NCBI GenBank assembly: GCA_902462015.1
Contig: CABPZV010000001.1
Span: forward strand, 1-53,440
DNA length: 53,440 nucleotides
DNA from: an uncultured Eubacteriales bacterium
GTDB taxonomy: Bacteria > Bacillota > Clostridia > Oscillospirales > CAG-272
Reading direction: 5' to 3'
Shown here one piece after another: positions 1 through 53,440 of this stretch (the first letter of the stretch is position 1; each line of letters starts with the position of its first letter). Both the position numbers and the translations under genes were made by a program. The notes beneath the pieces are model-generated. The model had not been told where the DNA came from and searched no databases. It saw only the letters and a program-made list of their open reading frames with translations.

Positions 1-760
1 CCGCAGGAAGACATCGGGGAACTAATGGTTTTCCGTCAAAAAAAATATTAAATGAAAGAAGTACAAAGGCTCCTAAAAATGTAAAACCGTTTTTAAGTGT
101 CCGTTTTATAAAGCGTGACTTGTCGGTAAGAATATTCTCCTCGTAATCGGTTTTCATGTTATTAAAAAAAACAGAGTCTGTTTTTAAAATATTATAGCAG
201 CCTGCAAGCCTTATAATCCAGATTATACCGGCAATTAGCTGTATAACTGCCGATATTATCAAAACGATTCCTATATATGGTTCGAGAATATAACCTGCAC
301 CTTCTTCTATATACAAGTAGGTCAGCTGAGGCAGAAGAGTAAGGATATTCCTAGCTATAATAAATACCATGGTTTCCTTGCAGGCTTTTTGAAGGCTTGA
401 AACCGACTTGATTCCGTCATATTTTGTGCTTAAAATCATTGCCCCGTTCTTAAAGGAGTTAATTGCGGGTATGAAGAAAATTAACTCTATAATTGTGAAT
501 ACAAAAGTGAATACAAGAAAAAATCCGCTATCTGTGGAATAAAAGCTCAGCCATATGAAGCTGAACAGTTTTGCAAGCTCTGTCCAGAACAGTTTTGCAA
601 TACCGCGCCGCGCAGTATATATATCTGAAGAAAGATCGCTTATTTTTGTAATTGCAAACCAAACTATACCAAGACCAATAAAGTCCGGAATTATATCGAT
701 AATGTTTATATTCGGATTTGCTAAAAACAGCATTCCGATAAAGAATAACTTAAGATTCAT
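1..760 (-). CDS. hypothetical polytopic membrane protein, N-terminal part (gene runs off the window start)
   Basis: Absent from the ORF track because no stop codon lies in the window. Hand translation of the minus strand from ATG at 760-758 gives MNLKLFFIGMLFLANPNINIIDIIPDFIGLGIVWFAITKISDLSSDIYTARRGIAKLFWTELAKLFSFIWLSFYSTDSGFFLVFTFVFTIIELIFFIPAIN... and stays open down to position 2. It has several hydrophobic segments. The + strand ORF 555..821 is its antisense shadow. Confidence 0.6.
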   Translation of the reverse strand, partial: MNLKLFFIGMLFLANPNINIIDIIPDFIGLGIVWFAITKISDLSSDIYTARRGIAKLFWTELAKLFSFIWLSFYSTDSGFFLVFTFVFTIIELIFFIPAINSFKNGAMILSTKYDGIKSVSSLQKACKETMVFIIARNILTLLPQLTYLYIEEGAGYILEPYIGIVLIISAVIQLIAGIIWIIRLAGCYNILKTDSVFFNNMKTDYEENILTDKSRFIKRTLKNGFTFLGAFVLLSFNIFFDGKPLVPRCLPA

Positions 761-833
761 GGCATTATCTTCTTTCTTTACTTATATTATATGCAAATAT
801 GTTTCTTATGAAAGACTTTGATGTGCATTAGTA

Positions 834-874
834 TTAAAAACCGGCTGGATTACAAAATCAGTAAAACAGCCGGA
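834..874 (-). terminator. possible intrinsic terminator downstream of secA and repeat R1
   Basis: Stem CCGGCTG (841-847) pairs with CAGCCGG (868-874). On the minus strand it is followed by TTTTT (840-836). The loop is long (20 nt) with an inner GATT/AATC pairing. Confidence 0.45.
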
Positions 875-891
875 TCAGTGTTCAGTGCAAA

Positions 892-1027
892 TTCAAAAAG
901 GGCTTGCCCTATCAAATGGCGTGGCAACCATTCCGGTGGGAGATTGTATCTCCTACTGAATGGTGAAATGTCCCCCGCTGCCTTAGAGACTACCGCCTTA
1001 TATGCGGGACATTTTGCTTAAGTTATA
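892..1027 (+). repeat. modular intergenic repeat, copy R1 (forward orientation, short variant with 2 internal units)
   Basis: TTCAAAAAGGGCTTGCCC...CAAATGGCGTGGCAACC, then core palindrome 928-963, then GGTGAAATGT, then GCCTTAGAGAC and GCCTTATATGCGG units, then GGGACATTTTGCTTAAGTTATA. It aligns with R2-R6. It lies between the secA stop (1033) and the hairpin at 841-874. Confidence 0.9.
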
Positions 1028-1032
1028 TAAAA

Positions 1033-3879
1033 TCATTCGTTTTCCGATTGGTTTGCACCGCAGCATTTTTTGTATTTTTTGCCGCTGCCGCATGGACAGG
1101 GATCGTTTCTTCCTACTTTTTTTGCTCGTTCCGCTTCCATCTGTGCTCTTGTCATCTGAGATGACGGAGGCTTTATCACCGGTCCGGACGGCTTTGCTCC
1201 TATAGCCGGTTTACGTACCTGAGCAGGGCGGGGCTGTGGGGGTCTACGCTGTGTATTACCTTCAAAACCTTCTCCGGTAACATGGGCTACTTCCTCGCGT
1301 TTTATCTCGACATGAGGTCTTGGCAGCACGGAGAGAACTCCCCTGACAGTATCTGCGCGAATCATTTCGCTCATTTCGTCGAACATATCAGCTCCCTGAA
1401 TCCTATATTGATTAATAGGATCTCTCTGGGCATATGCCTGCAGACCTATGCTTTCTTTCAGGTCATCCATATTTTCAAGGTGATCCATCCACTTGAGGTC
1501 TACGTTGCGGAGCAGAATGATTCTTTCAATTTCACGCATTTGTTCTGCGCCGAATATATCGTCCTTTGATTTATATATTTTTAACGCCTTTTCTGTCAGC
1601 TCCTCTATTAGTTTTTCAGGAGTCAGCGATTTTAATTCGTCTTCTGAGTAATGGAAATCGTCTGCTGTGCAGAGAAATCCGAACAGCATAGTTCTCAGAT
1701 CATCAAATTTCCATTCGGCTTGATCTTCAGAACCGGTGCAGGAATTGACTGCGCTTTCGATAAAGCCGCGGATCATGCTCTCGATTTTTTCATGGAGATC
1801 GATTCCGTCAAGAACTTCTCTGCGCTGCTTGTATATTACAGTTCTCTGCTGATTCATAACGTCGTCGTATGTCAGGACGTTTTTACGGCGCTGGAAGTTG
1901 TTTTCCTCGATTTGCTTCTGTGCCCTTTCGATTGAATTTGAGAGTATCTTAGCTTCAATCGGAGTATCGTCGTCCAAGCCGAGCCGGTCGACGACAGAGG
2001 CTACGCGGTCGCTTCCGAACAGTCGCATAAGATCGTCGTCAAGGGCAAGGAAGAATCTTGATTCGCCGGGATCACCCTGACGTCCTGAACGTCCGCGCAG
2101 CTGATTGTCGATCCGGCGGCTTTCATGCCTTTCGGTTCCGACAATAAATAGTCCCCCGGATTCACAAACCTGTTTTGCAAGAGGTTCAATCTCAGTTTTG
2201 TATTTTGAATACAGCTCTTTATACACCTCTCTTGCCGCAAGAACTTCCTCCGGAACGGATACGGAAGATCCGACAGCCTGTCCTATTATATCTTCTTCAT
2301 AACCCTGTTTTCTCATTTCCTGCTTTGCGAGAAACTCAGGATTTCCTCCGAGCAGAATGTCCGTTCCGCGTCCGGCCATGTTCGTTGCTATTGTAACTGT
2401 ACCTACCCGGCCTGCCTGCGCGACAATTTCAGCTTCTTTTTCGTGGTATTTTGCATTGAGGACAGTATGCTCAATACCTTCGAGCTTCAGACGTTTGGAT
2501 AGAAATTCTGATTTTTCGACTGATACGGTACCCACGAGAACAGGTTGTCCCTTTTCATGACATTTTCTTATCTGTTCGACAATAGCGTCATATTTTCCCT
2601 TTTGATTTTTATACACTACATCCGAATGATCTTTTCGTATCATGGGCTTATTTGTAGGAATTACAACTACATCAAGTCCATATATTTCACGGAATTCAAC
2701 TTCCTCAGTAAGTGCCGTACCAGTCATACCTGACAGCTTTTTATACATGCGGAAATAATTTTGGAAGGTAATCGTTGCAAGAGTTTTGTTTTCTTTCTGA
2801 ATTTTAACATGCTCTTTGGCTTCGATTGCCTGATGAAGACCGTCTGAGAAACGTCGGCCGTGCATAATACGGCCTGTAAAAGAGTCGATTATAAGGACGC
2901 TGTCGTCTTTTACAAGATAATCAACATCGTTTTGCATAATACCATGTGCTTTGAGCGCCTGATTTACATGGTGAGCAAGCTCAGAATTTTCCGGCGCGGA
3001 AAGATTTTCGATTTTGAAAAAGCGTTCGACCTTTGCAATTCCGGACGCAGTAAGTACCGCGGTGCGTGCCTTTTCATCGACGATATAATCGGCGTCGATA
3101 TCGTCGCTGAGCTCCTTCGAATCCATTTCCTTTATGCGGTGCTCGCGGAGAGATCTGACGCATGAATCGGCGCGGTCATACATGTCGGTTGATTCATCGC
3201 CCTCTCCTGAGATAATCAGAGGAGTCCGCGCCTCGTCAATAAGAATGGAGTCGACCTCGTCGACAATTGCAAACACATGACCGCGCTGTACCATACGATC
3301 CTTCTGTACGACCATGTTATCACGAAGATAGTCGAACCCAAACTCATTGTTTGTGCCGTATGTAATATCACAATTGTACATCTGCTGCTTTTCGTTTTTA
3401 GTTTGTCCGTGCGTAATCAGTCCGGTAGTCAGTCCGAGAAAATTATAAATACGTCCCATTTCCTCGGCGCCCATATATGCCAGATATTCGTTTACGGTAA
3501 CAATGTGAACCCCTTCTCCGGTCAGAGCGTTCAGATATGCCGGAAGCGTAGCGACAAGAGTTTTACCTTCTCCTGTTTTCATTTCGGCAATTCTTCCCTG
3601 ATGGAGAACGATGCCGCCAATCAGCTGCACGTGAAACGGTCTTTTTCCGAGTACACGGTCGGCCGCCTCGGTTACGGCAGCAAATGCGTCAGGAAGAATA
3701 TCGTCGAGTGTTTCTCCGTTTGCAAGTCTGTTTTTAAGGTTGGGTGTTGTATTTCGCAGCTCCTCATCGCTCATACTACGGTATTTGTCTGCGAGCTCCT
3801 CGATTTTTTTTACTACCGGCAGAATTTTGCGGATCTGACGATCGCTGTAGCTTCCGATAATAGAGTCTATAAGCTTCAT
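1033..3879 (-). CDS. secA: preprotein translocase ATPase SecA
   Basis: Motor motifs MKTGEGKTL and [19 protein letters not shown], and C-terminal zinc finger [14 protein letters not shown]. Start moved from the track M1 (3900) to M8 because [19 protein letters not shown] matches the usual SecA N-terminus. The start remains somewhat ambiguous. Confidence 0.95.
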
Positions 3880-4133
3880 TGATATGACCATACCTTTCAT
3901 AAGTACTCAAAGTTTTGTCTTATTCGGATTTTCTGAAACACCGATGATTCTGACCGGGAAAGCACAAAACTTTGCTGTTTCCTCCGGACACGGTGTGAAA
4001 ATTTTCTTTCAGATTTATTTCTTCTTTGACTAATAATTTATTACAGAATAATAAAATCCTGTCTGAAACCGATTGAAACCCTGAAGAAATATCAGACGTA
4101 CCAACCGGCTGAAAATCAAAATATATACATTGT

Positions 4134-4142
4134 ATTATAACA
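4134..4142 (-). promoter_or_regulatory. candidate extended -10 promoter element (TGTTATAAT) for secA
   Basis: The minus strand reads TGTTATAAT, matching TGnTATAAT. The -35 is weak. This would give a leader of about 250 nt. Confidence 0.35.
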
Positions 4143-4232
4143 CATTACAAGTATTTATGGAACAATAAATTGTAAATATTTTTATCGTGGAAACATATAT
4201 TTAGGCACAATTATTGTAAAATATGTTCGTTT

Positions 4233-4277
4233 AATAAAAATACGCGGCCGTCTTTGGAAAAAACCGCAGACTGACCG
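4233..4277 (-). terminator. possible intrinsic terminator of rpsU
   Basis: Minus strand CGGTCAGTCT...AGACGGCCG forms an imperfect stem (4268-4277 with 4245-4253), followed by a T-rich run (plus-strand A-rich 4233-4241). Confidence 0.35.
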
Positions 4278-4335
4278 CTGTATCTTTTATTATCGGCTAA
4301 TTTGCATTTCAAAGCATAAAGTGCGATTAAGGCTC

Positions 4336-4512
4336 TTATTTAAATTTACGCTTTCTCGCTGCTTCTGACTTTTTCTTGCGCTTCACACTGGGCTTTTCAT
4401 AATGCTCCCTTTTGCGAAGCTCAGAAAGAACACCTGATCTCGCACACTGGCGCTTAAATCTGCGAAGCGCGCTGTCAAGTGATTCGTTTTCTTTAACTCT
4501 GACCTCTGCCAT
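4336..4512 (-). CDS. rpsU: 30S ribosomal protein S21
   Basis: 58-aa product [65 protein letters not shown] Shine-Dalgarno lies about 7 nt upstream. The longer track ORF (to 4572) would run into its own promoter. Confidence 0.95.
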
Positions 4513-4560
4513 TTCCGTTCCCCTCCCCTCGCCGTCTGCAAAGAGATAAAATTCCCTTTT

Positions 4561-4589
4561 ATTATATACCAAAAATATATGGAAGTCAA
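4561..4589 (-). promoter_or_regulatory. sigma-A type promoter of rpsU (TTGACT-17-TATAAT)
   Basis: On the minus strand the -35 TTGACT is at 4589-4584, the spacer is 17 nt, and the -10 TATAAT is at 4566-4561. Confidence 0.6.
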
Positions 4590-4741
4590 TACTTTTTGGA
4601 AAAAATGTATTATAAATTTTTCCTGATACAAATCGTGCTTTTAATACTGTGCCTTACCTGAGGATAAAGGTGTTTTTTTAGACAAGCCGGTGTTTTTCTT
4701 TACATTAGGTTTTGTAATGTAAAAAAATTTAAATTAAATAC

Positions 4742-4770
4742 TTGTATATAGCAATAACTTGTGATATACT
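4742..4770 (+). promoter_or_regulatory. sigma-A type promoter (TTGTAT-17-TATACT with TG extension) for the ApgM-family gene
   Basis: -35 at 4742-4747, 17-nt spacer ending in TGA, and -10 at 4765-4770. Confidence 0.5.
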
Positions 4771-4854
4771 GTACTTAATATTTTTGTTTTTAATAATCAA
4801 ATCAAAATCTTTTGTAAACTATTAAATATCCGGCCGAAAGGATAAACTGACAGA

Positions 4855-6051
4855 ATGAAATATTTTATATTGCTTTGCGACGGCATGGCTGATTATAAGG
4901 TTGAGTCACTTGGAAATCGTACTCCGATGGAGGCAGCGGTCAAGCCTTGTATGGATATGCTTGCGTCAAAATCGTTATGCGGACTTGTTTCAAATGTTCC
5001 GGAGGGAATGGTTCCTGAAAGTGATACTGCAAATCTTGCTGTGATGTCTTACGATCCCGCCGTATATTCTAAGGGGCGTTCTCCTCTTGAAGCGGTTTCA
5101 ATGGGGCTTAATATGGATTCCGATCAGACGGCTTTCCGCTGTAATGTCGTTACAATCTCAGAGGGCGATTCTTTTGAAAACAGTATAATGCTTGATCATA
5201 GCGCCGACGAAATTACTACAGATGAAGCAGATAAAATTATAAAGACGATTGATGAAGATCTCGGAACTGATAAGCTTGAATTTTATACCGGAATAAGCTA
5301 CCGTCACTGTCTGCTTTGGCGTGACGCGCCTGATTTTAAGGATTTTGTGCGACCTCATGATATTCTCGGACAACGCGTCGGAGACAATCTTCCGCCGGAG
5401 CCTTTTTTATCTCTTATAAGGCAAAGTCACGAAATTCTTTGCAATCACCCGATAAATGTCGCGCGCATGGCGCGCGGATTAAAGCCTGCCAACTGTATTT
5501 GGCTTTGGAGTCCGGGAAAGAAGCCTTCGCTTCCGTCGTTTGAAGAAAAATGGGGATTAAAGGCGGCGGTCATTTCTGCTGTAGATCTGATAAAAGGGAT
5601 TGGTCTCTGTGCCGGAATGGAGTCAATTGATGTTGAGGGTGCAACAGGAAATGTCAATACTAACTATTCCGGAAAGGCAGACGCGGCTATAGATGCTTTT
5701 AAGCGCGGAAAGGATTTTGTCTACGTTCATGTGGAAGCTCCGGATGAGTGCGGTCACAGAGCTGAGACTGAAAATAAGGTTAAGTCTATCGAGCTTATAG
5801 ACGCAAAGATTCTTGCGCCTGTATACGAATATCTCCGGGAAACCGGAGACGACTACAGAATAATGGTGCTTCCGGATCATCCCACCCCCATTGTTAAACG
5901 TACTCATACGATGGATCCGGTTCCTTTCCTTATATATAATCCTGCAGAGCCGGTAAAAGGTGTTCAGACATTTACGGAGGAAACATGTTCCGGTACTGGA
6001 CTATATATACCGCACGGGTATAATTTGCTTGATAAGGTAATTGTCCGCTGA
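4855..6051 (+). CDS. cofactor-independent phosphoglycerate mutase family protein (ApgM type), possibly the proposed alternative homoserine kinase
   Basis: 398 aa. N-terminus MKYFILLCDGMADY, and EAPDECGH and LPDHPTP metal-binding motifs of the alkaline-phosphatase-superfamily ApgM group. Confidence 0.75.
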   Translation: MKYFILLCDGMADYKVESLGNRTPMEAAVKPCMDMLASKSLCGLVSNVPEGMVPESDTANLAVMSYDPAVYSKGRSPLEAVSMGLNMDSDQTAFRCNVVTISEGDSFENSIMLDHSADEITTDEADKIIKTIDEDLGTDKLEFYTGISYRHCLLWRDAPDFKDFVRPHDILGQRVGDNLPPEPFLSLIRQSHEILCNHPINVARMARGLKPANCIWLWSPGKKPSLPSFEEKWGLKAAVISAVDLIKGIGLCAGMESIDVEGATGNVNTNYSGKADAAIDAFKRGKDFVYVHVEAPDECGHRAETENKVKSIELIDAKILAPVYEYLRETGDDYRIMVLPDHPTPIVKRTHTMDPVPFLIYNPAEPVKGVQTFTEETCSGTGLYIPHGYNLLDKVIVR

Positions 6052-6090
6052 TTACCGGGTACAAAAAATGGATGAGGTTAATTTACTGAT

Positions 6091-6720
6091 ATGAATGGAA
6101 GATCCCAAAAAGACGGGCAGTTTTCTGACACCGGAGAAGTGTCACAAAGTGCCGGCAGGCGGTCTGACACAGAAGATCCTCGCGGCAGAGCAGCTGTTGC
6201 AGTTTTGGAATGGCTTGAAATGTTTGTTTCATGTTTTTCTGTGGTTCTTTTGATAGTCACTTTTATTGTCAGACAATCTCCTGTAATCGGTACGTCAATG
6301 ACAAAGACACTTCATGAGAATGATGTTGTAATTGTAAATGAACTGTTTTATAAACCCAGGCAGGGAGATATTATAGTCGCCCAGTCTGTGCCGCTCGGCT
6401 ATGATGAGCCGATAGTCAAAAGAGTGATTGCAACCGGCGGTCAGACTGTGGATATAGATTTTGATACATGGACGGTATATGTTGACGGTCAGGCGCTTGA
6501 CGAACCTTATGTTCTGTATCATGAAGGAGTTCCTATGCATGAAGCCGATATTTCCTTTCCTCTCGATGTGCCAGAGGGCTATATTTTTGTAATGGGAGAT
6601 AATCGGAACGGTTCAATGGACAGCCGGGATTCGCGTGTGGGACTTATCGACGAAAGAATGGTTGTGGGGCATGTTGTACTTAGGTTGCTTCCCCTCACTT
6701 CTTTCGGAGTACTTTCCTGA
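6091..6720 (+). CDS. lepB: signal peptidase I
   Basis: N-terminal TM segment, GTSM (Ser nucleophile), KRVIATGGQ (Lys box) and GDNRNGSMDSR. Confidence 0.9.
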   Translation: MNGRSQKDGQFSDTGEVSQSAGRRSDTEDPRGRAAVAVLEWLEMFVSCFSVVLLIVTFIVRQSPVIGTSMTKTLHENDVVIVNELFYKPRQGDIIVAQSVPLGYDEPIVKRVIATGGQTVDIDFDTWTVYVDGQALDEPYVLYHEGVPMHEADISFPLDVPEGYIFVMGDNRNGSMDSRDSRVGLIDERMVVGHVVLRLLPLTSFGVLS

Positions 6721-6745
6721 AAAATAAAAGATAAGGGAGGCAGAT

Positions 6746-7615
6746 ATGCCATCCGAAAATATACAGTGGTTTCCGGGCCATATGGCAAAGACCAGACGGC
6801 TTATAAAGGAAAATTTAAAATATGTAGATATAATCATAGAAGTACTTGATGCGCGTATTCCGGAAAGCTCGCAGAATCCTGAGATTGTCTCTCTTTCAGA
6901 CAGAAAGCCGATTATTTCTGTTTTTAACAAGGCGTCGCTTGCCGACCGGAATGTGATATCTGAGTGGAAGCGGTATTATAGTGATCATCAGAAATACTGC
7001 CTTTTTACCGACTGTATTACAGGGTACGGAATAAAGGAGCTGCCGCAGGCGGTAAGAAAAATATTATCGTCTAAAATTGACAGATATATGGAAAAGGGAA
7101 TGACCGGCCGTGCTGTGCGGGCAATGGTTGTGGGTATCCCGAATGTAGGTAAGTCTACTCTTATCAACCGTCTTGCGAAAGCTAAAAAGGCTCGCGCCGA
7201 GGATCGTCCCGGAGTTACCATGACTAAGCAGTGGATATCTGCTTCAGACGGCTTGGAGCTGCTGGATATGCCCGGAGTACTCTGGCCGAAATTCGATGAT
7301 AAAATAACGGGAGAGAATCTTGCGCTGACCGGAGCTATCCGCGATGCAATACTTGATACCGAATCGCTTGCAGTGATATTATGCAATCGTTTGCGCAACT
7401 TATATCCGGAGCTTTTATATGCAAGGTATAAGCTTAATGAATGTACTGAGCTTGACAGCCTGAGTGATTTTGAGCTTTTTGAGCTTATAGGACGCAGACG
7501 GGGATTTATTGTCTCTGGCGGCGAGGTCAGCTTGGAGAGAACAGCGGTTATGCTTTTAGATGAATTCCGGGGAGCAAAAATCGGCAGGATTTCGCTCGAA
7601 AGGCCGCGGTTTTAA
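6746..7615 (+). CDS. rbgA: ribosome biogenesis GTPase A (YlqF/RbgA)
   Basis: Circularly permuted GTPase order: NKASLAD, then GIPNVGKST, then DMPG. GGGAGG Shine-Dalgarno upstream. Confidence 0.9.
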   Translation: MPSENIQWFPGHMAKTRRLIKENLKYVDIIIEVLDARIPESSQNPEIVSLSDRKPIISVFNKASLADRNVISEWKRYYSDHQKYCLFTDCITGYGIKELPQAVRKILSSKIDRYMEKGMTGRAVRAMVVGIPNVGKSTLINRLAKAKKARAEDRPGVTMTKQWISASDGLELLDMPGVLWPKFDDKITGENLALTGAIRDAILDTESLAVILCNRLRNLYPELLYARYKLNECTELDSLSDFELFELIGRRRGFIVSGGEVSLERTAVMLLDEFRGAKIGRISLERPRF

Positions 7616-7635
7616 ATTGGAGATCGATTCATTTG

Positions 7636-8271
7636 ATGTGTAAGCAGGAAAATAAAGTTCATGAGAAGAAAATAAAAAATCCGCTGACTTTTGAAATAGA
7701 GAAGCGTTTTACTTCGGAAGGATATGAGATAATAGCCGGATGTGATGAGGCGGGGCGCGGACCACTTTGCGGCCCTGTAGTTGCTGCCGCTGTAATATTG
7801 CCGCTGGGAATGGTTATTTCCGAACTTAACGATTCTAAAAAGCTTACGGAAAAAAAGCGTGAAGAGCTCTTTGAAAAAATTAAGGACTGCGCCGTTGCGT
7901 GGGCAGCTGCCGAGGCGTCTGTTATAGAAATTGATTCACTTAATATAAGAAATGCTTCAATGCTGGCAATGAACAGAGCGGTATCTAAGCTCTCGGTTGC
8001 TCCGAGTCTTGTTCTTGTTGACGGGAATTACGCTGCAGGTTTTTCTGCCCATGCGGAGACGGTTATACACGGTGATGCGATTTCTCCCAATATTGCGGCG
8101 GCTTCGGTTATTGCAAAGGTTACACGTGACCGCATGTGCGAAGAGCTTGATAAAAAATTTCCGGGATACGGCATTGCAAAACACAAGGGGTATCCGACAA
8201 AGGAGCACTATGAGGCGCTTGCGAGGCTTGGTCCGAGCGATTGTCACCGGCGAAGCTTTCGCTTGAGCTGA
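7636..8271 (+). CDS. rnhB: ribonuclease HII
   Basis: GCDEAGRGPLCGPVVAAAV and DSKKL motifs. The ATG next to the TTG used by the track was chosen as start. Confidence 0.9.
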   Translation: MCKQENKVHEKKIKNPLTFEIEKRFTSEGYEIIAGCDEAGRGPLCGPVVAAAVILPLGMVISELNDSKKLTEKKREELFEKIKDCAVAWAAAEASVIEIDSLNIRNASMLAMNRAVSKLSVAPSLVLVDGNYAAGFSAHAETVIHGDAISPNIAAASVIAKVTRDRMCEELDKKFPGYGIAKHKGYPTKEHYEALARLGPSDCHRRSFRLS

Positions 8272-8317
8272 GGCGCATACATTTGCCGAAAGGAAAGGGA
8301 TTTACCGTGAAGGAATA

Positions 8318-8743
8318 TTGACTAAACGGAAAAACGGCGCTGGATACTCAAAAATACAGGACAAAATAAAAAAGAGAACCGGAAGGTTCGGCGAAGATAT
8401 TGCCTGCAGATATTTGGTTGCGCACGGCTGGCGGATTGTCGAAAGGAATTTTCGTTATAGAAAATATGAAATCGACATAATTGCGGTGAATGACCGATAT
8501 ATTATTTTTACAGAGGTCAAGACACGCTCGTCGGTTGATTTCGGTAGTCCATCGCAGGCAGTTACCCTTGAAAAGCGCGCCGGTATCAGAGTGGGAGCCG
8601 AAGGGTATCTGAAAAGAAACTATTATGATCTTTATCCACGTTTTGATGTGATTGAAATTATTGTTCAAAACGGCGATATGAAAGTAGAATCCATTAATCA
8701 TATAGAAAATGCGTTTGACGTAAATACACGGGCGATACGCTGA
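8318..8743 (+). CDS. YraN family (UPF0102) endonuclease-like protein
   Basis: GEDIACRYL...YEIDIIA...FTEVKTR pattern. Conserved position downstream of rnhB. TTG start with AGGA only 3 nt upstream, so the start is uncertain. Confidence 0.75.
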   Translation: MTKRKNGAGYSKIQDKIKKRTGRFGEDIACRYLVAHGWRIVERNFRYRKYEIDIIAVNDRYIIFTEVKTRSSVDFGSPSQAVTLEKRAGIRVGAEGYLKRNYYDLYPRFDVIEIIVQNGDMKVESINHIENAFDVNTRAIR

Positions 8744-8756
8744 GCTCTGATTATTG

Positions 8757-9689
8757 ATGATGGGGAGAACGATATTGAAAGATAATAACGGCAAATTATC
8801 ATATTTTGACTTACATTGTGATACCCTTACTAAACTTATTGAGAAAAAAGAATTTCTTAGAAGTAATAATACTGCTCAGGTATCGCTGGAAAGGACGTCG
8901 GGATATTCAAGGTTTTCTCAGGTTTTTGCGGTATTTTGTCCGCCCGGCATGGATTCTTCGGGCAGCTGGAAGCTTTTGACTGATATTATTGATGCATATT
9001 CGGGAGAGCTTGTTTCCGATGCGCGCTTTACAGCGTACCTTTCTATTGAGAACGCATTGATGCTCGACGAGGATCTTTCGGGGGTCGATAAATTGGCAGA
9101 GCTTGGCGTACGTTTTATCGCGCCTGTATGGAAAGGAGTAAATAAGCTTGGCGGAGCTCATGACACTAAGGAGGGGCTTTCTTCTCTCGGTGTTAAAGTA
9201 GTGTCAAGGATGCTTGACGCTGGAATTATTCCGGATGTGTCTCATGCGTCGGAGCAGACCTTTGAAATGATTGCGCAAATTTGTGAAGACCGCGGAAAAA
9301 CGTTTGTTGCAACCCATTCCGACTCTAAAGCGATATGCAGTCATTCCAGAAATTTGAACGACAGCCAGTTCCGGAGAATTTTGGGATGCGGAGGGCTGGT
9401 TGGAATTAGCCTGTACAGAGATCATTTGTCCGAAGACGGTCAATGCGGTGTTGATACTGTTATAAATCACATTGATCATTATTTATCGATAGGCGGAGAA
9501 GATACAGTCTGTTTCGGCTGTGATTTTGACGGTATTGATAAAATGCCTGATGGAATTTATAACTGTGCAGACGTAGAAAAGGTTGCCGGCCGGATGATAA
9601 GCAGAGGATATTCCGATGAGACTGTGAAAAAAGTTTTTTATGGAAATGCTCGAGTTTTTTTTGAAAGGAACGGAATAAAACCGCTTTAA
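8757..9689 (+). CDS. dipeptidase (peptidase M19-like)
   Basis: About 310 aa with DLHCDT near the N-terminus and later HASEQT, ATHSD and FGCDFDG, reminiscent of renal-dipeptidase family metal ligands. Start ambiguous (8754 TTG, 8757 or 8760 ATG). Confidence 0.65.
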   Translation: MMGRTILKDNNGKLSYFDLHCDTLTKLIEKKEFLRSNNTAQVSLERTSGYSRFSQVFAVFCPPGMDSSGSWKLLTDIIDAYSGELVSDARFTAYLSIENALMLDEDLSGVDKLAELGVRFIAPVWKGVNKLGGAHDTKEGLSSLGVKVVSRMLDAGIIPDVSHASEQTFEMIAQICEDRGKTFVATHSDSKAICSHSRNLNDSQFRRILGCGGLVGISLYRDHLSEDGQCGVDTVINHIDHYLSIGGEDTVCFGCDFDGIDKMPDGIYNCADVEKVAGRMISRGYSDETVKKVFYGNARVFFERNGIKPL

Positions 9690-9838
9690 AGCGTCGGTTA
9701 TCATGAACCCTTTTATAAAGAGATAAAATAAAAACAAAGATTTTAAAAATATAGAGAATAATGCGTAAAGCAAAGGATATTGCGCGTTATTTTCAGCATT
9801 TGCCGCCGGCAAATGTCAGGAGAGGCACGGTGAATTTT

Positions 9839-11329
9839 ATGTATTATGTAAGTACTCGCGGAAATGGCGGAAAGGTTACTTCTGCACAGGCGATTAAACA
9901 GGGAATAGCTGCGGACGGAGGTTTGTTTGTTCCCGAATCGCTTCCGGCTTTTTCGGAAGCGGAACTTAAGGCGATGCTTGGTATGAGCTATTCAGAAAGA
10001 GCAGTACATGTTCTCGGAAAGTTTCTTTGCGATTATTCCGAGGAGGAGCTTACTGCTTATTGTGAAAAAGCGTATTCAGAAGATAATTTCCGCAGCTCCG
10101 GCACACCGGCTCCGGTGGTGAGTCTGAACGACCGGATGTCGGTGCTCGAGCTTTATCACGGTCCGACCTCCGCATTTAAGGATATGGCGCTTCAGCTTAT
10201 GCCGCATCTGCTGGCAGGCGCGCTTGAGAAAACCGGAGAGAAAAAAGACGCTTTTATTTTAACTGCGACTTCCGGAGATACGGGAAAGGCCGCTCTTGAG
10301 GGATACCGTGACGCTCCGCGTGTCAAAATTATGGTGTTTTATCCTGTTGACGGTGTCAGCAGTGTTCAAAAGCTCCAAATGTCGACTCAGACTGGAGAAA
10401 ATGTGTTTGTCTGCCCGGTAAACGGTAATTTTGATGATGCCCAGAGCGGAGTAAAGCGCATATTTTCTGATAAAACCGCAATAGATTATATGAATGAGCG
10501 CGGCTACTTTTTCTCTTCGGCCAATTCGATAAACTGGGGACGTCTTGCTCCGCAGATTGTGTATTATGTATCAGCTTACTGCGACATGGTCAGCGCCGGT
10601 ACAATTGAATTCGGAGATACAATTGACGTATGTGTACCGACAGGTAATTTTGGCGATATATTTGCCGCGTATATTGCAAAAAAGTGCGGACTTAAGCTTG
10701 GAAGGCTTGTATGTGCTTCCAATAAAAACAATGTACTTACTGACTTTTTCAATACCGGAAGCTACAATAGAAACCGTAATTTTTATACCACGATGTCTCC
10801 GTCAATGGATATCTTAATATCTTCCAATTTAGAAAGACTGCTTTATTATATAGCGGGTTCATCTGTAACTGCTGACTGTATGAAGCGGCTGAACAGCAAC
10901 GGAAAATATACCGTTTCTTCGGAAGTTTTGAAAGAAAGTACAAAAGAATTTTATGGATATTGCGCAAGCGAGGAGCAGACGGGAAGCTGCATCGCTGAAA
11001 TTTATAAAAATTATAAATATTTGATCGATCCTCATACCGCTGTTGGTGTATACTGTGCGCAAAAATATCTGGAAGAAGTTAATACTTCGAATAAAATTTT
11101 ATGTGTTTCAACGGCAAGTCCGTATAAATTTGCATCGAATGTATATAAATCGCTTACTGGCAAAGTATTGGCGGATGAATTTGAATATATAGACGCACTT
11201 TCGGCGTTTACCGGAACAATACCGCCAAAACCGCTTTCCGAGCTGCGCTCAAAGGAAATTCGTTTTAATCCGTCTCTTTCCTTCAGTCCGTCTGAGATGT
11301 TAAGCTGTGTAAAGAAAGCAGCAGAATAA
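9839..11329 (+). CDS. thrC: threonine synthase
   Basis: MYYVSTRG N-terminus, PLP-lysine context SAFKDMALQ, and TSGDTGKA. Start moved to M27 of the track ORF, downstream of AGGAGAGG. Confidence 0.9.
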   Translation: MYYVSTRGNGGKVTSAQAIKQGIAADGGLFVPESLPAFSEAELKAMLGMSYSERAVHVLGKFLCDYSEEELTAYCEKAYSEDNFRSSGTPAPVVSLNDRMSVLELYHGPTSAFKDMALQLMPHLLAGALEKTGEKKDAFILTATSGDTGKAALEGYRDAPRVKIMVFYPVDGVSSVQKLQMSTQTGENVFVCPVNGNFDDAQSGVKRIFSDKTAIDYMNERGYFFSSANSINWGRLAPQIVYYVSAYCDMVSAGTIEFGDTIDVCVPTGNFGDIFAAYIAKKCGLKLGRLVCASNKNNVLTDFFNTGSYNRNRNFYTTMSPSMDILISSNLERLLYYIAGSSVTADCMKRLNSNGKYTVSSEVLKESTKEFYGYCASEEQTGSCIAEIYKNYKYLIDPHTAVGVYCAQKYLEEVNTSNKILCVSTASPYKFASNVYKSLTGKVLADEFEYIDALSAFTGTIPPKPLSELRSKEIRFNPSLSFSPSEMLSCVKKAAE

Positions 11330-11498
11330 TACCTGCAATTCCGGGACAAGTGTTCTCGCCGGACGATCTGTCAGATATTTCTTTAAGCTGCAGGTTAAAA
11401 GCTTAAAGGCGGAGTAGTCATACGCTATATTTATGCCCGGTATTCTGACGTCTGAACAATGTATGGTAAAAACAAAGTCTTTGGATCTAAAAGTGCTT

Positions 11499-11530
11499 CA
11501 CGAGCATTGTCTGTTCAGACAATGCTCGTG
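11499..11530. terminator. near-perfect 14-15 bp hairpin between convergent thrC and the DUF1540 gene
   Basis: CACGAGCATTGTCTG / CAGACAATGCTCGTG. There is no clean U-tract on either side, so terminator function is an inference. Confidence 0.4.
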
Positions 11531-11563
11531 ATTATCCTGAAAAACTGTTAATATACTGCTAAC

Positions 11564-11758
11564 TTATATACCCTTCTGCTTAAAAGTCGCGCAGACAGTG
11601 TCTGAGCAAGAGCAGGCATAGCTCGGTCCTACTGCGATACGGTCTGCAGTGCAGTCACTTTCGCCGTCGTGATATACACAGTTCTTTACATCGCAGCAGA
11701 CACCTTTGATGTGATGTCCGTTATCTCCGTGGCTGTCTTTTTGATGAAAACTGTTCAT
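11564..11758 (-). CDS. DUF1540 domain protein (small Cys-rich, sporulation-associated family)
   Basis: CDVKNCVYHDGESDCTADRIAV and CSCSDTVCATF repeats. AAAGGAG Shine-Dalgarno upstream. Confidence 0.8.
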   Translation of the reverse strand: MNSFHQKDSHGDNGHHIKGVCCDVKNCVYHDGESDCTADRIAVGPSYACSCSDTVCATFKQKGI

Positions 11759-11878
11759 TTTTGGGATTACTCCTTTGACTTTTTTATTTCAGCTGTTAAG
11801 CCGCATGTATTATTTTCTCCGATACCGGTGAAAATATGCATATAAAATAAATTGAATAAAATCAAAGACGGGTTTTTT

Positions 11879-12604
11879 ATGTCGTTATTTGTTATTTCCG
11901 ATACGCATCTTTCCTTTTCTGCCAATAAGCCTATGGACGTATTTGGCACCCGATGGTGTAATTATACATCAAAGCTGGCACAGTCCTGGAATAGACTTGT
12001 GGGTGTCCTGGATACTGTCGTTATAGGCGGAGATATTTCTTGGGCTATGAATTTTGATGGGGCTTATCCTGATTTGAAATTTTTAAACGAGCTACCTGGA
12101 AGAAAAATTATCTGCCGCGGCAATCATGACTATTGGTGGTCTACAATGAAAAAAATGAAACGTTTTTTTCGCGAGGAAAACGGTTTTGAAAGCATTGAAT
12201 TTTTATACAATAATGCTTTTGAAACTTCAGAATTTATTATTTGTGGTTCACGCGGATGGTATAACGATTCTGGTCTTGCTCCGGGCGACGCCGATTATAG
12301 AAAAATAATCGCGCGCGAATCGCTTCGTTTAGAGCTGAGTATATCTGAAGGTGAAAAACTCAGGAAGCTTGACGGTGCGGACAAGGAAATTCTTGTTTTT
12401 CTTCATTTCCCCCCTGTTTATAACGGGTACAGGTGCACAGAAATAATTGAAACTTTAAAGAGACACGGGATAAAAAGATGTTATTACGGACATATACACA
12501 ACTGTTATGATATTCCGCCCTCTGTATTATACGATGGAATCGAATTTATAATCACATCCGCAGATTATCTCGATTTCATTCCGATGATAATTGAGCCTCT
12601 ATAA
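11879..12604 (+). CDS. metallophosphoesterase
   Basis: ISDTHL, GGDISW, GNHDYWW, LHFPP and GHIH motifs. Start set to the ATG (MSLFVISDTHL) rather than the upstream TTG. Confidence 0.85.
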   Translation: MSLFVISDTHLSFSANKPMDVFGTRWCNYTSKLAQSWNRLVGVLDTVVIGGDISWAMNFDGAYPDLKFLNELPGRKIICRGNHDYWWSTMKKMKRFFREENGFESIEFLYNNAFETSEFIICGSRGWYNDSGLAPGDADYRKIIARESLRLELSISEGEKLRKLDGADKEILVFLHFPPVYNGYRCTEIIETLKRHGIKRCYYGHIHNCYDIPPSVLYDGIEFIITSADYLDFIPMIIEPL

Positions 12605-12689
12605 GTCTATCTTAACATCAATAAATATGATTATGTCATATATAATAAGGAAAAAATTCTATACTTTTTAAAAAATTTTGTTCTATGTA

Positions 12690-12718
12690 TTGACTTTACA
12701 GTAAAAAATAGGTACAAT
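12690..12718 (+). promoter_or_regulatory. sigma-A type promoter of tig (TTGACT-17-TACAAT)
   Basis: -35 at 12690-12695, 17-nt spacer, and -10 at 12713-12718. Confidence 0.6.
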
Positions 12719-12773
12719 AGTATGTAATGCTTTTATAATCGCTAAATATATTCTCACTCGGAGGAATTTTTAA

Positions 12774-14234
12774 ATGAGTTTTAAAAAAGTAAATGAAGTT
12801 GAAAAAAACAAAATTGAAATTGAGTTTTCGATTGAAAAAGATGCTTTTGATGCCCAAACCGCAAAGGTTTTTCGCAAAAAAGCCGCGAAGATGATAATTC
12901 CCGGCTTTCGTAAGGGAAAAGCTCCACGTTCTATCATTGAAAAGATGTACGGCAAGGGAGTATTTTATGAGGATGCAATTAATGATTTGCTGCCGGATGC
13001 ATATGCCGACGCTTTAAAAGAATCCGGTGCCGAAGTTGTAAGCCGTCCCGAGTTTGAAGTTGTAACAATCGATGATGACGGCGTTTTGATGAAAGCGGCT
13101 GTTTATACCAAGCCGGAAGTTGAGATCAAAGATTATACGGGAATTAAAGCTGAAAAAATCGTTACAGCTGTTACTGACGAGATGGTAAATGACGAGATTA
13201 ACCGTGTAAGGGAGAGAAACGCAAGACTTATCGATATTACAGACCGTGCCGCTCAGCTCGGCGATACTGTAAAAATAGATTTTGACGGATATGTTGACGG
13301 GAAACAGTTTGAGGGAGGAAAAGGCGAGGATTACAGTCTCAAGCTCGGCTCAGGAACATTTATTCCCGGATTTGAAGATCAGATTGTCGGTCATAGCATA
13401 GACGACAGTTTTGATGTAAACGTTACCTTCCCGGAGGATTACGGTCATAAGGAGCTTGCTGGCAAACCTGCAGTATTTAAGGTTGTCCTTCACGCGATTC
13501 AGTTCTCAGAATTGCCTGAGCTTGACGATGATTTTGCTGTCGATGTGTCTGATTTCAATACTCTGGATGAGTATAAAGCTGACATTAAGGCTAAAATTTC
13601 GGAAAAATATGAAAACAGCGCAAATAATGCCCTTGAGGGACAGATTATTGACGGACTGCTTAAAAATCTTACCGCCGATATTCCTGAGTGCATGATTGAC
13701 AGTGAGGTGGAGAATCTCATTCGTGAACGCGATTATTCTCTTCGCAGCCAGGGACTTGATCTTAATACATACTTAAAATACATGAACTCTACCCTTGATG
13801 ATATGCGCGCTCAGCTTCGCCCGATGGCAGAACGTCAGGTGAAAACAAGACTTGCGCTTGAAAAAATCGCAGAAATTGAAAATATTAAGGCAGAGGAAGC
13901 GGATATAAATGCAGAATACGAGAAGATGTCTGCACAATACTCAATGGAGCTTGACAAGGTCAAAGAAGCTCTTTCTTCTGATGCTTTAACCTCAGACATA
14001 ATTCTACGCAAGACTGTCGACTTTGTAAAATCAAAAGCGGTTATAACCGAAAAAAATGCAGAAGATGCCGCAAAAGAGAGCAAACCCAAATCAAAGACGG
14101 CAAAGGCTGCTAAAACGGAAAAGAAAGATGAAGCTGAGGGCGCAGAAAAAACGGTAAAACCGAGAAAGCCGAGAAAAACCAAGGCTGAAAAGGAAGCGGA
14201 AGAGGCAGCAAATAACACGGAGGAATCCAAATAA
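12774..14234 (+). CDS. tig: trigger factor
   Basis: Ribosome-binding signature GFRKGKAP and a central FKBP-type PPIase region. It carries an unusual Lys/Glu-rich C-terminal tail of about 50 aa. Confidence 0.95.
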   Translation: MSFKKVNEVEKNKIEIEFSIEKDAFDAQTAKVFRKKAAKMIIPGFRKGKAPRSIIEKMYGKGVFYEDAINDLLPDAYADALKESGAEVVSRPEFEVVTIDDDGVLMKAAVYTKPEVEIKDYTGIKAEKIVTAVTDEMVNDEINRVRERNARLIDITDRAAQLGDTVKIDFDGYVDGKQFEGGKGEDYSLKLGSGTFIPGFEDQIVGHSIDDSFDVNVTFPEDYGHKELAGKPAVFKVVLHAIQFSELPELDDDFAVDVSDFNTLDEYKADIKAKISEKYENSANNALEGQIIDGLLKNLTADIPECMIDSEVENLIRERDYSLRSQGLDLNTYLKYMNSTLDDMRAQLRPMAERQVKTRLALEKIAEIENIKAEEADINAEYEKMSAQYSMELDKVKEALSSDALTSDIILRKTVDFVKSKAVITEKNAEDAAKESKPKSKTAKAAKTEKKDEAEGAEKTVKPRKPRKTKAEKEAEEAANNTEESK

Positions 14235-14360
14235 CCGGGAAGTATTTCAGTACGGTTTTTTAGATTTCTGATGTAGAAATGCTTATCCGTGAGGAATAAA
14301 TTATGCTTATAATGTCTACAATGCTATGTACAGATAAATAGTATGTTAGACAAATACACT

Positions 14361-14408
14361 GTAACCTGCAGTGAGATGCAAACATATCAGTATCTCACTG
14401 TAAGTTAT
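14361..14408 (+). repeat. possible degenerate, internally deleted relative of the R1-R6 repeat
   Basis: GTAACCTGCAGTGAGAT...ATCTCACTGTAAGTTAT resembles GCAACCATTCAGTGGGAGAT...ATCTCCCACTG...CTAAGTTATA. It forms a 9-bp stem (14369-14377 with 14392-14400). Confidence 0.3.
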
Positions 14409-14462
14409 TTTCGCGGAATAATTGCAGTAAGTACTTTTAAATAAAGAAAGGATGAAATTGTT

Positions 14463-15047
14463 ATGGCTTTAGTACCGACCGTCATTGAACAAACAAATCG
14501 CGGAGAAAGAGCGTATGATATTTATTCACGTCTTCTGAATGACAGAATAGTATTTCTTTCTGACGAAGTAAACGATGTGACTGCTTCTCTTGTTGTGGCT
14601 CAGCTGCTTTTTCTTGAGGCTCAGGATCCCGATAAGGATATTAGCCTGTACATCAATAGTCCGGGCGGCTCAGTTTCTTCTGGCTTTGCTATTTATGATA
14701 CAATGAATTATATTAAATGCGATGTATCTACTATATGTGTAGGTATGGCGGCAAGTATGGGAGCGTTTCTTCTGTCAGCTGGAGCGAAAGGAAAGAGATT
14801 TGCATTGCCGAACAGTGAGATTATGATTCATCAGCCGCTTGGCGGCATGCAGGGGCAGGCATCCGATATAAAGATTCATGCAGATCATATTCTTAGAACT
14901 CGGGAAAGACTCAACCGTATTCTTTCTCAGAATACCGGAAGGCCGTTAGATGTGATTGAGCGCGATACCGAACGCGATAACTTTATGACTGCCGAAGAAG
15001 CTGCAGAGTACGGTCTTATTGATAAGGTGTACGAAAAGCGTGCTTAA
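14463..15047 (+). CDS. clpP: ATP-dependent Clp protease proteolytic subunit
   Basis: GMAASMGAF (active-site Ser), IMIHQP (His), 194 aa. Confidence 0.97.
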
Positions 15048-15098
15048 CCAAATTGAAAAATAAGGCACTATTTAGGAAAGGATAGGTTTATACTTTTA

Positions 15099-16448
15099 AT
15101 GGCGACAAATAACCGTAACGGTTCCGGCGGAAATAATAAAGCAGGATGTTCTTTCTGTGGAAGAGATGAAGAGCATGTCAATTTTCTGATTCCGTCGCCT
15201 ACCGGATTGCTCATATGTGATCACTGTATAGATATCTGTAACGAGATAATCGAAGAACATCTTAGGTCGCACGGCTCTAAAGGAAAAAAATCAGAGACAG
15301 AAAAAGATCTGCTCACTTTTGATAATCTTCCCAAACCGTTCCAAATCAAAAAGTCGCTTGATGAGTACGTCATTGGTCAGGACAGAGCTAAAAAGGCATT
15401 GTCGGTAGCTGTATATAATCACTATAAGAGAGTTTTAACAAAAGAGGCATCTGTGCCAAAGCAGAAAATCAGAAAAAAAGATGATTCTGATGATTCTCCA
15501 AAAAACGATGTTGAAATTCAGAAGAGCAATGTCCTTCTTCTCGGCCCAACCGGCGTCGGCAAAACTTATCTTGCGCAGACCCTTGCAAAAACTTTGCGCG
15601 TTCCGTTTGCAATTGCTGACGCAACTACTTTAACAGAGGCTGGATATGTTGGCGAGGATGTAGAAAATATTTTACTCCGTCTTATTCAGGCTGCAGATTT
15701 TGATATAGAGCGCGCTGAAAAGGGAATTATATATATTGATGAAATCGATAAAATTTCCAGGCGGAGTGAAAACCGTTCGATAACCAGAGATGTTTCCGGC
15801 GAGGGAGTACAGCAGGCTCTGTTGAAAATTCTTGAAGGGACAGTATCAAATGTTCCTCCTCAGGGTGGTCGTAAACATCCGAATCAGGAGTTTATTCAGA
15901 TAAACACAGAAAATATTTTGTTTATCTGCGGCGGATCTTTTGACGGCATTCAGGAGTTGGTAGAAGCCCGTATGGGCCGGCAGACTATGGGATTTTCAGG
16001 AAATGTAAAATCGAAGGCAGAGATTAATAACGATAATTTATATGCTGAAATAATTCCTCATGATATTGTGAAATTCGGATTGATTCCTGAACTTGTCGGA
16101 CGGCTTCCCGTTTTGGTTGGACTTGATAATCTTGATCGGGCGGCGCTTGTTAGAATCTTAATGGAGCCGAAGAATTCGATTATCAAACAGTATAAGAAGC
16201 TGTTCGAATTAGATAATACCCAAATTGAGTTTACCGAAGAAGCTCTTAATAAAGTTGCTGACCTTGCTATTGAGCGCGCAACCGGAGCCCGTGGATTACG
16301 GGCTATTATGGAAGAAATAATGCTTGATATCATGTATGATGTTCCATCCAGAGACGATGTTGAAAAGGTTATCGTTGATGAAAGTGTGGTTGAACAAAAA
16401 TCACATCCCCGACTTGTATTAAAAGTCTCTGAGTCAAGTGCAATTTGA
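15099..16448 (+). CDS. clpX: ATP-dependent Clp protease ATP-binding subunit ClpX
   Basis: N-terminal zinc finger CSFCGR...CDHC, Walker A GPTGVGKT, Walker [10 protein letters not shown]. Confidence 0.97.
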
Positions 16449-16482
16449 AAGATTTAATTGTGTTTTAGTAACCGTATAATTT

Positions 16483-16538
16483 AAAAAAACAAAGGCGGAC
16501 AAACGAAAACTACCACGCGTGTCTGCCTTTGTTTTTTT
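16483..16538 (+). terminator. intrinsic (bidirectional-looking) terminator after clpX
   Basis: A-run, stem CAAAGGCGGACA (16490-16501) with TGTCTGCCTTTG (16520-16531), then TTTTTTT (16532-16538). Confidence 0.7.
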
Positions 16539-16563
16539 ATTACGGTATTGCTATTACTGCTTT

Positions 16564-16701
16564 TATAACTTAGGTAAAATGTTCCCCGCCTCTAAGGCGG
16601 TGGCCTCTAAGGCTGCGGTTTACATTTCACCATTCAGTAGGAGATTGCATCTCCCACTGAATGGTTGCCATGTTTAGTGACGGTGCAAGCTCCTTATTGA
16701 A
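16564..16701 (-). repeat. modular intergenic repeat, copy R2 (reverse orientation, 2 GCCTTAGAGGC units)
   Basis: TATAACTTAGGTAAAATGTTCCCCGCC...core palindrome...GGTTGCCATG...GCAAGCTCCTTATTGAA. It lies between the clpX terminator and the tRNA-Gly 3' end. Confidence 0.9.
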
Positions 16702-16717
16702 TTTGATATACATATAA

Positions 16718-16791
16718 TGGAGCGGATAACGGGAATCGAACCCGCCTTATCAGCTTGGGAAGCTGAAGTTTTACCACTAAACTATATCCGC
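16718..16791 (-). tRNA. tRNA-Gly (anticodon CCC), CCA encoded
   Basis: Minus strand GCGGATATAGTTTAGTGGTAAAACTTCAGCTTCCCAAGCTGATAAGGCGGGTTCGATTCCCGTTATCCGCTCCA folds as a cloverleaf: 7-bp acceptor, TCAGC/GCTGA anticodon stem, loop TTCCCAA, T-loop TTCGATT. Confidence 0.9.
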
Positions 16792-16831
16792 ATATTGCCG
16801 CGGAAATATACAGCCTCCGCGGCATTATCTT

Positions 16832-17656
16832 TTAATCTTCTTTTACGTGAATATCCATCTGCGGAAAAGGAATTTCTATCTGCGCCTTATCAAAAGCGCA
16901 CTTAACCTGCTCGTTAAGGTCGTACCAAACAGTCCAATAGTCTGACGTATTGCACCAGCACCTTGTAGTAAAGACAATTGCGCTGTCATCATGCTTACTT
17001 ACACGGGCAAACGGTTCTGCCGGTTTATCAAGAACAAGAGGGTTGCTTTTCATTGTTTCTAAAAGAACCTTTCGTGTCGTCTCTATATCGGACGAATAAG
17101 AAACAGTAAATGTCATATCAACGCGTCTCGTTTTTTCCGCAGTACAGTTTGTGATTACTGAATTTGAAATTGTTGCGTTGGGAACAGTAATCTGCTTATT
17201 GTCCGGAGTGAATATAACAGTATATAAAATAGAGATGCTGTTTACAGTTCCTTCAATTCCATCAGTTATTATATAATCGCCCACATTAAACGGACGGAAA
17301 ATTGTAATCATAAGACCGCCGGCAAAATTGCTTAGGCTGCCCTGTAGCGACAAGCCTACAGCAAGACCAGCAGATCCAATGACAGCAACCATGCTTGACA
17401 TCGGAACGCCCATCAGATTTATAGCAGAAAGAACAATGACGGCCTTTAATATAAAAGTAATGCAGCTGAACAGAAATGACGCTGCGCTTTCGTCGATTTT
17501 GTTTTTGTTCTTCGCCGATTTTTTTAGCTTCCTTGAGAATATATTTACAACCTTAAATCCAATTATCAGAAGAGCAAGTGCCTCAATCAGCTTATATCCA
17601 AATGTTACAGAAAATTCCGCAACTGAATTTACAAGCTGAGATAAAAAATCGCTCAT
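16832..17656 (-). CDS. mechanosensitive ion channel (MscS family)
   Basis: Three N-terminal TM helices followed by the MscS beta-domain pattern (PFNVGDYI...GTV..I). Confidence 0.85.
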   Translation of the reverse strand: MSDFLSQLVNSVAEFSVTFGYKLIEALALLIIGFKVVNIFSRKLKKSAKNKNKIDESAASFLFSCITFILKAVIVLSAINLMGVPMSSMVAVIGSAGLAVGLSLQGSLSNFAGGLMITIFRPFNVGDYIITDGIEGTVNSISILYTVIFTPDNKQITVPNATISNSVITNCTAEKTRRVDMTFTVSYSSDIETTRKVLLETMKSNPLVLDKPAEPFARVSKHDDSAIVFTTRCWCNTSDYWTVWYDLNEQVKCAFDKAQIEIPFPQMDIHVKED

Positions 17657-17713
17657 AATAATACGCCCTTTCTGTATTTATATATGAATTAACAGTTATA
17701 GTTAAGCCTCAGC

Positions 17714-19411
17714 TCAGCCCCCTCTTGCCTCGATAATATTTCTTGCATGCTCGGCTGACGTTTTTGCAAACAGGTTGTAGCCGTCGCTCTTAGCGACGAA
17801 ATAATAATAATCCGTTTCCGCGGGATACAATGCCCAGGTTATTGCACTGAAGCTTGGATTTGTAATAGGTCCAGCAGGCAATCCTTTTCGCGTATACGTA
17901 TTATACGGGGTGTCAATTTGGTTATCCTCAGGTGTAACCGTCTCCTTGCGTTCTGCAAGACCGTACAGTGTCGTCGCGTCACTCTGCAGAAAGCCCTTAG
18001 TTTCATATGAAGGATTGTTCAGACGGTTATGAAATACTGACGAAATCCAGCCGTATTCCGATTCATACTTTGCTTCCATCTGAATCATCGACGCAAGAGT
18101 GACAATTTGATCGACCGTCATTCCTTTCTCCCGGCATGCATCCCTGTATTCATCCGGAAAAATTCCGGAAAATCTGTCGAGAAGCTTATATATGATAGAT
18201 ATCTCGCTGGCGTTGTTGTAAAAATAATATGTGTCGGGATACAGATATCCTTCGAGGCGATATTTTCTTTCAGGGTTTGATTCAAGCTCATCAAGGAACC
18301 AATAGCCTTCAAAATTATAGTTTTGGATTGCATCAATAAAGCCGTCCCTTGTTCCCAGTCCGTTTGACGTAAACAAATCAATGATCTGATCAACTGTATA
18401 TCCTTCCGGGATCGTTATAGACAGTACTGTAACTTCTGCTGCCTGCTCATGAAATGTTTTACGGAGATCGTCAAAGTTCATGGAAGGTTTAACCGTGTAA
18501 GTTCCGGCGACATAAGGTTTGTCGTCGTGACGCAGCGATGCGTACAATTTAAAAATTCCGGGATATTTTATAACGCCGTTCTTCTTTAAAAGTGACGCAA
18601 GCTCTGACGTAGATGTGTTTTCATCAATAGTTATCTCTATTTCCGCATCACTTTTTACGAAAGCAAATACATCGTTTCCTATCTGTATGCCATAATATCC
18701 TATAAGACCGGCTATTACAAATACAGATACTATATAAATCACTGCCTTAAGCACACTTGAAAGCGCAGAGCCTTTATAGTTATCTGATTTTCCTTTACTG
18801 CTCTTTCCTTTGCCTGTCCTGCCGCGTGGAGGAGTTGCTCTTCCGGCTAAATAATTTTTTGGAACAGGACGCTGCTGTATTGTAGCCGACATGTCAGATT
18901 CCCCTGAACGGCTTCTTATCTGAGGAACCTTGCTATAATAAGATGTAGCGGCCGAATCTGCATGAGACGGACTATTAGATATACGCCCGGATCCCGGATG
19001 AGCCGGGTTTATAGGATGAGTCTGGTCAACCGTTTTTTTGTTTATTGTACGGCCGGCAGACTGGAGCGGAATTTGAGTCCGGCGTCCCGTGTATTCGCCT
19101 CTCACAGCAGACGGGACATTTCTTTTTTGCTCCTGTATCGGCTTTTTTATTTCTCTCTGAGGTGTTCTCATCTGCGATACTGAGGAACTCTCATTTTCGG
19201 ATGGAACTTGCTTCTGTTGAATTTTAGGTATTGCTTTTGTCTCCGCATTAAGCTCATAACTGCTATTCTCTGTTGAATTATTTATCCTCGTATTTTGAGA
19301 AGTTTCACTGCTCTGCGGTTCATTCCGTTTTACAACCCTCAGAAAAAGGTCTTCCATTTCCTCGCTGTCATCCGATGATGAATCAAAATTTTCATTGTAT
19401 TTATTATCCAT
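17714..19411 (-). CDS. mltG: endolytic murein transglycosylase MltG (YceG-like) with a long disordered N-terminal region
   Basis: The C-terminal 330 aa show the YceG pattern: one TM segment, IPEGYT, LASMIQMEA, LQSDATTLY, YNTYTRKGLPAGPITNP. The N-terminal region of about 200 aa is Ser/Pro/Gln/Arg-rich. Confidence 0.85.
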   Translation of the reverse strand: MDNKYNENFDSSSDDSEEMEDLFLRVVKRNEPQSSETSQNTRINNSTENSSYELNAETKAIPKIQQKQVPSENESSSVSQMRTPQREIKKPIQEQKRNVPSAVRGEYTGRRTQIPLQSAGRTINKKTVDQTHPINPAHPGSGRISNSPSHADSAATSYYSKVPQIRSRSGESDMSATIQQRPVPKNYLAGRATPPRGRTGKGKSSKGKSDNYKGSALSSVLKAVIYIVSVFVIAGLIGYYGIQIGNDVFAFVKSDAEIEITIDENTSTSELASLLKKNGVIKYPGIFKLYASLRHDDKPYVAGTYTVKPSMNFDDLRKTFHEQAAEVTVLSITIPEGYTVDQIIDLFTSNGLGTRDGFIDAIQNYNFEGYWFLDELESNPERKYRLEGYLYPDTYYFYNNASEISIIYKLLDRFSGIFPDEYRDACREKGMTVDQIVTLASMIQMEAKYESEYGWISSVFHNRLNNPSYETKGFLQSDATTLYGLAERKETVTPEDNQIDTPYNTYTRKGLPAGPITNPSFSAITWALYPAETDYYYFVAKSDGYNLFAKTSAEHARNIIEARGG

Positions 19412-19471
19412 AAGTATTTTTCCTGTTGTTAGTATAGATTAACTTCGAAGTATAATAAATTCTCCGAATGT

Positions 19472-21175
19472 TTATAACATTTTAATCAGAATTCCAATAA
19501 TAAAAATTACAAAGCATACAATAAAGGAAGGCGATGAAAACGCTGCCCAAATCAGCACGCGTGTACTTTCACTTCTGACATCACGCTTCGGGGTTGGCTC
19601 TCCGGACGTTCCTCTGTTGTAATAAAGCCTTTCAGCCTCAGCAAAGAAAAGCGTCAGAAAAAGAAAAGCCAGCGATATTACTACAAAAGCAAGAAGTATC
19701 CGATAGTCTGAGTTCATCAGACTGACTATGTATCTTTCGGTAAAAACGTCGAGCAGTCTGTAAACTACGCTTGTAATCATTGACGCTATTACCGAGCCGG
19801 TCATAACGGAAACGTAAACAAGAATCATTCCTATTATAAAATATACAGGCATCCGGGTTAGGCTTGTCTGTATGAACGCATACAGGACTGAACTTATAAC
19901 CGCTGCACTCAAATATCCGAATTTGTCAGAAACATATTCGCCGAACACAACTGAACGGAAAATAAATTCTTCCGAAACAGCAGGTATCAGAACAAAGGTT
20001 ATAATCATATAAACAATATCAGATACTGAAGTGAAAGATGAAATGTTTACGTATGACGCGTATTCGGCAAATCCACTGTCATAAATTCCTAATTTAATAT
20101 AAAGAAGTTTAAATGAAGCAGATATGAAAAGCAGTAAAAATGCGGTAAGAACAGTAAAATAAAGTTTGTCCGGATTAATTCCTACCAGACGAAGGTTAGA
20201 TATATCATTTCCGCGGCGAAGCTTACAATAAAAAATTGCAGGAATTAATAAAATTATTATCTGAAGTACGGCAAGTGATAGATATATATTATCCCGGCGT
20301 TCAAGCGAAGAAATGCTTAACTTTGACATTACAATCAGCAGGGCCGATATAACTGCGACAAGTGCAGGCGCATACATACACGCTTTTGATACTATAACCG
20401 GCTTTACTATGACCTCGGCCTCTATTTCACCTGCTTCGTTCTGACCGGGCTCGGTATCAGGTTCAGTTTTTTCTTTATTGTCGACTGTCCATCCGAAATT
20501 GAAAAGCTGAGATATTTTTTTTTCTTCTGTCGTGTTATTATCTTCGTCTGTATCTAAAGATTCGGGATTCTGTACAGTTTCAATCTTCTGATTTTGACCG
20601 CCTTCTCCGTTTTCTTCGTCCTTTTCAGACTCCAATACGGCTTTGTCGAAGACAACGCCGGTTTGCGTTCCGTTTTCATCTACATCTGACAGATCCGAGC
20701 CTGCTTTTTTATCAGGCGCATCACTTTTAGAAACATCGACTGAAGCTTCCTGCTGAATATTTTTCAAAGCCGCTGAGTATCTTAAAATCAGCGGTACCTC
20801 ATCCTGTTTTTTTTCTTCTTCTATTTTTACGTGTAAATCAGAATTTCGTTGCGACTTATTTTCCCGCTGTGCAATTTTTTTGTCTACCTCGGCAAGCTTT
20901 GTTTTTACAAATAAATCTATCGTTTCGCTTTTTTCAGCCGTCACTCTTTCAAGAGTTTCGGCCATATTCCTGCGAAGCAGTTCCGCATGTTCCGAAGAAG
21001 TATTATCCGATTCTTTTTCAAGCTTTGAATCTGTGTTTGCAGATATTGACGTGCTGTCCGTCTTCGGCTTTGCCGAAAACTCCAGATTTTCATGCTCTTT
21101 CAGCGTTAAAGCTTGTCCAGATTCGTTATTTTCTTTAGATTTAATACCGAATTTTTTAATACGGTCGCTTAACAT
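19472..21175 (-). CDS. CPBP-like (CAAX protease family) membrane protein with a long acidic N-terminal domain
   Basis: A multi-TM C-terminal half carries the EExxxR motif (SEEFIFRSVVF). No His occurs anywhere in the membrane domain. The N-terminal region of about 280 aa is Glu/Asp/Lys-rich. Confidence 0.65.
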   Translation of the reverse strand: MLSDRIKKFGIKSKENNESGQALTLKEHENLEFSAKPKTDSTSISANTDSKLEKESDNTSSEHAELLRRNMAETLERVTAEKSETIDLFVKTKLAEVDKKIAQRENKSQRNSDLHVKIEEEKKQDEVPLILRYSAALKNIQQEASVDVSKSDAPDKKAGSDLSDVDENGTQTGVVFDKAVLESEKDEENGEGGQNQKIETVQNPESLDTDEDNNTTEEKKISQLFNFGWTVDNKEKTEPDTEPGQNEAGEIEAEVIVKPVIVSKACMYAPALVAVISALLIVMSKLSISSLERRDNIYLSLAVLQIIILLIPAIFYCKLRRGNDISNLRLVGINPDKLYFTVLTAFLLLFISASFKLLYIKLGIYDSGFAEYASYVNISSFTSVSDIVYMIITFVLIPAVSEEFIFRSVVFGEYVSDKFGYLSAAVISSVLYAFIQTSLTRMPVYFIIGMILVYVSVMTGSVIASMITSVVYRLLDVFTERYIVSLMNSDYRILLAFVVISLAFLFLTLFFAEAERLYYNRGTSGEPTPKRDVRSESTRVLIWAAFSSPSFIVCFVIFIIGILIKML

Positions 21176-21188
21176 TATAAATCCTCAA

Positions 21189-21782
21189 TTATTTAGTGTT
21201 AATTGCTGTAATTCCCTTTTCCGTAATCAAAACGTCTGCTGACAAATCATATTTTCCGCGCGGAACTTTATCGATAATAAAATCATTATAAGCAATACCT
21301 ATCTTTGTTCCTGAAAAAGAGGGAAGATATCTGTCATAAAAACCCTTTCCATAGCCGATACGGAACCCCTCCTTGTCATAAACTATGGCCGGGATAACAC
21401 ACACTGCAGGCCTTGAATCCAATTCCGGATCGTATGCCGGAAGTGTATCAGGCGGTTCTGACATTCCGAAAGCTCCGTTCTGATTAAGGCCATCGAGTGA
21501 ATTGATAAAATGAAACTGCATACTGCGGTCTTCTTTTCTGCATTTTGGAAGAGCTACCTTTTTTCCCTCGCTCAGCGCCTGCACAATTACACTTTTTATA
21601 TCAACTTCGTCTTTACACGGATAATACATTAAAATAATATCTGAGTACCGGTAGGACGCAAGGGAAAGTAAAAATGAACAAATTTTATCATCACGCTCTT
21701 TTTTTATGTCAGCAGGAAGCATACGGCGTCTGTTTATATATCTTTCACGCAACCTGCATTTTTTTGCTCTGAGTTCATACAT
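21189..21782 (-). CDS. 5-formyltetrahydrofolate cyclo-ligase
   Basis: GYGKGFYDRYL motif and family-typical length. Start moved to M14 (ATG at 21782) so that it no longer overlaps the upstream DJ-1 gene. Confidence 0.8.
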   Translation of the reverse strand: MYELRAKKCRLRERYINRRRMLPADIKKERDDKICSFLLSLASYRYSDIILMYYPCKDEVDIKSVIVQALSEGKKVALPKCRKEDRSMQFHFINSLDGLNQNGAFGMSEPPDTLPAYDPELDSRPAVCVIPAIVYDKEGFRIGYGKGFYDRYLPSFSGTKIGIAYNDFIIDKVPRGKYDLSADVLITEKGITAINTK

Positions 21783-21786
21783 ATTT

Positions 21787-22341
21787 TTAAAAATCCCCGC
21801 GAGCGTGTATTGCCGCCGCAATTTTATCAGCGCTGTCTCTTCCGCGAAGCGCGCACACTAATTCAAGTCCAAATTCGACCGACGCACCCATACCTATAGC
21901 AGTAATGACATTTCCATCCCGTACTATATCTTTCCCTGATATTATCGCTCCTTTTAAAGAGCTTTCATATCCCGGATAACATGTTGCATGCTTTCCGTTA
22001 AGGAGCCCAAGCTCTCCAAGAATAAACGGCGCGGCGCAGATTGCAGCGATTTTGCCGCCTGCAGCGGCGTTTTTGCACAAAAGAGAAGCAAGTCGCTTAT
22101 CTTTAGACAGATTCATAGCTCCCGGCATTCCCCCCGGAAGCATGAGCATTTCGGGAAGTTCATCAATTTTAAGCTGTTCAAAACTCATATCTGCCTTTAC
22201 CGTAATATTATGAGAACCGGTCACATATTCTCCGTCAGGCACAGACACGGTCAAAACGTCAATTCCTGCGCGCCGCATAATATCTGTCGGGCAAAGAGCC
22301 TCAATTTCTTCAAATCCATCCGCTAAAAATACATATACCAT
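21787..22341 (-). CDS. DJ-1/PfpI family protein
   Basis: 184 aa with nucleophile-elbow Cys in AAICAAP. Confidence 0.85.
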   Translation of the reverse strand: MVYVFLADGFEEIEALCPTDIMRRAGIDVLTVSVPDGEYVTGSHNITVKADMSFEQLKIDELPEMLMLPGGMPGAMNLSKDKRLASLLCKNAAAGGKIAAICAAPFILGELGLLNGKHATCYPGYESSLKGAIISGKDIVRDGNVITAIGMGASVEFGLELVCALRGRDSADKIAAAIHARGDF

Positions 22342-22400
22342 TTTGAAGTAAGTCCTTTTCTTTTCGGAGCTGGATTTTTACAACTCCAGCACACAAACAT

Positions 22401-23072
22401 TTATTTTAAATCCAATTCATCTATATGAAGAAAAGCATTTGCAGCGATAGGGTCGCCAATTTTTACTGCCGTGCTTGCCTGACAGGTATCACAGTATATC
22501 AATACTGTATCATGCTCACGCCCGACAAGATCAAATTTATAGGTGCGCGAGGTTCCATCCGGACAATTGCAACGAATTTTATTCTCCTCTTCAAGCTCGG
22601 TCAGAATAAAATTTATAATGTCAAACGTCTGAATATCATCTTCGCGCGAGATACCCTCATCCGTTGTTTCTTCTCCTCTAAGTGTCTGAAGACTTTCAGC
22701 TCCTGCCTTTTCAAGAATCTCTGCCAGAATCTCTCCGGACTTCTCCAAGGCAGCGCGGACAGCGTCTTCTTTACCGATAAAGCATATATCCAGCCCGGTG
22801 TACTGGCACGCCAAAGCAAAGACATCCTTATCATAAAAAGAATTTTCACTCAGTACAAAGGTATGTGGCCTGGGGCATATCGTACAAGGCACGGACAGAC
22901 GTATCTTGCTGTCTTTGGAATAGGTTATTGTCATCTCGCTCTTATGACAGGCAGGGCATTTTAGTTTGAAATGATCTCCGCTGAGTGAAAACACCCCGAC
23001 AATACTCATAACGGCGGTTCCGCATACCGGACAGCGATATGCAATTGTTGTCTGCTTGGGATTCAGTACCAT
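22401..23072 (-). CDS. hypothetical Cys-rich (multiple CxxC, zinc-ribbon-like) protein
   Basis: 223-aa ORF with CPVC, CPAC, CTIC, CNC and CDTC pairs and an acidic central linker. No family recognised. Confidence 0.6.
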   Translation of the reverse strand: MVLNPKQTTIAYRCPVCGTAVMSIVGVFSLSGDHFKLKCPACHKSEMTITYSKDSKIRLSVPCTICPRPHTFVLSENSFYDKDVFALACQYTGLDICFIGKEDAVRAALEKSGEILAEILEKAGAESLQTLRGEETTDEGISREDDIQTFDIINFILTELEEENKIRCNCPDGTSRTYKFDLVGREHDTVLIYCDTCQASTAVKIGDPIAANAFLHIDELDLK

Positions 23073-23213
23073 TTTCCTGAAATTCCGTTCCTTTCGTTTG
23101 TTGATGTCCGGCGTGTAACTAAAAGCAAGATATTCCCTGCCTGATAAAGACGGCGGGTGCCGCTTACTTTTTTACGGTGGGTGGTACGATCGACCACTGA
23201 AACGTTGAATGAT

Positions 23214-23233
23214 GGGCTCTCGGCCTTATTGAA
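23214..23233 (-). repeat. solo fragment resembling the TTCAATAAGG end box of the R repeat
   Basis: Minus strand TTCAATAAGGCCGAGAGCCC lies immediately after the stop of the 23237..24085 gene. Compare TTCAATAAGGGCTGAAAGCCC in the extra module of R4. Confidence 0.4.
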
Positions 23234-23236
23234 GCC

Positions 23237-24085
23237 TTATTCTGCTGCGGTGTATACAGCAGTCTCAGATTCCTCTTCCTTCACGTTTACTCTATTGGTT
23301 CCAACAGCATTTTCGACTTTTGTTAAACCGTTGGCCGGGACGCCGGTATAAGCTTCCGTATTGCTTATTTTATGCGTTTCAAGCGAAGATAATTCATTAT
23401 AAATAACAATCTCTCTCCACGGGGCTAATTCACCGTCACCGTTTCCGATTATTTGCACTTCCCCCGGCGTTATATCGCGTGCCCGGAAAATTGCAAGAGA
23501 CAATCCGCCGACAGAATCGGTTGGTACATCGTCAAAAATGAGTCTTCTAAAGCTGTGAAGAGCGCTTGAATCGCTTATATAGCTGTAGCTGTCATACACA
23601 TTTCCCTCGCTGTCGTATAGAATATAGATAAACGGCTCCGCGCTGTAAATACCGTATTTATCCTCGACAGTTTCCGTCGCTTCGCTTTCCGCCGTTTCAT
23701 CTCCGGCATATTCAGATTCAAGATAGCGAAGCGTGCTGTTGTTGTAGCTTATTGTAATCTGCCACTGATTTGCAGACGGTATGGCAATAACACTGTCTGC
23801 AAAGAAATATCCGTCCTCCGTATAATAAGACTGTATCTTACAGTCATACGCAGAAAAACTGTCCTCACTGTTTTCATATGCCTGTATAGTACGGTCAGTC
23901 CATATCAGCCTTTTCAGCTCTTCCGGAGTACGCTGCTCACACATTCTGAGAGCGAATGCTGCGAGCATCAGAATTATGCATGCAAGAACCAGCCATTTTA
24001 AAAACTTACCTAAAAAAACTAAAAGCTTCGGAGGCTTTTTATATTCTTCTATATCATCAAGTTCATTAACCTTTTTATTTTTCAT
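23237..24085 (-). CDS. hypothetical single-pass membrane protein
   Basis: Start moved to M52 of the track ORF (MKNKKVNELDD...), followed by a TM segment WLVLACIILMLAAFAL and a Tyr/Ser/Asp-rich extracytoplasmic domain. No family recognised. Confidence 0.6.
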   Translation of the reverse strand: MKNKKVNELDDIEEYKKPPKLLVFLGKFLKWLVLACIILMLAAFALRMCEQRTPEELKRLIWTDRTIQAYENSEDSFSAYDCKIQSYYTEDGYFFADSVIAIPSANQWQITISYNNSTLRYLESEYAGDETAESEATETVEDKYGIYSAEPFIYILYDSEGNVYDSYSYISDSSALHSFRRLIFDDVPTDSVGGLSLAIFRARDITPGEVQIIGNGDGELAPWREIVIYNELSSLETHKISNTEAYTGVPANGLTKVENAVGTNRVNVKEEESETAVYTAAE

Positions 24086-24298
24086 TTTAATATCCACTCT
24101 TTCAAATCCGGACTGCCGGCGCGACGCAAAAAATTCGATGAACTGTATATTTTCTAAGATTAGAATAAGCTGCAGGAAAAGCTGTGTACTTTTAATATAA
24201 CTAAATGAAAATGTCCCGTCTGTCAGGACGGTGTTCATTTATTATATCACAATAAAATGCCATATTCAAGTTATTAAATCAAAATTAATAGGTTCTTC

Positions 24299-24327
24299 TT
24301 GAAAAATTATCCTCTGTGTGATATAAT
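24299..24327 (+). promoter_or_regulatory. sigma-A type promoter (TTGAAA-17-TATAAT, TG-extended) of the aminotransferase-trpS unit
   Basis: -35 at 24299-24304, 17-nt spacer ending in TGA, and -10 at 24322-24327. Confidence 0.6.
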
Positions 24328-24436
24328 AGTAAAAATCATATGGTTTACTGTCGTTAAGTTTGTTTTAATATTTGATTTTATGTTATTAGAAACCTTCGAG
24401 AAACATGCATCAGCTTAGAAAGGAATGTTCTCTGTA

Positions 24437-25624
24437 ATGAACTACACTTTTTCCAATAAACTTGCAAATTTGAAGCCTTCGGCCATAAGGGAAATATTCA
24501 AGAGCCTAACTGATCCTGAAATTATTGCTTTCGCTGCCGGAAATCCGTCTGCCGAATCTTTCCCGGTTGAATTTATAAAAAATGAAAGTGCGCGTATATT
24601 CAGAGAGGAACCGGTAACGGCACTTCAGTACGGAACGACCGAAGGATATCCTCCATTGCGCGAAGCGGTAGCACAGCGTCTTAAAAACCGGTTCGGGTGC
24701 GGAAAAGATTTTGACAGCACGGTAATTGTATCCGGAGGACAGCAGGGAATAGAGCTGACCTGCAAAGCCTTCTGCAATGAAGGCGATGTGGTAATATGTG
24801 AAAACCCGAGCTTTATCGGAGCTCTCAATGCTTTTCGGTCAAACGGGGTCAGACCGGCCGGCGTACGGGTAGAACAGGACGGTATTGGCATAGATGAGCT
24901 TAACCGGGTAATCTCATCCGAACCTAATGCAAAGCTTTTATATCTTATTCCTACCTTTCAAAATCCGTCCGGCATCACTATGTCGGCCGAAAAGCGCCGT
25001 ATTGTCTATGATATTGCAAAAAAACATAATTTGATTATAATAGAAGACAATCCATACGGTGAGCTTCGTTTTTCTGGAGAAGAAATTCCTACAATCAAAA
25101 GTATTGACGATGATGGAATTGTAGTTTACTGCGGATCCTTTTCAAAAATTCTCTCCGCCGGAATTCGGGTCGGTTTTGTACAGGCGCATTCGGATATTAT
25201 CTCTAAAATTGTAGTGGCAAAGCAGGTTGAGGATGTTCACACAAATATGTTTGCACAGCTTATATGCAACAGCTTTATGCAGAACTTTGATATGGACGGG
25301 CATATTTCGGGTGTGAGAAAGCTGTACCGCGAGAAGTGCTCGCTTATGCTGAATACAATGGATTCGGAAATGCCGGAGGAAGTAACCTACACTCGTCCGG
25401 AAGGCGGACTTTTTTTGTGGTGTACCTTTCCGGAGTCGGTATCTGTTCCTGAGCTTACCGAGAGGCTGCTCGATAAAAAGGTGGCGGTAGTTCCGGGAAC
25501 GGCATTTAACTGCGACACCGAAATGCCGACCGATTCTATAAGACTTAATTATTCTACTCCTTCATGCGAACAGATTGAACGCGGAATTAAAATTCTTGCT
25601 TCCGAAGTCCGCAAAATGCTTTGA
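24437..25624 (+). CDS. PLP-dependent aminotransferase (class I/II)
   Basis: KPSAIREIF, NPxG context (FQNPSGITM) and PLP-Lys context GSFSKILSAGIRVG. The second ATG was chosen for better Shine-Dalgarno spacing. Confidence 0.85.
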   Translation: MNYTFSNKLANLKPSAIREIFKSLTDPEIIAFAAGNPSAESFPVEFIKNESARIFREEPVTALQYGTTEGYPPLREAVAQRLKNRFGCGKDFDSTVIVSGGQQGIELTCKAFCNEGDVVICENPSFIGALNAFRSNGVRPAGVRVEQDGIGIDELNRVISSEPNAKLLYLIPTFQNPSGITMSAEKRRIVYDIAKKHNLIIIEDNPYGELRFSGEEIPTIKSIDDDGIVVYCGSFSKILSAGIRVGFVQAHSDIISKIVVAKQVEDVHTNMFAQLICNSFMQNFDMDGHISGVRKLYREKCSLMLNTMDSEMPEEVTYTRPEGGLFLWCTFPESVSVPELTERLLDKKVAVVPGTAFNCDTEMPTDSIRLNYSTPSCEQIERGIKILASEVRKML

Positions 25625-25673
25625 TTTCTGTAATCATGAGATTTAGCTGAAGTCAGAAAGGGTTTTATTACTA

Positions 25674-26687
25674 ATGAATGACGAAATAACAAAACAAGAG
25701 AAAAAAATAATTTTTTCCGGAATTCAGCCCAGCGGTATACTTACGCTCGGTAATTATCTCGGAGCGCTTAGGAATTGGGTTGCACTTCAGGATGAGTATA
25801 GCTGTATTTACTGTGTTGTAAATATGCATGCAATTACGGTACACCAGGTTCCTGCTGAGCTAAGAAAGCATACATATGAAGCTTTGGCTGTATACTTAGC
25901 CGCAGGAATTGATCCTCAGAAAAGCATTTTGTTTGTTCAGAGTCATGTACCGGCTCATGCGGAGCTCGGATGGGTCCTTGACTGCAATACTATGTTCGGG
26001 GAGCTCTCACGAATGACACAATTCAAGGATAAGAGTTCAAAGAACGGAAACAATATTAATGCGGGACTGTTTACTTATCCTTCTCTGATGGCCGCGGATA
26101 TACTTCTGTATCAGGCTTCGCTTGTTCCTGTCGGCCAGGATCAGAAACAGCACGTAGAGCTTGCGCGTGATGTTGCAGAGCGATTTAACAGAAATTACGG
26201 CGATACATTCACGGTTCCGGAGCCTTATATTCCCCAAACCGGCATGAGAATTATGTCACTCTGTGACCCGGCTAAAAAAATGAGTAAATCGGATTCAAAT
26301 CCAAATGCATATATTGCAATTCTTGACAGCCGTGATGATATTATAAGAAAGTTCAAACGTGCGGTTACCGATTCCGATGCGGTAGTTTGCTTCAGAGAAG
26401 GTAAAGAGGGAATAAACAATCTTATGAGTATTTACTCCTGCTTTACTGGAAAATCGTTTAAAGAGATCGAGCGGGATTTTGACGGCCGCGGATACGGTGA
26501 CTTTAAGCTTGCCGTCGGAGAGGTTGTTGCAGACGGGCTTGCATCTCTTCATGCTGAATATGACAGACTTATTGCTGATAAGGCTTATTTGGAACAAATT
26601 ATGAAAACCGGTGCTGAATCGGCTTCACGTATAGCTGTCAGAACAATGCGAAAGGTATATAAAAAAATAGGATTTGTTCAGCTGTGA
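25674..26687 (+). CDS. trpS: tryptophan--tRNA ligase
   Basis: 337 aa, class I signature region GIQPSGILTLGNYLG, and KMSKS. Confidence 0.93.
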   Translation: MNDEITKQEKKIIFSGIQPSGILTLGNYLGALRNWVALQDEYSCIYCVVNMHAITVHQVPAELRKHTYEALAVYLAAGIDPQKSILFVQSHVPAHAELGWVLDCNTMFGELSRMTQFKDKSSKNGNNINAGLFTYPSLMAADILLYQASLVPVGQDQKQHVELARDVAERFNRNYGDTFTVPEPYIPQTGMRIMSLCDPAKKMSKSDSNPNAYIAILDSRDDIIRKFKRAVTDSDAVVCFREGKEGINNLMSIYSCFTGKSFKEIERDFDGRGYGDFKLAVGEVVADGLASLHAEYDRLIADKAYLEQIMKTGAESASRIAVRTMRKVYKKIGFVQL

Positions 26688-26716
26688 AGCTGTTCACCCA
26701 AGTTAAGGTAAATTTT

Positions 26717-27985
26717 ATGAATATGTCAAATATTTTTCTATCGGTGCTCACCGCAGCGCTTTGTTCCGGACTTATATCTTTTTCTACGACTCCGATTGCA
26801 AGCTTCATTGCATATCGGATCGGCGCTGTTGACGTACCGAAAGACAGCCGTAGAATGCATAAAAAACCAATTCCCAGACTTGGAGGACTTGCCGTCTTTT
26901 TTGCATTTCTTGTAACCACTATTGTTTTCTGTGAAATGTCTCCAATGATATTATCTCTTATAGTCGGGGGACTATTAATTGTAGCTGTAGGAGTAATCGA
27001 CGATATATACGCTATTCCTCCGTATGCGAAATTTATAATTCAAATTATCGCCGCTATTTTCCCTATTATGCAGGGGATCACAATCGATTTCTTTTCGATC
27101 GGAGGCACATACTATAATTTAGGAATATGGTCAAAGCCGGTTACACTTGTCTGGATTGTCTTACTGACAAACGCAATAAATTTGATAGATGGTCTCGACG
27201 GGCTTTCCTGCGGAGTTTCTGCAATCTGTGCATTATCTCTTCTTTTAGTTACACTTGTTTTCGGAACGTCAAACACTACGGTTATACTTTGTGCTATTCT
27301 CGCCGGCGCCTGTCTGGGATTTCTTCCGTATAACTCCAATCCGGCAAAAATTTTTATTGGCGATACCGGAGCTCTTTTCTTGGGCTATACTATGTCGATT
27401 ATATCTATCGGCGGTGTTTTTAAAGTTCATGCAATGCTTTCGTTTATTATTCCCATGTCAATATTTGGGCTTCCTCTTTTCGATACAATTTTTGCAATCA
27501 TCCGCCGCATCCTGCACGGTCAGGCTCCGTGGCATGCAGACCGGGGGCATATTCATCACAAGCTTATTGATCTCGGCTTTAATCAAAAGCAGTCTGTCCA
27601 TATTCTTTATGCGGTAAGCGCTATACTTGGTCTTTCCGCAGTATTGTTTACGCGCGAGAATCTTCAGGGGATGCTTATAATCGTTTCTGTTAGTCTCTTT
27701 ATTCTCTTTATGAATTTATATCTGATTACTAATAAACAAGCAAATCACCAGGCAGGCTATGATACTGAATCATCTGTGAACAGTACGTCGGAAACCGGCA
27801 AGACCGCTGAATTCATCTGTCCTTACAGACAAAATTGTCCGGGTGTTATCTGTGAATCTGATAAAACATCAGGAGAGATACAAGAAGCGGAGAAAGAAGA
27901 AATCACTGAAATTTCCGCGGATACTGAGTCTCAAAATACGGATTCAGCCGAAACAAAAACTGATAAAAATATCTTGAATACCTAA
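26717..27985 (+). CDS. glycosyltransferase family 4 (MraY/WecA/TagO-like undecaprenyl-phosphate sugar-phosphate transferase)
   Basis: About 10 TM segments, with NAINLIDGLDGL and IGDTGALFLGY motifs. It has a non-conserved acidic C-terminal tail. The start is uncertain (ATG 26717 or 26723, track GTG 26684). Confidence 0.85.
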   Translation: MNMSNIFLSVLTAALCSGLISFSTTPIASFIAYRIGAVDVPKDSRRMHKKPIPRLGGLAVFFAFLVTTIVFCEMSPMILSLIVGGLLIVAVGVIDDIYAIPPYAKFIIQIIAAIFPIMQGITIDFFSIGGTYYNLGIWSKPVTLVWIVLLTNAINLIDGLDGLSCGVSAICALSLLLVTLVFGTSNTTVILCAILAGACLGFLPYNSNPAKIFIGDTGALFLGYTMSIISIGGVFKVHAMLSFIIPMSIFGLPLFDTIFAIIRRILHGQAPWHADRGHIHHKLIDLGFNQKQSVHILYAVSAILGLSAVLFTRENLQGMLIIVSVSLFILFMNLYLITNKQANHQAGYDTESSVNSTSETGKTAEFICPYRQNCPGVICESDKTSGEIQEAEKEEITEISADTESQNTDSAETKTDKNILNT

Positions 27986-28013
27986 TGCCGCTATTTACCA
28001 AAAAGAATTTCTA

Positions 28014-28042
28014 TTGACCTTGTGTACAAATAATAGTATAAT
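28014..28042 (+). promoter_or_regulatory. sigma-A type promoter (TTGACC-17-TATAAT) of the M23 peptidase gene
   Basis: -35 at 28014-28019, 17-nt spacer, and -10 at 28037-28042. Confidence 0.6.
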
Positions 28043-28129
28043 AGTAATACAGTTTTAATTTAGCTGATAATTTTTATTTAATATTTTATATAACTTATGC
28101 TGCCGCATAGCGGTGAAATGGAGATTTTT

Positions 28130-29773
28130 ATGAACGGGAAAACGAAACAAATACTGATAGGAGTGCTGTGCGTTCTTCTTTTGTTTATACCTACAATTAT
28201 CGCGGTTGTGAATTACAATATAGCACAGGCGGCTCCGGTAAATAAAAATTCAGTTACGAAAATGGTACTCAGGTCTCCGAAATCCAGCGAATATATTTTT
28301 GATAAAAATTCTGAAAGCAAACCGGATCAGCAAATTGACGGAGATATGATTTCATATTTCATTGAACTCAATAAAAATGCAGAGCCTCTTTCGTCAATAT
28401 CCGAGCCGCTTGCAGGCCGCAGTTTTTTTGAGGCTGTGTACTATAGCTATGATTTCGAAACAGTCTATAAGTATTATTTTTCAACTAATCCGTCAGAGGC
28501 TTATTACGTTGACAACAATAACAAAACTTATCATATTGCAAAAGAAGATGCAGAGAAATTTATTTATTCATCTTACAGTATTGACCTCTACTCTTCATCG
28601 GAGCTTCCGGTATTAAAGATAGGTGACGCGGTAATTAAGCCGCAGACCATGAGCTGGCAGTTTCTTCTGAGCAATAATACATATACAAATGCAATAGCAG
28701 ATCTTGCGTCAGATATGCCTGTTGCGGAAATTTCAAGCGGTCTTGATCTTGTCTATAATGTACAGCCCGACTACCTTCAGGTTCAGATAAGCAATCAGGA
28801 GGAGGTACTCTTTAACGATTTGTATTCTAATATGTCGAGCTTTAAATTTACCGAAAGCGGCGTACTTAACGTAAAGCTTCAGGCAAAATGGTATGAAGAT
28901 TCAACAAGGACAAGCTATGGTGAAGCATATTATGATTTTACGGTAAATGTCACGGCTCCCGCAATCTTTGAGCTCGGAACTGATCAGATCGAGCACGGTG
29001 ATTTTGTAGTAATTACAGGCAAAAATGTCGAAGACGGTTCGGAAATTAATTTTTCTTCCTCTCCGGATATAGGTTATAATCCGGTATTTTTCCGTGATGG
29101 AAGCAATGTCTATGCTCTTGTTCCTATTTCGTATGCAGTAGATTATTCCTCCAGTGTGAAATTTACAATCGAATGTCAGGGAAGTACATCCGAATTGGAG
29201 CTTGCCGTTAAAAGTAAAACATACCGTGCGCAAAATTACAATATTTCTGTTGAACTTATATCTCAGTATAGAGACGGAAATGCAACAGCTGCTTTTGCGG
29301 AGGGAATGGCGCCGTATTTTGCAAATAAAGAGACTCAAAGATATTTCTCCGGTAATCTGATATATCCTGCGTCTTCTCTTAAAAATCTAAACAGTGTAAA
29401 AACTGGATACGGAGTGTACAGAACCCTGACTGCGACTGGAACACAATATCGTCATGACGGAGTAGATTTTATGGTTGGGGCAACAGATTCAGCTTTAGCG
29501 GCTTACGGAGGGAAAGTAATATTTGCCGGGCAGCAGACAATGAGCGGAAGAACAGTAATTATAGATCATGGATACGGGCTAAAGACCTTGTACGCGCACC
29601 TTAACTCAATTTCTGTATCTGAAGGTGATATTGTAGAGCAGGGGCAGGAAATCGGAATAGTTGGTAATACCGGATTTACAGACACAACAATGCTGCATTT
29701 CGGAATGTATGTATTTAATGTTCCTGTTTGTCCCTATAACTATTTTGATTCGGAAATTAAAATAGCCGAATAG
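28130..29773 (+). CDS. membrane-anchored M23/LytM-domain protein
   Basis: N-terminal TM segment. The C-terminal LytM domain has HxxxD intact (YRHDGVDF), but the HxH motif reads MLH (TTMLHFG). Start set to the ATG preceded by GGAGA. Confidence 0.8.
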   Translation: MNGKTKQILIGVLCVLLLFIPTIIAVVNYNIAQAAPVNKNSVTKMVLRSPKSSEYIFDKNSESKPDQQIDGDMISYFIELNKNAEPLSSISEPLAGRSFFEAVYYSYDFETVYKYYFSTNPSEAYYVDNNNKTYHIAKEDAEKFIYSSYSIDLYSSSELPVLKIGDAVIKPQTMSWQFLLSNNTYTNAIADLASDMPVAEISSGLDLVYNVQPDYLQVQISNQEEVLFNDLYSNMSSFKFTESGVLNVKLQAKWYEDSTRTSYGEAYYDFTVNVTAPAIFELGTDQIEHGDFVVITGKNVEDGSEINFSSSPDIGYNPVFFRDGSNVYALVPISYAVDYSSSVKFTIECQGSTSELELAVKSKTYRAQNYNISVELISQYRDGNATAAFAEGMAPYFANKETQRYFSGNLIYPASSLKNLNSVKTGYGVYRTLTATGTQYRHDGVDFMVGATDSALAAYGGKVIFAGQQTMSGRTVIIDHGYGLKTLYAHLNSISVSEGDIVEQGQEIGIVGNTGFTDTTMLHFGMYVFNVPVCPYNYFDSEIKIAE

Positions 29774-29854
29774 TATTAAATACGATTCTTGAGATGTTAA
29801 TTACACCGTCAAAACACTTTATGACGGTTATTATCTAATATATAATCCTAAAGT

Positions 29855-29884
29855 AAAAAATTCATCCCTTGGGATGAATTTTTT
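29855..29884. terminator. bidirectional intrinsic terminator between the M23 gene and the hemolysin III gene
   Basis: AAAAAA-TTCATCC-cttg-GGATGAA-TTTTTT. Confidence 0.7.
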
Positions 29885-29987
29885 ACTTTATACAACTGTT
29901 TATCTCTTAAACCGGATGGATAAGTTTTTCAGGCAATTGTGTTCCGTTCGTATGTTTTTATATTATATAATTTGAAATTCTTCACTT

Positions 29988-30665
29988 TCAAACAACATAG
30001 AATAAAATACAAATTGTATGAAGAATACTTCCGGCGACACAAAAAATATGAAAAACAGAGTGTATATATCTATGTTTTTTCCCGAATGCATAGAAAACCG
30101 CTCCTATTGTATATGCGATACCGCCGGCTATGAGAAAGACGGTCCCGTTAGTTCCGAGAGAAGCAGATGTGGTTTTCCATGTAACGATAACACACCATCC
30201 CATCGCAAGGTAACAAACCATAGAAAAGAGCTTAAATTTCTGCAAATTAACTGCATTCAATACAATGCCCAACGCTGCCATTCCCCAAATGATACCAAAT
30301 ATTACCCAGCCAAGAGCAGTGTTAGCTTCTCTGATTGAACAAAGTGCTATAGGTGTATATGTTCCTGCGATTAAAACAAAAATTGTACAGTGATCCATGA
30401 TACGAAATATCCATTTCGCGTTAAGCTTTTTACTCAGTCCGTGGTAAATACTCGACATAGTATACAGAAAAATCATTGACGCTCCGAAGACTGCCGAGCT
30501 GACTATGGCATATGCATTATTATGAAAAGCAGAAACAAGAATACAAAGGACTGCTGTAGTAATACCGACCGCACCGCCGGCAATGTGAGATACCATATTG
30601 AAAATTTCTTCGCCTTTTGTATATTCAGGGATTTCTCTTATTGATACAGTTTTTTCTTTTCCCAT
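29988..30665 (-). CDS. hemolysin III family (PAQR) membrane protein
   Basis: 225 aa, 7 TM segments, with SHIAG, SSIYHG, DHCTIF and HxFxxxG-type motifs. Confidence 0.88.
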   Translation of the reverse strand: MGKEKTVSIREIPEYTKGEEIFNMVSHIAGGAVGITTAVLCILVSAFHNNAYAIVSSAVFGASMIFLYTMSSIYHGLSKKLNAKWIFRIMDHCTIFVLIAGTYTPIALCSIREANTALGWVIFGIIWGMAALGIVLNAVNLQKFKLFSMVCYLAMGWCVIVTWKTTSASLGTNGTVFLIAGGIAYTIGAVFYAFGKKHRYIHSVFHIFCVAGSILHTICILFYVV

Positions 30666-30786
30666 ATTGTATCGTACCTTTCTCCTATAAATAGTGTCTG
30701 ATTTTTATTTTTTTCCGCGGTCAGTATGTTTTCTATATTTGTGTAAACAAAGGATGATCGGGAAAACTGGCTACTGTGTGAAATTT

Positions 30787-30815
30787 ATTATAGCATATTT
30801 CCCGATATAATACAA
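30787..30815 (-). promoter_or_regulatory. sigma-A type promoter (TTGTAT-17-TATAAT) of the hemolysin III gene
   Basis: On the minus strand the -35 is at 30815-30810 and the -10 is at 30792-30787. Confidence 0.5.
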
Positions 30816-30907
30816 GAAATACTGACTTACTTTATTTCTTACTGCTTATGACCATACTTTGGTGTCTATCCTGAAATTCTAAATGATCAGGTTTATTAAA
30901 AAAGGTA

Positions 30908-30936
30908 TTGACAAATCTGCATAAAAGTAGTATTAT
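30908..30936 (+). promoter_or_regulatory. sigma-A type promoter (TTGACA-17-TATTAT) of the GntR-ABC operon
   Basis: -35 TTGACA at 30908-30913, 17-nt spacer, and -10 at 30931-30936. Confidence 0.65.
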
Positions 30937-30957
30937 TGTATTAGTTAAGTGATACAA
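30936..30957 (+). promoter_or_regulatory. candidate GntR (YtrA-type) operator, inverted repeat TTGTAT-N10-ATACAA
   Basis: Perfect 6-bp arms at 30936-30941 and 30952-30957 overlap the -10 box and the expected transcription start. They contain the GT...AC core typical of GntR operators. Confidence 0.5.
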
Positions 30958-31061
30958 CGGCAGAGAATAGTATGAACAGGCATACAAAATCTGAGATGTT
31001 AATCAACATTAGGGAACCAAAATTTTTGTAAGGAGTAGAGGTTAAAGGTATAATTTTAAAT

Positions 31062-31424
31062 ATGGAATATAATTTTGACAACGAGAGACCCATATATATT
31101 CAGCTTGTAGAAATGCTGAAAATAGAAATTATTTCCGGAAGAATTAAAAGCGGAGAGAAGCTGCCTTCGGTAAGAGATTTCGCAATGAAAGCAAAGGTAA
31201 ATCCCAATACTATGCAAAAGGCGCTCTCGGAGCTTGAGCGGGAAAATCTTATTTATACAGAGCGGACAAATGGAAAATATGTTACCGATGATAATAATTT
31301 GATAGAAAATATAAGAAATGAAATAGCCTCGGAGCTGGTTAGTAACTTTGTAAAGGCTATGAATAATATAGGTATATACGGCGAAGAAATAAAGCAATAT
31401 ATGATAAATGAAGGGAACGGGTAA
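31062..31424 (+). CDS. GntR family transcriptional regulator, YtrA subfamily
   Basis: 120 aa. Winged-HTH region PIYIQLVEMLKIEIISGRIKSGEKLPSVRDFAMKAKVNPNTMQKALSELE, with only a short C-terminal domain. Confidence 0.88.
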   Translation: MEYNFDNERPIYIQLVEMLKIEIISGRIKSGEKLPSVRDFAMKAKVNPNTMQKALSELERENLIYTERTNGKYVTDDNNLIENIRNEIASELVSNFVKAMNNIGIYGEEIKQYMINEGNG

Positions 31425-31425
31425 T

Positions 31426-32124
31426 ATGGAGCTGATTGAATGTAAAAATCTGTGCAAAAGCTTTGATAACAAAGTAATTTTAAATGACATTAATCTTAAA
31501 ATCGGAAAGGGCAAAATAATCGGCCTTCTCGGAAAAAACGGCCAGGGGAAAACAACCCTGATAAAGCTTATGAACGATTTGCTTACTCCTACAAGCGGAG
31601 AAGTTTTAATAAACGGAAAAAAGCCGGGAATCGAAAGTAAAAAGATTATATCCTATCTTCCTGAGAGAACATATTTAGATAAAGAAATGCGCGTATCCGA
31701 TGTGCTGAAATTTTTCGAAGAATTTTACGGCAATTTCAATTCTGAAAAAGCACTTCAGCTGCTGAAAGCGTTAGATTTAGACGTAAATCAGCGGTTAACA
31801 AAAATGTCGAAAGGTATGCAGGAAAAGGTTCAGCTTATATTAGTAATGTCAAGAGAAGCCGAAATATATCTTCTGGACGAGCCTTTGGGAGGAGTCGATC
31901 CTGCAACGCGGGACTATATATTAGACACTATACTGTCTAATTTTAAAGAGGGTGCATGTGTAATTATATCAACTCATTTAATATCCGATATAGAAAGAAT
32001 ATTAGACGAGGTTATATTTATAGATAAGGGACAGATAATTTTGAACTCTGCGGCTGACGAGCTGCGAAGCAAGGAAAAAACGAGCATAGACGAAATATTC
32101 AGGAGGCATTTCAATGTTAGGTAA
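31426..32124 (+). CDS. ABC transporter ATP-binding protein
   Basis: Walker A GKNGQGKTT, signature-like MSKGMQ, Walker B IYLLDEP. The ATG lies 1 nt after the GntR stop. Confidence 0.9.
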   Translation: MELIECKNLCKSFDNKVILNDINLKIGKGKIIGLLGKNGQGKTTLIKLMNDLLTPTSGEVLINGKKPGIESKKIISYLPERTYLDKEMRVSDVLKFFEEFYGNFNSEKALQLLKALDLDVNQRLTKMSKGMQEKVQLILVMSREAEIYLLDEPLGGVDPATRDYILDTILSNFKEGACVIISTHLISDIERILDEVIFIDKGQIILNSAADELRSKEKTSIDEIFRRHFNVR

Positions 32125-32905
32125 AGTACTTAAATATGATTTAAAATGGATATATAAACTGATTTTGATTTTTTATTGTTTAGCTCTTATTTTTTCAGTA
32201 TTTACAAGGATTTTTTTCAGTATTGAAAATTCAGTGTTATTTAATGTAGTTGGAAGTATTTGCAGTGGGTGCGCAATAGCAATGATGGTAAGCTGCCTAA
32301 TTAACACCCTTATGAGAGCATGGGTGCGCTTCCTCAGAAACATTTATAAAGATGAAGCTTATCTGACACATACTCTGCCTGTTGAAAAGAAAACCGTTTA
32401 TTTGTCAAAGGTTCTGTCCGCGATTATCTGTTCTTTTACGACAATGACAGCAATAATTTTGTGTCTGTTTATTTGTTATTATTCAGAAAAAAACATGATG
32501 GTCTTAAAAGAGCTTTTAGAGCTCGCTGCTAATACTTATAATACAACGGTAATCAGCCTGCTCTTGACCGTTACCTTTGTGTTGTTTTTAGAAATTGTAT
32601 TTATTCTTTTATTGGGATATGTAGGTATCATTATGGGGCACAGATCAAATAAAAACAAAATGGCAAAATCTCTTATCTGGGGATTTGGTTTATATATTTT
32701 AACCTCTGGGCTAACTTTAGTTCTTATATTTATTTTTGGCTTATTCAACAGCGGTGTTATGAATTTTATTAATACCACGGATATAATTAATATAGATTCT
32801 ATAAAGATGGTCATGTATGCAGGGACTGCAGTATACCTTATTTATAATGTTATATATTATTTTGTCGGAAAACACCAGCTTGAAAAGGGAGTAAATATAG
32901 ATTAA
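32114..32905 (+). CDS. hypothetical multi-TM protein, presumed permease partner of the ABC ATPase
   Basis: 263 aa with about 6 hydrophobic helices. It overlaps the ATPase gene by 11 nt. It is very AT-rich. No family recognised. Confidence 0.7.
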   Translation: MLGKVLKYDLKWIYKLILIFYCLALIFSVFTRIFFSIENSVLFNVVGSICSGCAIAMMVSCLINTLMRAWVRFLRNIYKDEAYLTHTLPVEKKTVYLSKVLSAIICSFTTMTAIILCLFICYYSEKNMMVLKELLELAANTYNTTVISLLLTVTFVLFLEIVFILLLGYVGIIMGHRSNKNKMAKSLIWGFGLYILTSGLTLVLIFIFGLFNSGVMNFINTTDIINIDSIKMVMYAGTAVYLIYNVIYYFVGKHQLEKGVNID

Positions 32906-32962
32906 AAAGTTTCCTGTACAATATTTCACAGCTATTTCCCGGATTACAGTTAAAATAATTGC

Positions 32963-33007
32963 ATCAGGCAATGTCAGATTATATAGAACATTGCCTGATT
33001 TATTTTT
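32963..33007 (+). terminator. intrinsic terminator of the GntR-ABC operon
   Basis: Stem ATCAGGCAATG (32963-32973) with CATTGCCTGAT (32989-32999), followed by TTATTTTT. Confidence 0.7.
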
Positions 33008-33087
33008 AGATATTTTTATTTCTTTCCGCCGGAACCGTTCGATTTCGTCATAAAAACTCTTTTAATGTATAGTAATTTAGGCCTAAA

Positions 33088-34353
33088 TTAATTATTTTTT
33101 TCAATATCCTGTAATGAAACAGAATAATCGTGCTTTATCGGTTTCCATTTTACGTGTATAAAAAGGGAAATAATTCCGAGAGGTAATTCTATAAAATCAT
33201 ACCATGGCCAGAAGATTAAAAAGAAAATCTGCTTTGAGACCGGGCATCGAATATGAGCACGTTCACGAAAGAGTACAAGGGCTCCAGTAATTACTGAAAA
33301 AAGCCAATACGCGGCAAAAGCCGTAAGGGCGGTTCCGGCAATACTCAGAAATGTTTTTTCTGCCGTATTGCCTGAGATGATACTTCGGAATGTTTCTGCG
33401 ATTGCCGGGAGTGTGACACAAAAGAAAGAAAACAGTCCGGCGGGAAATAAATACATAAACATATCATAACATGATAAATGTGATTTTCCGGGGCTGAATA
33501 TACCGGAAGCCAGCTTGGGTGCTGCTGCAATAAAGCATGCAAGCCGTCCCTTAATCCAGCGTATTCTCTGACGGATTGCCACCCGAATTTCATGAGGCTG
33601 TTCATCATAGAATTCAGCCGCTTCACAAAATTCAATTTTTTTCCCCTTAATTACGCTTTCCATAGTAAACTGTGTGTCTTCGGTAAGATATGTACAGTGC
33701 CAGCCACTGCAAAGCAATGAACTTTTTACTGCCCATCCGGTACCTGCTATATGAGTACTCATGTTAAGCAAGGTTCGCGGACGGTGAAGAAAAAATGATG
33801 ATCGCATAAAATGTATGCCATACGAGGCGGAAATAATATTTTGGCTGAAATTTTTTGTGTTCCGGTACCCGACGCATATATCCGCGCCGGCTGACATAGC
33901 TTTATTTATTTCAGATATGAAATTTTTACGTAGTAAATTATCTGCGTCAAAGAAAATAAAACAGTCAAAATTATTTATTCCATAGTCGCTGTCAATTTTA
34001 CCAAAAAGATATTCAAGTGCATAACCTTTCCGTGCACGGAGACTGTCATGACGTTCATACACAATTGCACCGTGCTCGCGACAGATTTGCGCAGTATTAT
34101 CGTTACAATTGTCAGCTACTATAAAGACGGTTATATAGGAACGGTCATAATCCTGGTCTTTAATAGAATCAAGAAGTCTGCCGATCACTGCGGATTCATT
34201 TCGCGCACTTATTACAACGCCGTATTTCTTTTTTATATCTGAAGGCGGAAAAACTTTTGATTTTGAAAATAAACCTATAAGAACGAATACAAAACGATAT
34301 AAAGACAGAATAGTTACTGCTGTAGTAATGTATCCGAATATTTTTAGTAACAT
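33088..34353 (-). CDS. integral-membrane family 2 glycosyltransferase with processive-synthase signature
   Basis: The D, DxD (FFDADN), TED and Q-R-I-R-W (QxxRW) motifs occur in order. TM helices lie at both ends. Confidence 0.8.
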   Translation of the reverse strand: MLLKIFGYITTAVTILSLYRFVFVLIGLFSKSKVFPPSDIKKKYGVVISARNESAVIGRLLDSIKDQDYDRSYITVFIVADNCNDNTAQICREHGAIVYERHDSLRARKGYALEYLFGKIDSDYGINNFDCFIFFDADNLLRKNFISEINKAMSAGADICVGYRNTKNFSQNIISASYGIHFMRSSFFLHRPRTLLNMSTHIAGTGWAVKSSLLCSGWHCTYLTEDTQFTMESVIKGKKIEFCEAAEFYDEQPHEIRVAIRQRIRWIKGRLACFIAAAPKLASGIFSPGKSHLSCYDMFMYLFPAGLFSFFCVTLPAIAETFRSIISGNTAEKTFLSIAGTALTAFAAYWLFSVITGALVLFRERAHIRCPVSKQIFFLIFWPWYDFIELPLGIISLFIHVKWKPIKHDYSVSLQDIEKNN

Positions 34354-34440
34354 AAAATTACCTATTTAGTTTGTATGAAAAGCCAGCTACTTATGCAATC
34401 TGCTCGGAGCAGGCTTTTTTAGCGGTGTTTAGTATGATAA

Positions 34441-35193
34441 TTATTCAAAATATATTTTTGCGGCACGGTCATTGCCGCCGTAATCTTTAAGTATTGCGCA
34501 TTTGGAAGCACCGTATAAAAAGGCGAGATTTCTGATTTCTTCGGCTTGGTCGTATCCAATTTCCAAAAGAAGAACACCGTTTTTTTTGAGAAGCGGCGGA
34601 TATATCTTTAAAAAAGCACGGTAAAATTGCATGCCGTCATCTCCGCCGTCAAGGGCAATATAAGGTTCTGCTTTAACCTGTGGGGACAAAGATTCGATTA
34701 CCGAGGTTCTGATATACGGCGGATTGGATACTATTATATCATATATATGCGTAAATCCGTAGTGCTTTTGGAGATCTGATATTAACGTGGGATTTCTTGC
34801 GTCAGCTTCTATAATTCTGAGACGCGTCGCAACACCATTTATATCAGCGTTGCGGTGGGCAATTTGTACTGCCGGGTGAGAAATATCGGTGGCGTCTCCC
34901 TGAAGGTCGGGTCTTTCACAAAGGGAGGATATAGCAATACAGCCGCTTCCTGTACATAAATCTAAAAAGCGTCCGTTTACAGGGGCGGCTTTAACAAGCT
35001 GGTCAACAAGCAGCTCGGTATCCGGCTGAGGAACAAGAACATCCGGGGTGACTTTGTAGGTTTGATTTCGGAAATACCATTCACCGATGACATATGCAAG
35101 CGGTTCTCCAGCATCAACCCGTGCAGCTGCTGCTTTAAAGCAATTTTCGTCTTTATAAAAGTCGCTCAGAATTCTTCTTTCATGTTCTGTCAT
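34441..35193 (-). CDS. prmC: peptide chain release factor N5-glutamine methyltransferase
   Basis: SAM motif DLCTGSG and catalytic NPPY (IVSNPPYI). Its start overlaps the DUF1385 stop as ATGA. Confidence 0.88.
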   Translation of the reverse strand: MTEHERRILSDFYKDENCFKAAAARVDAGEPLAYVIGEWYFRNQTYKVTPDVLVPQPDTELLVDQLVKAAPVNGRFLDLCTGSGCIAISSLCERPDLQGDATDISHPAVQIAHRNADINGVATRLRIIEADARNPTLISDLQKHYGFTHIYDIIVSNPPYIRTSVIESLSPQVKAEPYIALDGGDDGMQFYRAFLKIYPPLLKKNGVLLLEIGYDQAEEIRNLAFLYGASKCAILKDYGGNDRAAKIYFE

Positions 35194-36317
35194 AATATAT
35201 CTTTGTCATCTGTTTTTTTCGTATTTTCCTCTGAGGTTAAATTGTTCTGCGCCGAGTTGCAGTCCTTAATATTGTCATCTGCGGCGCTGTTAGAATTTTC
35301 AGAGTCGGGAGCGTTTTCAATTTTGCTATTATCTGTTTCGCTCTTTACTTCGGTTTTATCTACAGAGTGCTCGGGGAATTCTTCTGGCATACTGCTTTTA
35401 AGTGCTTCGATAGCAACGGCAAGCTGCTCAAGATCCGGCTCGCGAGTTGTGATTCTCTGCATCCAAAGACCGGGAGCTGACAACGCTCTGACGAGTCGGT
35501 TGTCATGCTTTCCGGCATACATCAGAAATTCATATCCTACGCCTACTACAATGGGCAGCATAGCCAGTTTAGTAGCAAAACGAATTATAACGCTGTCCCA
35601 TGTGACAAACGGAAGCGAGTAAATCAGAATAGAAATTGCAATCATAACAAACATAAAGCTTGTTCCGCATCTGGGATGAAAACGTTTAAATTTTTTCGCG
35701 TTTTCGGGGGTCAGTTCTTCTCCCGCTTCATAGCAGAATATCGATTTGTGTTCTGCGCCGTGGTATTCGAACGTCCTTTTAATCTCGGACATAAAAGAGA
35801 CGCCCCATAAATATGCGACGAAAATCAGGACTTTTATAACTCCTTCGACAAGATTTTTAAACCATCCGAGATTGCCGCCTGTAAGATGATCTACACCCTT
35901 TGTCATAAAAATAGGCAGGAAAAAGAATATACCGACGCCGAGGACAAGTCCCAAAACAGTGGAAATTACCATGACGATGTCCATAATGCTTTTTCCGAAT
36001 TTTGTGCGAAGCCATTTTTCGAATTTTGATTCCTCTTCTTCCTCGTCAATTCCGTATGCTTCAGCAGAAATTGATAAGGTTTTATAACTTAAAATCATCA
36101 TTTCAATGAAATTTACAGCCCCTCTTATAATCGGAATATTGAGAATTTTAACTTTTTTTCTTATTGATATGAATTCCCTGTTTTCTGTGACAATTTCACC
36201 GTTTTCGCGGCGGACGGAAACAGAATATCTGTTTTTATGCCGCATCATTACTCCTTCAAGAACTGCCTGTCCTCCGACTACACCAAGCCGCGGATTGACT
36301 TCAACTTTATTTTTCAT
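35190..36317 (-). CDS. DUF1385 (YqhQ-like) membrane protein
   Basis: GGQAVLEGVMMR N-terminal signature, HGAEHK and HPRCGTSF motifs. Position upstream of prmC is conserved. It has a low-complexity C-terminal tail. Confidence 0.85.
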   Translation of the reverse strand: MKNKVEVNPRLGVVGGQAVLEGVMMRHKNRYSVSVRRENGEIVTENREFISIRKKVKILNIPIIRGAVNFIEMMILSYKTLSISAEAYGIDEEEEESKFEKWLRTKFGKSIMDIVMVISTVLGLVLGVGIFFFLPIFMTKGVDHLTGGNLGWFKNLVEGVIKVLIFVAYLWGVSFMSEIKRTFEYHGAEHKSIFCYEAGEELTPENAKKFKRFHPRCGTSFMFVMIAISILIYSLPFVTWDSVIIRFATKLAMLPIVVGVGYEFLMYAGKHDNRLVRALSAPGLWMQRITTREPDLEQLAVAIEALKSSMPEEFPEHSVDKTEVKSETDNSKIENAPDSENSNSAADDNIKDCNSAQNNLTSEENTKKTDDKDIL

Positions 36318-36577
36318 TATATATTAAATCCTGCATCCTTTCACTTTTGTTTGATTTTCACCCAGCCTGCATAAATTTTGCCGTTCGGTTATCCGGATAT
36401 AACCTTTAATAAAATGTTATATATCGCCTGTTAAGACACTGTCTTTTAAAGCTAAATGTTCCTTTGATGTAACAGTGTATGTAATAGCCGGCTTCAGAAC
36501 CGCTTACTATATAAGACGTCTTTCTGCTGAATATGTGGTTGATAGAAAATAAGCTGTCGTTTAAAATGTATATTAAA

Positions 36578-36606
36578 ATTATATCATGGATAGCATACAT
36601 CGTCAA
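36578..36606 (-). promoter_or_regulatory. sigma-A type promoter (TTGACG-17-TATAAT, TG-extended) of the DUF1385-prmC operon
   Basis: On the minus strand the -35 is at 36606-36601 and the -10 is at 36583-36578. This implies a leader of about 250 nt. Confidence 0.55.
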
Positions 36607-36660
36607 GCAAAAATCAAATGAAGAATTTGCTTATATACTAATAGTTTGTAAAAGAAATTT

Positions 36661-36813
36661 TTCAATAAAGGGCTTGCACCGTCAAATGACGTGGCAACCA
36701 TTTCAGTAGGAGATTGTATCTCCCACTGAATGGTGAAATGTAACCCGTCGCCATTAAAGCTGCCGCTTTAATGGCGATTGCCTTAATGGCGGGGACATCT
36801 TGCCTAAGTTATA
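36661..36813 (+). repeat. modular intergenic repeat, copy R3 (forward orientation, 3 internal units, closest to consensus)
   Basis: TTCAATAAAGGGCTTGCACCGTCAAATGACGTGGCAACC, core 36698-36733, GGTGAAATGTAACCCG, CGCCATTAAAGCTGCCGCTTTAATGGCG, ATTGCCTTAATGGCGGGG, ACATCTTGCCTAAGTTATA. Confidence 0.92.
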
Positions 36814-36848
36814 AAAAAGCTGCTGCAAAGAATTACATTTGCAGCAGC
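36813..36848 (-). terminator. intrinsic terminator of the PFOR gene
   Basis: On the minus strand, stem GCTGCTGCAAA with TTTGCAGCAGC (36848-36838 and 36829-36819), followed by TTTTTT (36818-36813). It directly abuts R3. Confidence 0.8.
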
Positions 36849-36872
36849 TCCCAGAGAGCATAAATATATTTT

Positions 36873-39800
36873 TTATTTCTGCTCGGGTTCGTACATTTCT
36901 TTTTGCTTAACTAAGCGCGCATATTTAGCTTTTGCAGCCTCGGCAGCCTCAGCGAACAGCTTTTCAGCCTTTTCCGGGAAGGACTGTGCAAGACGGCTGT
37001 AACGTGTCTCGCTCTTGATGAAGTCAATATAATCCGCTGTGGGTTCTTTCGAATCAATAGTAAGCGGATTTTTTCCTTCAGCAACAGCCGCAGGATTGTA
37101 ACGGAACATCTGCCAGTAACCTGCGTCTACCGCGCGTTTAATTTCAAGCTGGCAGTTAGTCATGCCGCCTTTGACTCCATGCATTTCGCAGGGAGAATAA
37201 CCAATTACGATTGAAGGACCGTGATATGCTTCAGCTTCTGCAAGCGCCTTAAGCGTCTGATCCATATCTGCACCCATAGCTATTTGTGCTACATAAACAT
37301 ATCCGTAGCTCATAGCAATTTCAGCAAGATTCTTCTTTGCAATTGATTTTCCTGCTGCGGCAAATTGAGCAACCTGACCTATCTGAGAAGCTTTTGAAGC
37401 TTGTCCGCCGGTATTGGAATATACTTCAGTATCAAATACCATGATATTAACGTCTTCTCCGGAGGCGATTACATGGTCAAGACCCCCAAAGCCAATGTCA
37501 TATGCCCAGCCGTCTCCTCCGAAAATCCAGACGGATTTTTTCGCGAGATAATCCTTTTCCGCAAGGATTGCATCCTTTAAAGGATTGCTACAGCTGCAGT
37601 TTTCGAGAAGTTCTATAAGATCTGCGGCAGCTTTTTTGTTTGACTTGCTGTCGTCCTTTGTATCGAGGAATGCCTCAAAAACAGGCTTTTTGTCTTCAGA
37701 AACCTCTTCCTTAAGCTGTTCTACATAACCGATCAAACGGTCGCGTATTGCTTTCTGTCCGATATAGATACCAAAACCGTGTTCAGCATTATCTTCGAAC
37801 AGTGAGTTTGCCCATGCCGGTCCGTGGCCGCTTTCTTTATTAACAGTATACGGTGTGGCAGGCGCTGAACCTCCCCAGATAGATGAGCAGCCTGTTGCGT
37901 TGGAGATGTACATATTTTCTCCGAAAAGCTGGGTGATAAGACGTGCATATGAGGTTTCGGCACATCCTGCGCAGGAGCCGGAAAACTCAAGCAACGGCTG
38001 CTTGAATTGACTTCCTTTAAGGGAGGTTGGTGCAAACGGCAGATCCTTTTTCTCTGATACATTGTCAACAGCATAATTAAATGCCGCCTGTTGATCAATC
38101 TGGCTTTCCTGAGATACCATTTCAAGAGCTCTTTTTTCAGGCTTTGTCGGACATACATGTACGCAAAGACCGCATCCCATACAGTCGAGAGGCGAGATTG
38201 CAACTGTAAATTTGTAGTTCTCGCAGCCCTTTCCGATCATTTTTGCAGTAAATTTTGTTGATTCCGGTGCTGCAGCAGCTTCTTCGGCGTTCATAGCAAA
38301 CGGACGAATTGTAGCGTGAGGACATACAAAGGAGCACCTGTTACACTGAATGCAGTTTTCAGGATGCCATACGGGTACGTCCACTGCAACGCCGCGCTTC
38401 TCATACGCTGCTGCTCCCTGAGGCATTGTGCCGTCGGCAAGGTCGCCGGTGAAAGCTGAAACCGGCAAGCTGTCTCCCTGCATTACCGAAACCGGTTTGA
38501 CAATGTTCTTTACAAAGGAAACGAGTTCAGGGCGCTTACCTGTAATTTCAAGAGGCTTTTCGTTGTTTTCGGCTTTCTTCCAGCTCTCTGGAACATCAAT
38601 TTTGACGAGTGCGTCTACACCGGCTTCAATTGCCTTATAGTTCATTTCAACAACGGCCTCGCCTTTTTTGAGATATGACTTTTTAGCCATATACTTCATG
38701 TATTCTACGGCTTTATCGATAGGAATAATGTTTGCAAGCGCAAAGAAAGCAGACTGAAGCGTAGTGTTTGTGCGTTTGCCCATTCCGATTTTTTTGCAGA
38801 GATTAATTGCGTCAACGGTGTAGAACTGAATATTATTGTTCGCAATATAATTTTTTACTTCTGCAGGAAGATGCTTGTCCAGGGCTTCCGCATCCCACTG
38901 ACAGTTGAGAAGGAATATTCCTCCGGGTTTTACATCGTTGACAATCTTATAGCCTGATAGAATATAAGAGGGATTATGACATGCGACAAAATCCGCTTTT
39001 GTAACATAGTATGAACTTTTAATAGGATGATCGCCGAAGCGCAGGTGGGAAATTGTAATACCGCCGGTCTTCTTTGAATCGTACTGGAAATATGCCTGAA
39101 TATATTTATCTGTGTGGTCTCCGATTATTTTGATGGAGTTTTTGTTAGCACCGACAGTTCCGTCTCCTCCGAGTCCCCAGAACTTACAGCTTATTGTACC
39201 GGGCGCTGATGTATCTGGAACGGAATGTTCAGGAAGAGAATGTCCGGTAACGTCATCTACAATACCGATCGTGAAATTGTGCTTGGGCTTTTCGCTGTTC
39301 AGGTTTTCATATACTGCGAATACGCTCTGCGGAGGAGTATCCTTTGAGCCGAGACCGTAGCGGCCGCCGACAACCTTGATATCGGAAATTCCCTGCTCGG
39401 CCAGTGAGGCAACTACGTCAAGATAGAGCGGATCGCCGATTGCACCGGGCTCTTTTGTGCGGTCAAGAACTGCTATCTTTTTGCAGGTCGAAGGAATAGC
39501 CGCAACCAGCTTTTCACCGCAGAAGGGGCGGTATAGACGTACCTTAATTAGTCCGACCTTTTCGCCGTTTGCGTTCATATAGTCTATAACCTCTTCGGCT
39601 ACGTCACAGATGGATCCCATTGCAACAATTACACGGTCAGCGTCAGGAGCACCGTAATAGTTGAAGAGTTTATAATCTGTTCCGATCTTCTCATTTACCT
39701 TGTTCATGTAGTCTTCAACAATGGCGGGAAGAGCCTCGTAGTACTGGTTGCATGCCTCGCGGTGCTGGAAGAATATATCCCCGTTTTCGGCTGAACCGCG

Positions 39801-40481
39801 CAGAACCGGGTGTTCCGGATTTAGCGCGCGTTTTCTAAAGGCACGTACTGCGTCCATATCTACCATATCTTTCAGATCGGCGTAATCCCAGACTTCAATT
39901 TTCTGAATCTCATGAGATGTGCGGAAACCGTCGAAGAAGTTTATAAAGGGAACCCGGCCTTTGATTGCCGCAAGGTGTGCGACTGCCGCGAGATCCATGA
40001 TTTCCTGAGGATTGGATTCTGCGAGCATAGCGCAGCCCGTCTGGCGGCACGCATAAACATCGGAATGATCTCCGAAAATATTAAGTGCATGAGACGCAAC
40101 CGTACGAGCAGATACGTGAATTACTCCGGGGAGAAGTTCACCGGCAATTTTGTAAAGATTGGGTATCATTAAAAGAAGTCCCTGAGAAGCAGTAAAAGTG
40201 GTTGTAAGCGCACCGGCAGCAAGACTTCCGTGTACGGCACCGGCAGCACCTGCTTCGGACTGCATTTCAACAACCTTTACATTATCTCCGAAAATATTTT
40301 TTGCCGGATCACCGGCTACATTTTTATCAGTAGCGCTCCATGTGTCAACCTGTTCCGCCATAGGACTTGAAGGCGTAATAGGATAGATGGCAGCAACCTC
40401 GGTAAACGCATATGATGCATGCGCCGCCGCAGTGTTTCCGTCCATGGACAGCTTCTTGCGTGAAATTTTATTGTCAGCCAT
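36873..40481 (-). CDS. nifJ: pyruvate:ferredoxin (flavodoxin) oxidoreductase
   Basis: About 1200 aa. Two 4Fe-4S motifs, CIQCNRCSFVCP and CMGCGLCVHVCP, and a TPP-binding region GGDGWAYDIGFGG. Start moved to MADNKISRKK, downstream of AGGAGG. Confidence 0.95.
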   Translation of the reverse strand: MADNKISRKKLSMDGNTAAAHASYAFTEVAAIYPITPSSPMAEQVDTWSATDKNVAGDPAKNIFGDNVKVVEMQSEAGAAGAVHGSLAAGALTTTFTASQGLLLMIPNLYKIAGELLPGVIHVSARTVASHALNIFGDHSDVYACRQTGCAMLAESNPQEIMDLAAVAHLAAIKGRVPFINFFDGFRTSHEIQKIEVWDYADLKDMVDMDAVRAFRKRALNPEHPVLRGSAENGDIFFQHREACNQYYEALPAIVEDYMNKVNEKIGTDYKLFNYYGAPDADRVIVAMGSICDVAEEVIDYMNANGEKVGLIKVRLYRPFCGEKLVAAIPSTCKKIAVLDRTKEPGAIGDPLYLDVVASLAEQGISDIKVVGGRYGLGSKDTPPQSVFAVYENLNSEKPKHNFTIGIVDDVTGHSLPEHSVPDTSAPGTISCKFWGLGGDGTVGANKNSIKIIGDHTDKYIQAYFQYDSKKTGGITISHLRFGDHPIKSSYYVTKADFVACHNPSYILSGYKIVNDVKPGGIFLLNCQWDAEALDKHLPAEVKNYIANNNIQFYTVDAINLCKKIGMGKRTNTTLQSAFFALANIIPIDKAVEYMKYMAKKSYLKKGEAVVEMNYKAIEAGVDALVKIDVPESWKKAENNEKPLEITGKRPELVSFVKNIVKPVSVMQGDSLPVSAFTGDLADGTMPQGAAAYEKRGVAVDVPVWHPENCIQCNRCSFVCPHATIRPFAMNAEEAAAAPESTKFTAKMIGKGCENYKFTVAISPLDCMGCGLCVHVCPTKPEKRALEMVSQESQIDQQAAFNYAVDNVSEKKDLPFAPTSLKGSQFKQPLLEFSGSCAGCAETSYARLITQLFGENMYISNATGCSSIWGGSAPATPYTVNKESGHGPAWANSLFEDNAEHGFGIYIGQKAIRDRLIGYVEQLKEEVSEDKKPVFEAFLDTKDDSKSNKKAAADLIELLENCSCSNPLKDAILAEKDYLAKKSVWIFGGDGWAYDIGFGGLDHVIASGEDVNIMVFDTEVYSNTGGQASKASQIGQVAQFAAAGKSIAKKNLAEIAMSYGYVYVAQIAMGADMDQTLKALAEAEAYHGPSIVIGYSPCEMHGVKGGMTNCQLEIKRAVDAGYWQMFRYNPAAVAEGKNPLTIDSKEPTADYIDFIKSETRYSRLAQSFPEKAEKLFAEAAEAAKAKYARLVKQKEMYEPEQK

Positions 40482-40522
40482 AGATATTATATATCCTCCT
40501 AAATTGTTTTCAATTATTAAAT

Positions 40523-40551
40523 ATTCTATCACTTTTGCTCTGTTTTGTAAA
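40523..40551 (-). promoter_or_regulatory. sigma-A type promoter (TTTACA-17-TAGAAT, TG-extended) of the PFOR gene
   Basis: On the minus strand the -35 is at 40551-40546 and the -10 is at 40528-40523. Confidence 0.55.
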
Positions 40552-40634
40552 GATATTAATGTAAACTTTTTATTTTGTTATATTTTCTATCTTTATACAT
40601 ATATCAGTGTTAACAATTTTTTATCAAATAATAT

Positions 40635-40663
40635 TTGACGTATTGCAAATGACATGATATAAT
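40635..40663 (+). promoter_or_regulatory. sigma-A type promoter (TTGACG-17-TATAAT) upstream of lon
   Basis: -35 at 40635-40640, 17-nt spacer, and -10 at 40658-40663. This implies a leader of about 280 nt. Confidence 0.55.
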
Positions 40664-40951
40664 ATTACGATATCATATAATTGTTTTTTTGACGCAGCGA
40701 ATTTAATAGAAAATTTGTCGTGCTAAAGTTTTACGCCTGAAGGACCGCGGACTGCCGTCACGGAGAGGCGGATGTCGAACAGGCTTTATATTATGAACAG
40801 GAATTTGTTTAGTGCTGAATTATTGTTTGTCCGGGTTCAGTAAATGGCGGTCAGAGAAAAGCAATGTGATTCAGAATAAAAGATTAAAAGTTTAGAAGCG
40901 CCGGGTTGCGGCGCTGGATACTATATTGATAAGAAACAAAAGGAATAAACT

Positions 40952-43378
40952 ATGCCGAAATACACTGAAAAAATAAAGAAACAGTTACTTCCGTTGGTTC
41001 CGCTTGACGGTGTTGTGATCTTTCCTGCGATTCCGATCAGTGTGGAGCTGACGTCAAAACAAGCTGTTAAAGCTTGTGAAAAGGCGAGCAGTAATGACGG
41101 AGAGGCTTTCTTTGTACTTAGAAAATTTGATGATTCGAGAGCGGCTGTCTCTGCGGCCAGCTCGGATATTTTAATTCCGGAAAAAGATGTATATACAATA
41201 GGCTGCACAGCATTCATAAAGCAGATTGTAAAATTCCGTGAAGACAATGCGAGGGTTGTGGTAGAGGGTATAAGCCGCGCAGAGATTGTCTCTCTGATCA
41301 CCGACGATGAAAAAATTCCGATGGCGACTGTTTTAAATAAATCTGTAAAGCTTGAAAGTGACGGAGATCCTGAGGTTGAAGCACAAATTTTTGCTTTGCG
41401 TAATTTTTTTAATGAATTTTCAGAAAGGCTCCCTAAGCTGTCGAGCGATCTTTTGCTCTCTGTTCAGTCAATTACTTCTCCCGGCCTTCTTTCTGATTTT
41501 ATTGCTTGCAATACGCTTGTTGATATAAGAGACAAGCAGGAGGTTCTTGAACAGTTCGATCCCATTGAGCGTGTCCGCAGACTGGCTTTTATTCTTGCGC
41601 GTGAAGGGGAAATCGTCAAGACCGGAATGGATATCCGGGAAAAGGTTCACGCGCATATAGAAAAAAGTCAGAGGGAGTATTATCTGCGCGAACAGCTGAA
41701 GCTGATTCAGTCTGAGCTTGGGGAATCTGTACGCGATTCCGATATTGCCGGTGGCTTCTATGACGAAGATGATTCGGAAATATCGGAATACATGGAGAAA
41801 ATTGCTCTTGCAAAGCTGCCGCAGGAGGTTGAGGAAAAGCTTATAAAGGAGACGAAAAAGCTCGCGAAGACTCCCTTTAATTCAGCTGAGGCCGGCGTAC
41901 TTCGGAATTATCTTGATGTGTGTCTTGAAATTCCGTGGAATAAAAGAACTAAGGATCGCGTTGATATAGAAGCTGCAAGAAAAATTCTCGACCGCGATCA
42001 CGACGGTCTTGAAAAGGTCAAGGAAAGAATCATTGAATATTTAGCGGTCAAGCAGTTAAATCCTGATCTGAGGCATCAAATAATCTGTCTGGTAGGACCT
42101 CCAGGAACCGGAAAAACATCTATTGCAAAATCGATTGCCGATTCAATGAAGCGGAAATATGTCCGCGTTTCGCTCGGGGGAATACGGGACGAGGCTGATA
42201 TACGGGGGCACCGTAAGACATATATAGGCTCGATGCCCGGACGTATAATAACTGCGGTTACGCAGGCTGGAGTTTGCAATCCGCTGATTCTTTTGGATGA
42301 GATTGATAAGCTTTCCCACGATGCTCACGGAGACCCTGCGTCGGCGATGCTTGAGGTTCTTGACCGGGAGCAGAATAAGGCGTTTAGAGATCATTTTGTC
42401 GAGCTTCCGGTAGATCTCAGCGGTTGTATGTTCATTGCAACGGCAAATACAGCCGAGACGATACCGAAGCCTCTTATCGACCGTATGGAGGTAATTGAGC
42501 TTCATACGTACACGCGGCACGAAAAGCTGTCGATTGCCAAAAATCATCTGATTCCGAAGCAGCGCAGATTTCACGGTCTGACTGCAAGGAACCTGAAGTT
42601 TACCGATGATGCAATATACGAAATTATTGACTATTACACTGCGGAGGCTGGAGTCAGAAAACTTGAAAGGGAAATAGCCTCGATATGTCGAAAGGCTGCG
42701 AAGAAAATAGTTGAATACAAAGCCTTGTCTGAAGACGGTAAGAAAAAAGGCAGGGAATGCATAAAGGTCAGCCGGGATTCCGTATCACAGCTTCTTGGTG
42801 CACGTAAAATAATACCGGACAATATTGAAAACAACGATGATATCGGCGAGGTAAACGGGCTTGCATATACAGAGGTGGGCGGAGATTTGCTTCATATTGA
42901 AGCCGTCTCTATGCCCGGAACCGGTAAAATTGAGCTTACCGGCTCGCTTGGAGATGTTATGAAAGAATCTGCGCATGCCGCCGTTACGTATATTAGAGCG
43001 CACGCAGAGCAGCTTTCTATCGCTCCGGATTTTTACAAAACAAGGGATATTCATATTCATGTTCCGGAGGGGGCAGTTCCTAAAGACGGTCCTTCTGCGG
43101 GGGTGACTATTGCAACTGCGCTTGCAAGTGAGCTTTCCGGAAGAAAGGTTCGGCGTGATATCGCCATGACCGGAGAGATTACACTGCACGGCCGGGTGCT
43201 TCCAATTGGAGGTTTGCGTGAAAAAACCGCAGCAGCTTATAAAACAGGCGTAAAGACGGTGCTGATACCGAAAGAAAATGAACGGGATCTGGAAGACATA
43301 GATCCGGTTGTTAGAGAAAAACTTCGTTTCGTACCCTGCTCGCGCATAGGGGATGTATTGGCAGAGGCGCTGATTTAA
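40952..43378 (+). CDS. lon: ATP-dependent protease Lon (LonA type)
   Basis: N-terminal LON domain, Walker [10 protein letters not shown], Walker [10 protein letters not shown], and protease Ser in [10 protein letters not shown]. Confidence 0.96.
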
Positions 43379-43449
43379 CATATTGATTACAGTTTTTCCG
43401 CTCAATATAAGCGTGTACAAAAATATTTGCTCAGAGGAGATTTCCGGAA

Positions 43450-44031
43450 ATGACAAGATCGGATCTTAATCTTAATAATCTGTCGCTTGCGGCAGTTGCC
43501 GGGATACCGCAGCAGTTTGTCTGCGACGGGCTTCCCCAAGTCGCTTTTTCCGGACGCTCCAATGTCGGAAAAAGCTCGCTTATTAATACTTTGCTCGGAA
43601 GGCGCTCATTGGCCAGAGTCAGTTCAACACCGGGAAAAACTATCACGGTAAATTATTATGATATTGACGGAAAGCTGTATTTTGTCGATCTTCCGGGATA
43701 TGGTTTTGCAAAGCGCAGTCCAGAGGAGAGAAAACGGCTGTCAGGACTTGGCGACGGATATTATGCGAGTCAGAAGCCAGCTCTTACTGTTCAGCTTATC
43801 GATATAAAATCAGGGCCTACGGCAGATGATTATACTATGCTTGATTTCCTCAGACGTACGGAAAAGCCATACGTCATTGCGGCGACAAAATGCGACAAAA
43901 TCGGTAGAACTGAACTGAACAAAAGGATTTCTGACCTTTCCGAATATGGTCAGGTTGTTGAGTTTTCTTCTCTTAAAGGGACCGGACGTGACGAGCTATG
44001 GAATCTGATAATTGCTTCGGCGGTGGTATAA
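43450..44031 (+). CDS. engB: ribosome biogenesis GTP-binding protein YsxC/EngB
   Basis: GRSNVGKSSLIN (G1), DLPGYG (G3) and TKCDK (G4). Conserved position after lon. Its TAA stop lies inside the end box of repeat R4. Confidence 0.92.
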   Translation: MTRSDLNLNNLSLAAVAGIPQQFVCDGLPQVAFSGRSNVGKSSLINTLLGRRSLARVSSTPGKTITVNYYDIDGKLYFVDLPGYGFAKRSPEERKRLSGLGDGYYASQKPALTVQLIDIKSGPTADDYTMLDFLRRTEKPYVIAATKCDKIGRTELNKRISDLSEYGQVVEFSSLKGTGRDELWNLIIASAVV

Positions 44032-44223
44032 CTCAGGCAAGATGTCCCGCTATTAAGGCAATCGCCATTAAAGCGGCCGCTTTAATGGCGGCGGGTTACA
44101 TTTCAAAATTCAGTGGGAGATACAATCTCCTGCTGAGTGGTTGGCCACGCCATTTGGCGGGGCAAGTCCCTTATTGAATCCGGCGACGGAACGCCGCATA
44201 GCGGGCTTTCAGCCCTTATTGAA
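44027..44223 (-). repeat. modular intergenic repeat, copy R4 (reverse orientation, 3 internal units) plus a duplicated end module
   Basis: The core element is 44027-44178: TATAACTCAGGCAAGATGTCCCGC...28-nt perfect palindrome 44063-44090...core palindrome...GGCAAGTCCCTTATTGAA. The segment 44179-44223 adds a second CCCTTATTGAA end preceded by the small hairpins CGGCG/CGCCG and GGGC/GCCC. Confidence 0.9.
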
Positions 44224-44264
44224 TACATGCTGTATATGTGTTTTAGAAAGGAATATAGTTACAG

Positions 44265-44903
44265 ATGCGCGAAACTTTGCTTATTTATCTTATGCGAATT
44301 CCGGCGATATTGTTTGCAATATCGGTACATGAAAGCGCACACGCTTGGGTCGCATATAAGCTCGGTGATCCTACAGCGAAAAATGCCGGTCGAATTTCCT
44401 TGAATCCTCTCAGGCATTTAAATCCTGTCGGAATGATTATGATGCTTCTTGTCGGTTTCGGATGGGCCAGTCCGGTAATGATCAACGCAGGAAATTTTAA
44501 AAAGCCTAAGGTCGGTATGGCGGTTTCATCTCTTGCCGGGCCGCTTTCCAATCTGCTTCTCGGATTTATCGGAGCCGCAGGGATGATGCTTACTGTTCAG
44601 TTTGGCGATCCTTCGCTTAGAATTGTTCAGGCTTTGGTTTTGTTTTTCAATGTGTTTATAAGCCTGAATGTAAGTCTTGCTGTTTTTAATCTGATACCTG
44701 TTCCGCCGCTTGACGGCTCGAGAATTTTATTGCTTTTTTTGCCGGAGCGTATCTATTTTAAAATAATGCGTTATGAACAATATATCCTTATCGCGCTTAT
44801 AGTGCTCATGGTAACAAATGTTATTACGGTTCCGATTTCAAGTATTTCAAGAGTAATAATTAACGGTATGTTTTATCTGCTTTCTCTTCCATTCAGAGCA
44901 TAA
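44265..44903 (+). CDS. site-2 protease family (M50) membrane metalloprotease
   Basis: HESAHA (HExxH) in TM1, and NLIPVPPLDGS (NxxPxxxLDG). Confidence 0.88.
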   Translation: MRETLLIYLMRIPAILFAISVHESAHAWVAYKLGDPTAKNAGRISLNPLRHLNPVGMIMMLLVGFGWASPVMINAGNFKKPKVGMAVSSLAGPLSNLLLGFIGAAGMMLTVQFGDPSLRIVQALVLFFNVFISLNVSLAVFNLIPVPPLDGSRILLLFLPERIYFKIMRYEQYILIALIVLMVTNVITVPISSISRVIINGMFYLLSLPFRA

Positions 44904-45055
44904 AAATCAGGCTATGCGTAAAATAAAACAGCGTTTGAAAATTTCAGAAAAATTTCATTGTGCGAAGGTTTTTGAGCGTCAGGCCATACAGACGATTGTC
45001 AGTATAGCCTGAGCAGGATAGATTTTTAGAATATACGAGAGGTATTGTCATATCT

Positions 45056-45790
45056 ATGGACGAAATAAATTACCATCTTCCGGTGTTTGAGGGGCCGCTT
45101 GAGCTGTTGCTTTCACTGATTTCTAAAAATAAAGTTGATATATCAGACATACCAATTGCTTTGATTTTCGATCAGTATATGGAATATATAAACATGGCTC
45201 AGGCGGCAGACATGGAGCTTGCAGGAGATTTTATTGTTATGGCGGCCGAGCTTATGCTCATTAAAAGCAAGCTGCTTTTACCGACTCCCGAGAAAAATGA
45301 GGAAGATCCGAGATCTTCTCTTGCCGCTGCTCTGCTGGAGTACAGCAGGATAAAAACGGCCGCGGAAATGTTAGAGGATTATTATTCTGAATCAGGCGGG
45401 CGCTTGGCTAAGGAACCCGAAAGTCTGGAAAAAGATTCAAGCTATGTTGCTGACGACAGTGTTGCGCGGCTCGAACGCGCTTTCCGAAGTGTTCTTTCAG
45501 GAAAATTCGGAAGAACTTCCGGGACGGAGAAACGCCAGCCGGAAAAGATGCTTGGTCAGCTTCTCAGCAGGGGCGGAAGACGAATTCCTGTTCCGGTAAA
45601 AATTTACGGTATTATGCGCCGGCTTTACAGACGCGGAGATTGTTCTTTTCGCAGCTTGCTGCTTGAAGGAAATGACCGTGCGGAGGTTATAACCATATTT
45701 GTCGCGGTGCTTGAGCTCCTGCGGTCGCAGCGTATCTCGATTACGGAGAAGGAAGACGATGATCTCACGCTGCATCTGTACGCATCCTGA
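45056..45790 (+). CDS. scpA: segregation and condensation protein A
   Basis: FEGPLELLLSLISKNKVDISDIPIA N-terminal signature, 244 aa, followed by scpB. Confidence 0.92.
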   Translation: MDEINYHLPVFEGPLELLLSLISKNKVDISDIPIALIFDQYMEYINMAQAADMELAGDFIVMAAELMLIKSKLLLPTPEKNEEDPRSSLAAALLEYSRIKTAAEMLEDYYSESGGRLAKEPESLEKDSSYVADDSVARLERAFRSVLSGKFGRTSGTEKRQPEKMLGQLLSRGGRRIPVPVKIYGIMRRLYRRGDCSFRSLLLEGNDRAEVITIFVAVLELLRSQRISITEKEDDDLTLHLYAS

Positions 45791-45810
45791 AAAGAAACGG
45801 AGGAATCGGT

Positions 45811-46383
45811 ATGCCTTTAGAGGGGCGGGACGAGCTACTCAGGACAATAGAAGCAATTTTGTTTGCGTCTGGTTATCCTGTCAGATTCAGCGTTATTGCT
45901 GATGTGCTTTCGATTGATGAGGAAAAAGCGCGGGAGCTTGTAGCAGAGCTTTCAAGGAGCTATGATGACCGCGGAATTGAGCTTGCCGTGCTCGGTGACG
46001 AATGTCAGCTCTGCAGTAAATCTAAATATGAAGAGCCCGTACGGGCGGCACTTGGAATAAGACGGGGAACAAAGCTTTCCCAGGCACTTATGGAGGTCCT
46101 TTCAATCGTTGCGTACCGTCAGCCGGTGACACGTGCATATATTGAACAGGTTCGCGGTGTTGACTGCTCGTATTCGATTACATCGCTGCTCGACAAGGGA
46201 ATGATAGAGAATAAGGGGCATTTGGAGCTTCCGGGCAGGCCTGCGCTTTACGGAACAACTTCCGATTTTCTCCGCGTTTTTGGGTTATCCTCCTTGCAGG
46301 AGCTTCCGCCGATTGAGCTTTTTGACTCTGTAAATAAAGAAGACGGAGATATTTCCGGAGAATCGTCTGACGGAGCAGAATAG
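45811..46383 (+). CDS. scpB: segregation and condensation protein B
   Basis: IEAILFASGYPV, and tandem winged-helix pattern LMEVLSIVAYRQPVTRAYIEQVRGV. Confidence 0.92.
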   Translation: MPLEGRDELLRTIEAILFASGYPVRFSVIADVLSIDEEKARELVAELSRSYDDRGIELAVLGDECQLCSKSKYEEPVRAALGIRRGTKLSQALMEVLSIVAYRQPVTRAYIEQVRGVDCSYSITSLLDKGMIENKGHLELPGRPALYGTTSDFLRVFGLSSLQELPPIELFDSVNKEDGDISGESSDGAE

Positions 46384-46403
46384 AGCAAATATTTATTACG
46401 GAT

Positions 46404-47081
46404 GTGGCAGATATGGTATGGATTATTGTATTGCTTTGCATTATTTTAACTGTTTTCCTTATTTTAACGTTGAGACTTGGGCTTCGAATACGCTATTCAG
46501 AAGAAAAAGGTTTGACGGTTGTGCTTACCGCGGCCGGAGTTCCATTGAGGCTTATATATCCGGAAACAAGAAAAACGGTAAAAATCAGACTTCGTGATTT
46601 TACTCCGCGTGCTGTGAAAAAAAGAAGAGAAAAATCAAATAAAGAAAAGTTCAAGTCAAGGAAAATCAGCCGGAAGCAGAACGGAAAGAATGAAAAAAGA
46701 AAACAAACGTTCTCAGATAAGCTGGAAATGCTGCGTCAGATTATACGGATCGTCAGGCTCTTGCTTAGACGGTTTCTCACATATTTGCGTACGGATATAA
46801 GATGTTTTGAAATTACAGTTTCCGGCATGGATGCTGCTGAGACTGCTATTGTATACGGTGCAGTATCTCAGAGCGCTGCATATTTGTTTGAATTGCTTGA
46901 TAATAATACAAATGTGCGATGGAAAAATGCGGATAAATGCGGTATTTATATAGATTTTGTAGGAGATCATTGCGAAGCTGCTGTCGATATTACATTATCA
47001 TTGCGCGTCTGGCAGCTGCTTGATTTACTCTGGCGTGGGATATCGTCATTGTCCTTTGCGGCTGAAAAGCGTATAGGATGA
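46404..47081 (+). CDS. hypothetical membrane-anchored protein, YtfI-like by position (DUF2953-type)
   Basis: N-terminal TM segment, a Lys/Arg-rich linker, and location directly upstream of ytfJ as in Bacillus ytfI-ytfJ. The start is GTG 46404 or ATG 46413. Confidence 0.5.
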   Translation: MADMVWIIVLLCIILTVFLILTLRLGLRIRYSEEKGLTVVLTAAGVPLRLIYPETRKTVKIRLRDFTPRAVKKRREKSNKEKFKSRKISRKQNGKNEKRKQTFSDKLEMLRQIIRIVRLLLRRFLTYLRTDIRCFEITVSGMDAAETAIVYGAVSQSAAYLFELLDNNTNVRWKNADKCGIYIDFVGDHCEAAVDITLSLRVWQLLDLLWRGISSLSFAAEKRIG

Positions 47082-47171
47082 TAATTATGGCTTCCGAACT
47101 CAATAGTATTAAAATTTTAAATGCTGTGTGTCAGCTTTCGCGGCCGGCCGCAGAAGAAAGGAATAAATGGT

Positions 47172-47669
47172 ATGGCTGATTCTGCATCAAATCTCGGTGA
47201 GATACTTAAAAATTCGATTGAAAGTATGAAGGATATTGCCGGAGTGAATACAATAATCGGAGATCCGATTAATACTCCGTCAGGAACTATTATAATTCCG
47301 GTGTCGAAGGTGTCTATGGGAATTGCTTCCGGTGGCCTTGATTACGGAAAAGGAGAGGGTACAAAAACAGCTCAGAGTTCGGAGGTAAAACGGAGCGGAA
47401 GAAAGAATTTTGGAGGCGGCGGAGGAACCGGAATCACTATTACTCCTGTCAGCTTTCTCGTAATTTCTGCGTCCGGGGATGTTGAAATTCTGAATGTCGG
47501 TGCCGATATGCCTCCTGCAGGACCTGTTGAATCGGTGGCGAATCTCATTGAAAAATCTCCCGATATACTGTCGCGTCTTAAAAATGTAGTTTCAGGCTTT
47601 AAGGGCGGTAAAGAAAATGATAAAGAGGGGAATACCTCTTCGGAAGGAGCCCCGGAAAAAGATCTGTGA
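47172..47669 (+). CDS. ytfJ: sporulation protein YtfJ (GerW family)
   Basis: IIGDPINTPSGTIIIPVSKVSMG and GGGGGTGITITPVSFLVI. Start moved to MADSASNLGE, downstream of AAAGGA. Confidence 0.85.
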   Translation: MADSASNLGEILKNSIESMKDIAGVNTIIGDPINTPSGTIIIPVSKVSMGIASGGLDYGKGEGTKTAQSSEVKRSGRKNFGGGGGTGITITPVSFLVISASGDVEILNVGADMPPAGPVESVANLIEKSPDILSRLKNVVSGFKGGKENDKEGNTSSEGAPEKDL

Positions 47670-47790
47670 TTTTGCCGATATTTTAGTTTTATTTTAAGCG
47701 GCGAAGCTTTTTCAGGCATACAAGTGAAATTTTGTGCATATTCATTCACCAGATGAGTTAACTTAATTTGTATTCGGACGGTGTTGGATA

Positions 47791-49218
47791 GTGAGAAAGA
47801 AAAATTCTTCAAATATAGGCAATTCCGGGACAGGCGCGACTGCTTTCTTTATGACAGCGGCTGCGGTTGGTACGGTTGCCGCAGTTCTTTTGTCATACGC
47901 AGTGTTATCGGTGTGCGCCGCACTGATAACTACCTCGTCGGGAGAATCGGCCGGGCTTCCGGCTTCTTCAGATATGGGAGTACTTTCCGATTCCTGCGGA
48001 GACGGTTATATTGCTGCTATGGCTTCGGTAAGTCTTCCGTCCGGCGCAGGAATCGGCGACGCCGTATTTACCGGTTCAAAGCCGGATGATGTGATGACTT
48101 CAACGGAAACCGGAACTGAAAAGCCGATTGTACCAAGTCTGTCGAAGGAGGCCGAAGAAGCTTTTCCTGAAATTTCGGTGTCCGCTGAATGTGCTGCTCT
48201 TATGTGCGTTGAAACCGGGGAGCTGCTTTACGAAAAAAATGCTGATCTTCGCCATGCCATGGCGAGTACGACAAAGATTATGACTGCGCTTGTGGCACTT
48301 GAAAATTGTAAGCTTGATAATACGGTTACAGTATCCTCGGATGCGGTAGGTATTATAGGCTCCTCCGTGTATTTGTATGCGGGAGAACAGATGACGATGG
48401 AGTCTCTTCTCTACGCTCTGCTTCTTGAAAGCGCAAACGACGCTGCTGCGGCAATTGCAATAGAGGTATCCGGCAGCATAGAAGGCTTTGCTGAGCTTAT
48501 GAATGAAAAAGCTGCTTCTCTTGGATTGGAACATACGCATTTTACAAATCCGCACGGGCTTGATAACGAGGATCATTATACTACAGCCCGCGAGCTGGCG
48601 GCGCTTACTTCGGCTGCTCTCCAAAATGAGACCTTCCGCGAGATTGTATCTACATATAAAAAATCGATTGAAATGCATAACGGACAGGGAAGCCGTCTGC
48701 TGATAAATCATAATAAACTCTTGAAAAGCTATGACGGAGCAATCGGGGTGAAAACCGGTTATACCTCAAACAGCGGCAGATGTCTTGTTACAGCGGCGAG
48801 CCGCGACGGACTGACTTATATCGCAGTAACTCTTAATGCGCCTGATGACTGGAACGATCACCGTAAAATGCTTGACGCCGGTTTCGGTTATTATGTCGGG
48901 GTGACTCTGGCTGAGCCAGGCTCCGAGAGTAGGTCTCTTCCGGTTGTCGGGGCGAAGGATACCGACAGCATAACGGTGTCAAATCATAACGGAGCATCCG
49001 CTATTCTTCGTTCCGGCGACACCAGCGTAACCTCTGTTGTTGAGCTGCCGCATTTTGTATATGCGCCGGTTAGTGAAGGTGTACAGATTGGGAAAATCCG
49101 ATATTATCACGGTGATACTGAAGTTGGATCGGTTGAATTATATACGGAAACCGGAGCGGAGGAAGAAGAGATCAAGCTGTCGTTTTTTGATAAGCTTAAA
49201 GCGATATTTGGATTTTGA
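47791..49218 (+). CDS. dacB: D-alanyl-D-alanine carboxypeptidase (peptidase S11, PBP5-like)
   Basis: SxxK (ASTTK), SxN (ESAND) and KTG (VKTGYT). The symbol is assigned only from synteny with scpAB and rluB as in Bacillus. The N-terminal region is unusually long. Confidence 0.8.
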   Translation: MRKKNSSNIGNSGTGATAFFMTAAAVGTVAAVLLSYAVLSVCAALITTSSGESAGLPASSDMGVLSDSCGDGYIAAMASVSLPSGAGIGDAVFTGSKPDDVMTSTETGTEKPIVPSLSKEAEEAFPEISVSAECAALMCVETGELLYEKNADLRHAMASTTKIMTALVALENCKLDNTVTVSSDAVGIIGSSVYLYAGEQMTMESLLYALLLESANDAAAAIAIEVSGSIEGFAELMNEKAASLGLEHTHFTNPHGLDNEDHYTTARELAALTSAALQNETFREIVSTYKKSIEMHNGQGSRLLINHNKLLKSYDGAIGVKTGYTSNSGRCLVTAASRDGLTYIAVTLNAPDDWNDHRKMLDAGFGYYVGVTLAEPGSESRSLPVVGAKDTDSITVSNHNGASAILRSGDTSVTSVVELPHFVYAPVSEGVQIGKIRYYHGDTEVGSVELYTETGAEEEEIKLSFFDKLKAIFGF

Positions 49219-49242
49219 CATAGTTGAAAGGGATTTGTCCGC

Positions 49243-50001
49243 ATGGACCTTGATAATAAAAAGAATGAAGTTAAAGGGGAATGTGTCCGTATTCAAAAAT
49301 ATATCTCAGACTGCGGTATAATGAGCCGCAGAGCTGCGGAACGCGAGATAAGGCTGGGCAATATTAAAATTAACGGAATTTGTGCGGAACTTGGCGGTAA
49401 AGTCGATCCTGCGTCAGACGTTATCACTATCCGGGGCAAACAGATAAGGGGTAAAGATAAAAAGATAACCGTTATGCTTAATAAGCCTGCAGGGTATATT
49501 ACAACACTGTCGGATGAGTATGGCCGAAAGTGCGTGGCGGATCTTGTATCGGATTATGGTGTGCGTCTGAATCCGGTGGGGCGGCTCGATAAGGATTCCG
49601 AGGGGCTCTTGCTGATGACTAACGACGGAATGCTTCTGCAGCATCTTACGCATCCGCGCTATAGTCTTCCTAAAGTCTATATTGTAACGGTAGATACAGT
49701 AATAACCGATAATCAGTTTAATTATCTCAGAGAACCTATGGAAATAGACGGTTATAAAATACGCCCTGTTCTATCGGAGATATTAGAAAGCTCATCAGAA
49801 GGTCATACGGTTTTACGTATGACGCTTCACGAGGGAAGAAACCGGCAGATACGAAAAATGTGCGCTGCAGCTGGACTTTCAGTAATTCGTCTTGAACGAG
49901 TTGCAGTCGGCGAGCTTACACTTGGAGAACTTCGTCCCGGGGAAAGCAGGCTTCTCACTGCCTCACAGCTTGAATATTTGTATTCGGCACTTAGCCTGTA
50001 A
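49243..50001 (+). CDS. rluB: pseudouridine synthase, RsuA/RluB family, with N-terminal S4 domain
   Basis: RIQKYISDCGIMSRRAAEREI (S4 domain) and catalytic GRLDKDSEGLLL. Confidence 0.88.
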   Translation: MDLDNKKNEVKGECVRIQKYISDCGIMSRRAAEREIRLGNIKINGICAELGGKVDPASDVITIRGKQIRGKDKKITVMLNKPAGYITTLSDEYGRKCVADLVSDYGVRLNPVGRLDKDSEGLLLMTNDGMLLQHLTHPRYSLPKVYIVTVDTVITDNQFNYLREPMEIDGYKIRPVLSEILESSSEGHTVLRMTLHEGRNRQIRKMCAAAGLSVIRLERVAVGELTLGELRPGESRLLTASQLEYLYSALSL

Positions 50002-50095
50002 ATAATTTCTATCTGTAAGAATTCTTTTCAGGGTATAATTATGATTATAAAATAATATAGAGAAGTACATAATAAATGTACATTTTTGTGATATA

Positions 50096-50304
50096 TAAAA
50101 AGCTTCCGTATTCCTAATAGAGTTTCAATAAGAGGCTTGCCCCGTCAAATGGTGTGGCAACCATTCAGTAGGAGATTGTATCTTCCACTGAATGGGGTTG
50201 CCACGCCGCCTTAGAGGCCACCGCCTTAAGAGACGATCGCCATTAAGGCTGCAGCCCTAATGGCGAGACATCTTGCCTAAGTTATAAGGAATACGGAATT
50301 TTTG
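50096..50304. terminator. bidirectional intrinsic terminator whose loop is occupied by repeat R5
   Basis: AAAAA (50097-50101), stem TTCCGTATTCCT (50104-50115), exact complement AGGAATACGGAA (50287-50298), then TTTTT (50299-50303). Between the stem halves lie 8 nt of loop (aatagagt) plus the 163-nt R5. Confidence 0.7.
50124..50286 (+). repeat. modular intergenic repeat, copy R5 (forward orientation, 4 internal units, palindromised core flanks)
   Basis: TTCAATAAGAGGCTTGCCCCGTCAAATGGTGTGGCAACC, then the core, then GGGGTTGCCACGCC in place of boxC, then GCCTTAGAGGC, GCCTTAAGAGAC, CGCCATTAAGGC and GCCCTAATGGCG, then AGACATCTTGCCTAAGTTATA. Confidence 0.92.
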
Positions 50305-50320
50305 TTTTTATATTTACAAT

Positions 50321-53236
50321 TTATTCAGTTTCGTTATTGATTACCATTTCCATGAACTGCTGTCTTGTAATTAGAACGGTACGGGGCTTCTGACCTTCGG
50401 GAGGTGAAACGACGCCCATATCTTGCATTCTGTCGATAAGCTTAGCGGCTCTTCCGTACCCCAGCGATAAACGGCGCTGAATCAGAGAGGTGGATATTTT
50501 ACCGTTATCTACCGCCAGCTCAATGGCTGATTTAAGCATGGGGTCAAATCCGTCGCCGTCAAATCCGTCCGCGGCCGAAGATCCTCCTCCGCCTTTTTTG
50601 CCTCCTGATGTTCCGCATTTCTGAGCTTCCTGCTCTATCTGTTCAATTATGCCGTCATCATAGTTGCCGGTTCCATAGGTTTTGGCAATGAAACTAATTA
50701 TATTGTCTATTTCTGTTTCGCTGACATATGCTCCTTGAACACGTATCGGCTTTGTTGAACCTACAGGAGAGAAAAGCATGTCTCCGCGTCCGATCAGTTT
50801 CTCAGCTCCAGTCATATCGAGAATAACGCGGGAATCCATCTGCGCGGATACTCGAAATGCGATTCTTGAGGGAATATTTGCTTTAATAAGGCCTGTAATA
50901 ACATCTACAGATGGGCGCTGAGTTCCAAGTATCAGGTGCATACCGGCCGCACGTGCTTTTTGTGCAAGACGGCAGATTGATTCCTCTACATCGTCGGGAG
51001 CGGTCATCATGAGGTCGGCAAGCTCGTCGATAATTATGACAATCTGCGGGAGCTTTTCAGTGTCGCGGTCGTTTTCTACAGCCTTGTTGTATCCTTTGAG
51101 ATCTCTAACGCCTACTTCCTCGATAAGACTGAATCGGCGTTCCATTTCGGTAACTGCCCACTGCAGTGCGCCTGCTGCCTTTTTAGGGTCGCTGACTACG
51201 GGGACAAGAAGATGCGGAAGTCCGTTGTATATATTTAACTCAACCTTTTTAGGATCAATCAATATAAACTTGACTTCATCCGGCTTTGCCTTGTAAAGCA
51301 GACTTACAATCATGCTGTTGATGCAGACGGATTTACCCTGTCCTGTAGCTCCTGCAATCAGCAGATGAGGCATTTTGGCGATGTCAAGGTAAATCGGTTC
51401 TCCGGCAACGTCTTCTCCGAGTGAAGCGGTCAGCTTACTTTGCGCAGAAGTGAATTTTTCGTTCGAGACAAGCTCTCTCAGATAAACGGTCGCTACGATC
51501 CGATTCGGAACTTCGATTCCGACGGCTGCTTTTCCGGGAATCGGAGCTTCTATACGTACGCCGGAAGCGGCAAGATTCAGTGAAATGTCGTCGACGAGCG
51601 CAGAGATAGCCCGTACACGTACGCCAGATTCCGGCGCAAGCTCATATCTTGTAATTGTCGGCCCGCGTGAAATGTTGATGACTTTTGCGCTGACTTTAAA
51701 GCTTGTAAGAGTATCTATGAGTTTTTTTGCCGTTGTCTGCAGTTCTTCGCTGATATCAGTGTTTATCGGGGAAACAGGTGCTGATAAAAGCGAAAGCGGC
51801 GGAAAAACGTACTTTTGATTTTTCTTCGGAGGTGCTTTTACCGACGCGATGTTAAGCGCATCCTTTTGGAGAAGCAGTTCCGGATCTTTTGGACCGTTAA
51901 TTATGTTTTCCGTGTAGGTGTCAAATTCCGCAGCACCTTCTCCGCTCTCATCGCTGTTACTCAGAAAACGTGTGAGCAGCTCATCGCTGATAGGATTTTG
52001 GTCTGATTCAGTCTGATGTTTTTCAGCAAAGCTGGCAAGCTTTTCTGCAGATTCGGTAACTCCGTTTGCGTGCCAGGCTTCATCTTCTTTTTCGATTATA
52101 TCGGCTATAGCATCAAATTTATCGTTCGAACCTGACTTATCCGGGGTATTGGGGTTTATATCATCGGATGGAATTCCTTGTGCTATGGCTTCGTTTTGCC
52201 TGTTTAGCACATTTTCAAAGATCGCTGGATCTATTTCGCTGAAAGTCTCGCTTTTCGTGCTTTCTTCCGTTTCAGTCTCGGCCTTTGGATCAGACGAATC
52301 CGCTTGATTTTCAGACGAAAAGATTCCGAATATTTTCGGAATTTTCTTAGAGATTTTTTCTTTTTCGGCGATGCTGTCAGATACCTCGTCTACCGATGTG
52401 TCAACCGACGAAATATCGAGCTGCTTTCCTTTCTTTTTTTCGCGGGTGTCTGAGCTGTTATTTATATCATTGTATGCTTTTTCGTTTGTATAATATTTTT
52501 GCTCATCAACCCATGCCGGTGTTTTTCTTGTATTTTCGTTGGCTTCTTCGTGCCTTTCACGCCTCTCGTGAATTTCATAGGCAATTCTCAGCCAAATCAT
52601 GTAAGGTGTAAGTCCGATATAAAATATACTGAGCAGTATTACAAGCACCAAAGATACAATCACAGTGCCGACAGATCCGATTCCGCGGCAGAGAAGCATG
52701 CCGATAAGTCCTCCTGCAGCTCCTCCTCCAATGCTGTTTTTGCCTTGCTCGAAGAAATATACTATATCCTCGGTCTTGTTTTCAATCATTTCTCCGCCGG
52801 TGAAAACATACAGAAGAACCGAAACAAAAACGATTAGAAAAAATGCGAAAATAACCTTATACCATACAGCATTGTTTTCGTGGTCACGGCGCCAGAAAAA
52901 TGCTCCGATAAAAATAAGAACGGGAACGATAACGGCTCCGCGCGAGAACAGACCATACAGTGTATTTTTTACAATCGGGCCAAGTCCGCCCATCATATCC
53001 GGAATTATCAGCGATAATGCTATAAGCAGTGAGATAAGAATAAGTATTCCCGGAAAAAGCTGAGTAAGCAATGTGTTTTTTGGTTTGGCAGCTGCGTTTT
53101 GTTTGTCTGCATGAGATTTATAAGTAATTTTTGACGATTTTGCAGCAGGTTTTTTTGTATTCCCTGCAGTTCTTGTCTTTCTTGTGCTTTTTGAATTTTT
53201 TTTGGATTTTGAAGAGGTTCCGGTTTTGCCGGCCAT
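50321..53236 (-). CDS. ftsK: DNA translocase FtsK/SpoIIIE
   Basis: N-terminal TM helices, a long acidic linker, Walker A GATGQGKS, Walker B IVIIIDELADL, and a C-terminal gamma domain. Start moved to M27 of the track ORF (MAGKTGTSS), downstream of AGGAAGGAAGG. The first 26 track codons read into repeat R6. Confidence 0.93.
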   Translation of the reverse strand: MAGKTGTSSKSKKNSKSTRKTRTAGNTKKPAAKSSKITYKSHADKQNAAAKPKNTLLTQLFPGILILISLLIALSLIIPDMMGGLGPIVKNTLYGLFSRGAVIVPVLIFIGAFFWRRDHENNAVWYKVIFAFFLIVFVSVLLYVFTGGEMIENKTEDIVYFFEQGKNSIGGGAAGGLIGMLLCRGIGSVGTVIVSLVLVILLSIFYIGLTPYMIWLRIAYEIHERRERHEEANENTRKTPAWVDEQKYYTNEKAYNDINNSSDTREKKKGKQLDISSVDTSVDEVSDSIAEKEKISKKIPKIFGIFSSENQADSSDPKAETETEESTKSETFSEIDPAIFENVLNRQNEAIAQGIPSDDINPNTPDKSGSNDKFDAIADIIEKEDEAWHANGVTESAEKLASFAEKHQTESDQNPISDELLTRFLSNSDESGEGAAEFDTYTENIINGPKDPELLLQKDALNIASVKAPPKKNQKYVFPPLSLLSAPVSPINTDISEELQTTAKKLIDTLTSFKVSAKVINISRGPTITRYELAPESGVRVRAISALVDDISLNLAASGVRIEAPIPGKAAVGIEVPNRIVATVYLRELVSNEKFTSAQSKLTASLGEDVAGEPIYLDIAKMPHLLIAGATGQGKSVCINSMIVSLLYKAKPDEVKFILIDPKKVELNIYNGLPHLLVPVVSDPKKAAGALQWAVTEMERRFSLIEEVGVRDLKGYNKAVENDRDTEKLPQIVIIIDELADLMMTAPDDVEESICRLAQKARAAGMHLILGTQRPSVDVITGLIKANIPSRIAFRVSAQMDSRVILDMTGAEKLIGRGDMLFSPVGSTKPIRVQGAYVSETEIDNIISFIAKTYGTGNYDDGIIEQIEQEAQKCGTSGGKKGGGGSSAADGFDGDGFDPMLKSAIELAVDNGKISTSLIQRRLSLGYGRAAKLIDRMQDMGVVSPPEGQKPRTVLITRQQFMEMVINNETE

Positions 53237-53286
53237 TATTTTTTTCCTTCCTTCCTGACCTTTAAGCAATCGTAATGCTGATAATA

Positions 53287-53440
53287 TATAACTTAGGCAA
53301 GATGTCCCTGCCATTAAGGCAAGCCATTAAAACTGCCGCTTTAATGGCGATCGCCTTTCAGGCGACGGGTTACATTCACCATTCAGTGGGAGATACAATC
53401 TCCGACTGGAATGGTTGCCACGCCATTTGACGGGGCGAGC
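53287..53440 (-). repeat. modular intergenic repeat, copy R6 (reverse orientation, 4 internal units), truncated by the window end
   Basis: TATAACTTAGGCAAGATGTCCCTGCC...GCCATTAAAACTGCCGCTTTAATGGCGATCGCCTTTCAGGCGACGGGTTACATTCACC, then the core, then GGTTGCCACGCCATTTGACGGGGCGAGC. Confidence 0.9.

Follow-up and report, generated by a model that had tools for sequence, protein, structure and literature searches.

A dispersed family of non-coding three-hairpin repeats in an uncultured lineage of human-gut Clostridia

Introduction

Dispersed non-autonomous repeats are a well-known kind of bacterial DNA, and nothing in the family described below is unprecedented. REPs are single palindromes of 20–40 nt with a conserved 5′ tetranucleotide, clustered in alternating orientation, and the pneumococcal BOX elements, organised as boxA-boxB(n)-boxC, vary in length through tandem direct copies of one boxB module. 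In-frame insertion within genes is the hallmark of the Rickettsia palindromic elements (RPEs). Insertion of IS608-type elements favours one strand of the replicating DNA (the lagging-strand template), and the two subterminal hairpins of IS608 resemble each other. The IS200/IS605 group as a whole has neither terminal inverted repeats (TIRs) nor target-site duplications (TSDs), inserts 3′ of a tetra- or pentanucleotide, carries subterminal hairpins and comprises ends-only forms, the PATEs (PMC3201880, PMC7290912, PMC10055086), which have been reported often to encode omega RNAs (PMC10055086).

The window analysed here, a whole stretch of 53,440 nt, contains six intact and two decayed copies of a non-coding repeat of 117–188 bp with three hairpins (H1, H2 and H3), which is very probably a lineage-specific selfish element mobilised in trans. 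Like the PATEs, the repeat is short, non-coding and free of TIRs and TSDs, folds into hairpins close to both of its ends and has at one boundary an AT-rich pentanucleotide that stays the same (here TATAA, the presumed target); it would also share with them mobilization in trans and the capacity to reach many copies (PMC3201880, PMC7290912, PMC10055086). On the other hand, no parent IS, tnpA or tnpB was found for it in 71 kb of the genome, and its best-conserved hairpin is the central one, the two subterminal hairpins being different. It also departs from IS608 in showing no replication-strand bias (3:3 in the window; 8:11 by local skew, a noisy proxy), and H1 and H3 share only the CCCG.C/G.CGGG core of their stems. 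The REPs, REPINs and BIMEs of Proteobacteria, with their RAYT enzymes, offer another parallel, as high-copy extragenic palindromes that follow genes, lack TIRs and TSDs and, like the present repeat, are probably acted on by a single-copy HUH enzyme in folded, single-stranded form; however, the repeat consists of three different hairpins in a fixed order between unique termini, its host is a Firmicute, and there is no RAYT in the 71 kb. With the BOX elements it has in common a Firmicute host, an intergenic location near gene ends, constant ends, a middle of variable length and strong folding, but, in a comparison of architecture only, what varies in it is a set of inverted arms folding into hairpins, together with optional hairpin insertions. 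The term 'BOX/BIME-like architecture', used in a sequence-only reading of the window, can be kept only as a loose analogy: the architecture that defines each of the two was looked for, and the repeat shows neither. As in the RPEs, a short palindromic repeat is able to sit in frame within a protein-coding gene (here at L049:20973-21091), although this is exceptional (one of about 30 copies), the host clades are unrelated and there is no sequence similarity. By analogy, the closest mechanistic model would be a PATE or a REPIN-type element, membership of either being claimable only with a parent element or enzyme in hand.

Copies in the window

Six copies had been claimed from the sequence alone, and a full-length MAFFT alignment confirmed all of their coordinates and orientations. 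R1 (892–1027, + strand, 136 nt) has its 3′ end 5 nt from the SecA stop codon, and R2 (16564–16701, − strand, 138 nt), which carries a variant H1 loop, follows tRNA-Gly(CCC) at a distance of 16 nt and has the 3′ end of clpX on its other side. R3 (36661–36813, + strand, 153 nt) serves as the reference copy; its 3′ end adjoins the A-run of the intrinsic terminator of PFOR (36814–36849, − strand; hairpin GCTGCTGCAAA.../...TTTGCAGCAGC with a T-run on that strand), which stands immediately beside R3 as context, outside the element. R4 (44027–44178, − strand, 152 nt) is accompanied by a solo 5′-end fragment of 21 nt (44203–44223, − strand, TTCAATAAGGGCTGAAAGCCC), 24 nt past its own 5′ end. R5 (50124–50286, + strand, 163 nt) sits in the loop of a bidirectional terminator, and R6 (53287–53440, − strand), upstream of ftsK, is truncated by the window end, its complete length being 164 nt at the same locus in other assemblies (L003:19838-20001; L052:8039-8202). 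Consensus patterns of 22–23 nt for boxB and for boxE, with up to three mismatches allowed, each match exactly these six copies, the chance expectation being 0.00 (0 matches in 100 shuffles), and no other substantial repeat family was found in the window.

The genes of the window are housekeeping genes only (secA, tig-clpP-clpX, PFOR, lon, engB, scpAB, ftsK and others). No recombinase genes were found among them, and the earlier statement that the window holds no transposase or RAYT proved right, also for a further 18 kb. The copies had been called strictly intergenic, which is nearly so, the exception being R4, whose last 5 nt, the terminal TATAA (44027–44031 on the + strand), include the EngB stop codon; at R6 the longest FtsK ORF overlaps the copy by 28 nt, and the called gene begins later. 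The element is non-coding, as had been proposed, with stops in all frames in most copies, and the few small 'proteins' that public gene callers draw across copies (P0166-P0172) are spurious.

Anatomy and growth of the element

The ends of the element are sharp, every copy beginning with TTCAATAA and finishing with AAGTTATA, so that the fixed termini read 5′ TTCAAYAAG ... GTTATA 3′. Between them stand three different hairpins in constant order, H1 and H3 subterminal and H2 central, and the layout of five boxes given earlier holds as a description. H1 (TTGCC-C-CGTC AAAT GGCG-T-GGCAA) exists in some copies with a second loop variant, H1b, and an optional hairpin, module X (GGTTGGC AAA GCCAACC), may stand between boxA and boxB. 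H2, the best-conserved module, is a palindrome of 16–17 bp (CCATTCAGTGGGAGAT TGT ATCTCCCACTGAATGG). The base of H3, ATGTAACCCGCC / GGCGGGACAT, surrounds the variable boxD, which is made up of a small hairpin (CGCCTGAAAGGCG), a long one with perfect pairing (GCCATTAARGC-N4-GCYTTAATGGC), or both, to which one extra arm is sometimes added. The proposal that CCCCG of boxA and CGGGG of boxE close the whole element has to be abandoned: CCCCG belongs to H1, GGCGGG pairs with CCCGCC of boxC to close the boxD region, and whole-element closure could rely only on a weak GGGC/GCCU stem.

In R3, read on the + strand, the 5′ terminus occupies positions 36661–36673 (TTCAATAAAGGGC), its TTCAAYAAG being kept even in the distant L002 variant described below. 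It is followed by H1, the 3′ part of boxA (36674–36697; TTGC.. CGTC AAAT GACG ..GCAA), by H2 or boxB (36698–36733; a 16–17 bp palindrome with loop TGT) and by H3 (36738–36798), in which boxC and the start of boxE form the base (ATGTAACCCG.../...CGGGGACAT) around a boxD made of one perfect hairpin (36749–36776) and one extra arm (36777–36791). The 3′ terminus (36799–36813) is CTTGCCTAAGTTATA, and its last 5 nt, reverse-complemented, give TATAA, which is proposed as the motif for targeting or cleavage. Between the 5′ end and the foot of H1 there are 13 nt, and between the foot of H3 and the 3′ end about 15 nt; the two hairpins are no more than loosely alike. The elements fold much more stably than shuffled sequence, with z scores for R3 of −7.1 (+ strand) and −7.9 (− strand). 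Terminal inverted repeats are absent, the 5′ end TTCAATAAGGGGC matching the reverse-complemented 3′ end TATAACTTAGGC at about 5 of 12 positions.

The core of the element measures about 110–120 bp, from which grown forms extend up to 188 bp. The smallest copies, of 117 nt (L010, L026), have no boxD hairpins, and the largest, of 188 nt (L048), has both module X and a full boxD. The variable region is built of hairpins from inverted arms (a, a′ and sometimes a second a′). R5 has, in place of boxC, an inverted copy of the GGCGTGGCAACC that precedes it (the 3′ part of boxA), and H2 is thereby lengthened to a palindrome of about 30 bp; module X is in turn an inverted duplication of the adjoining GCCAACC. 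Since both the R5 extension and module X are inverted duplications, the element grows by hairpin-templated inverted duplication and not by tandem units. Modules are also exchanged, as seen in R6, whose boxD module differs between two strains and has been swapped for a variant known from other copies. Moreover, some pairs of contigs share only one flank of a copy (L029 with R4, L010 with L026 and L018 with R5), a sign either of recombination among copies or of assemblies that are chimeric at them.

Insertion sites

The nearest relative found is a sister species (81% amino-acid identity for RluB and 88% for EngB) with an identical gene order over 20 kb, from PFOR to beyond ftsK. In these 20 kb of syntenic DNA no copy was detected, at the sites of R4, R5 and R6 or elsewhere (nhmmer, E <= 10), the H2 core pattern is absent, and a covariance model run with filters off gave nothing significant in the sister DNA (L038; best score 10.2 bits, E = 0.75) or in a more distant relative (L033). 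The R4 site is likewise empty in L036, L033 and L037. Interval lengths follow the same pattern, with 233 bp here and 99 bp in the sister species between engB and the M50 peptidase gene, and 319 bp here (156 bp minus R5) and 160 bp in the sister species between rluB and ftsK. Three sites filled here and empty in syntenic sister DNA show that the copies arrived by insertion. A base-exact empty site was not recovered because the intergenic DNA of the sister species is too diverged at the junctions.

The R5 site adds a structural view of the event. The copy lies between the arms of a 12–13 bp stem, the rluB/ftsK terminator, with the left arm at 50104–50115 (+ strand, TTCCGTATTCCT) and the right arm at 50287–50298 (+ strand, AGGAATACGGAA), the latter followed by a T-run. 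Once rejoined, the flanks of R5 fold into a clean textbook bidirectional terminator, and in the occupied state the split stem is predicted still to close around the folded element. In the sister species another terminator stands at this position.

At the junctions of 15 complete copies no TSD of fixed length was found, flank identity being 0–3 nt, at chance level, and no flank base is conserved. What recurs is the terminal TATAA (the 3′ terminus reverse-complemented), which at four independent sites supplies the TAA stop codon of a converging gene, namely EngB (R4), a YgjP-like peptidase (L025), MutL (L010) and an RluA-like synthase (L048), with complete C-terminal Pfam domains in all four proteins. 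The stop codon is 5–6 nt off in two further cases, SecA (R1) and L002, and none of the copies has any of the other in-frame stops offered by the element ends in use. In the alignment, EngB stops at the column where it also stops in four relatives that lack the element. The stops supplied at four sites, together with this ancestral length of EngB, lead us to think that TATAA, or part of it, would be host target sequence and that the element would insert directly beside a TATAA-like target. The empty-site reconstruction of R5 folds equally well with and without TATA and does not discriminate between a host and an element origin of this motif, and the enrichment of stop codons over a TATAA-target model is, by a rough estimate, only about 3-fold (p ~0.03). 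Tolerated insertion into the last codons of genes is a possible alternative.

Distribution and relatives

Records of proteins identical to those of the window come exclusively from metagenome assemblies of the human gut and from MAGs with the label 'Clostridia bacterium'. Dockerin proteins are present in relatives. A pattern scan of metagenome contigs, which gave 24 stretches (5 of them chance half-matches without the left arm), together with loci reached through spurious small ORFs, revealed about 20 further insertion sites with different flanks. Seven such ORFs came from a protein-database search with translated element frames and led to three new sites, and the same search found no enzyme or gene fused to an element end. 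Most of the additional copies lie at contig ends, as expected from a repeat that breaks assemblies. The occurrence of copies at about 20 sites in other assemblies therefore identifies a dispersed family, as the sequence-only reading had supposed, and not a local duplication. Walking 10 kb to the left and 8 kb to the right of the window added one more intact copy; with 7 intact copies in 71.5 kb, the earlier extrapolation to hundreds per genome is a fair one. The family has multiplied in one lineage of uncultured human-gut Clostridia and not in the sister species. One contig (L032), which looked like a 79%-identical relative carrying R4, was discarded as a chimera, its last 525 nt being 96% identical to the window (the final ~450 nt fully identical) and the remainder about 64–76% identical.

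Beyond this lineage, a scan of genome contigs with the boxB pattern, in a collection that does not contain the source species, returned one true relative, L002, and a second match that is due to chance. L002 is a mouse-gut 'Ruminococcus sp.' MAG and holds the single distant relative of the element (L002:2752-2863), a clean three-way junction with termini TTCAACAAG...GGTTATA. It keeps the H2 and the H3 base of the family, and its H1 (GGCTTAC GATA GTAAGCC) and closing stem (GCAGAC/GTCTGC) are different in sequence with their pairing retained; the covariance model spans it end to end with 42 bits.

In Rfam, the scan of the window at gathering thresholds gave only tRNA-Gly, and scans at a permissive E-value of R3, L048, L010, L022 and L002 gave nothing credible. 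Searches by blastn of 72,556 plasmids and 50,697 phage records and a pattern scan of viral contigs each returned 0 matches, and the literature searched held nothing relevant on a described family that matches the repeat. The first impression that this is not any named family agrees with all of these searches, and the family appears undescribed in Rfam, plasmids, phages and the searched literature.

Mobile DNA or RNA gene

The strong folding of the element raises the question of whether it acts as RNA. A hand-set structure of 36 pairs, in which 90% of stem cells are paired, was checked by pair counts and replaced the RNAalifold consensus of the MAFFT alignment, which was poor because of the boxD indels. 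Covariation in this structure is no better than in shuffles (0.083 vs a shuffled mean of 0.079, with 93 of 500 shuffles equal to or above the observed value), and a compensatory double change is present at one pair only. Both strands fold equally well, the energies summed over 17 copies being −1024 vs −1048 kcal/mol. In the window, where cumulative GC skew rises steadily, the two orientations are equally frequent (3:3); measured against local GC skew, a noisy proxy, they stand at 8:11 over 19 sites, and with respect to the neighbouring genes orientation is mixed. Promoter and terminator scans found no signal of either kind recurring consistently inside copies. Finally, between two strains with genes 98.7% and other intergenic DNA 97.3% identical, four elements show 95.4, 99.3, 95.7 and 85.5% identity (about 94% pooled). 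The absence of covariation, the equal folding of both strands, the insertion in either orientation and the fast divergence between strains therefore argue against a functional RNA gene.

Proposed mobilization and its alternatives

That the repeats form a non-autonomous mobile element family, moved in trans, with a Y1 HUH enzyme as the likeliest agent, and not visibly selected after insertion, is the reading that we favour and regard as probable, while an HUH or single-strand mechanism specifically is put forward only tentatively. An enzyme encoded elsewhere in the genome would move the copies by recognising their folded hairpins, the likeliest candidate being a Y1 transposase of the HUH class (IS200/IS605 or RAYT type) that would act on single-stranded DNA ('peel and paste'). 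The insertion point would be directly 3′ of a TATAA-like motif, as read on the complement of the strand called 'forward' in the sequence-only reading, and this target would often coincide with a TAA stop codon. Inserted copies, apparently without visible maintenance by selection, would then diversify through module exchange between copies and through hairpin-templated inverted duplications, which would add stems such as module X, the boxD hairpins and the R5 extension. Effects on the host, namely stop codons supplied or abutted, terminators entered or neighboured, divergent promoter regions avoided and, in one case, a gene occupied in frame, would be side effects. In the 71 kb of genome covered there is no transposase of any kind, neither these 71 kb nor the short contigs that were read contain Y1_Tnp or TnpB, and no full-length element with the ends of the family was found. 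A search for IS608-style complementarity between the cleavage sites and 4-nt guides at the hairpin feet yielded nothing convincing. One candidate for the mobilising enzyme, the ORF at 23237–24238, was rejected, since its product reads as a membrane-anchored protein with no Pfam hit and its coding sequence opens with relic copy.

The alternatives differ in what they make of the folded structure. A functional RNA or cis-acting transcript element (a 3′-UTR stabiliser, a terminator helper or a small RNA) with a three-way-junction fold under selection would explain the very stable predicted folds (z about −7 to −8) and the many copies just past stop codons or in or beside terminators, where they would be transcribed; it would also suit the R5 model, in which the split terminator stem still closes around the element, and the L002 variant, which keeps the architecture despite different H1 and P1 sequences. 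However, covariation not above shuffles, folding with no strand preference, mixed orientation to genes, the lack of an own promoter or terminator and a between-strain divergence faster than that of flanking intergenic DNA all speak against it, as do the sister species, which has the same genes and yet empty sites, and the lack of any Rfam family match, so that we judge it very unlikely. Hardly better is the prospect of a guide-encoding PATE, with an omega-RNA-like scaffold, the flank as guide, TnpB or IscB acting in trans and TATAA as transposon-adjacent motif. Omega RNAs are often encoded by IS200/IS605 PATEs (PMC10055086), and the scaffold-like size, the high degree of structure, the conserved motif at one end and the lack of TIRs and TSDs would all be in keeping with such a role; yet there is no Rfam match, even at a permissive E-value threshold, no tnpB or iscB in 71 kb, no strand asymmetry in folding, and no internal promoter was found. 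We also consider as a long shot a transposon system new to gut Clostridia, in which an unrecognised enzyme that recognises hairpins would insert TIR-less, TSD-less three-hairpin units beside TATAA or stop codons, and in which each copy might moreover encode an omega-RNA-like guide, used in trans by a nuclease of the TnpB/IscB type.

Mobility of another sort, or none at present, is assumed by the remaining explanations. A classical MITE, that is, an internally deleted DDE-type IS moved by cut-and-paste or copy-paste via its TIRs and leaving TSDs, would typically have the size, copy number, intergenic sites, both orientations and lineage-specific spread observed here, and the ends do share a short inverted ATAA..GGC / GCC..TTAT, to which the L002 variant adds a 7-bp inverted pair (GCAGACG/CGTCTGC) near its ends. 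The tips themselves, however, are not inverted repeats, the pair of L002 is internal and serves as its closing stem, 15 complete copies show no TSD of fixed length and the 71 kb contain no DDE transposase, all of which makes a MITE unlikely. Alternatively, the copies could be immobile today, as fossils or as sites bound by host proteins, their spread being old and gene conversion alone keeping them homogeneous; all four copies of the 20-kb stretch are indeed fixed in every strain assembly seen, modules have been exchanged between copies, and degenerate old copies exist. But the intact copies, at least 25 in number, are 85–95% alike and absent at the same sites of the sister species, which requires many insertions after the split, and their sharp, constant ends suggest a defined chemistry of excision and insertion. 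We rate this loss of present mobility as quite improbable and retain trans-mobilization as the preferred reading.

Decayed copies and effects on gene ends

The covariance model, run over the window with filters off, also brought out the two degenerate copies. That at about 23114–23233 (− strand) has weak covariance scores of 10–11 bits and is read by inspection of the sequence, with an intact 5′ end TTCAATAAGG, an H1b-like segment CATCATTCAACG, a decayed H2 and a 3′ end GGGAATATCTTGCTTTTAGTTACA; 3 nt separate the 5′ end of this copy from the stop codon of ORF 23237–24238. The stretch at about 24196–24303 (− strand; 14.6 bits, E = 0.047 window-wide), with 28% G+C, is probably an old, AT-decayed copy, in which the 5′ end TTCAAGAAG and, towards the 3′ end, AATGAACACCGTC...GACGGGACATTTTCATTTAGTTATA are preserved. 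The middle of this copy now contains TTGAAT-17 nt-TATAAT, with TG one base upstream of the −10 (an extended −10), and this promoter-like sequence faces the downstream gene, whose annotated start is translated from the 3′ end of the relic. ORF 23237–24238 is flanked by both degenerate copies, and its first 14 codons are relic copy.

The supply of stop codons, the splitting of a terminator without its loss, the in-frame copy and the promoter-like decay illustrate how repeats reshape gene ends. The family also accounts for assembly breakage in a common uncultured gut bacterium and provides a ready marker for strain typing and for the detection of rearrangements. It adds a Firmicute example of a hairpin repeat without TIRs or TSDs, and its mobilising enzyme, once found, could be a new HUH transposase or part of a guide-RNA-associated transposon.

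Regarding the placement of copies, none of the approximately 12 sites for which both neighbours are known lies between divergent genes; copies avoid divergent promoter regions. The in-frame copy, at L049:20973-21091 and 7 kb to the left of the window, is a diverged form of 119 nt without H2 (27.6 bits), an insert of 38–40 codons inside an uninterrupted ORF for an Rce1-like membrane protein (L049:20788-21591), whose Pfam domain lies downstream of it, at residues 172–261. An intact copy adjoins the stop codon of the same gene.

Copies within and beside genes

About 7 kb past the left end of the window, on a contig that extends it in that direction (L049), a diverged 119-nt copy of the repeat without the central palindrome boxB (L049:20973-21091) is contained in the uninterrupted ORF of an Rce1-like membrane protein of 267 aa, where it falls between predicted hydrophobic segments. 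Such a position would fit an in-frame insertion like those known from Rickettsia palindromic elements. An intact copy (L049:21587-21754) overlaps the stop codon of the same Rce1-like gene. Seven small 'proteins' of 38-70 aa among the gene calls of a public protein database (P0166-P0172), with the motif ...SPFSGRYNLLL.WLPRHLTG..., are translations of the repeat and constitute annotation artefacts.

A probable relic copy was found at window positions 24196-24303 (-), the middle of which now has the appearance of a near-consensus extended -10 promoter (TTGAAT-17 nt-TATAAT, the -10 being preceded, one base away, by a TG motif) pointing toward the ORF at 23237-24238. In the longest reading of this ORF, codons 1-14 correspond to the 3' end of the relic, and translation therefore probably begins further on, at MKNKK.

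In the case of the intact copy R2 (16564-16701, -), a tRNA-Gly(CCC) gene (16718-16791, -) lies 16 nt upstream in the same orientation, so that the transcript of the tRNA precursor probably includes R2. The site of R2 is also the clpX-side boundary of the interval of about 24 kb (16.5-40.9 kb) between clpX and lon in the window. Both genes are adjacent in many Firmicutes, as they are in a distant relative represented by contig L032. The adjacency of the PFOR gene and lon is common to the window and the sister species, the nearest relative found, and thus the arrangement is old. In another relative, of 71% identity, 1.5 kb between parB and the PFOR gene (L033:1853-3427) hold no called genes.

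Contigs joined or rearranged at copies

The L032 contig (ERZ1304790 NODE_3030), in which tig-clpP-clpX-lon-engB are contiguous, is chimeric: over most of its length the identity to the window is about 64-76%, whereas its last 525 nt, comprising the 3' part of engB and the copy R4 (44027-44178, -), show 96% identity, the final ~450 nt being identical. Either the assembler joined unrelated pieces at the repeat, or the contig is a genuine recombinant. Four short contigs (L010, L026, L029 and L018), as compared with R4, R5 (50124-50286, +) and L049, have one flank of the copy in common with a known site but differ from it on the other side, in the flank or in an internal module; in L010 the left flank is an inverted match (93%) to the DNA right of the L049 copy. 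This sharing of a single flank indicates either recombination between copies, with resulting rearrangements, or assembler jumps at the repeat.

In one strain, a block adjoining trkA (L053:1-4500) carries a MobA/MobL relaxase, a TnpV-like protein and a sigma-70-like protein; at this position trkH and a two-component system are present in other strains. The block has the look of a mobilisable element that is specific to the strain and has no connection with the repeat.

Follow-up and report, generated by a model that had tools for sequence, protein, structure and literature searches.

A copy of a lineage-specific self-complementary repeat lies within a split terminator-type stem between convergent rluB and ftsK genes of an uncultured Clostridia species

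In a 53,440-nucleotide stretch of DNA from an uncultured Eubacteriales bacterium (hereafter, the window), the spacer between an rluB-like gene and the convergent ftsK gene contains a repeat copy, R5, that is bounded on both sides by short segments complementary to each other. This arrangement raises the question of whether R5 interrupted a transcription terminator serving both genes and, if so, how such an interruption could have been tolerated. The answer that we favor, and consider likely, is that R5 is a copy of a lineage-specific self-complementary repeat that inserted into the rluB/ftsK terminator and was kept through its own self-folding. The features discussed below are collected in Table 1. 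Domain searches agreed with the gene identities proposed in the initial annotation: the upstream product carries a PseudoU_synth_2 domain (PF00849), with homologues named 23S rRNA pseudouridine-2605 synthase in one source, and the downstream product carries an FtsK_SpoIIIE domain, the start position of ftsK being taken from the 971-aa gene call. Read along the plus strand, the site has the order TATATAAAAAGC-TTCCGTATTCCT-AATAGAGT-R5 (TTCAATAAGAGG ... CCTAAGTTATA)-AGGAATACGGAA-TTTTTGTTTTT. The two arms, TTCCGTATTCCT and AGGAATACGGAA, are exact reverse complements at 12 of 12 positions and now stand 171 nt apart, so that the arms first described, together with their flanking A and T tracts, were confirmed in both coordinates and sequence.

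Table 1. Positions of the genes, the repeat copies, and the parts of the split stem in the window.
Feature	Position	Strand	Context or basis
Copy R1, 136 nt	892..1027	+	5 nt past the secA stop codon (secA on minus strand)
Copy R2, 138 nt	16564..16701	-	Between clpX (+) and a tRNA gene (16721-16791, minus); 19 nt past the tRNA 3' end
Copy R3, 153 nt	36661..36813	+	Pyruvate:ferredoxin oxidoreductase gene (minus): terminator hairpin intact, R3 immediately follows its T5 tract
Copy R4, 152 nt	44027..44178	-	Terminal TATAAC gives the TAA stop of the upstream GTPase gene (43450-44031)
rluB-like pseudouridine synthase gene, 252 aa	49243..50001	+	ORF list; Pfam PF00849; upstream convergent gene
Weak AT-rich hairpin GTACAT-aataa-ATGTAC, then A + TTTTT	50065..50087	+	Sequence reading; possible first, weak rluB terminator
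A-tract AAAAA, then GC	50097..50101	+	T-tract of the putative minus-strand ftsK terminator; 2 nt off the stem
5' arm of split stem, TTCCGTATTCCT	50104..50115	+	Sequence reading, mismatch count, flank pairing
Original loop remnant, AATAGAGT	50116..50123	+	A50116/T50123 a possible 13th pair in the empty-site reconstruction
Copy R5, 163 nt	50124..50286	+	blastn and alignments; covariance-model match 89.7 bits
3' arm of split stem, AGGAATACGGAA	50287..50298	+	Adjoins the final base of R5
T-tract TTTTTGTTTTT of the putative plus-strand (rluB) terminator	50299..50309	+	Sequence reading
ftsK, 971 aa	50321..53236	-	FtsK_alpha, FtsK_SpoIIIE, FtsK_gamma; downstream convergent gene
Copy R6	53287..53440, runs past window end	-	ftsK 5' leader, sense orientation; complete in contig L095 (8039-8202)

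Complementarity over 12 nt could in principle arise by chance, a worry that had been raised for this site. Allowing at most one mismatch, 0.27 occurrences of the arm 12-mer are expected in the window, and none of 100 shuffles contained three matches. Elsewhere in the window, the 12-mer is represented by a single chance match with one mismatch. Moreover, the duplex formed between the left and right flanks of R5 reaches -26.6 kcal/mol, below every control in which the left flank of one copy was paired with the right flank of another among 10 copies (mean -9.5, sd 3.3, minimum -18.8; n=90). On these two counts, a chance origin of the arm complementarity is excluded.

We found that deletion of R5 in silico leaves a hairpin on either strand. 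On the plus strand, a hairpin of -20.7 kcal/mol is predicted, followed by T5GT5; on the minus strand, the predicted hairpin has -19.5 kcal/mol and is followed by GC and then T5, an offset of 2 nt. The reconstructed hairpin has a stem of 12-13 bp with five G-C pairs and a loop of 6-8 nt. In an intrinsic terminator, a stem of 5 bp or more that includes G+C closes a loop of 3-8 nt, and a U-tract follows the stem directly on the 3' side. The site shows these features only once R5 is deleted in silico, and a simple terminator scan of the present sequence, with its 171-nt loop, called no terminator there. Together, these predictions support that the site devoid of R5 is a standard bidirectional terminator-type hairpin common to convergent rluB and ftsK. 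The element had been placed exactly inside the loop of this hairpin. Its position within the hairpin stands, but R5 abuts the first base of the 3' arm and, therefore, the insertion point is the junction of loop and stem rather than the middle of the loop; a pairing between A50116 and T50123 would give a 13-bp stem with a 6-nt loop. The weak AT-rich hairpin located further upstream (Table 1) also appears in the predicted fold of the transcript up to the end of the element. It went uncalled in the terminator scan, having fewer than three G-C pairs.

R5 belongs to a family of repeats of 136-212 nt that numbers six copies in the window and, on other contigs that seem to come from the same organism or a close relative, no fewer than four further loci. 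These further loci (R7 on L102-L109, R10 on L111, R11 on L110, and R12 on L117, plus two copies on the short contigs L112-L116) were located by searching the translated open frame of the element against a protein collection for spurious ORFs. Since the flanks of L112-L116 are joined differently in different assemblies, these contigs appear to be chimeras assembled across the repeat and were left out of the flank-pairing test. In the window's species, the family has a density of approximately one copy per 9 kb. Its ends are sharp, common to the copies, and asymmetric (TTCAATAAGG...CTAAGTTATA). In alignments of 12-14 copies, homology starts at TTCAA and stops at GTTATA in every copy, and the element ends that the initial annotation had fixed at R5, TTCAATAAG...AAGTTATA, coincide with these limits. 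On the right side of R5, homology to the other copies gives out exactly where the 3' arm begins. No conservation among copies is seen in the bases 5' of TTCAA. Terminal inverted repeats are absent, as the 5' end, TTCAATAAGGGGCTTGCC, is unlike the reverse complement of the 3' end, TATAACTTAGGCAAGATG, and the two ends have in common only a direct CTTGCC. The flanks of the 10-12 copies compared hold no consistent direct repeat, in line with the earlier reading that R5 has no target-site duplication. A TATTAT present on both sides of R6 was considered as a duplication and rejected, since it lies in AT-rich promoter DNA and recurs at no other copy.

The element has a modular organization. R5 comprises a conserved 5' module with a central hairpin of 16-25 bp, a middle array, and a conserved 3' module ending in GACATCTTGCCTAAGTTATA. 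Across copies, the 5' module consists of TTCAATAAGGGGCTTGCCCCGTCAAATGGCGTGGCAA followed by a 16-bp palindrome (CCATTCAGTAGGAGAT/ATCTCCCACTGAATGG) that is strongly conserved, with an optional nested hairpin in R7, R10, and R11. The array is built from 2-9 units of approximately 15 nt (GCCATTAAAGC / GCTTTAATGGC, GCCTTAGAGGC) in alternating orientation, the number of which is highly variable between copies, R11 being among the shortened ones. The 3' module is again conserved across copies, as GGGACATCTTGCCTAAGTTATA. In R5 specifically, a "palindrome-perfecting" replacement extends the central hairpin.

When compared with shuffled sequences, R5 together with its arms is predicted to fold with z = -8.9 on the plus strand and -8.5 on the minus strand. 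The consensus fold of six copies pairs GGGC at the 5' end of the element with GCCT at the 3' end, a closing helix that was not recovered in the consensus fold of 14 copies. Compensatory changes are scarce, amounting to 3-4 pairs among 6-14 copies (3 of the 29 predicted pairs in one tally), and conservation is at the level of sequence. Covariation was considered as support for RNA-level structure and then dropped, given that the compensatory changes are too few and the two strands fold equally well, so that the relevant structure may form on either strand and in either RNA or DNA.

Coding potential is absent from the family, with stop codons in all six frames in most copies and no frame open across copies. 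Rfam yielded no family other than tRNA at gathering threshold over the window, and permissive E-values likewise yielded none; sub-threshold matches over 50000-50330 were discarded as miRNA-hairpin noise. Searches with blastn of plasmid and phage collections left the element unmatched, and a scan of IMG/VR with two conserved element motifs returned zero matches. Similarly, no transposase lies beside the element ends in approximately 61 kb of contiguous sequence of the species.

The spacer can also be compared with that of relatives. A search of one genome per species (GTDB) gave a best match of 81% identity, the window's own species not being among the matches. This nearest species, referred to here as the sister species, has an RluB 81% identical to that of the window (L002, L099, and L100), and the next relatives reach at most 63%. 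It is syntenic with the window over 20 kb, and we found zero family copies in it (nhmmer --max and a covariance model of the 5' module, ~52 kb). The covariance model also found no copy in approximately 0.8 Mb from 79 further related species. The family is thus apparently confined to the window's species, an uncultured member of the gut Clostridia, and to short contigs resembling the same or a closely related organism.

The rluB-ftsK spacer measures 158-160 bp in the sister species and 319 bp in the window, or 156 bp once the 163 nt of R5 are subtracted. In the sister spacer, an uninterrupted 13-bp hairpin, GAGGCTGTGACGA-ttatttaat-TCGTCACAGCCTC, is flanked by A and T tracts and has a predicted energy of approximately -31 kcal/mol. 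It lies 16 nt from the ftsK stop codon, and the 3' arm in the window lies 22 nt from it. The proposal that R5 entered a bidirectional hairpin of terminator type that was already there is thus backed both by the reconstruction and by a sister hairpin at the equivalent position. A look at relatives for an empty site had been suggested, and the outcome is a divided one: the sister hairpin is uninterrupted and its spacer has the length expected of an empty site, but its stem differs in sequence, so the support is positional and does not amount to an exact empty site. An uninterrupted copy of the window's own stem was found neither in the sampled strains of the species nor in the sister species, and a metagenome scan for TTCCGTATTCCT-N(0-30)-AGGAATACGGAA picked up only two long hairpins of other organisms, both unrelated. 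The picture at R4 resembles that at R5, with a sister spacer of 99 bp vs 233 bp in the window, including the 152-nt R4. None of the R4, R5, and R6 sites holds a family copy in the sister species; at the R6 site, it has a longer, unrelated ftsK leader instead of a short empty spacer.

An empty site was also sought within the species, starting from exact matches to the RluB and FtsK proteins and from two variants of RluB. The RluB cluster, with 23 members, contains just two lineages, whose proteins share at least 97% identity with that of the window and whose spacers are about a dozen substitutions or indels apart (~4% divergence). R5 with intact arms is present in both lineages and in every strain sampled, and R4 and R6 are likewise filled in both; no insertion polymorphism was seen at these three sites among the sampled strains of the species. 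Unchanged arms in both lineages are to be expected by chance at a spacer divergence of ~4% (P about 0.4). Many short-read contigs break within the repeat, and many of them end 168 or 179 nt past rluB, which is inside it. The R5 insertion is old and fixed in the species. The element had been described as one that "is, or was, mobile". Past spread is upheld, but since R4, R5, and R6 are filled in both lineages, nothing points to present mobility.

These results are consistent with the following sequence of events. A structured non-autonomous repeat would have amplified in intergenic DNA at about the time when this lineage and the sister species parted, or later, and one copy would have landed at the junction between the loop and the 3' arm of a bidirectional terminator, pushing its 12-nt arms 171 nt apart. 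Because the element self-folds, its ends and the terminator arms would stay near each other, so that the insertion was probably tolerated, and a closing helix followed by a U-tract could still form in rluB and ftsK transcripts. The prediction in the initial annotation that self-folding brings the stem halves together was borne out by the modeled equilibrium ensemble, in which all 12 pairs of the split stem have probabilities of 0.89-1.0 around the self-folded element on both strands. As a branched hairpin, the split terminator may thus remain functional, and a terminator that still works would account for the tolerance and fixation of the insertion. Conversely, formation of a stem with arms transcribed 171 nt apart may be too slow, and co-transcriptional kinetics could defeat it. 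As to how the element moved, we infer transposition only from the dispersal of the repeat, which comes with no terminal inverted repeats, duplication, autonomous partner, or transposase. An element with neither inverted repeats nor duplications could have been moved by an HUH/Y1-type or another non-DDE mechanism.

The initial annotation had gone further and suggested hairpin loops as targets. By this account, the element or its transposase would actively seek hairpins or single-stranded loops, in the manner of IS200/IS605-type single-strand transposons, and R5 would represent the rule and not an accident. Several copies do lie close to such structures. In addition to R5 within its hairpin, R3 comes right behind the T5 tract of a 12-bp terminator that is intact, a small hairpin precedes R4 by 4 nt, and 1-2 nt separate the end of R7 from the imperfect hairpin that follows it. 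Missing terminal inverted repeats and target duplications are also a trait of single-strand (HUH/Y1) transposons, and there are precedents in insertion sequences that enter REP palindromes (PMC1525189) and in group IIC introns, located downstream of terminator motifs (PMC1702495). However, when the other copies were checked for split inverted-repeat flanks, R5 was the only one among 10 testable copies to have them. By one uniform criterion, a perfect hairpin encloses or comes within 5 nt of two to three of the 10 copies, a proportion that does not stand out from the intergenic background of 6-18% in the window (P = 0.12-0.28, with only ten copies), and R1, R2, R6, R10, R11, and R12 show no hairpin association. 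Furthermore, the window copies are divided into three on the plus and three on the minus strand, with no GC-skew switch, which in this small sample argues against lagging-strand-specific single-strand insertion. Hairpin loops as targets are thus not borne out by the copies at hand, and we regard active targeting as unlikely.

A different possibility is that the repeat is a module recruited by the host, such as a stabilizer of mRNA 3' ends, a protein-binding site, or a regulatory RNA, as proposed for REP/BIME, in which case recombination or gene conversion would have spread it, selection would have maintained it, and R5 and R6 would jointly regulate ftsK. Its copies are fixed in both lineages, they are found at the ends and in the leaders of the core genes secA, clpX, PFOR, and ftsK, and their central palindrome is strongly conserved. 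R6 stands in the ftsK 5' leader 1 nt after the -10 box and R5 lies antisense in the ftsK 3' region, with a predicted R5/R6 duplex of approximately 160 bp and -230 kcal/mol. Against such a role, orientation with respect to transcription is unbiased (four copies antisense and two sense in tandem-gene contexts), compensatory changes affect only 3 of the 29 predicted pairs, and the number of modules is very variable, with truncated copies such as R11. The closest relative, moreover, has no member of the family, and its orthologous genes manage without. We give this explanation little credence.

A more speculative version runs as follows: an undescribed type of element, devoid of duplication and inverted ends, would be moved by an enzyme that recognizes single strands or hairpins into or next to extruded hairpins, its own fold would insulate the interrupted terminator, and the ~160-bp duplex between the 5' R6 and the 3' R5 could control the fate of ftsK mRNA. 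We think this improbable. Finally, R5 could represent an extended variant that ends in terminal inverted repeats, TTCCGTATTCCT/AGGAATACGGAA, or be nested in a second inverted-repeat element, with no host terminator involved, a reading that is very hard to sustain: although classical MITEs have terminal inverted repeats of about 12 nt (PMC3184786) and the arms are perfectly conserved in both lineages, no other copy has the arms or an inverted terminal extension, the 12-mer is otherwise absent from the window save for the chance match mentioned above, the A5 and T5GT5 tracts flank the arms as expected of a bidirectional terminator, and the sister species has a terminator hairpin at the equivalent place with a matching spacer length.

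Dispersed structured intergenic repeats, and insertion in or next to palindromes, are well documented. Insertion of a self-folding repeat into a terminator, the reading that we prefer, can be set beside several known systems. In being small, non-coding, multi-copy (ten or more copies), and missing from orthologous sites in the sister species, the family agrees with classical MITEs. It resembles the bacterial MITEs Correia/NEMIS of Neisseria, Nezha, Chunjie, RUP, and ERIC in its range of 100-200 nt, its lack of coding capacity, its dispersed intergenic copies with stable predicted folds, its overlap with gene ends (here, the stop codons at R4 and R10), and its lineage-specific amplification (PMC3184786). 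Unlike classical MITEs, it has neither terminal inverted repeats nor target-site duplications, both of which were tested, and its ends are asymmetric. We know of no related IS with the ends of this family.

The palindromic, GC-rich units of approximately 15 nt, 2-9 in number and alternating in orientation, as well as the extragenic location near gene 3' ends, are in part reminiscent of REP/BIME (PMC3333891, PMC2817692), with which the family also shares the lack of terminal inverted repeats and target duplications and copies that are fixed and apparently static. In contrast to REP, a palindrome of 20-40 nt, the present element is a composite of 136-212 nt that has a large central hairpin and, at its 5' and 3' ends, conserved modules unique to it, and no conserved GTAG-type tetranucleotide was identified in the family. 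The bcr1 repeat carries a TTTAT target duplication, unlike the copies of this family, which have none. Otherwise, bcr1 and related repeats of the Bacillus cereus group are similar in being Firmicute repeats of approximately 155 nt that have a multi-stem predicted structure and are dispersed and intergenic (PMC3184786).

With respect to the insertion itself, IS1397, ISKpn1, IS621, and ISPpu9 insert in REP sequences (PMC1525189) and group IIC introns sit after terminator stem-loops (PMC1702495), so that a mobile sequence in or immediately after an extragenic hairpin, as with R5 inside its hairpin and R3 after a T-tract, has parallels in both. Those elements, however, are autonomous (1-2 kb, or a ribozyme with a reverse transcriptase), and for them the hairpin is the regular site, whereas R5 has 163 nt and no ribozyme match, and a hairpin is involved at 1-2 of 10 copies. 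Non-autonomous elements derived from IS200/IS605 (palindrome-associated transposable elements) are comparable in having neither terminal inverted repeats nor duplications, hairpins near both ends, and asymmetric ends. In such a comparison, TTCAA at the left edge could in principle be the target, but a solo 13-nt left-end fragment at 44211-44224, near R4, runs 8 nt past TTCAA, which argues that TTCAA is part of the element. The family further differs from this group in showing no orientation bias (three plus and three minus, in one window) and in that no TnpA/TnpB partner was seen.

Therefore, the family is a previously undescribed MITE/REP-like intergenic repeat, and the event at R5 is of an already documented kind and not a new system. 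It reveals no new biological principle; its interest lies in offering a clean, dated case in which a small structured repeat interrupts a terminator-type stem and is yet kept species-wide, which suggests that a self-folding insert in an RNA hairpin can be neutral or nearly so. This is relevant to terminator prediction, where loop length is normally capped, and to the annotation of uncultured gut Clostridia, as such repeats break assemblies. With its consensus, modules, and boundaries defined, the family could serve as a strain or species marker. We also observed that R4 and R10 each supply the TAA stop codon of the upstream gene, and that ftsK is bracketed by inverted copies, with R6 in the leader 1 nt after a TG-extended -10 box and R5 antisense on the 3' side.

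ftsK lies between two inverted copies of the self-folding intergenic repeat, R6 and R5 (see table). A TG-extended -10 box (TTGTAA-17-TATTAT) is found 1 nt before the start of R6. Folding predictions for the two transcribed copies give an R6/R5 RNA duplex of ~160 bp at -230 kcal/mol, compared with -173 for both self-folds separately. Such a predicted duplex could link the ends of the ftsK mRNA or make a substrate for RNase III.

Repeat copies flanking ftsK and repeat-derived stop-codon sites (L-numbers are other contigs)
Feature	Position	Sense relative to ftsK	Location or upstream gene
R6	window 53287-53440; complete in L095:8039-8202	sense	within ftsK 5' leader
R5	window 50124-50286	antisense	ftsK 3' region
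R4 stop-codon site	window 44027-44031		GTPase
R10 stop-codon site	L111:1338-1342		pseudouridine synthase

In the sister species, the place of R6 is taken by an unrelated ftsK leader that is ~285 nt longer (L099:13836-14273 versus L095:7936-8252 in the window's species) and is bounded by a conserved promoter-like region and a conserved ribosome-binding region. This sister-species leader had no Rfam match and showed no repeat within 20 kb. Separately, in one strain the region upstream of ftsK (L096:1-4500) encodes MobA/MobL, TnpV, and a sigma-70 family protein in place of the TrkH and two-component-system genes present there in other strains of the window's species; the L096 segment is a strain-specific mobile island.

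In two independent copies, R4 and R10, the upstream gene ends on a TAA stop codon supplied by the terminal TATAAC of the repeat. The GTPase ending in R4 is 193 aa, the same length as in the sister species, with the last four residues unlike. At 45 nt from R4, we also observed a 14-nt solo left edge of the repeat, ATTCAATAAGGGCT (window 44211-44224, minus strand), which consists of the flanking A and the first 13 nt of the repeat 5' end and is followed by a small hairpin, GGGCT-gaa-AGCCC. This solo edge may be a remnant of a second repeat copy.

Repeat copies differ from one another in their internal structure, with about 2 to 9 middle units per copy. At window 50194-50207, R5 alone carries GGGGTTGCCACGCC where other copies have GGTGAAATGTAACCCGCC. 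The replacement, which is found in both lineages, is reverse-complementary to GTGGCAACC on the opposite side and leaves the central hairpin ~9 bp longer; it resembles the product of a template-switch, 'palindrome-perfecting' event. A sub-family comprising R7 (L102), R10 (L111), and R11 (L110) has an additional nested hairpin, GGGTTGGCAAAGCCAACCTGC, within the 5' module, and the 212-nt R12 (L117) contains three GCCTTAGAGGCCAAC units in tandem.

Sequence beyond R7 varies by contig, with guanylate kinase in one (L106:3377-4300) versus SpoIIE in others (L102-L109), and the flanks around R8 and R9 are recombined (L112-L116). The differences at R7, R8, and R9 arose either because copies recombined with one another or because assemblies were joined chimerically through the repeat. 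Among Logan contigs, many also end in the interior of R5.

Two further observations concern terminator-like hairpins. In one sister-species contig (L101:1382-1496), 45 bp are absent, among them the 5' arm of that species' own rluB-ftsK terminator hairpin; the gap is either a natural deletion or an assembly artefact. The stretch between clpX and R2 (window 16460-16563) contains a long, bidirectional hairpin of terminator-like form, AAAAAAACAAAGGCAGAC...GTCCGCCTTTGTTTTTTT, whose loop measures ~20 nt. This hairpin shows a large-loop terminator in intact form within the genome that carries R5.
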